DNA of 25,746 nucleotides from Candidatus Sigynarchaeum calidifontis (lineage in GTDB: Archaea; Asgardarchaeota; Lokiarchaeia; Sigyniarchaeales; Sigyniarchaeaceae), in the NCBI GenBank assembly GCA_030587475.2, contig JAUQYZ020000133.1, positions 1 to 25,746 on the forward strand, written 5' to 3'. Both the position numbers and the translations under genes were made by a program. Of this stretch, positions 1 through 25,746 are shown piece after piece; within the stretch, counting starts at the first letter, position 1; every line of letters starts with the position of its first letter. The notes under the pieces are model-generated. The model saw only the letters and a list, made by a program, of their open reading frames with translations. It had not been told where the DNA came from and did no database searches.

Positions 1-1018
1 TGGCCCGGGCTTCTTCCGGGTACAAGGCAAAGTTGAGCGCGTTCACGTTGTCGATGTGCAAGGTCTTGAGTCCCGGGCACGCGTACCGGATGGATTCGAG
101 CAGCTCCTTGATCGCACGGGGATTCGGGCGAGGATATCGCGGGTTATCATAACCCTGGTGCTGGTAGGCATAAAAATCGGTCTGGTTTCCCAGGCGGAAA
201 TGACGCACGCCAAGGTCATGGAGGGCCTTGGCTTCCCGCACGATCGCCTCGACGGGTCGGTGCATGGTCGGTCCCTTGCTTGGCTCGACGCAAAACGAGC
301 AACCGCCAGACTCGTACCGGGGGCAGCCGCGAAACGTCTCCAGCTCGCACACGAGATTGCCCCCCGTCTCGCGCCGGAAATTCGGGTGCTGGATCACCAG
401 CTCGGCGCCCGCGATGGCGATGTCCGTTATTTGATCCATGCTAGAGCGCCCGTCGTTCAACATCCCGCGGATCCGCTCGTCATCGATCGGGATGCCGCCA
501 TCGATCGCTTGCAGCAGTCCCGGCAAGACGATTTCGGCATCGCCCCGGATGATCGCATCGTAGACCCCTTCTAGCTTGTCCGCGGGGATGCTTGGCTTTC
601 CCCCCTCCTCCCCGATGCCAAACCTTGTCGCGGGGCCGCAGAGGATCTTTACCGCTCGCGGGAATAGCTTGGCAAAGGCGACGAGTTCCGAAAATCTCAC
701 CGGCTTGCCGCCGAGATACTTGCCAGGCACCGACACGCCCGATAGCATGACCACCACGTCATACAAGCGCCACCGGGGATCTGCAAGGATCTCGTTTTTC
801 CATCGCTTCCTCGCGTGTTCCCGCCGTTCCTTGGTTTCAATCGGGCTTTGCTTGATCTCTTTTCGAAATTGATCCACGGTGAGGTACTTGATGGCTTGGA
901 ACATGCCAGCACGCTTCAGTGCCCCGTATATGTAACGTGCATAGGGGGACAGATACGGGGGAACTCCCAGGCAACCGGGCTCGTCGACGTACCCGTCGAC
1001 GAGGAGCACGTGCTTCAT
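1..1018 (-). CDS. Archaeal radical SAM protein (COG1031-like), 3'-truncated by window edge
   Basis: Not in the ORF track because there is no stop inside the window. Manual translation from ATG at 1018 gives MKHVLLVDGYVDEPGCLGVPPYLSPYARYIYGAL...ELETFRGCPRYESGGCSFCVEP...GVRHFRLGNQTD...PRPNPRAIKELL...TLHIDNVN, open to position 2. The DGYxDEP-LGVPPY start, CX7CX2C motif and LHIDN are typical of this family. Confidence 0.9.
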   Translation of the reverse strand, partial: MKHVLLVDGYVDEPGCLGVPPYLSPYARYIYGALKRAGMFQAIKYLTVDQFRKEIKQSPIETKERREHARKRWKNEILADPRWRLYDVVVMLSGVSVPGKYLGGKPVRFSELVAFAKLFPRAVKILCGPATRFGIGEEGGKPSIPADKLEGVYDAIIRGDAEIVLPGLLQAIDGGIPIDDERIRGMLNDGRSSMDQITDIAIAGAELVIQHPNFRRETGGNLVCELETFRGCPRYESGGCSFCVEPSKGPTMHRPVEAIVREAKALHDLGVRHFRLGNQTDFYAYQHQGYDNPRYPRPNPRAIKELLESIRYACPGLKTLHIDNVNALNFALYPEEARA

Positions 1019-1071
1019 ACGCGAGACTAGTGCATGACCACTAAAGGATTAGATGGTCGCGCGGCAGATCC

Positions 1072-3870
1072 ATGAACATCATGAAGGTTATCAACCTCAC
1101 TTGCGAGTTCCAGACGGCGCCGATAGGCGTGGACACCGCGCATCCCCGGCTTGGCTGGATGCTCGATCTTGAGCCCGCTGAAAAGAACCGGCGCGGAGTC
1201 CTGCAATCTGCTTATAGAATAGTCGTTGCTTCTTCCGAGGAAGGCCTTGAAAAGGACGAAGGTGACATGTGGGATTCCGGTAAGGTGCTAACTGGCAACT
1301 CGGTACACGTCGAATATGCCGGGAAGGATCTGGTGTCGCGCGGCACCTACTTCTGGAAGGTCAAGGCTTGGGACGAGCAAGGCATCGAGTCGGGGTGGAG
1401 CGTCCCGGCATCGTGGACCATGGGCGTGTTCCCGGCCGACTGGAGGGGCGAGTGGATCGGGGCGCGGGAGAGCGTGTCCCTGGAGGCGCGTTTCCCGGTC
1501 TCGAAAGAGCTCGAAAATTGTCCCGAATGGATCAAGGCCGCCGCTCGACGTGAACACCCCCACGGGCCAGGGCCGGAGAACGACTATGCCAGGGCCGTGT
1601 ATCTCCGGAAGGAATTCGTCGTGAAAAAGGCGCCCTCGCGTGCCATCGTGCGCGTCGCGGGTGTCGGGTACCACGAGGTGTACGTGAACGGCCAAAAAGC
1701 CGGGGATAACGTGCTAGATCCAGGCGCGACGCAATACGACAAGACAATACTCTACGTGAGCCACGACGTGACCTCGCTGCTTCGAGAGGGCACCAATTGC
1801 ATCGGCGTGATCCTGGGCAATGGCTGGTACTGGGTCGGCACCCCGGACCTGTTCGGGTTCGAGAAGGCGCCCTGGGCAGCCCCGCCTCGCTGCCGGTTAG
1901 AGCTCGAGCTTGCCCGAGCCGGCGAGGCCAGCGAGTTCGTGAGCACCGACGGGTCGTGGTCTTGCACGGAAGAGGGACCGATCACGTTCAACTGCATCCG
2001 GTCGGGCGAGGTGTACGATGCCCGCAAGGACCTCGGCGCGTGGAGCGTCGCGGGCGGGGTCGCCAGCGATGACAAGCGCTGGCAAGCCGCGAAGATCGTG
2101 ACGGCCCCGAAAGGAACCTTGCGCGCCCAGTCCATCCCGCCGATCAAGATCCAAGACACGTTCGCGCCGTGCAATCGCAAGATCCTGCCCGACGGCAAGA
2201 TCGTCTACTGGTTCCCCAAGAACAACGCGGGCTGGGTCGAGATATCGGTTCACGGGAAGCCCGGGCAAACGATACTTATCGAGCTCAACGAGGTGCTCGA
2301 GCCGGATGGCCACGTCGATATGCACACGCACAGCGGCCACACGCACGGCCGGTACCAGACTTGCGAGTACATATGCAAGGGGAATAGCGTCGAGACGTGG
2401 CAGCCGCGTTTCTGCTACGCTGGCTTCCAGTACGTCCAGGTGTCGGGTGCAAAGCCCGAGGAGGTCGTCTCGATCCTCGCGAAGCAAGTCTGCACGAGCT
2501 TCGAGCCAGCGGGCGAGTTTTATTGTTCGAACATCTTGGTCAACGAGATCAACGAGGCGTGCAAGCGCACGTTCAAGAACGGGTTCCATTCCTACCCCCA
2601 AGATTGTCCACAAAGAGAAAAGGCTGGATGGACGGAAGACGCGCTTCTCTCCGCCCACGGTAGCGTCTACAATTTCAACGCGCTCCTCGCCTACGAGAAA
2701 TGGAGCCAGGACCTGAATGATGCACAAACATCGTCCGGCCAGGTGCCGGACATCGTGCCATCGCCTGGTTGGGGGATGCCTAGCAAGCAGAAGGATCCGT
2801 CGGATTACACGCCCTTTTTACCTGAACAGCTCGGTGTAATGGCGGATCCCTGGTGGGGCGGTACGCAAGTCATGCTCCCGTGGAAGATATACGAGCATTA
2901 CGGCGACGTGCGCATCGTGGAGAAGGCATATCCCGGCATGAAGCGCTACGTCGATTTCTTGAAGCGCACGACCCAATATGGGCCGAACGAGTTCGATTAC
3001 ATGATAAATTGGCCGACAATGCTCGGCGAGTGGCTCGAGGTCGGTTCGGCTGGCTCCGCGAACAGGACACCCCGCGTGCTCACGTGCACGCAAGCCTTCT
3101 ACCGCTGTGCGGACATCGTTTCAAAAGCCGCCGCGTTGCTCGGCAAGCCGGATGATGAAAAAGCGTACAAGGAGCTCGCCGGGAAGATCGCCGCTGCATT
3201 CAACGAGGAATACCTCGACAAGGCGACGGGAATGCTGGCAAGGGACAGCCAGAGCGCGCACGCGATGGCACTCGTGCTCGGCATGGTGCCACCCGGCATG
3301 GAAGAGAAGGTATTCCAGCAGCTCGTGACGAACCTGGTCGACGTGCGCGGCGGCCACCTGTCCACGGGCATCGTCGGCACGTGGTTCCTCTACAAGGCCC
3401 TCGGCCAGGGCGGCCGGCCTGACCTCGCGTACCAGGCCATCACCGCGAAGGGCTTCCCCGGCTTCGAGCACATGCTCACGAGGGTCAACGAGAAGACTCC
3501 TGTTCCTAGCAAAACCATCTGGGAGGACTGGACGGGTGCGGCTTCCCTGGCACACCCGGTGCAGGGTTGCGTCGTCTCCTTCTTCTACGAGTACCTTGCT
3601 GGTATCCAAGCGCTCGAGCCGGGGTTCAAGAAATTTGCAGTGCGGCCCGCGGTGGTCGGCGATCTCTCGTGGGTACAAGCGAGGCTAGAAACGTGGTATG
3701 GCACCATCCAGTCGACCTGGAGAAAGGCCGATGACGGCACGATCACGTTCACGATCCGCGTGCCACCAAACACGACCGCGGAGATCATGCTGCCAGATGG
3801 CAAGGTCCATGACGTCGGTTCAGGAGGATACACGTTCACGGTCGGGAACAAGACAAAGAAGGGCACGTGA
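1072..3870 (+). CDS. Alpha-L-rhamnosidase, glycoside hydrolase family 78
   Basis: 932 aa. It has the N-terminal PIGVDTAHPRLGW / QSAYRIVVAS / WDSGKV segment, LGNGWY, GEVYDAR, the GH78 catalytic-region motif PQDCPQREKAGWTED, LSTGIVG, TIWEDW, and a C-terminal VPPNTTA. Confidence 0.93.
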   Translation: MNIMKVINLTCEFQTAPIGVDTAHPRLGWMLDLEPAEKNRRGVLQSAYRIVVASSEEGLEKDEGDMWDSGKVLTGNSVHVEYAGKDLVSRGTYFWKVKAWDEQGIESGWSVPASWTMGVFPADWRGEWIGARESVSLEARFPVSKELENCPEWIKAAARREHPHGPGPENDYARAVYLRKEFVVKKAPSRAIVRVAGVGYHEVYVNGQKAGDNVLDPGATQYDKTILYVSHDVTSLLREGTNCIGVILGNGWYWVGTPDLFGFEKAPWAAPPRCRLELELARAGEASEFVSTDGSWSCTEEGPITFNCIRSGEVYDARKDLGAWSVAGGVASDDKRWQAAKIVTAPKGTLRAQSIPPIKIQDTFAPCNRKILPDGKIVYWFPKNNAGWVEISVHGKPGQTILIELNEVLEPDGHVDMHTHSGHTHGRYQTCEYICKGNSVETWQPRFCYAGFQYVQVSGAKPEEVVSILAKQVCTSFEPAGEFYCSNILVNEINEACKRTFKNGFHSYPQDCPQREKAGWTEDALLSAHGSVYNFNALLAYEKWSQDLNDAQTSSGQVPDIVPSPGWGMPSKQKDPSDYTPFLPEQLGVMADPWWGGTQVMLPWKIYEHYGDVRIVEKAYPGMKRYVDFLKRTTQYGPNEFDYMINWPTMLGEWLEVGSAGSANRTPRVLTCTQAFYRCADIVSKAAALLGKPDDEKAYKELAGKIAAAFNEEYLDKATGMLARDSQSAHAMALVLGMVPPGMEEKVFQQLVTNLVDVRGGHLSTGIVGTWFLYKALGQGGRPDLAYQAITAKGFPGFEHMLTRVNEKTPVPSKTIWEDWTGAASLAHPVQGCVVSFFYEYLAGIQALEPGFKKFAVRPAVVGDLSWVQARLETWYGTIQSTWRKADDGTITFTIRVPPNTTAEIMLPDGKVHDVGSGGYTFTVGNKTKKGT

Positions 3871-3874
3871 AGCC

Positions 3875-6319
3875 ATGGGAAAGAAAGCTCTTGCAAATGA
3901 AGCCACCCCGGGAAACGTGTTTCCAGGCGCCGACGAGAAGACGCCCTCGCGGTCCGAATATTTCTCGTGGATCAACAACACGAACGAGGGGGCTACAGAA
4001 AAGCAAACTCTTGTCAATCTCGATTTTTTTGGTTGGTTGCGGCGTGAATACGGCATGCAACTGGACATCTACGCGTTCGACGCCGGCGCCATCGACGGGC
4101 CAAACAATAACTATGGACGACTTGATTCGGAGAAGTTCAAGAGGCAATTCCCGCACGGGTTCGACCCGATCTACAAGAAGGCAAAGGCCATCGGCACGAG
4201 GCTTGGCACATGGGGCGGGCCCGACGGCTTCGGAGAAACAGAAGCCGACGCCCAGGCACGCATCGATCTCATGGCGGGCCTGTGCAAGCACTACGAATGG
4301 GCACTGTTCAAGTTTGACGGCGTTTGCGGCACGCTGCGCAAGGAGAAGCAAGATCACTTCGTCAAGATGATGGAAGAGTGCCGGAAGTATTCGCCCGATC
4401 TCGTATTGCTCAATCACCGGCTCGACCTCGGGAAGGGCATGCCATATGCCACCACGTCACTCCTCGGCGGGGCGGAGACATACATCGACGTCCTCATGTG
4501 GAACGCGTTCCCCGCCACGCACCACCGGGCGGGCGAGCTGTCGCGCGGGCTCACCGCGGGGCTTACCCGAATGCAAGAAGACCATGGCGTGTGCCTGTCG
4601 TCGTGCCTCGATTTCTGGGATGATGCCTTGATCTTGCAGGCATTCAACAGGTGCTTGATTATCGCTCCGGAAATCTATGGAAATCCGTGGTTCTTGCGAG
4701 ATGACGAATTTCCGAAACTTGCACGTATATTTAACTTGCACCGGCGGTATCGCGACATCCTCGTGAATGGCATGCTATTGCCCGACATCAACAAATATGG
4801 GCCTCTAGCCGTTAGCCGTGGTGACGACGTGACCCGCTTCATCACGATGCGGAACCTGGAATGGGAGCCCGAGACCCGCAAGATCACGCTGGACGAGGAG
4901 ATCGGCCTGAAACCCACGTCATTACCCATCGTCGTGCGGCAATTCCATCCGACGGAGCGCATCATCGGGGAATTCCCCTATGGTGCCACCGTGGAAATCG
5001 AGATGCTTGCCTTCCGATCTTGCTTGGTCATTGCCGCCGCGAAGGACGCGCCCGTCAATAAACAAGAAGTCACGATCACGGGCACCGATTACGAGGTCGT
5101 CCGGGACATCCCGGGCAAGCACGTGAAGGTGACCTTGCTCGGCATGCCCGGCACGACTGCCCGCGTGTCGCTCCCGGGCGGGAAAACGATGGACGTTCAA
5201 TTCCCGGGGCAATCGCTGAAGCAGCCGTGGCACCGGAAGCTCGCGGAGCTCGACCCTTGCGACGTCCCGGCCGATGCGGAGACACTCTACGAGGCGACTT
5301 GCTTCGCTGCCGACAATAATTGCTTGGAAGCCCGTTGCATGGCGCGCTCCGGGTCGACCCTCGTTCCCGAGGTTCAAGCCGCGCGAGACGCGTTCTTCGA
5401 GCAGCCGCTCTTCAAAGCACGTGCCCCGTGGGACAAGTTCGTCTTCGATAGTGATGCCTCGACTAGGATGTTCACGGCGGCCTATCCAGAGGCAGGACTT
5501 CGCATCGATCTCGGCGACGTCGTGCAAATCGACGCGCTGATCATCAAGGGGACAGGGGACGGCTTTGAAAAGGACAGCATCACGGTCGACATCAGCACGG
5601 ATTTGATAACATGGACCACCGTGTCCGCCAGGGTGCACGATTGCAGGCCGGCGTTGGCAAGTGACAAGGATGACTCCTTGTTCGCGATCACGCCCGAGCC
5701 GGAGGATGCACCCTTCGACCCGAGGAATGACCCGAGATTCTTCGGGGAATCCCGTTTCCCGCTGCCAGTCGGTAAACAGCGTTACGTCGAGATAGACGTG
5801 CCAGGAAAATCAGCACGCTATTTCAGGGTCCACGACGTGCCTGCGTACGTGTTCAAGGTCGGGGGACGCAATGCCGGCGCGTGGATCCATGACCGTTCGA
5901 GGTGGCGCCTAAATTACCTTTTTGAACGGCTCCAGCGACCATCCTTCGACAAGGCTTACCACGCGTCGTTTTTGCTCGACGAGATCCCCGATGGTAGCCA
6001 AGTCTGCGTTGCGATCTTCGGGGAGCACGGCGATGAGGGCGCCTTTGCTGCGTTGAGGATCGACGGCAAGCCAATCGGCGCGCCCGATAGGGCACTTTCC
6101 TACCAAGCACACCCGTGGGAGCACGTGGTCAAGGCGGCCACGGGCAACTACACGTATTATTTCCCCCTCCGCCAGGAATACAAGGGGAAGCCGATCGAGG
6201 CGTTCGTGCTCGGTGTGAAGGGAAATCCCCGCCCCATGTTCGTCGAGGCGTGGATCACGGCATACCCCATCCCGTTCAAGCGCGTCGAACTCGACTTGGA
6301 AGATCACGATCCCATTTAA
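3875..6319 (+). CDS. Large conserved hypothetical protein, putative glycoside hydrolase (clan GH-D-like TIM barrel plus discoidin-like module)
   Basis: Likely start is ATG 3875, 4 nt after the GH78 stop (814 aa). Motifs YFSWINN, IYAFDAG, LGTWGGP and LFKFDG echo the SW / DDGW / GxW / KxD pattern of GH27/GH36. The LRIDLG...ISTDLITW...ARYFRV segment resembles an F5/8 type C domain. Confidence 0.6.
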   Translation: MGKKALANEATPGNVFPGADEKTPSRSEYFSWINNTNEGATEKQTLVNLDFFGWLRREYGMQLDIYAFDAGAIDGPNNNYGRLDSEKFKRQFPHGFDPIYKKAKAIGTRLGTWGGPDGFGETEADAQARIDLMAGLCKHYEWALFKFDGVCGTLRKEKQDHFVKMMEECRKYSPDLVLLNHRLDLGKGMPYATTSLLGGAETYIDVLMWNAFPATHHRAGELSRGLTAGLTRMQEDHGVCLSSCLDFWDDALILQAFNRCLIIAPEIYGNPWFLRDDEFPKLARIFNLHRRYRDILVNGMLLPDINKYGPLAVSRGDDVTRFITMRNLEWEPETRKITLDEEIGLKPTSLPIVVRQFHPTERIIGEFPYGATVEIEMLAFRSCLVIAAAKDAPVNKQEVTITGTDYEVVRDIPGKHVKVTLLGMPGTTARVSLPGGKTMDVQFPGQSLKQPWHRKLAELDPCDVPADAETLYEATCFAADNNCLEARCMARSGSTLVPEVQAARDAFFEQPLFKARAPWDKFVFDSDASTRMFTAAYPEAGLRIDLGDVVQIDALIIKGTGDGFEKDSITVDISTDLITWTTVSARVHDCRPALASDKDDSLFAITPEPEDAPFDPRNDPRFFGESRFPLPVGKQRYVEIDVPGKSARYFRVHDVPAYVFKVGGRNAGAWIHDRSRWRLNYLFERLQRPSFDKAYHASFLLDEIPDGSQVCVAIFGEHGDEGAFAALRIDGKPIGAPDRALSYQAHPWEHVVKAATGNYTYYFPLRQEYKGKPIEAFVLGVKGNPRPMFVEAWITAYPIPFKRVELDLEDHDPI

Positions 6320-6414
6320 GCCATCCTGGCGATGCCCAATGACAGGTTCTACCGGCGTTGGACAAAGGTGGATATCGATATATCCCCGCGCATCAATTGA
6401 TGGTAGTGGTGGAC

Positions 6415-7065
6415 ATGCGAGCTGATTTTTTCACGAGGTACGCCGTGATCGTCGCGCTCGTCGGCTTTGCGCTGTTCAACGCCGCCGGGTTCATTGCCAT
6501 GGCCATCTATCCCTACCCGTTCTCCCTCTTGCACGACTCATTTAGCGAAGTCGGGGCCATCATTGATGGCAACTACGGGGCGGGGATCCTCTCGGTGGGG
6601 CTAGCATTGTCGGGCGCCCTCGAGTTCCCGGTCGTGGTGGTTTATGGCCGGGAAATTATCTCGCGCGGGAAGGCAAGCTCCCAGCCGTTCGCGCTCCTCG
6701 GGTTCGTCTTCCAGCTTGTCGCACGGGTTGCCATCATCCTGGTCGGCGCGTTCCCGACGCGGCCATGGCGGGGCACCCATGATGCGGTTGCCATCGTATG
6801 GATCGGTGGGGAGAGCCTCGGCGTTATATTTATCATGATCGAGCTCTTCAGGTATCGAAAAGAACGCTGGTGGGCCATCGCCGATGTACTGGTCATCGCG
6901 GTGAGCACCGTCATATGGATCCCCTACGCGGCGGGGGCATGGGAAGGAATGGGAATCCCAGAATTCGTCACGATGACCGCCATATACGCTTTCAATTTGC
7001 TTCTCTGGATCCGCGCGTACATGGGAGGGGCGGCGATCGGGAACGGGTTAGATCAGAGACCTTGA
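6415..7065 (+). CDS. DUF998-like multi-pass membrane protein
   Basis: Start ATG 6415 follows GGTGG. About 6 hydrophobic helices, with motifs YP...FSEVG, LVGAFP, H (GTHD) and a C-terminal PE. Confidence 0.7.
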   Translation: MRADFFTRYAVIVALVGFALFNAAGFIAMAIYPYPFSLLHDSFSEVGAIIDGNYGAGILSVGLALSGALEFPVVVVYGREIISRGKASSQPFALLGFVFQLVARVAIILVGAFPTRPWRGTHDAVAIVWIGGESLGVIFIMIELFRYRKERWWAIADVLVIAVSTVIWIPYAAGAWEGMGIPEFVTMTAIYAFNLLLWIRAYMGGAAIGNGLDQRP

Positions 7066-7086
7066 TTGCGATTTTTTACGGGCAAA

Positions 7087-8151
7087 TCAGCCAACCCACT
7101 CGCCAAGTGGGAGGATGCTGGCGAAAAAGATGAACCAGAACACCACGTTTGCGAGGATGATAGCGACGGCGATTTTCCCGGCAAGGCTTTTCTTCGCGAT
7201 GCCTGTCGAGTGAACCAGGAGGTAATAGATCGGCACGACGTACCAGACAGCGAGCCCGATGAATAATCCCGCGGCAGGAAACGCTACGAGGAACATGTGC
7301 AAGGTCGCCACGAGCCCGACCATGGGTATCATGAACGGGAAGCCCAGGGGATCGAGGGAGATCTTCAATTTCAATCGCTTCTCCCGCCACCTCGATCGCC
7401 ACTCGGGCAAGCAGCGATGGACGCGCCCGCCAACGAAGATCGCGATGAGTGCAAAGACGCTCGCCACGATGCAAACCGAGACGATCAACACCACGCAGGC
7501 GCTCACGCCGAGGATTTGATGGAGAATGGTGGGCAGGAAATAGACGCCGATTATCCACAGCATGGGCGGGATCAGTTCACGGCGTCGCCTCGGGAACGTG
7601 AACGTGTAGCCGATGCCGATGCACGCGCCGATGATCGCCAGTGTCAAGAAGAGCCACATCGGCGGGTTGACGATGAGGAAGTCGCGACCGAACGCGCTCC
7701 ACCAGAACGCGTCGTCGGGCACGACCGAGCGGATCCCTATCAAGTAGGCGTACCATGCCCAATCATAAAAGAGCCATTGCGAGCACCAGAATCCCAGTAT
7801 ATATGACACGGTCTGCAGCCCCTTGAACTTCCGCGCCTGCGGCATCATGACCATGAGCAAGCCGAACATGGTCAAGATCCCGAAATACTCGATGTCGAGG
7901 CCGAAGAAGAACGACGGGATGCCAGATGAACCCTTCCCGGCCTTGGCTATACCGAGGAGGTAGACGATCATGGTAATCCAGGCGAACCCGATGCCCATGA
8001 ACGTGGACCATTTCCATTCGAAATCGTTCAGTTTCACCGGCATGTGCCCGGTCAGTTTCATGTACTCGTCGCGCAAGGTTTGCAGTCTTGTCTCTTGATC
8101 GCGGATGTCTTGCTCCAGCTGTCGCGCTGGATCTGAGATTTTCTCGGCCAT
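7087..8151 (-). CDS. Hypothetical multi-pass membrane protein with N-terminal coiled coil
   Basis: Probable start MAEKISD at 8151. A heptad-like RQLEQDIRDQETRLQTLRDEY segment is followed by about 9 hydrophobic segments. Confidence 0.75.
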   Translation of the reverse strand: MAEKISDPARQLEQDIRDQETRLQTLRDEYMKLTGHMPVKLNDFEWKWSTFMGIGFAWITMIVYLLGIAKAGKGSSGIPSFFFGLDIEYFGILTMFGLLMVMMPQARKFKGLQTVSYILGFWCSQWLFYDWAWYAYLIGIRSVVPDDAFWWSAFGRDFLIVNPPMWLFLTLAIIGACIGIGYTFTFPRRRRELIPPMLWIIGVYFLPTILHQILGVSACVVLIVSVCIVASVFALIAIFVGGRVHRCLPEWRSRWREKRLKLKISLDPLGFPFMIPMVGLVATLHMFLVAFPAAGLFIGLAVWYVVPIYYLLVHSTGIAKKSLAGKIAVAIILANVVFWFIFFASILPLGEWVG

Positions 8152-8291
8152 GAGCATCACGCGCGTCGTGTTTCGCGGGATCGATCGTGTCCAGTGATGC
8201 CTTTCCATCCGGTCTTATAATCGTGCCATGACGAACGGATGGGCACGTAACGCTGAAGGCCCTGGATCATCCAGCCTTGAAAAAGAAACGG

Positions 8292-8576
8292 TCACCAGGC
8301 CTCCCACATGTATACCGTATAATTACCACACGCGTCGCAAGCATACTCGTACGTCATCCTCGGCTCCTTGCCGGTCTCTTGATAAAAAAAGATACACCGC
8401 GTGCCCGGCGACCCACAGACCCCGCACGGCTTGAGCGGAGAACTGGTGGCTGCTGGTGGCTTGCCATGACATCGAGGCTGGTCTGCCACGGTCACCGTCC
8501 ACCGCCAGTGGATGTCCTCGTGCGGGACGAGCCCCGCCCGCTCGAAAATGTCGGGCAAGACCGCAAGTCGCGCCAT
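8292..8576 (-). CDS. Small Zn-ribbon protein (CxxC...CxxC)
   Basis: 94 aa containing CGVC and CDAC. RBS-like GAGGGTGA lies just before the ATG, a T-rich tract follows the stop, and the ORF fills the gap between two co-oriented genes. Confidence 0.65.
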   Translation of the reverse strand: MARLAVLPDIFERAGLVPHEDIHWRWTVTVADQPRCHGKPPAATSSPLKPCGVCGSPGTRCIFFYQETGKEPRMTYEYACDACGNYTVYMWEAW

Positions 8577-8635
8577 TTCACCCTCGCCTCGCGTTCACCA
8601 TGCTGTTCCCTTCATTTTTTTTTCCATGCGATGCT

Positions 8636-10549
8636 TTATTTTTTCAAGACGACAAATTTCCCTTCCTTCTTGAGTTGCATCAGCTCCTCGATTTCCTTGT
8701 GGGCCGCCTCGTGAGGGATCACGAACTTCCCGTACGTGCCCATTTTCTTGCCCAGCTTGCAACACTTCACGATAATCCGCAAGATGAGACGTGTCATGGG
8801 CTTCGACGGGCCGCTGAGCTCGACGGCCTTCGTGAACACGTAGAGCATGTAGTCATCGAAGCCACCGATCAAGGCATACAGCGGGAAAAAGACGACGAAC
8901 ATCATCAACACGAACGCGATGATGATAGAGATGGTCGCGGCGAGTATGACGCCAATAGACGCGGTCAACGGCAAGAAACCGTAATTATACCACAGCAATG
9001 CGAACGGGAAGATCGGGAGGGCAGCGATGGCTGGCAAGACCACGGACTTCATCCAGTAAATCTTGATCTTCACGACCTTTAGCTGGCAATAGACGATGCA
9101 ATAGGTCGTCTTTATCATGATCGGGATGATCATGTCGAAGGTGATGAGAAAGTTGATCCCGAAAAGGCCCATGTCTTGTATTTTAAAGACGAAGAGGGCG
9201 AGGTACAAGTTCAGGATCTTGATGCCTTCCTCTACGACACGAGCGATGGCCCATTGGGGTATCTTGAACGTGCCGCCCATTATGCTATCCGGAAGCCATA
9301 TGAACGGGTCAAAGAGCTTGCGGATAAGCGTGGGATAATAGAAGATGAGCGCGGGCACCCAGTAAACCAATCCTGGCACCTCGTGGTAGATGTCGCTGAA
9401 GAACGGGTATATCGCGGCCAGGCTCATGGCAAACACGGTCACGAACATGAGGCGGAACATCATGGCGTACGACACGTAAAACGACGCGAGCACCTTCTTG
9501 CCATTCGGGTACGCTTCGGCCAGCGCGGCGGACAAGTTATAGTTCCCGTACGATCCGACCATGCCGGTCATGCCCGATGCCGTGCCGACCAGCGCGGACC
9601 ACGTCGCGAAGCCCGGTATCCGGGCCGTTTTCCAAAGCAAGAAGAGCAATCCGGTTCCACCCGACACGAGGGGCACGATCGAGCTTTGAACGCCGTAGGA
9701 CAAGCTTCGCTTCACGACATCACGCCCGAACTTGAATCGCCATGCATCCCGGGCCGATAGACCCATGTTTTTCACGATCTTGTTGAAAAAATAGGCAGAC
9801 ACGAAAAAAAACAAGATATCATTTATATATCCGCCGATGTTACCTGCAATTGCCATCGCCATGATTTCGCCGACCTCCGGGTGCGTCATCCCATAATATC
9901 GGCCATACAACACGATGGCGATGTTCATGATTTGGCCAACGACGGTGCCCGACAAGAAGTTGATGATGTTCGATTTATCGAAATGCTGGAATCCGTCGAT
10001 GCAACCCCGGTAGATGCCGAGCATGGATGGCCATTGCCGCTGCAAGTTCAAGAGCAGTAACCACGTGAGATACGCGTAGTTGCCTTGAATGATAGTCTGG
10101 AAAGTGAAATAGGATAATGCAGAAACTTGTATCAATCCGCTGAACATTTGATACCATATAAAGAAGCGAATATACTCCATCATCTTCTCCTTGTTCTTAA
10201 CCCGGTTCTCCGCAATGAAATTTCCGATACCAAAATTTGTTGGAACGTCGAATACAAGAAATATAACCGAGAACAAGCCTCCGGCAATCCCGGCATACCC
10301 GCCGATCTCCGGGTAGGGTGAAACGAGCGGCACGAGGTAGGCGGCCATGACCACGGCGAGTCCCGTGCTGATGAGATTGAGCAATATGGACCAAAATTCG
10401 CTGCCGAGCTGGCGATGGAACCCGATCATCTCCCATCCCTTGAACTCGGGGTATTTCTTGTCGAGATCGAGCTTATCCATGATTTCTTGGTCTTTTGCTT
10501 TCTCGGCCTCGACTTGTGCAGGACTTTTAACCCGTTTCTTGAACATCAT
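8636..10549 (-). CDS. MOP/MATE-superfamily flippase-like membrane protein (oligosaccharide flippase family)
   Basis: About 637 aa from MMFKKR with roughly 13-14 hydrophobic helices. The PEIGGY early loop, RSLSYG mid-loop and ALAEAY match polysaccharide-flippase architecture. Confidence 0.7.
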   Translation of the reverse strand: MMFKKRVKSPAQVEAEKAKDQEIMDKLDLDKKYPEFKGWEMIGFHRQLGSEFWSILLNLISTGLAVVMAAYLVPLVSPYPEIGGYAGIAGGLFSVIFLVFDVPTNFGIGNFIAENRVKNKEKMMEYIRFFIWYQMFSGLIQVSALSYFTFQTIIQGNYAYLTWLLLLNLQRQWPSMLGIYRGCIDGFQHFDKSNIINFLSGTVVGQIMNIAIVLYGRYYGMTHPEVGEIMAMAIAGNIGGYINDILFFFVSAYFFNKIVKNMGLSARDAWRFKFGRDVVKRSLSYGVQSSIVPLVSGGTGLLFLLWKTARIPGFATWSALVGTASGMTGMVGSYGNYNLSAALAEAYPNGKKVLASFYVSYAMMFRLMFVTVFAMSLAAIYPFFSDIYHEVPGLVYWVPALIFYYPTLIRKLFDPFIWLPDSIMGGTFKIPQWAIARVVEEGIKILNLYLALFVFKIQDMGLFGINFLITFDMIIPIMIKTTYCIVYCQLKVVKIKIYWMKSVVLPAIAALPIFPFALLWYNYGFLPLTASIGVILAATISIIIAFVLMMFVVFFPLYALIGGFDDYMLYVFTKAVELSGPSKPMTRLILRIIVKCCKLGKKMGTYGKFVIPHEAAHKEIEELMQLKKEGKFVVLKK

Positions 10550-10729
10550 GCCATCATCTGCTCCCCGGATCCACGTCGGGCGCATCCGTTACCTTACTTG
10601 TCAGCAACTCCAAGAATTGTAGTCTATACTTCATGCTCGGAAAAATAAGGCTATCAGCCGGTCCGAACGATGCGAATGGACCCGATGATCGGGCGCAAGC
10701 ATTAGAAGGCCGACGCCGATCCGTGATCC

Positions 10730-11572
10730 ATGGCTCAATTGAAAAAGTGGGTGCTCGTCACCGGGGCGAGCACGGGCATCGGTCGCGCCACGGTTGATTT
10801 TTTAGCCACGCACGGGTTCGGCGTGTACGCGGGGGCGAGGAAAGATGCCGACCTCGCGTCTCTCGGTACCTTGCAAGATGTCGTGCCCGTGAAGCTCGAC
10901 GTGCAGCGGGACGCGGATGTCCAAAAGGCTCTCGATGCGATCTCGAAAGCGGGCACCGGCTTGTTCGGCGTCGTCAACAACGCGGGCATTGCCATGGCCG
11001 GGCCGCTAATGGACGTGCCTGTGGAGGACATGATCATGCAATTCGACGTGAACGTGATCGGCACGCACCGCGTCACCAGGGCATTCTTGCCCCTCGTCAT
11101 CGAGAGCAAGGGCCGCGTCGTGATGATGAGCAGCGATTCCGGCTTCTTCGCCACGCCGATATTTGGCCCCTACTGCGCGTCGAAGCACGCCGTGGAGGGT
11201 TATGCAGACAGCTTGCGGCGTGAAATGACCTTGCTTGGTGTCAAGGTCGTCATCATCGAGCCCGGGCGCATCGCCACGCCGATCTGGAACAAGGGAGAAG
11301 CACTCCTCGCGCGTGAATTCAATTCCCCGCTCGCGCCCCTCGCCAGGAAGGTGGGACGGCACGCCATTGACAGCGGCAACAAGAAAGGGATGCCGCCCGT
11401 TGAAGTGGCGAAGGCCGTGTACCGGGCACTTACCTTGGAGCGGCCAAGGGCGCGGTACATCGTTGCCAGGAACAAGATGGAATACAAGCTGCTGCGCGTG
11501 CTCCCGACAAGGACAGTCGACTCGCTCGTCGTGAAAAAGATGAAAAAGATTGAAAAAGAACGAGAAAAATGA
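10730..11572 (+). CDS. Short-chain dehydrogenase/reductase (retinol/17-beta-HSD-like subgroup)
   Basis: TGASTGIG Rossmann motif, VVNNAG, catalytic Ser and YCASK (YxxxK), and IEPG. Confidence 0.95.
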   Translation: MAQLKKWVLVTGASTGIGRATVDFLATHGFGVYAGARKDADLASLGTLQDVVPVKLDVQRDADVQKALDAISKAGTGLFGVVNNAGIAMAGPLMDVPVEDMIMQFDVNVIGTHRVTRAFLPLVIESKGRVVMMSSDSGFFATPIFGPYCASKHAVEGYADSLRREMTLLGVKVVIIEPGRIATPIWNKGEALLAREFNSPLAPLARKVGRHAIDSGNKKGMPPVEVAKAVYRALTLERPRARYIVARNKMEYKLLRVLPTRTVDSLVVKKMKKIEKEREK

Positions 11573-11581
11573 AGTGCCGGT

Positions 11582-13156
11582 TCACAGCCCTGCTTTCTTG
11601 ATCTTTACCGCGCTTAGCACAACGCCGAGGAGCGCTAGGCCGATGATGCACGCTTCCATTGCCGCGATGTTCATCCGGAATGCCTCGAACTGCGCGACGT
11701 CGTTGAACAGCCCGTAAATCGTGAGATCCGGCCGGTAGTAGTCGACGTAGATCACGAGGACGAGCCCCATGGCGGCGGCGATGGCGAAAAGCACGGCCGA
11801 AGGCTTCTGCCCGGCGCGCCCGTGGCACAAGGCACCGATGGCCAGCACGATGCTGCCAAATCCCGTTATCCACGAGATAGCCTCGAGCCACTTGTGGTAC
11901 AAGCCGAACGATGCGGCGACGGCTGGCGTTGCCAGGAGCAAGACGGCAGTCGCGAACCCCACGAGACCGAGGCCGAACGCGGCGGTGGCGAAACCGTCGT
12001 AGACCGTCTCCTCGTGGCCTTCGGATGTTCCCTTTGGCCGCGCCGAGACGCTGGAGGGAACCCGTTTTTTCTCCACGACGATGGCCGCGATCATGACGAT
12101 GACCACGGCGGTGATGCTAACCACCATGATGGTGATCGTCGTGGCAAAATCGTTCAAGGGCGTGAGATTGATGACGACGGCCTCGCTGTTGGAGACATCC
12201 GACGTTCCCGAGGCGTTTATCGCCACGACGGCGTAGTAATACGTGCCGCTCGCGTTGACGCTGTCGATGTACACGGTTACAGCCAAGCCCGCCGCGATGG
12301 GGGTAAGGCCGGCAGCACTCGTGATGGCGCTGGTCGACCTGTAAACGCTGTAATTCGTCGCGCCGGCCACGCTGCTCCATCTCAGGGTGATGCGGCCATC
12401 GTTGTCCGTGGCGGGCGTGATGCTGGCGAGGACCGGGCTGGGGAGCGCCCACCAGCGTGCCGCGCGCCGCTCCATAAACTGCCCGGTGCCGTCAATTCCA
12501 AAAGCGTTCAGGAACGCATTGGAATAATACACGTAATACGATGTCGCGACCCCGTTCGGGTCGTAGGTCGCGTTCCACGTGGTTCCATCGGGAAACTCGA
12601 TCGAGACGGAATTCGCAGTAACAATGTTCAAGCTCGGGCTCGTGTAACCGATAAGGCTGCAGAAATTCAGCACGGACGCGTTGACCAGCTGCATGGAGAG
12701 CACCCCGCCGACGAGCGGCACGACGAGGAGCATGAAGTACGGATCCGCCTGGACAGCAATCCTCGCGGTCATGTTGATCGCCGAGATGGTGCCGCCACCC
12801 ACGCTATCCCAGCGGCCTGCCGTCGTGTTGTACCAGCCCGTCGTCGCGTTGCAAAGCGAGAAGGGATTGTAGCCAGGAAGACCGAATTGGCCGAGCGAGC
12901 CGTTGCCGAGCCAGGTGATCGTCGTGTTCCACAACCCCGTGGCGTTGAGCGGGCCGCCCCCCGTCATGTTCAAGTGCGCCGATGCCGTCATGTCCCAGAA
13001 GAACACGTCCCCGACGTCCACGCCCCACGTGACGCCGTCGGCAACCGTCGTGGCAGCCGCCCGGTGAAAGGGACTCGCCGAGAGGATCAAGACACCGACC
13101 AAGAAGGCAAGCACCAGCGAAGCCTTGTCGTGTTTGGTGTTTTTCGATGTCGTCAT
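11582..13156 (-). CDS. Cell-surface protein: signal peptide, Thr/Asn-rich ectodomain, fibronectin type III-like domain, multi-TM C-terminus
   Basis: Hydrophobic N-terminal signal ending in AAA, many N-x-S/T sequons, an FN3 signature ITLRWSSVAGATNYSVYRS...YYYAVVAINASGTSDVSN, one TM followed by KKR, then 4 more TM helices. RBS GAGGTGG lies upstream. Confidence 0.8.
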   Translation of the reverse strand: MTTSKNTKHDKASLVLAFLVGVLILSASPFHRAAATTVADGVTWGVDVGDVFFWDMTASAHLNMTGGGPLNATGLWNTTITWLGNGSLGQFGLPGYNPFSLCNATTGWYNTTAGRWDSVGGGTISAINMTARIAVQADPYFMLLVVPLVGGVLSMQLVNASVLNFCSLIGYTSPSLNIVTANSVSIEFPDGTTWNATYDPNGVATSYYVYYSNAFLNAFGIDGTGQFMERRAARWWALPSPVLASITPATDNDGRITLRWSSVAGATNYSVYRSTSAITSAAGLTPIAAGLAVTVYIDSVNASGTYYYAVVAINASGTSDVSNSEAVVINLTPLNDFATTITIMVVSITAVVIVMIAAIVVEKKRVPSSVSARPKGTSEGHEETVYDGFATAAFGLGLVGFATAVLLLATPAVAASFGLYHKWLEAISWITGFGSIVLAIGALCHGRAGQKPSAVLFAIAAAMGLVLVIYVDYYRPDLTIYGLFNDVAQFEAFRMNIAAMEACIIGLALLGVVLSAVKIKKAGL

Positions 13157-13172
13157 GTCAGGTCCACCTCGT

Positions 13173-13796
13173 TCAATCCCTCCGCACGTTCTTCATGAAA
13201 TCGAGATCCCCGCTCACCTTATTCGGTGCCGGCATGGTTGGCGATTTATACGTGTAGGGATCCGGTTCCTCCATCTCCCTCCTCGACTTGAGCAGCGCCC
13301 GCATGAAGCGCAGCACCGCGAACACGGTCGACAAGGAGATCATGAGCACCTGGACCAAGCCCAAGTTGATCGTGATCGGGGGGATAGCCAATTCCCCGCC
13401 GCCACCGCCTCCCCCGCCGAACATGGCCATCAGCTTGGCGGGATCTATCGTCACCACCACGCGCAAGGAGCCGAAGGCATCGAACGGGAAGTTGAGCGTG
13501 AGCACCGAGCAGCCGATAAAGAACGAGGCGATCGTGTACGCCAAGAAACACGCGGACGAGATCGGCTCGAGCGTGTAATGGTCCCGCGCGGCACCATTGA
13601 AAACAATGATCAGCGCCAGGACGCACGCCATCATCCACACGGTGAACTGCCACGCCCCGATTTCTTGGTCCACGACCTGCGAAAGCGATATGCCGAAGGT
13701 GGTGTTCGCGAAATCCAGCGCCCAGAAATAGACATAGGTTCCCACCAGCGACAAGATGGCGATGATCGTGTAACCGACGATTTTTTTGCTGCTCAT
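13173..13796 (-). CDS. Hypothetical 4-TM membrane protein with poly-Gly loop
   Basis: The likely start MSSKKIVG at 13796 overlaps the upstream stop (ATGA). Four hydrophobic segments and a Gly8 run in a loop. Confidence 0.75.
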   Translation of the reverse strand: MSSKKIVGYTIIAILSLVGTYVYFWALDFANTTFGISLSQVVDQEIGAWQFTVWMMACVLALIIVFNGAARDHYTLEPISSACFLAYTIASFFIGCSVLTLNFPFDAFGSLRVVVTIDPAKLMAMFGGGGGGGGELAIPPITINLGLVQVLMISLSTVFAVLRFMRALLKSRREMEEPDPYTYKSPTMPAPNKVSGDLDFMKNVRRD

Positions 13797-14362
13797 GGGT
13801 GCATGAAACCTCCGGGCATTGGCATGGTGAATCCGAATTCGATGTCGGAGATCTTCAAGGCAAATAATCCCCACGATCTCGGCAACGTGATTGCCATCGC
13901 AAACGATATTGCCATCGTGATCGACGAGCTCCCCAGGCCCATTGCCATGGACAGCGTCGTGTCGACCAGCGTGATGTTCGCCAGTCTCGTCTCGCCGAAC
14001 GGTATCGAGCCCACGAGCGACGTTGCTTCCAGGGTGGTCCCATTCGCATCAAACGTGAACTTGACGTTTACAACGAGATCGTTGATGTCCAATCCCACGG
14101 GGCCGGTGTTGTTAACCGGAAACTCCATCCAGACCTTGATCGACGTGGTCGTATTGGACATATGGATCGGACCGGTTCCGTTTCCACCGCCGCTGTCCAT
14201 GATGGACCCGAGGGTGGAGCCGAGGTTCGTTGCCAGGAATCCGCTGGCCACCGACACGTACGTGGCGATGCCAGCGATGGCGACGCTGACCAGCACCATG
14301 AACAACGTGACCACCTTGACCGCGCGCGGGTACTTCAGATCGCGTTTATTCGACTTTTTCAC
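13793..14362 (-). CDS. Membrane-anchored beta-rich protein (LEA-2/WHy-like)
   Basis: GTG start, basic N-tail and a single TM, then alternating beta-strand patterns with FPVNNTGPVGLDINDL and GSIPFGETRLANITL. Confidence 0.6.
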   Translation of the reverse strand: MKKSNKRDLKYPRAVKVVTLFMVLVSVAIAGIATYVSVASGFLATNLGSTLGSIMDSGGGNGTGPIHMSNTTTSIKVWMEFPVNNTGPVGLDINDLVVNVKFTFDANGTTLEATSLVGSIPFGETRLANITLVDTTLSMAMGLGSSSITMAISFAMAITLPRSWGLFALKISDIEFGFTMPMPGGFMHP

Positions 14363-14500
14363 GTGATTTCAACTCGGACTTGTTTTTTTCCACGCATTTC
14401 TATATGACAATTATATTCCCACTTTAGGAGATACCTTATGCGAGCATAAAAAAAGGTTGTCCCTCTAAAAATGAACCCGAAAAAAAATCATCGTGGTTAG

Positions 14501-15577
14501 ATGCACGCGAAGGAACGCCTCCTGGCATTGTTCGACGACGACGCGCGGCAGCGGCTTGACCGCGTGCCGATCTTCGTGCAAACAGTGAACCCGGACTTCA
14601 TCGAGCGCAACGAGGATGCCCTTTTCTCGGATGACATGTTCGATTACACGAACAATCCATGGGTGGACGCGGCGCTCGTCCTTGGATTCGACGGCATCTT
14701 CGGCGACTTCCCGAGCGCCTTCACTTACGAGCCCGTGGAGGTCGCCGGGAGCGACGGCAAGACGCACGCGATCAACACGGAAGGGCGCGAGTACCACGCG
14801 GGCACGCGCTTTTACAAGGGCGGGTTGCTCACCTCGCAAGAGACCCTTGACAAGATCCGCGCGACCATCAAGCCCGTGACTGATACCCGTGCCATGCGAG
14901 CCACGATCGACCGCGGGGAATCGCTGGCTTCCCGCATTTTCCTGGTACCAAAAACCGGGGGCATCTTCAGCCGCGTGTTGCTGGCCATAGGATACAAGGA
15001 ATTTGCCGTCAACTACCGGAAAAACACCCGGTTCTACCATGAGATGATCAAGTTTAGAGCCGACCTGTTGCGGATGGAGATCGAGTTTTTCATCGCGGGC
15101 GGCGGCAAGAAGGCGGGCGCTTTGTTCATCGCCGATGACATCGCCTACAAGGGACGTCCCATGATCCCCCCCGAACGGTTCCTCCTGGATTTCGGCAAGC
15201 ACTACAAGGAGATCCTCGGGATCGCGCGTGACGCGGGCATCATCCCGCTGCTACACACGGACGGGGATGTCACGGACATGGTGCCCGCGTTCCAGCAGGT
15301 CGGCTTCCGTGGCGTGCAGGGATGGGAAGGTGGCTGCGACCCGCGGGTCATCAACGAGAGGTTCCCCGGCTTCGCGGTCATCGGGTTCGGCGACATGAAC
15401 GAGGTGCTGCCATTCGGCACGGATGCCCGCATCAAGGCACATGTCACGGATCTCATGAACGCGTTGAAGGACAACCGGCATTTCGCCATTGGCCCATCGT
15501 CGGTCGTCAATGCCACGATGCCCATCGATAACGTGCGCAATTTCGTCCGGTATGCCCGTATCCTCGGCCGCTATTGA
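14501..15577 (+). CDS. Uroporphyrinogen decarboxylase / MtaA-CmuA family protein
   Basis: N-terminal KERLL...DRVP, IADDIAYK, LLHTDGD, GDM and a C-terminal AIGPSS...PIDNV. The metal-ligand positions are degenerate relative to MtaA. Confidence 0.85.
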   Translation: MHAKERLLALFDDDARQRLDRVPIFVQTVNPDFIERNEDALFSDDMFDYTNNPWVDAALVLGFDGIFGDFPSAFTYEPVEVAGSDGKTHAINTEGREYHAGTRFYKGGLLTSQETLDKIRATIKPVTDTRAMRATIDRGESLASRIFLVPKTGGIFSRVLLAIGYKEFAVNYRKNTRFYHEMIKFRADLLRMEIEFFIAGGGKKAGALFIADDIAYKGRPMIPPERFLLDFGKHYKEILGIARDAGIIPLLHTDGDVTDMVPAFQQVGFRGVQGWEGGCDPRVINERFPGFAVIGFGDMNEVLPFGTDARIKAHVTDLMNALKDNRHFAIGPSSVVNATMPIDNVRNFVRYARILGRY

Positions 15578-15630
15578 GCGTGGTTCACCATCCGGAGTGT
15601 ATTTAACACCCCGGCAACCCCATTAACCCG

Positions 15631-17250
15631 ATGCAAGCGCTAGTTGTCGACGCGCTCACCCTCGGCGAGGGCCGGCGCAGCCTCACGCGGGATTTCATCG
15701 GTGCCGGGCCGCGCATGGTGGCCGCGACGCTCAAGGCCTGCGGTATGACGCCCAGGATATGCCGTGGCGAGGATTTTTTGCAATCCAGCAGGGTTATGGT
15801 GGGTCTCTTTGATGCATGTTTCGTGTCTGGCATGACCATGGACAAACCATCGGTCATCGCCATCGCGAGGGCGTGGAAACACGCAAACCCAGAAAAACCC
15901 GTCGTGGTCGGCGGGCCCATCTCCCTGGAACCAGAGTCCTTGCTACGAAATCGAGAGATAGACGCGGTCGTGCAAGGTGAGGCGGAAAAGATCCTGTTCG
16001 ACGCTTTCTCTGCCCACGGAATGCCGGCCTTTTTTCCTTGCAACCACGTGCCCGACGGATTTATCTTGAGAACATCCGTGGCGAGCAAGAACGACGTGCA
16101 GAAAAACAATTGCTGGCCCGACCTCGCGTGGGTCGAGAGACACATTGAACCTGCAATCGATCTCCTCGGTTCCGCTTATGATAACGCCTGGGCAGCGCGC
16201 GTGTATGTGGAATTGCTCCGGGGTTGTTCCAATATGCAGCATGCCCGTCTTGGCCCGAAAGGTGATCGTGTTTGCAAGGACTGCGGGTATTGCGACGTGA
16301 CCGGGGATTTCCGCGTGGACATCCCGAACCCGTGCGTGGCCGGCACCAGGCCCGGTTGCGGATTCTGCTCGACCGCCGCGACCTCCGGCCCGGTCCGCTC
16401 GTTCAGCATCCCTTACGTGGTGGGGCAGATCAAGCGATGCATCGAGCTCGGTTGCCACCGGGTGGTGCTCGGGGGCAGCGACGTGCTCGAGTTCCACCGC
16501 GAGGCGCTTTTCAAGCCAGGGCACGCGCGCCCCGTAGCACCCCCGCCACCAAACCACGACGCCTTGAACGATCTCGTGAACCAGCTGCTCGGGCTCGACG
16601 CGGTCAAGCGTGGCGACGTGCAGATCATCGCGGAGAATATCAAGGCAAGCTTGTGCGATGACGAGTCATTGGCGATCCTCGCTCGCCTCCCCGCCATCTC
16701 GGTGTCCATGGGTGTCGAGACGGGCTCTGACGAGCAGCTCAAGGACGTCGGCAAATCCGCCTCGATATCCACGATCAAGCACGCCGTGGCACTCTTGAAT
16801 AAGCATGGCATCAGGTACCACGCGTATTTCATCCATTCATTGCCCGGCCAGTCACGCCAGACCGTGCAAGACAGTATTAGCATGATGAGATGGCTAGATA
16901 ACAACAAGGCAGAAAAGATCACGATCTACCGCTTCAAGCCCCTGCCGGGCACCGCGTTCGAGGGGTTCCGGGTGACCGGCGAGATGCTGGACGAGGCCGG
17001 GCCCATGATCCGCGAGGCCATGCGCATCAACGAGGCCAGCAAGAAAAAGTACTTGAACGCCACGGTGAAGGTCTTGATCGCAGAGCACGATTTCAAGGAC
17101 AGATCTGCTGCCATCGCGTACATGTTACGAGGCGGGCCGAAGGTCAAGCTCAAGAACTGTGGCAAGCTCGTGAACGACAAGAAAATTCACGTGGCACGCA
17201 TCACGCGCGTGATCTCGGACAAGATGACCGAGGGCACGCTCGTTGAATGA
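15631..17250 (+). CDS. B12-binding-like domain / radical SAM protein with C-terminal TRAM-like domain
   Basis: VDAL...TRDFIGAGPR N-terminus, VVVGGP, GEAE, VELLRGCSN...GCGFCS, GVETGS, FIHSLPGQ, YRFKPLPGT, and a beta-rich C-terminal domain. Confidence 0.88.
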   Translation: MQALVVDALTLGEGRRSLTRDFIGAGPRMVAATLKACGMTPRICRGEDFLQSSRVMVGLFDACFVSGMTMDKPSVIAIARAWKHANPEKPVVVGGPISLEPESLLRNREIDAVVQGEAEKILFDAFSAHGMPAFFPCNHVPDGFILRTSVASKNDVQKNNCWPDLAWVERHIEPAIDLLGSAYDNAWAARVYVELLRGCSNMQHARLGPKGDRVCKDCGYCDVTGDFRVDIPNPCVAGTRPGCGFCSTAATSGPVRSFSIPYVVGQIKRCIELGCHRVVLGGSDVLEFHREALFKPGHARPVAPPPPNHDALNDLVNQLLGLDAVKRGDVQIIAENIKASLCDDESLAILARLPAISVSMGVETGSDEQLKDVGKSASISTIKHAVALLNKHGIRYHAYFIHSLPGQSRQTVQDSISMMRWLDNNKAEKITIYRFKPLPGTAFEGFRVTGEMLDEAGPMIREAMRINEASKKKYLNATVKVLIAEHDFKDRSAAIAYMLRGGPKVKLKNCGKLVNDKKIHVARITRVISDKMTEGTLVE

Positions 17251-17268
17251 TTGGAAAAGAAGATGTTG

Positions 17269-18231
17269 TTATTGGATCACGAGCATGTCGCTAACACGAT
17301 CACGGCGGGATTTAAAATCTGGGTCAAGAAAAACCGTGAGCACGTGCTTCTGGTCACCTTCGCCATGCACGATGGAGATGGGCACGACCTCGAGCTCGTT
17401 GTCGAGGACGAGTTTTCGCGGGATGCCCACGGCGAGCGTCTTGTTGCAGCGCCCGCATCGAACGTAGATTTTCTTCTCGCCCTCGACCGGCCCTGATGGT
17501 TTTTTCTTCTTGCCATCTTCATCGCCGGGTATCGGCGGCGGCGTGCCTGTAGGCACGGGCAATCCCCCCATGCCGGGTGGTGTAATCGTTATCTTTGGCG
17601 GCATCTTGATCGGGGGCAGCGCGGAGCCAGCCTTGATGACAGTAGGTTGTACAGGAGCGGCGATGGCAGCTTGCGGCACGACGAGCTTGACGCGCCCCTC
17701 CTTGATGTCATCGTAGAGATCGGCATATTTTTCTTTGAAAGCCTTGAATACTTCGAGGTCATTTTCGGCTTGGGCCGAAGCACTCGTGAACTCGTCCATC
17801 TCGCGGTCATGTAGCTTGGACCGGTAGTAGGCGCTGATGGCGATGCCCGAGATCACGACTGCCATGACAGCGCTGGTCAGGATACCGAGGGTCCATGATA
17901 GGTTTTCGAGCCAGGCATGCCAATCGATGTATGGGATTATGAAGTTATCCCCGGAAGTGAACCCGGCTGGGAATATATTGTCGCCGCGGTTAAGGTTGAA
18001 AACAATCGTGTATATGAGTATGATTCCCAAGCCAGCGAGGATGATCGAGCTAGCGCCGAGAACTTTCTTGAGGTTAAAGGATGCGCGCCGTACATCCTCC
18101 CTGCCGATGAACCGTTCATATTTTGCATTAAAGATCAAAGCCTTCTTGTCTTGTTGCCGTGGTACCTTGCGTTTTTCCGGCGCTTTAAGCATGTCGCTCG
18201 TGAAAGTGGCTTGCCCGGGCTCTTGTACCAT
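17269..18231 (-). CDS. 2-TM membrane protein with Pro-rich linker and C-terminal CxxC/H/H putative Zn-binding domain
   Basis: Probable ATG 18231 after GGTGG (TTG 18246 is the alternative). Two TM helices, a Pro-rich linker, and VRCGRC...IVHG...HVLTVFLDPDFKSR at the C-terminus. Confidence 0.8.
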   Translation of the reverse strand: MVQEPGQATFTSDMLKAPEKRKVPRQQDKKALIFNAKYERFIGREDVRRASFNLKKVLGASSIILAGLGIILIYTIVFNLNRGDNIFPAGFTSGDNFIIPYIDWHAWLENLSWTLGILTSAVMAVVISGIAISAYYRSKLHDREMDEFTSASAQAENDLEVFKAFKEKYADLYDDIKEGRVKLVVPQAAIAAPVQPTVIKAGSALPPIKMPPKITITPPGMGGLPVPTGTPPPIPGDEDGKKKKPSGPVEGEKKIYVRCGRCNKTLAVGIPRKLVLDNELEVVPISIVHGEGDQKHVLTVFLDPDFKSRRDRVSDMLVIQ

Positions 18232-18304
18232 GATCGCATCCACCAATGGAATCTGATAAATCTGATATTTACTGGAGCGTATTCTTGTTTTATTTTATTA
18301 TTCC

Positions 18305-19378
18305 TTACATGATGCGCCGGCATGAAGCCAAGGCGATCGAAATCGTGTGGTCTAGAATCTTCGACATGATATCCAAAAGAATTTGATATCCCGTGTATGG
18401 CGTCGTCGCGCTGAGGTCGTCGATCATGTTCTCTATATCACGCTTTTTCTGCTCGATGGATGGTGCTGTTTTGATCACGTAAACTGCATCCTTTTTTGTC
18501 TTGAAAAGAAAAGAATCCACGCCTTTCTTGAAAAGTTGGTAGACATTTTCCATGAAGACAACCACTTCTGCTATTACTTTCTTGTCCGGATCCTTTTTCT
18601 TGTTCGCCATGGCATTGAAAGCGAATTCCAGATCAGCCGCAACGCCAGAAATGTCGGTTATGTAGAACGCGGTGTCAACGGTATCCTGGGCGGAGAGTCC
18701 CATGCGTGCCAAGTTGGTTGGTACGAGCAAGCCTTTCCGCAGCTCCCGCAAGATACGAAGGAAATACTTGCGCACTTGCTTGTTGGAGATGCGCAGCGAG
18801 TCAATGCGCGAGGTATAGTCCCCCTCCCTGACGACATCGATCGTGTTCTGAAACAAGTCCACGGTCGTGTCTGCAATGATCTTGACCAGCACGTCCACAT
18901 TCGTCTCGTGGATGTTCATGATGTCCTGGATCTTGATTTTCGTTGACAATAGGGATGTTATCTCGAGGCCGAGCAGCGACTGGACGACCTCTTGCACCTT
19001 GAGAGTGAACTTGGTGGGGAACTTGTCCACGCCTTTACCCTCTTTTCTTTCTATGATGATGACGTCGTTCCCGTCCAGGTACTTGACAGTGATTTCCAGT
19101 TCGACCAGGTCCATGTCCTCGATGTCATCTGCGGAGAAGTATATAGTGGACTCGAAACGCGGCCGTTCGGTACCGAGCGTGAGGGGGCTTACCAACAGCG
19201 AGCCATCCTGGTTTTCCATGATGCAAACTTCGCTGTCCTTGTTTAGTTGAAATTTTTTGACCCAATTGCGAGGTAGGCTCATGATCAAGGTCTCGGAAGA
19301 GCCCCACTTGACCAGTTTCCTCGATTCAGATGCTTTTTTACCATCGCTATCGTCCCCGAAATCTTCCTTTTTCGACAT
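18305..19378 (-). CDS. Archaeal phosphate-uptake regulator type protein (AbrB-like N-terminal domain plus PhoU-like helical repeats)
   Basis: ESRKLVKWGSSETLIMSLPRNWVK...QDGSLLVSP (AbrB/SpoVT), YLDGNDVIII, LLGLEIT, and helical repeats ending ILDHTISIA. Confidence 0.88.
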   Translation of the reverse strand: MSKKEDFGDDSDGKKASESRKLVKWGSSETLIMSLPRNWVKKFQLNKDSEVCIMENQDGSLLVSPLTLGTERPRFESTIYFSADDIEDMDLVELEITVKYLDGNDVIIIERKEGKGVDKFPTKFTLKVQEVVQSLLGLEITSLLSTKIKIQDIMNIHETNVDVLVKIIADTTVDLFQNTIDVVREGDYTSRIDSLRISNKQVRKYFLRILRELRKGLLVPTNLARMGLSAQDTVDTAFYITDISGVAADLEFAFNAMANKKKDPDKKVIAEVVVFMENVYQLFKKGVDSFLFKTKKDAVYVIKTAPSIEQKKRDIENMIDDLSATTPYTGYQILLDIMSKILDHTISIALASCRRIM

Positions 19379-19500
19379 TTGTTTCGCCTTGACAATCGCG
19401 TTATTACTCTACTTTTTAATGGTTTTGCCCGGCAAACCGGGAAAAAGATTGGAGTTGTCAAGAATGTGTAGAAGTGAAACCGCGATAGGAACGCACCGTT

Positions 19501-20535
19501 TTACCCGCGTAATACCACTTTACCGAACTGGCTTGCTTGCAAGAGATAGTCTTCCGCCTGGCGGGCTTGATCGAGGGGAAACACCTTGTCGATAACGGGA
19601 TCGATCTTGCTCGCGAACACCAGGCGCATCACGTCCCTGAATTCCTTCTGATTGCTCATGGTCGACCCGATGATCTCGAGCTGCTTCCAGAACACCTGGC
19701 GCAGGTCCAATTCCGTGGAGGGTCCCGTTGTCGCGCCGCACGAAACCAGGCGCCCGCCTGGCCGGAGCAAGCGCACGCTCGTCGCGAAGGTGCGAGCCCC
19801 GACGCTGTCCACGACGACATCGACTCCACGCTTGCCTGTCAAGTCCTTGAACACGAGGGTACCATAGTCTTGCGTTGATCGGTAGTCGATCACGTGATCC
19901 GCGCCGAGCATCCTTGCTTTTTCAGCTTTTTCTGGGGAGCTCGTCGTCGTGATGACCGTTGCACCCAGATATTTCGCGATCTGGATGGCTGCTGTAGACA
20001 CGCCGCCGCCGGCACCGTGAACGAACACTATCTCGCCTGGCCGCACCCTCGCCCGGGAAACGAGCATCCTCCACGCGGTGAGAAACACGAGAGGTGCCGC
20101 AGCTGCTTTGTCCAGGGGATAGCTTGCGGGCACTTTCAAGGCATTCGCCTCGGGAACCGTGAAATATTCGGCGAACGTACCGGCTTGGTGCTCTCCCTTT
20201 ATCGAGAACGATTTGCAGAAGTTCTGCTCGCCGGCAAGGCAAGCTTCGCACTTCCCGCAGCTTAATCCCGGGTTTATCGTCACTGCTTCCCCAACCTGGA
20301 ATTGCGTGACCCCGGGCCCGAGGTCTTCGATGATTCCTGAACCATCACTACCCAAGACGTGCGGCATCTTCAAATCAAGCCCTGGCCATCCTTTCATGAC
20401 GAAATAATCGAGGTGGTTCAGCGCTGCAAACTTCATGTGGACGAGTATCTCACCATGAACTGGTTTCGGGGGTTCTAGGTCATGAATCTCTATCTCGGCA
20501 AGCTCGCCGTGCTTGTTGATTGCTGCTGCTTTCAT
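19501..20535 (-). CDS. Zn-binding medium-chain dehydrogenase / quinone oxidoreductase
   Basis: Start MKAAAINKHG. Contains ALNHLD, LGSDGSG, structural Zn site CGKCEAC...C, FLTAWRML, GAGGGV and FGKVVL. Confidence 0.93.
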   Translation of the reverse strand: MKAAAINKHGELAEIEIHDLEPPKPVHGEILVHMKFAALNHLDYFVMKGWPGLDLKMPHVLGSDGSGIIEDLGPGVTQFQVGEAVTINPGLSCGKCEACLAGEQNFCKSFSIKGEHQAGTFAEYFTVPEANALKVPASYPLDKAAAAPLVFLTAWRMLVSRARVRPGEIVFVHGAGGGVSTAAIQIAKYLGATVITTTSSPEKAEKARMLGADHVIDYRSTQDYGTLVFKDLTGKRGVDVVVDSVGARTFATSVRLLRPGGRLVSCGATTGPSTELDLRQVFWKQLEIIGSTMSNQKEFRDVMRLVFASKIDPVIDKVFPLDQARQAEDYLLQASQFGKVVLRG

Positions 20536-20630
20536 GAGTGGCCCTCGCGTCGGCCACATACAAAAGGAGATTGGTTATCGTATATTCTCCAGATTCATCG
20601 CGAGCCAGTTCCTTGAGTAGCCCCGCGTTG

Positions 20631-21035
20631 ATGCGTTTGAACTCCTACGCGTGCGCGTGCGTGATATGGGGCTGCGCTGGTTTCGTGAGCCTCCTCATCT
20701 TGAACCATGGCGTGGGCAAGCCACATAGCTTTTCCACGAACTTCACGTATGCGAGCTTCGGCGCGAGCACCGTGTTCATGTTGCCCGCTCTGATACTAAA
20801 ATCGCGGCTCACGCGCTCGTGGCCGAGATGGTGGCAGATCCTCGTTATCTACGCGCAGCTGATCGGCATTCTGGGAATTGCCTTGCTTTTCACGGAAACG
20901 GACGTGTTCTCGGGGGCGGGCATCGACCCGGCATTCTTCGCGAACAAGTTCTGGGATTGGATGTACACCTTCGCGATTATTGGTTGGCTCGTCGAGATCG
21001 CGCTCGTCATGCCAAGGTGGACGAAGGGATCGTGA
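20631..21035 (+). CDS. Hypothetical 4-TM membrane protein
   Basis: Four hydrophobic segments. ATG 20631 leaves room for a divergent promoter shared with the oxidoreductase. Confidence 0.65.
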   Translation: MRLNSYACACVIWGCAGFVSLLILNHGVGKPHSFSTNFTYASFGASTVFMLPALILKSRLTRSWPRWWQILVIYAQLIGILGIALLFTETDVFSGAGIDPAFFANKFWDWMYTFAIIGWLVEIALVMPRWTKGS

Positions 21036-21042
21036 TAATTGT

Positions 21043-21052
21043 AAAAACAAAA
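21043..21052 (-). terminator. Oligo-T terminator of the tRNA gene
   Basis: TTTTGTTTTT immediately follows the encoded CCA on the minus strand. Confidence 0.6.
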
Positions 21053-21190
21053 TGGTAGGGAAGGCGGGCTTTTCACATGAACTCTAAACGAGTTAACATC
21101 ATTCGAACCCGCGGCCGCCCGGTCCCTTCGGCGCCTTTTTTCAACAAACTAGGCCAAACCGGGAATCATACCAGGCTAGACCACTTCCCT
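21053..21190 (-). tRNA. tRNA-Pro(UGG) with two introns (21155-21127 at 34/35; 21101-21070 at 59/60) and encoded CCA
   Basis: The minus strand reads AGGGAAG TG GTCT AGCCTGGTA TGAT T CCCGG TTT [29-nt intron] GGGA CCGGG CGGCC GCGGG TTCGAA [32-nt intron] G CCCGC CTTCCCT A CCA. It has a perfect 7-bp acceptor, 5-bp anticodon and 5-bp T stems, U8, G18G19, TTCGA and G37. The mature length is 77 nt. Confidence 0.93.
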
Positions 21191-21364
21191 TTTCATGAGA
21201 ATGCATTTTTGGTGAAAGATAGCAGAGAGTCCATTTCTTCATTGAAAGTTGGCAAGGTACGCCTTTTGTACATTCGATTATAAGATCGAATGAATACAAT
21301 GAAATAAAAGCATCGTCGCGAGGTTTCTGTAAGGGACGGTAGACAAGATTTCAAGCCGAAACAC

Positions 21365-22069
21365 TCAATCTTTCTGCACGAGGCCGTGCACCTTGAAATA
21401 CTCGTCGAACATCGTGTATTGCGCGTCGGTGACCCACTTGTTGGCCTTGCACGTCTTCATGACCTGGTCCATCCGCAAGACCGCGTACACGTCGATCTGC
21501 TGGCGGATCTCCAGGGCACCCTCGAACCGGTCCAGCACGGCAACGACCGCGATGAACTTCAAGTTCTTGAAGCCCGTCGCCGTCTCGATCTGCTCCTTGG
21601 CCTCGAGCTTCGTGGCACCGCTCGTGATCACGTCGTCGAGGATGATGATGCTGTCCCCGTCTTGCAAATCGCCCATCATGAAGGTGTCGTCTTTATCGCC
21701 GTGGAGCTTTGCCTCCTTCCGATTGAAGCCCCAGCGCACGTTGATGTTGAATTTCTCGTAGAGCGCGAAGGCCGTGGCGGTCGCGAGCGGGATGCCCTTG
21801 TATGCAGGGCCGAAGATGAAGAGTTTCGATGGATCGACACGTCTATCTTCCGGAAGCGATTTTTCGAGGAAATTAGCATACACGTAGCCAGCGAGTGACA
21901 TGCCGATGGAGGCAACGCCCTCGGCGGTTTTCAAAGCCTTTGCCATGTTGATGTAATACGGGGATTTCACGCCACTCTTCAACGTGAACTCGCCGAAGAG
22001 CAGCGCCTTTTGATCGATGAGGAGCTTTATCAATTCCTCCGTTCTCAAGAACGCGACCTTGTTCTGCAT
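21365..22069 (-). CDS. pyrE: Orotate phosphoribosyltransferase
   Basis: Start MQNKVAF at 22069. Contains FGEFTLKSGVKSPYYIN, FGPAYKGIPLA, FNRKEAKLHG, the PRPP-binding IIILDDVITSG, and VLDR. Confidence 0.95.
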   Translation of the reverse strand: MQNKVAFLRTEELIKLLIDQKALLFGEFTLKSGVKSPYYINMAKALKTAEGVASIGMSLAGYVYANFLEKSLPEDRRVDPSKLFIFGPAYKGIPLATATAFALYEKFNINVRWGFNRKEAKLHGDKDDTFMMGDLQDGDSIIILDDVITSGATKLEAKEQIETATGFKNLKFIAVVAVLDRFEGALEIRQQIDVYAVLRMDQVMKTCKANKWVTDAQYTMFDEYFKVHGLVQKD

Positions 22070-22160
22070 GTGCTGACCTCGTTTTTCCCTGGGCGAGAAC
22101 CCGCCGTCCCGCGTCGGAAAGCGCCAATTCCGTGGCGTGAGACGTCCCGGCGGGGTCAGT
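22070..22160 (-). promoter_or_regulatory. Structured 5' leader of pyrE (candidate cis-regulatory RNA)
   Basis: Nested complementary segments CUGACC/GGUCAG, CCGCCG/CGGCGG, CGUC/GACG and CGCCA/UGGCG lie between a TATA box and the start codon. Confidence 0.5.
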
Positions 22161-22176
22161 GTAAATAAATAGAAGG

Positions 22177-22185
22177 CATATAAAA
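22177..22185 (-). promoter_or_regulatory. TATA box for pyrE
   Basis: TTTTATATG on the minus strand in an AT-rich island, about 20-25 nt upstream of the first nucleotide of the structured leader. Confidence 0.55.
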
Positions 22186-22381
22186 CGATTCCATGCGCTT
22201 TCCTCGCAACGCCCCGTGTTTCAAGATGCCAATTCCGGCCCCGATCCCGCTGCATTTCGTAACACGAGTCATCCATCCAGCGCCGGCTTCGCAGCGGGCA
22301 TGGCCGCCACGGAGGTCGCGCTATCCCGGCGAAAACTTGTAATGCGCCGGATCAATAGAGGGCGGTGGTGATACCACACCC

Positions 22382-23173
22382 ATGAACATCCAAATCAGTC
22401 TGACCCCCAGCGAGGGGAAACGGCTCATTGCCAAGGGTGTCTTGGAATACCTCAAGGATCGCATCGAAGGCGGGAACACGATCCTCGTCACGCGCGGTTC
22501 CACGAACGCTTATGTCCTGGAGGAGCTGCTCAAGTACATCGGGGCGCCCGCCGATTTCAACAAGGCGGATTTCATCACGGGCGAGATACTCGCCGAGGGA
22601 AACAATCGCCTCTGGGCGAACAAGAAGCGGAAGCCAGAGGTCGTTTTCAAGGGAAAGACCACGAGGGACATCAAGGACGATGCCGACCGGCTCGTGACCG
22701 TCCAGCGAATGAAGGCAGGTGACGTGGTCGTCAAGGGTGCCAACGCGATCGATCACAAGGGTACCGTGGGCGTGCTGGTCGGCGACACGAAGGCAGGCGG
22801 CACGATTGGTTCCCTGATCGGCCCGATCAAGGCAAAAGGAGTCGAGCTAGTCGTCCCCATCGGTCTCGAGAAGATGGTATGGGGCGAGATAGACGGGACT
22901 AGCCAGATGGCAGGTGCCGATTTTTCTTACTGGAGCCAGGGTATGGGCGTAGGCATTTTCCCCGTGTCAGCGACCGTGATCACCGAGATCGACGCCATCG
23001 AAATGTTATTCGATGTCGAGGCGTTCCACCTGGCGAGCGGGGGCCTTGCAGCCGCGCAAGGCTCGATCGTGCTGCTGATCGAGGGCGAGGAAGAAGAGCT
23101 CGAAAAATGCAAGGCGTTCCTCGACAAGGACGTCTTTGGTGAAAAGCAGCTCCAACCCAATCCCGTGGAATGA
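22382..23173 (+). CDS. Conserved hypothetical protein (possible NagB/RpiA/CoA-transferase-like fold)
   Basis: 263 aa with RBS GGTGGTGA. Motifs LTPSEGKRLIAKG, GSTNAYV, GDVVVKGANAID, GGTIG, VPIGLEK, ITEIDAI and ASGG. Confidence 0.8.
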   Translation: MNIQISLTPSEGKRLIAKGVLEYLKDRIEGGNTILVTRGSTNAYVLEELLKYIGAPADFNKADFITGEILAEGNNRLWANKKRKPEVVFKGKTTRDIKDDADRLVTVQRMKAGDVVVKGANAIDHKGTVGVLVGDTKAGGTIGSLIGPIKAKGVELVVPIGLEKMVWGEIDGTSQMAGADFSYWSQGMGVGIFPVSATVITEIDAIEMLFDVEAFHLASGGLAAAQGSIVLLIEGEEEELEKCKAFLDKDVFGEKQLQPNPVE

Positions 23174-23268
23174 TGGGACGCCCGAGACGCCAGATTAAGC
23201 CCGCGATAGGTATTTAAGCCTTTTTTTGAGATCAGTAATCACTCAACAAAATTTTGAGGTGAAATTGA

Positions 23269-23676
23269 ATGCCACTGTTCCTATCCCAAGAATGGGTTGA
23301 CGCATATACAACGGAGCTAAATAAAAGCACTGCCTACGAAGAGGCCGCGAAGACCTGGGAAGGCGATTTCGTGTTCATCGGCAGGGATGATAAAACGAAG
23401 GAGATCGTGATGGCCGCGTATTTCGACCTCTGGCACGGGAAGTGTCGCAAGGCCTACAAGATCGACGATCTCAAGAACTTGCCGAAATCCGAGTTCGTCT
23501 ACGATGGTCCTATCTCCAATTGGAAAAAAGTGTTGTCGAAAGAACTGGACCCGATCCAGGGGCTCATGAGCGGGAAATTCAAGCTAACAGGAAACATGTC
23601 GAAAGTAATGAGGGCCGTGAAGGCCGCGCAAGAGCTCGTGAATACGACGATGAAAATCAAGACCGAATGGCCTTGA
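23269..23676 (+). CDS. SCP2 sterol/lipid-binding domain protein
   Basis: FLSQEW N-terminus, WEGD, DLWHGKC, and WKKV...LDPIQGLMSGKFKLTGNMSKVMR. TATTTAAG at about 23211 and RBS GAGGTGA lie upstream. Confidence 0.92.
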   Translation: MPLFLSQEWVDAYTTELNKSTAYEEAAKTWEGDFVFIGRDDKTKEIVMAAYFDLWHGKCRKAYKIDDLKNLPKSEFVYDGPISNWKKVLSKELDPIQGLMSGKFKLTGNMSKVMRAVKAAQELVNTTMKIKTEWP

Positions 23677-24035
23677 TGAACAAGGAATTATCTTCCTTTC
23701 CCTTTTTAAAATTGGCTTCGGGTAATTCGGACTTGAGCGTTGATTTAACAGGTACGTGGCGCGCCACGAGCGATGTTATCAACGTGCTAGTGCTTCGATC
23801 GGATGGCTCGTGCCTTGTCGACGGCACGCCGGCACGGTGGCAAGCCGTTGGTGACGAGATCTGGCTTTTCGACAGCAACAACCGCATAGGCACCAAGTGG
23901 AAATTTTCTTTTGAAGGAAACGACACTCTCTTTTTTTCTCGTCCAGAGGACTTTAAATATCTCGGTGGCACGAGCTATATTTACTTCCAGATGATCGATC
24001 CTGGCGCGATTATCAGGTTCGACCGTGAAAAATGA
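23676..24035 (+). CDS. Small lipocalin-like beta-barrel protein
   Basis: ATG overlaps the SCP2 stop (TGATG); 119 aa. LTGTW (GxW) motif, L.SDGS, W...GDEIWL and F..EGNDTL. Confidence 0.65.
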   Translation: MNKELSSFPFLKLASGNSDLSVDLTGTWRATSDVINVLVLRSDGSCLVDGTPARWQAVGDEIWLFDSNNRIGTKWKFSFEGNDTLFFSRPEDFKYLGGTSYIYFQMIDPGAIIRFDREK

Positions 24036-24059
24036 AAATTGCAGGAAACGGCTCATGGC

Positions 24060-25746
24060 TCAAGACGCGTGTCGCTTCGGGCTCACGAGGAACGTCATGA
24101 TCTGGCAACCCTTGATCGCGAAGTCGAAGCCGCCATTACTGAACATGACCGCTTCGACGAATTCCTCGTTGAGGTTCATGATCGACACGCTCGATGGCTC
24201 GAAGGATAGGCGCACCCTGCCTTGCAAGGCTGACCGGGACGGGTTGAACAAGCGGAGGATGATGCCATTGCTCGATTCCGCTTTTTTCAAGGCGGACACG
24301 ACGAGCGTCGCGGGCTCGACCGTCAGCATGCATTCCTCGTCGAATTCGAGCGGTTTTACATTCCCGGTGGCGAGCGGCGGCTCGTAAAAGTGGTCCCGCA
24401 CCCCGTGTGCCATGGCTGTTAGCGGCGTCTGAAACGCTGCCATGTACTTCCAGAGCAGCGCTTGCTGCCAGTCGCCCGCGTGGGGCATGATGGCAAGCTC
24501 GAAGCGCATGTGGCGCTTGCACTGGGCGCCCGGCGTCGGCAAGAAGGGCCCGTTGAGACCCGATGGCCGGCCGAGATGGCCGCGCGCCAGCGGCATGCCG
24601 TCCCGGCTCAGCCATCCCACGCTCCTGAAAAGCGTGATCGCGATGGCATTCTGCATGCCGGGCAGTATCTCGAACTCGGGCAGCCCCTTCACGAGCACGG
24701 CGAGGCCAGCCTTGCCGTCCGATAAATCGACGAAGCCATCCGTGTGGTAGAGCCCCTGCGCTGGCTGGAACCACCCGTCGTCCTTCGGGAGGGCGATGTC
24801 CCGTTCCATGACCATGAAGTGATCGGCGGCGTGGGACTTGGTTACCTGGAGGCCCGTCGGGAAGCAAGCCTGGAGCCGGTGGTCGTCGACGTTGTTGTCC
24901 ACGTCGATGGTCACCCGGACGAATGGCTCGCTCGTGTACAATTCGAGCAAGATCCTGGCCTTGAAATCGACGAGCTCGGCGCTGCGCTTCCGTTCTCTCG
25001 TGATGCATTTCGGCACCTTCATGGTGATGTCGATCGTGCAGCGATGCTTGAGGGGTGATTTCTCGACGCGGGATATGGTCACGTTACCGGATCGGGAGGT
25101 GACCACGACGTTTTCGTGTGGCGGTGCGTAATCATACTCGTCACCATCGTCGCCAGCATCGACGAGCACGAGCAAGTCACTCCACGTTCTCCCGTTTTTC
25201 TTTTCGGTAATCGTCACCGTCCCGTCTTGGTTTACCGTAACCGAGAGCAACTCGTTCTCCAGCACGTGCTCATTCCCCGTGATAGTATCAAGATTTCCAG
25301 GGCCACCGGGCACGGGCTCCAGGTAGAACGTCTTGAACCCGAGGGCCGGGACGTCGGGAGCCACCATCTCGATCTCCCGCAGCTGCATCGAGTGGCCGAA
25401 CAGCGGGAACAGTTTTGCCGCGTCGGGCAACTCGCGGTAGTCGGGGATGGTCTTGATGCTGGCAGCTTGTATTTCCTTGCCACTGGCATCGACGACGCGT
25501 AAATTATCGTTATGCCACTGGGCAGGCACGCTCAGGAGGGTTTTAACGGGGCCGGTTTGCACCCAATTCGTCACGTTGACGATGGGAAGTGCCATCTTCC
25601 CCGCGGGTGACCGTTTCATGGCCTTCCAGATAATGCTCGTGGCCCCGTTGACTAGCGTCTCGACCATGTCGCCGAGCTCGGCGAACCTCGTCTCCATGTC
25701 CGCGTGAACCCGGTCTGTGCTGCAACCGCAAATCGAGTCGTGCGGG
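24060..25746 (-). CDS. Glycoside hydrolase family 38 alpha-mannosidase (MngB-like), 5'-truncated by window edge
   Basis: The frame stays open to the window end and reads PHDSICGCSTDRVHADMETRF (GH38 middle-domain motif). It also has VPALGFKT, LENELL, DDGDEYDYAP, DHRLQACF, ITLFRSVGWLSR and SALKKAE...ILRLFN. Confidence 0.93.
   Translation of the reverse strand, partial: PHDSICGCSTDRVHADMETRFAELGDMVETLVNGATSIIWKAMKRSPAGKMALPIVNVTNWVQTGPVKTLLSVPAQWHNDNLRVVDASGKEIQAASIKTIPDYRELPDAAKLFPLFGHSMQLREIEMVAPDVPALGFKTFYLEPVPGGPGNLDTITGNEHVLENELLSVTVNQDGTVTITEKKNGRTWSDLLVLVDAGDDGDEYDYAPPHENVVVTSRSGNVTISRVEKSPLKHRCTIDITMKVPKCITRERKRSAELVDFKARILLELYTSEPFVRVTIDVDNNVDDHRLQACFPTGLQVTKSHAADHFMVMERDIALPKDDGWFQPAQGLYHTDGFVDLSDGKAGLAVLVKGLPEFEILPGMQNAIAITLFRSVGWLSRDGMPLARGHLGRPSGLNGPFLPTPGAQCKRHMRFELAIMPHAGDWQQALLWKYMAAFQTPLTAMAHGVRDHFYEPPLATGNVKPLEFDEECMLTVEPATLVVSALKKAESSNGIILRLFNPSRSALQGRVRLSFEPSSVSIMNLNEEFVEAVMFSNGGFDFAIKGCQIMTFLVSPKRHAS

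Follow-up and report, generated by a model that had tools for sequence, protein, structure and literature searches.

A tRNA-Pro(UGG) gene with putative bulge-helix-bulge introns inside the anticodon and in the T loop in a Loki-type Asgard archaeon

We identified in a metagenome bin of a Loki-type Asgard archaeon a chromosomal tRNA-Pro(UGG) gene that is very probably functional, with two bulge-helix-bulge (BHB) introns that EndA, the splicing endonuclease, would cut out and exons that would be joined by RtcB. The gene lies on the minus strand of the window, the whole stretch of 25,746 nucleotides analysed here, and comprises three exons and two introns over 138 nt, with an encoded CCA at its end (Table 1). 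Excision in silico of gene positions 36-64 (29 nt) and 90-121 (32 nt) left a 77-nt sequence that ARAGORN called as tRNA-Pro(UGG). This call bears out the first-pass annotation, which had proposed from the sequence that a 138-nt minus-strand gene would yield a 77-nt cloverleaf with CCA once inserts of 29 and 32 nt were removed.

The spliced 77-mer has the attributes of a cloverleaf tRNA: it forms four arms, its acceptor stem is 7 bp long, and the invariant nucleotides are present. The acceptor stem recognized by ARAGORN starts with A1-U72 and pairs exon 1 with exon 3 at 7 of 7 positions, and it is followed by discriminator A73 and the encoded CCA. The D stem includes G10-U25, the anticodon loop is UUUGGGA with anticodon UGG and G37, and the T loop is UUCGAAG. 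Invariant nucleotides read from the spliced sequence were U8, A14, G18G19, A21, U33, G37, G53-U54-U55-C56-R57-A58 and C61. The T run TTTTGTTTTT that abuts the CCA is probably a transcription stop. The cloverleaf of the mature RNA has an energy of -25.6 kcal/mol, against -38.8 kcal/mol for the minimum-energy fold; because uninterrupted orthologues are likewise non-cloverleaf at their minimum, this energy is uninformative either way. A search of the window for an att-like repeat, in which the 3' part would recur in spliced or duplicated form, found none.

G60 and A1-U72 are uncommon in elongator tRNAs, and in archaea the A1-U72 pair is ordinarily a feature of initiator tRNA. This pair (window positions 21190 and 21057) is also kept in the orthologue of the same-genus genome G001, and the compact tRNA-Pro(GGG) of genome G002 (L036) likewise has A1-U72. 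G1-C72 is found in same-order relatives and in the host genome's own tRNA-Pro(CGG).

Table 1 Coordinates of the interrupted tRNA-Pro(UGG) gene in the window and of other hidden or mis-called tRNA genes on contigs of the same genome
Feature	Position	Strand	Remarks
Whole tRNA-Pro(UGG) gene	21053..21190	-	ARAGORN tRNA-Pro(tgg) call after in-silico splicing
Exon 1, A1 to U34 (acceptor 5' strand, D-arm, anticodon stem 5' strand, U32-U34)	21156..21190	-	
Intron 1 (29 nt), U34/G35 junction, inside the anticodon	21127..21155	-	strict hBHBh'
Exon 2, G35 to A59 (anticodon arm remainder, variable loop, T stem 5' strand, most of T loop)	21102..21126	-	
Intron 2 (32 nt), A59/G60 junction, T loop	21070..21101	-	BHB with full core
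Exon 3, G60 to A76 (last T-loop nucleotide, T stem 3' strand, acceptor 3' strand, A73, CCA)	21053..21069	-	
T-rich tract TTTTGTTTTT	21043..21052	-	abuts CCA; read from sequence
Phe(GAA), D-loop intron	C78:14626-14738		encoded CCA, T run at or near
Asp(GUC)	C115:6711-6811		encoded CCA absent; ARAGORN -i calls Tyr(ata)
Initiator-like Met(CAU), A1-U72	C192:28156-28261		encoded CCA, T run at or near
Leu(UAG)	C173:1426-1558		encoded CCA, T run at or near
Multi-intron gene	C242:70317-70451		encoded CCA, T run absent

Every splice register of both inserts was scored for a BHB motif, the core of which was taken as a 4-bp central helix with two 3-nt bulges and the strict form of which (hBHBh') adds the flanking helices h and h'. 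Both introns possess a complete core, with 4/4 central pairs and two 3-nt bulges. The motif forms only in register 34/35 for intron 1 and in register 59/60 for intron 2, and neighbouring registers gave 0-3 of the 4 central pairs. The exon junctions ...CCCGGUUU^GGGACCGGG and UUCGAA^GCCCGC (^ marks a junction) coincide exactly with these registers; the coordinates and both junctions of the first-pass annotation are thus the BHB-forming ones, and its statement that neither intron occupies the canonical 37/38 site holds.

In intron 1, C29-G30-G31-U32 pairs with GCCG as the central helix (4/4), with UU^G and AA^G as bulges; an outer helix U26-C27-C28/G36-G37-A38 (3 bp) and an inner helix GCCU/AGGC (4 bp) complete a strict hBHBh' motif. 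In intron 2, U54-U55-C56-G57 pairs with UGAA (4/4) between bulges AA^U and AA^G, the 5-bp T stem serves as the outer helix, and after one G.G mismatch an inner helix AUG/CAU is followed by the hairpin AACUC/GAGUU; the 59/60 register makes nucleotide 60 a G. When each intron was shuffled in place, the observed motif quality was matched by 0.1% of the sequences for intron 1 and 0.5% for intron 2. The BHB conformers lie above the minimum energy (-9.4 vs -17.1 kcal/mol for arm 1 and -12.3 vs -16.5 kcal/mol for arm 2), and that of intron 1 demands the pairing of three anticodon-stem nucleotides with the intron. As a separate observation, intron 2 starts with UGAUGU (AUGAUGU with A59) and ends with GUGAAAA, ends that bear a faint likeness to box C and box D of kink-turn RNA; a box C/D reading conflicts with the BHB, because the 3' part of the intron supplies the BHB central helix.

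Cuts at 34/35, 35/36 and 36/37 would yield an identical mature RNA, and therefore the BHB motif alone singles out 34/35. Intron 1 might instead be a canonical 37/38 intron (...UUUGGC^...GGG^ACC, with C37), or a relaxed motif might direct the cut to 35/36 or 36/37, and the gene would then have one truly non-canonical intron only. ARAGORN with its intron option (-i) indeed assigns the intron to its 37 slot, the 37/38 register leaves all 5 bp of the anticodon stem to serve as outer helix and forms 3/4 central pairs, and the minimum-energy fold of arm 1 retains the anticodon stem. However, the inner helix is absent in the 37/38 register, and its product would carry C37, whereas position 37 is a purine in 19/19 relatives examined (G in 17, A in L012 and L019). 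Registers 35/36 and 36/37 form 0 and 2 central pairs. Moreover, G001 has kept the 34/35 BHB but, when the two sequences are read side by side, not the competing helix of the host genome, UUUGGC/GCCGAA. We therefore consider a cut at 37/38, 35/36 or 36/37 very unlikely and keep 34/35 as the site of intron 1.

We compared the locus with 40 relatives by BLAST, which returned tRNA-Pro genes throughout the order. The same-genus genome G001 has an orthologue beside the same phosphoribosyltransferase-like gene, which lies upstream (88% identity). The exons of the two genes are identical at 71 of 74 positions (96%), and the three changes fall at the unpaired positions 47, 57 and 60. Exon 1 is unchanged (35/35; 83-94% identity to the tRNA-Pro genes of same-order relatives), exon 2 matches at 23/25 positions with the differences at 47 and 57, and exon 3 matches at 13/14 with position 60 as the sole difference. 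The G001 orthologue is without intron 2 and without an encoded CCA. Its intron 1 occupies the same site, is 27 nt long and is identical at 19/29 positions; it keeps the central helix and the bulges and builds the inner helix from other bases (GAC/GUC plus a UCUCC/GGAGA hairpin). Conserved exons, a drifted intron 1 and a kept motif are the pattern that would be expected under selection on both the tRNA and its splice motif, and they favour a gene that works and is spliced over an artefact of assembly.

Such an artefact would mean that one or both inserts are chimeric joins in the metagenome bin. The genome is a 4.99-Mb bin of 269 contigs (54% G+C, 89% complete, 5% estimated contamination), and the EndA alpha gene described below is broken across two ragged contig ends; both points speak for this reading. 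Yet intron 1 is found at the same site in an independent assembly, precise BHB motifs bound both inserts, and intron-bearing tRNA genes are general in the genome and in the order. A chimeric origin of the inserts is accordingly an extremely improbable explanation.

The tRNA-Pro(UGG) genes of other relatives are compact or carry introns at 25/26, 37/38, 43/44 or 59/60. In G010, which belongs to another family, a tRNA-Pro(UGG) gene (L004:1505-1642) has an intron at or next to 37/38 and a T-loop intron at 59/60. The latter has the site and the length (32 nt) of intron 2 and an unrelated, AT-rich sequence, which points to a recurrent use of the site. In the same-family genomes G002 and G003 neither pattern search nor BLAST found a Pro(UGG) orthologue, the matches being Pro(GGG) genes or coding DNA; intron 1 is therefore not datable beyond the genus. 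By the comparison with G001, intron 1 would be older than the split of the genus's two genomes, and intron 2 would have been either gained in the host lineage or lost in the sister lineage.

The first-pass annotation had named an intact tRNA-Pro(UGG) elsewhere in the genome as one part of what would speak against the interrupted gene, and such a copy does exist. When the genome was searched by pattern for anticodon arms of Pro(UGG), a second credible Pro(UGG) came to light at the very end of contig C212, and joining C212 to C82 through a 19-nt overlap gave an intact compact tRNA-Pro(UGG) of 77 nt. This copy belongs to an array of compact tRNA genes, about 31 in number, which are free of introns and for the most part encode CCA; the array extends over L027:11590-17719 (C212) and L028:1-1816 (C82) and includes a Ro60/TROVE-vWA ORF (L027:15389-16948). 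In G001 the array is contiguous, with 85-95% identity in a whole-array search and 88-92% across the joint of C212 and C82; the search did not find it in the remaining 39 relatives. Its tRNAs are divergent in sequence, with covariance-model scores of 30-54 bits; the array Pro(UGG) has U10.U25, G73 and the D loop AGCGGUCGA, and scores 39 bits for 63/71 positions.

The existence of the array Pro(UGG) means that the interrupted gene is not demonstrably indispensable. It also raises the reading that the interrupted gene is a redundant or decaying relic, not spliced or poorly spliced, while the array copy does the decoding. An intact 77-nt Pro(UGG) across the C212/C82 joint that is contiguous in G001 is consistent with this reading, as is the finding that the BHB conformers are not the minimum-energy folds. 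A relic, however, would hardly be expected to keep exons that are 96% conserved within the genus with changes at unpaired positions only, or an intron 1 that has drifted and yet retained its BHB. The terminator-like T run and the CCA are still present as well. Furthermore, the mature sequence of the interrupted gene lies near the Pro(UGG) of other genomes in the order, whereas the array copy, with U10.U25, G73 and 39 bits, is divergent. We therefore think it unlikely that the interrupted gene is a relic; its conservation pattern argues that it is still used, despite the array copy.

A broader suggestion, which we put forward tentatively and regard as rather doubtful, is that the genus runs two parallel tRNA sets, a native dispersed set that bears introns and an acquired or specialised intron-free back-up array. 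If this were true, the array could serve as a back-up, for example when splicing or the native tRNAs are compromised; the interrupted gene would then be redundant under some conditions, and which of the two Pro(UGG) genes is used would be subject to regulation.

The unspliced gene escaped the gene finders that we applied. ARAGORN made no call in the window, with or without the intron option, and the Rfam tRNA model (RF00005) gave no match to the gene at the gathering score, none in a whole-genome search and none at E<=10 on the locus alone, where a permissive Rfam search returned only a chance miRNA match. The failure of the Rfam model on the unspliced gene is expected because 61 nt are inserted. 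After removal of intron 2 alone, ARAGORN -i did find the gene. The concern that standard annotation may miss the gene was thus confirmed for ARAGORN and the Rfam model. The gene shows that tRNA counts for Loki-type Asgard genomes come out too low with ARAGORN and the Rfam tRNA model, and in the host genome the interrupted gene supplies the otherwise absent dispersed tRNA-Pro(UGG).

We further examined the host genome for splicing enzymes. The host is a Loki-type Asgard archaeon, a lineage on which the first-pass annotation had made its inference conditional: its EndA beta shares 88% identity with the subunit from 'MAG: Promethearchaeota archaeon Zod_Metabat.1055', Promethearchaeota being the Asgard phylum of the kingdom Promethearchaeati in the NCBI taxonomy, and its relatives are AT-rich genomes of the same order. 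The EndA architecture, which had been singled out for checking, proved to comprise two paralogues, a catalytic alpha and a non-catalytic beta, both of which match Pfam tRNA_int_endo and its N-terminal domain. The EndA alpha gene is split between C178:1-501 (L021:1-501) and the end of C189 (last 230 nt). The 80-nt overlap between the two contigs is only 88% identical, pointing to variation among strains or to raggedness of the contig ends in this bin.

EndA alpha retains the catalytic Tyr, His and Lys (...VYRQGPGLDHS... and ...SVKK...), and it is matched best by catalytic subunits from Crenarchaeota, 2CV8 (1.6e-29) and 3P1Z_B. Its stretch GFYGKPIGIKKPDPKLAFD aligns without gaps to the Crenarchaea-specific loop (CSL, or L1) in S. 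tokodaii 2CV8 and in A. pernix 3P1Z_B, and M. kandleri 5X89, which is without the loop, has an 11-residue gap at this stretch. The loop insert in the N-terminal domain carries the conserved Lys, and the Lys-Pro occurs as IKKPDP where A. pernix has EKP. In EndA beta (C230, P0001, 233 aa), His is replaced by Pro and Lys by Gln relative to M. jannaschii 1A79. The alpha triad and a beta subunit without His and Lys are shared with the (alpha-beta)2 EndA of A. pernix (3P1Z), S. tokodaii (2CV8) and P. aerophilum (2ZYZ); in contrast to these, the host beta adds an acidic N-terminal extension of about 30 residues. RtcB is encoded in the genome as well. The EndA of this genome thus follows an (alpha-beta)2 pattern with an L1 loop, for which tetramer assembly and relaxed cleavage may be predicted by homology and from earlier work (PMC5829648). 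The first-pass annotation had read broad-specificity splicing from the gene, provided that the genome is Asgard; the gene does not by itself demand a relaxed-specificity enzyme, because both BHB cores are complete.

On the basis of these sequence comparisons we propose the following scheme. The gene would be transcribed as a precursor of about 138 nt, from which a heterotetramer-type EndA, with a catalytic alpha carrying the L1/CSL loop and a non-catalytic beta, would remove both introns by cutting after U34 and after A59, and RtcB would ligate the exons. The tRNA predicted to result is 77 nt long, carries anticodon UGG, G37, T loop UUCGAAG, A1-U72, A73 and the encoded CCA, and would be used in translation. 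For presentation of intron 1, C29-U32 would pair with the intron in place of the lower anticodon stem; since these nucleotides are held by the intron, the anticodon arm would fold only after splicing. The gene may offer a clean natural example of an anticodon-splitting intron that forces refolding of the anticodon arm, and likewise of a T-loop intron found in one of two sister genomes.

Several elements of this system have been described before. An Asgard (alpha-beta)2 EndA with an L1 loop was already reported (Kaneta et al. 2018, PMC5829648). In three complete genomes of Asgard archaea, 92-95% of the tRNA genes bear introns, many of them non-canonical and multiple, and some of the intron-bearing tRNAs are missed by tRNAscan-SE (PMC11291895); Pro(TGG) genes with 2-3 introns are present in Supplementary Data 4 of the study (Valentin-Alvarado et al. 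2024, PMC11291895). A preprint gives a census of Asgard tRNA introns over 90 Asgard genomes (bioRxiv 10.64898/2026.10.13.758758). Since published work already covers the interruption of tRNA genes in Asgard archaea, the under-annotation of such genes and an (alpha-beta)2 EndA with L1, the present gene is a good example and not a discovery, and it brings no new principle beyond the published work on Asgard tRNA splicing. Like the multi-intron tRNAs of the two studies (PMC11291895, bioRxiv 10.64898/2026.10.13.758758), it has an Asgard host and at least two BHB introns per gene, located at T-arm and anticodon-region sites, it is missed by standard finders, and close relatives differ by intron gain or loss. 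Atabeyarchaeia, Freyrarchaeaceae and Jordiarchaeaceae are the focus of those studies, whereas the present gene comes from a Loki-type host.

Crenarchaeota are the classic case of non-canonical and multiple BHB introns, and a review lists 59/60, but not 34/35, among the sites (Yoshihisa 2014, PMC4090602). In the literature compared, we found no mention of the 34/35 site or of the present gene. The genes of Thermoproteales and other Crenarchaeota, with up to three introns per gene, share the splice-motif logic and the 59/60 site with the present one (Sugahara 2008; PMC4090602). They differ in belonging to another phylum and, in Thermoproteales, in having intron families, whereas our search of the host genome for related intron copies returned chance matches of 11-14 nt only and hence no sign of intron transposition. 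With the canonical 37/38 tRNA intron of archaea and eukaryotes, intron 1 has in common the enzyme family, the ligation chemistry and the location in the anticodon loop. In contrast to that intron, it would be cut three bonds upstream, inside the anticodon, and its BHB borrows three anticodon-stem nucleotides instead of extending the stem.

The gene is not the only interrupted one in the genome. In a whole-genome census, strict BHB candidates near a GTTCRA motif were excised and the resulting sequences were submitted to ARAGORN. This gave 47 loci, a noisy count to be read against 14 in the reversed-genome control, and the present gene was recovered among them. On inspection of the loci, the clear further cases were the hidden or mis-called genes listed in Table 1, which carry non-canonical introns, mostly in the D-arm. 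The census also gave a 'Pro(tgg)' at C48 and matches at C145, C3, C38 and C20, which were rejected as false positives in coding DNA. For tRNA-Pro(GGG), contig C319 of G001 (L035:1400-1700) has a gene that is interrupted twice, by an intron following the anticodon stem and by another within the T loop, and G002, a genome of the same family, has the compact gene noted above; introns are thus present or absent among close relatives for this tRNA.

Follow-up and report, generated by a model that had tools for sequence, protein, structure and literature searches.

The minus strand of a 25,746-nt stretch of DNA from Candidatus Sigynarchaeum calidifontis (the window, meaning here the whole stretch that was analysed) raises the question of whether an archaeal tRNA gene can be interrupted inside its anticodon triplet, and of how such an intron would be presented to the splicing machinery. 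An earlier note had proposed an intron between tRNA positions 34 and 35, held in a strict bulge-helix-bulge (BHB) motif that forces the anticodon arm to refold.

Two introns in a tRNA-Pro(UGG) gene

It is very likely that positions 21190..21053 of the minus strand encode a real, working tRNA-Pro(UGG) gene carrying two EndA-type introns. The 138-nt precursor (21053..21190; all parts of the gene given below lie on the minus strand) has an A1-U72 pair, A73 and an encoded CCA. Exon 1 (21156..21190) covers tRNA positions 1-34 and ends in U34, exon 2 (21102..21126) covers positions 35-59, and exon 3 (21053..21069), delimited by the ARAGORN call on the spliced sequence, covers positions 60-73 plus CCA. 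They are separated by two introns placed by the BHB scan, intron 1 of 29 nt at the U34/G35 junction (21127..21155, GGCCUAG...GCCGAA) and intron 2 of 32 nt in the T-loop at 59/60 (21070..21101). The junctions and cleavage sites are predicted from sequence. Once both introns are removed, a 77-nt mature sequence with CCA is left, which ARAGORN calls as a perfect tRNA-Pro(tgg) with loop UUUGGGA, A1-U72 and A73. Excision regains the class I cloverleaf with a 7-nt anticodon loop identical to that of intron-less orthologs, and the UGG anticodon, G37 and A73 identify the product as tRNA-Pro(UGG). The raw window gave zero ARAGORN or Rfam matches (gathering threshold and E<=1) because the two introns interrupt the gene.

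The motif around intron 2 reads UUCG(AA/U)...UGAA(AA/G), the slashes marking the predicted cuts, and its outer helix is the 5-bp T stem. The inner pair adjacent to the bulge is absent, a G.G mismatch being followed by AUG/CAU. A 17-nt match to this intron lies on contig C127, outside any tRNA.

The bulge-helix-bulge motif within the anticodon

We scanned the 138-nt precursor exhaustively for 4-bp helices with opposed 3-nt bulges on either side, and the motif of intron 1 ranked first (central helix 4/4, outer helix 3, inner helix 4). The elements that had been listed before were all found in place. The outer helix joins U26 C27 C28 (21162..21164) to G36 G37 A38 (21123..21125) and is paired in 3/3 sequences; the central helix joins C29 G30 G31 U32 (21158..21161) to the intron bases GCCG (21129..21132); and the inner helix joins GCCU (21151..21154) to AGGC (21133..21136). 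Between these helices lie the 5' bulge U33 U34/G (21155..21157), with a predicted cut at 21156/21155, and the 3' bulge A A/G35 (21126..21128), with a predicted cut at 21127/21126. Opposed 3-nt bulges about a 4-bp CGGU/GCCG helix, the same in the same-genus ortholog L002, place the insert among archaeal BHB introns, and the 3-bp outer and 4-bp inner helices, both conserved, make the motif a strict hBHBh'.

Among BHB-type registers, only excision at the 34/35 motif regenerates the GGUUUGGGACC loop in the window gene, and 34/35 is likewise the sole register giving UUUGGGA in L002. The scan of the precursor found no BHB for registers 35/36, 36/37 or 37/38. When the insert was shuffled, an equally strict and productive motif appeared in 19/5000 trials. 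A rival 4/4 motif, UGGC/GCCG, which would define a 24-nt intron, was dropped as it would leave a 12-nt loop. The spliced product of the window gene is by itself identical for 34/35, 35/36 and 36/37. No paralog of intron 1 was found in the host genome, and the other introns that ARAGORN places inside anticodons there (offsets +1 to +3) are without BHB support.

Orthologs with the same intron site

Two further versions of the gene carry the 34/35 intron. L002, from the same-genus genome G001 and at the same locus as L022, reads CCCGGUUU/UGACGUCUCCUUGGAGAAGUCGCCGAA/GGGACCGGG; its intron is 27 nt long, the central helix and bulges are unchanged, and the inner helix is GAC/GUC. The third version, present on two metagenome contigs that hold the same gene (L027 and L028), has a 29-nt intron, AGCCAAG...CUGGCGCCAAG, with an inner helix GCCA/UGGC and a central helix of 3/4 pairs, its intron strand reading GCCA with one C.A mismatch. 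Judged by this mismatch in the predicted pairing, strictness of the motif is not universal. The third base of the 5' bulge is G, U or A over the three orthologs. Because the first intron base is U in L002 and A in L027, the 34/35 site is fixed by sequence alone in both, which removes the three-way ambiguity of the window gene.

Exon 1 is the same in all three versions and exon 2 has two differing positions, while the introns have changed far more (18/29 identity for intron 1 between the window gene and L027). In the alignment of the three versions 96.9% of the pair cells form, versus 22-53% in slid registers. Covariation among orthologs, which the earlier note had named as a check, is seen in two inner-helix pairs that change on both sides, but it is not statistically significant, since 97/500 shuffles reach the same level with only three distinct sequences available. 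The assignment of the intron to 34/35 by way of a strict hBHBh' nevertheless held: it is the sole productive register, the site is kept in two orthologs, and seven intron-less orthologs have the loop UUUGGGA with G37.

Other parts of the gene differ among its relatives. The 59/60 T-loop intron is kept in L027, where its counterpart has 3 inner pairs, and is missing from L002. The encoded CCA (21053-21055) occurs in the window gene and in L027/L028 and not in L002. The A1-U72 start (21190 / 21057) is common to the tRNA-Pro(UGG) genes of the family (window, L002, L027 and L037 of the genome G002), and G1-C72 is found instead in orthologs from the order's other families and in the host genome's Pro(CGG). 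Upstream of the window gene, the block CACCAAAAA (21206..21214, minus strand; -24..-16) and CUCAU at -9..-5 are possibly promoter elements; their spacing is the same in L027, and the pattern is absent in L002. The T-rich run immediately 3' of CCA (21043..21052, minus strand) is probably a transcription stop.

Distribution of insertion sites

Insertion sites were placed by a motif-free comparison over the collected tRNA-Pro orthologs. Seven species of the same order have no insertion and keep the loop UUUGGGA with G37. Three others (L004, L007 and L013) have an intron at 37/38 with a strict BHB, L015 and L016 (two loci shown) have one at 25/26, and one species (L010) has one in the variable region. 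A Heimdall genome and its metagenome relatives (L020, L023/L024) are interrupted at 33/34 within a strict BHB, and the same Heimdall genome and relatives (L021, L025, L026) also have an insertion of the 36/37 type, whose flanking helices are absent. Heimdallarchaeota MAG b1.sp2_bin.26 (L020, L021) and the sources of L023-L026 have two multiply interrupted tRNA-Pro(UGG) genes per genome, and the 36/37-type motif of the second Heimdall gene is GUUU/GAAC.

The sister genus G002, of the same family, and the same-order genome G005 have an intact UUUGGGA loop and an insertion in the D arm. A search of 400 Asgard genomes for the insertion pattern GGUUU...GGGACC returned only the host, G001 and the Heimdall genome. 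By the insertion sites predicted here, the 34/35 intron is confined to the host's own genus-level clade, and intron 1 was probably gained within that clade. That some close relatives have it and others do not agrees with reports that Asgard tRNA introns were gained repeatedly and in a lineage-specific manner (bioRxiv 10.64898/2026.10.13.758758; PMC11291895). An origin by sliding from a 37/38 intron was considered and found unsupported, as by eye there is no similarity to the introns of L004, L007 and L013.

Refolding of the anticodon arm

Bases C29-G31 have two alternative partners, the intron in the BHB and C39-G41 in the mature stem. Since the same bases are used in both structures, the BHB and the native stem cannot coexist, and the mutual exclusivity of the BHB with the CCCGG/CCGGG stem, which the earlier note had asserted, is correct and can be read directly off the sequence. 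The conformational switch derived from it stands as far as this incompatibility goes, but it is not peculiar to the window gene, being a consequence of the geometry of the motif. With a BHB at p/p+1, the positions of outer-helix partners sum to 2p-4, and native anticodon-stem pairs sum to 70; only p=37 is therefore in register, and all other introns of the anticodon arm need refolding. The 25/26 introns (L015/L016) and the 33/34 introns (L020/L023) likewise borrow exon bases. What is specific to proline is that G36-G37-A38 complement U26-C27-C28, giving a perfect outer helix made of exon bases only.

Energies were computed with ViennaRNA at 37 C, a model that leaves out tertiary contacts and modifications. 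For the isolated arm, the lowest free energy belongs to the native-stem fold (-16.7 kcal/mol in the window gene, -18.1 in L002 and -16.5 in L027); the BHB conformer lies about 5.4 kcal/mol above it, and in all three orthologs the native-stem fold buries the 5' splice site in a continuous helix. The order reverses for the full-length precursor, where the BHB-enforced fold (-52.2, -40.4 and -53.8 kcal/mol for the window gene, L002 and L027) beats the enforced cloverleaf (-44.3, -36.6 and -47.2 kcal/mol) by 4-8 kcal/mol in all three orthologs. This reversal arises because G9-G19, the 5' half of the D arm (21171..21182, minus strand), pair with C39-C48 (21113-21122), 10 pairs being possible. The 3' strand of the native anticodon stem, C39-G43 (21118..21122, minus strand), is partnerless in the BHB conformer and is paired with the D-loop in the full-length folds.

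The spliced tRNA, used as a control, shows the same preference for a rod over the cloverleaf (-38.8 vs -30.7), and of the 10 pairs of the G9-G19/C39-C48 helix, 8-10 are still present in intron-less orthologs. As the helix is also found in the spliced tRNA and in intron-less orthologs, it is a property of the exons with nothing intron-specific about it. We therefore rejected, as a demonstrated intron adaptation, the idea of a 'holder helix', the same complementarity being present in those two controls. The folding model shows only that the BHB conformer would be accessible, not that it is programmed. That G9-G19/C39-C48 may hold the C39-C48 strand off C27-G31, so that splicing would precede core folding, in what is possibly an undescribed type of archaeal intron (BHB at 34/35), is a reading that we regard as rather unlikely.

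Splicing model and alternative explanations

The host genome encodes both activities expected for BHB introns. The splicing endonuclease is represented by two EndA paralogs that each combine an N-terminal with a catalytic domain (PF02778, PF01974), one of 233 aa on contig C230 and the other the C178/C189 gene, and the ligase by an RtcB match of 569 bits. Asgard EndA has been reported as a broad-specificity (alpha-beta)2 type with an L1 loop (PMC5829648). In the model that we favour, U26-C28 would pair with G36-A38; these exon bases already match each other in a proline tRNA that has this stem, and the pairing would therefore come at no extra cost. C29-U32 would pair with GCCG close to the 3' end of the intron, and GCCU/AGGC would close the motif. 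The splicing endonuclease would then cut within each 3-nt bulge, between its second and third bases (UU/G and AA/G), RtcB would ligate U34 to G35, and the native anticodon stem (C29-G31/C39-G41) could form only once this joint was made. The 59/60 intron would be excised likewise, with the T stem as outer helix. This order of events, and the populating of the BHB conformer, are what the pairing pattern suggests.

The main competitor is that EndA cuts a relaxed motif, such as a bulge-helix-loop, without full refolding, or cuts in the equivalent register 35/36 or 36/37. The broad specificity reported for the Asgard enzyme would allow this, as would the central-helix mismatch tolerated in L027; for the isolated arm, the fold with the native stem is favoured by about 5.4 kcal/mol and also has the 3' splice site in a bulge, and in the window gene three registers lead to the same product. 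That same fold, however, puts the 5' splice site inside a helix in all three orthologs, and GCCG and the inner-helix complementarity are conserved, which would be needless under relaxed cutting. As to the other registers, 35/36 and 36/37 are without any 3/4 or 4/4 BHB, and the sequences of L002 and L027 permit 34/35 only. We thus hold relaxed or shifted cutting to be quite unlikely next to cleavage at 34/35 in the full motif.

A canonical intron at 37/38, with a loop UUUGGC/.../A and therefore C37, is suggested by the unspliced gene, which reads UU-UGG-C with an intron beginning GGC. The earlier note had warned of just this miscall; the warning is logically right as a conditional, but ARAGORN, given the sequence with the T-loop intron removed, called a 29-nt intron in an equivalent register with the correct G37, and makes no 37/38 call. 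In the 37/38 register, U32-G35 pair only 3/4 of the required bases and the inner helix is absent, so that there is no BHB. The corresponding stretch is UUUUGAC in L002 and UUUAGCC in L027, which exclude the canonical class, and all intron-less orthologs have G37; the 37/38 reading has next to no chance of being right. The insert is not a group I intron either, with 29 nt against a core of about 200 nt or more and no Rfam match (gathering threshold, E<=1).

There is also the question of whether the gene is needed at all. The window contig is C240 of a 4.99-Mb metagenome-assembled genome (89% complete, with a bin contamination of 5%), and the tRNA gene is flanked by genes for a zinc alcohol dehydrogenase and a PRTase-domain protein. 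A 357-aa ORF (18305-19378, minus strand) has a sub-threshold match to a MazE/AbrB-type antitoxin domain near its N terminus. ARAGORN called no further Pro(UGG) gene over the rest of the genome. A UGG anticodon arm lacking an intron, together with a tRNA body, did turn up in a motif search, where contig C212 ends. This contig belongs to the same bin, and at C212:11601-17719 it holds 19 intron-less tRNAs (per ARAGORN) in 6 kb, followed by the tRNA-Pro(UGG) that is cut by the contig end, in contrast with the intron-rich tRNA genes elsewhere in the genome. The array may represent a second tRNA set or a mobile element, or it may be contamination, and the window gene may not be the sole source of tRNA-Pro(UGG) in the bin.

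On this basis the window gene could be decaying or redundant, with an inefficiently spliced 34/35 insert, while the intron-less tRNA of C212, which has an intact UGG arm and tRNA body beside the 19 others, reads the CCA codons. We find this very improbable: the exons are identical or nearly so in three diverged orthologs whose introns diverge yet keep the BHB, and the spliced product forms a flawless cloverleaf. Among the orthologs collected, the one Pro(UGG) match recorded for the same-genus genome G001 is the intron-bearing gene. The membership of C212 in the same organism is itself uncertain, given the contamination of the bin. A functional gene spliced at 34/35 remains our preferred reading.

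Comparison with known systems

Non-canonical BHB introns are known from the multi-intron tRNA genes of Thermoproteales (PMC4090602, PMC4033280, PMC3218864) and, among the Asgard archaea, from Atabeyarchaeia and Freyarchaeia (PMC11291895; bioRxiv 10.64898/2026.10.13.758758). Intron 1 resembles these in being short, BHB-defined and off 37/38, in sharing its gene with a second intron (59/60), in making the gene escape standard finders, and in belonging to a lineage with two EndA paralogs. It is unlike those reviewed in lying inside the anticodon triplet. The reviews, in the parts available to us, give as non-canonical sites 3/4, 20/21, 22/23, 25/26, 29/30, 30/31, 45/46, 53/54, 56/57, 59/60 'etc.', and 34/35 is absent from these review lists, which are distinct from the primary catalogues. 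Non-canonical sites have been described as seemingly random (PMC3218864). Among the papers searched, we found none on an archaeal BHB intron at positions 34 and 35 or within the anticodon.

With the canonical 37/38 intron, which the same tRNA carries in the same-order L004, L007 and L013, intron 1 shares the motif geometry, the predicted enzymes (EndA and RtcB) and the loop. It differs in that the outer helix at 37/38 is the native stem, whereas that of the window gene lies three positions out of register per strand and its central helix takes three native-stem bases. The anticodon-arm sites 29/30 and 30/31, reported for introns and split tRNAs (PMC4090602), and the 25/26, 33/34 and 36/37 sites of the orthologs share with it the need for exon bases to leave their native partners; the window intron is set apart from them by its position and by its perfect 3-bp exon-only outer helix. 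The one other documented tRNA intron at 34/35 among the papers searched is the group I intron that interrupts tRNA-Leu(UAA) in bacteria and plastids, CUU/.../AAAA (bioRxiv 10.1101/2020.01.27.920355). It occupies the same site, but it splices itself as a ribozyme and is hundreds of nucleotides long, as opposed to 29 nt with a BHB.

The window intron does not reveal a new mechanism. It indicates that an archaeal splicing motif can be built even within the anticodon triplet, because the proline anticodon together with G37-A38 complements the 5' strand of the stem. Since neither ARAGORN nor Rfam detects the gene, the genomes of this clade would seem to lack tRNA-Pro(UGG), and the three natural variants are handy substrates for setting a broad-specificity EndA against competition from the native stem. 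Among known systems, intron 1 is confirmed as a real, conserved EndA-type intron of a known kind at a rare site, in a lineage known for heavily interrupted tRNA genes, and it adds a well-supported conserved case to those of the Asgard archaea.
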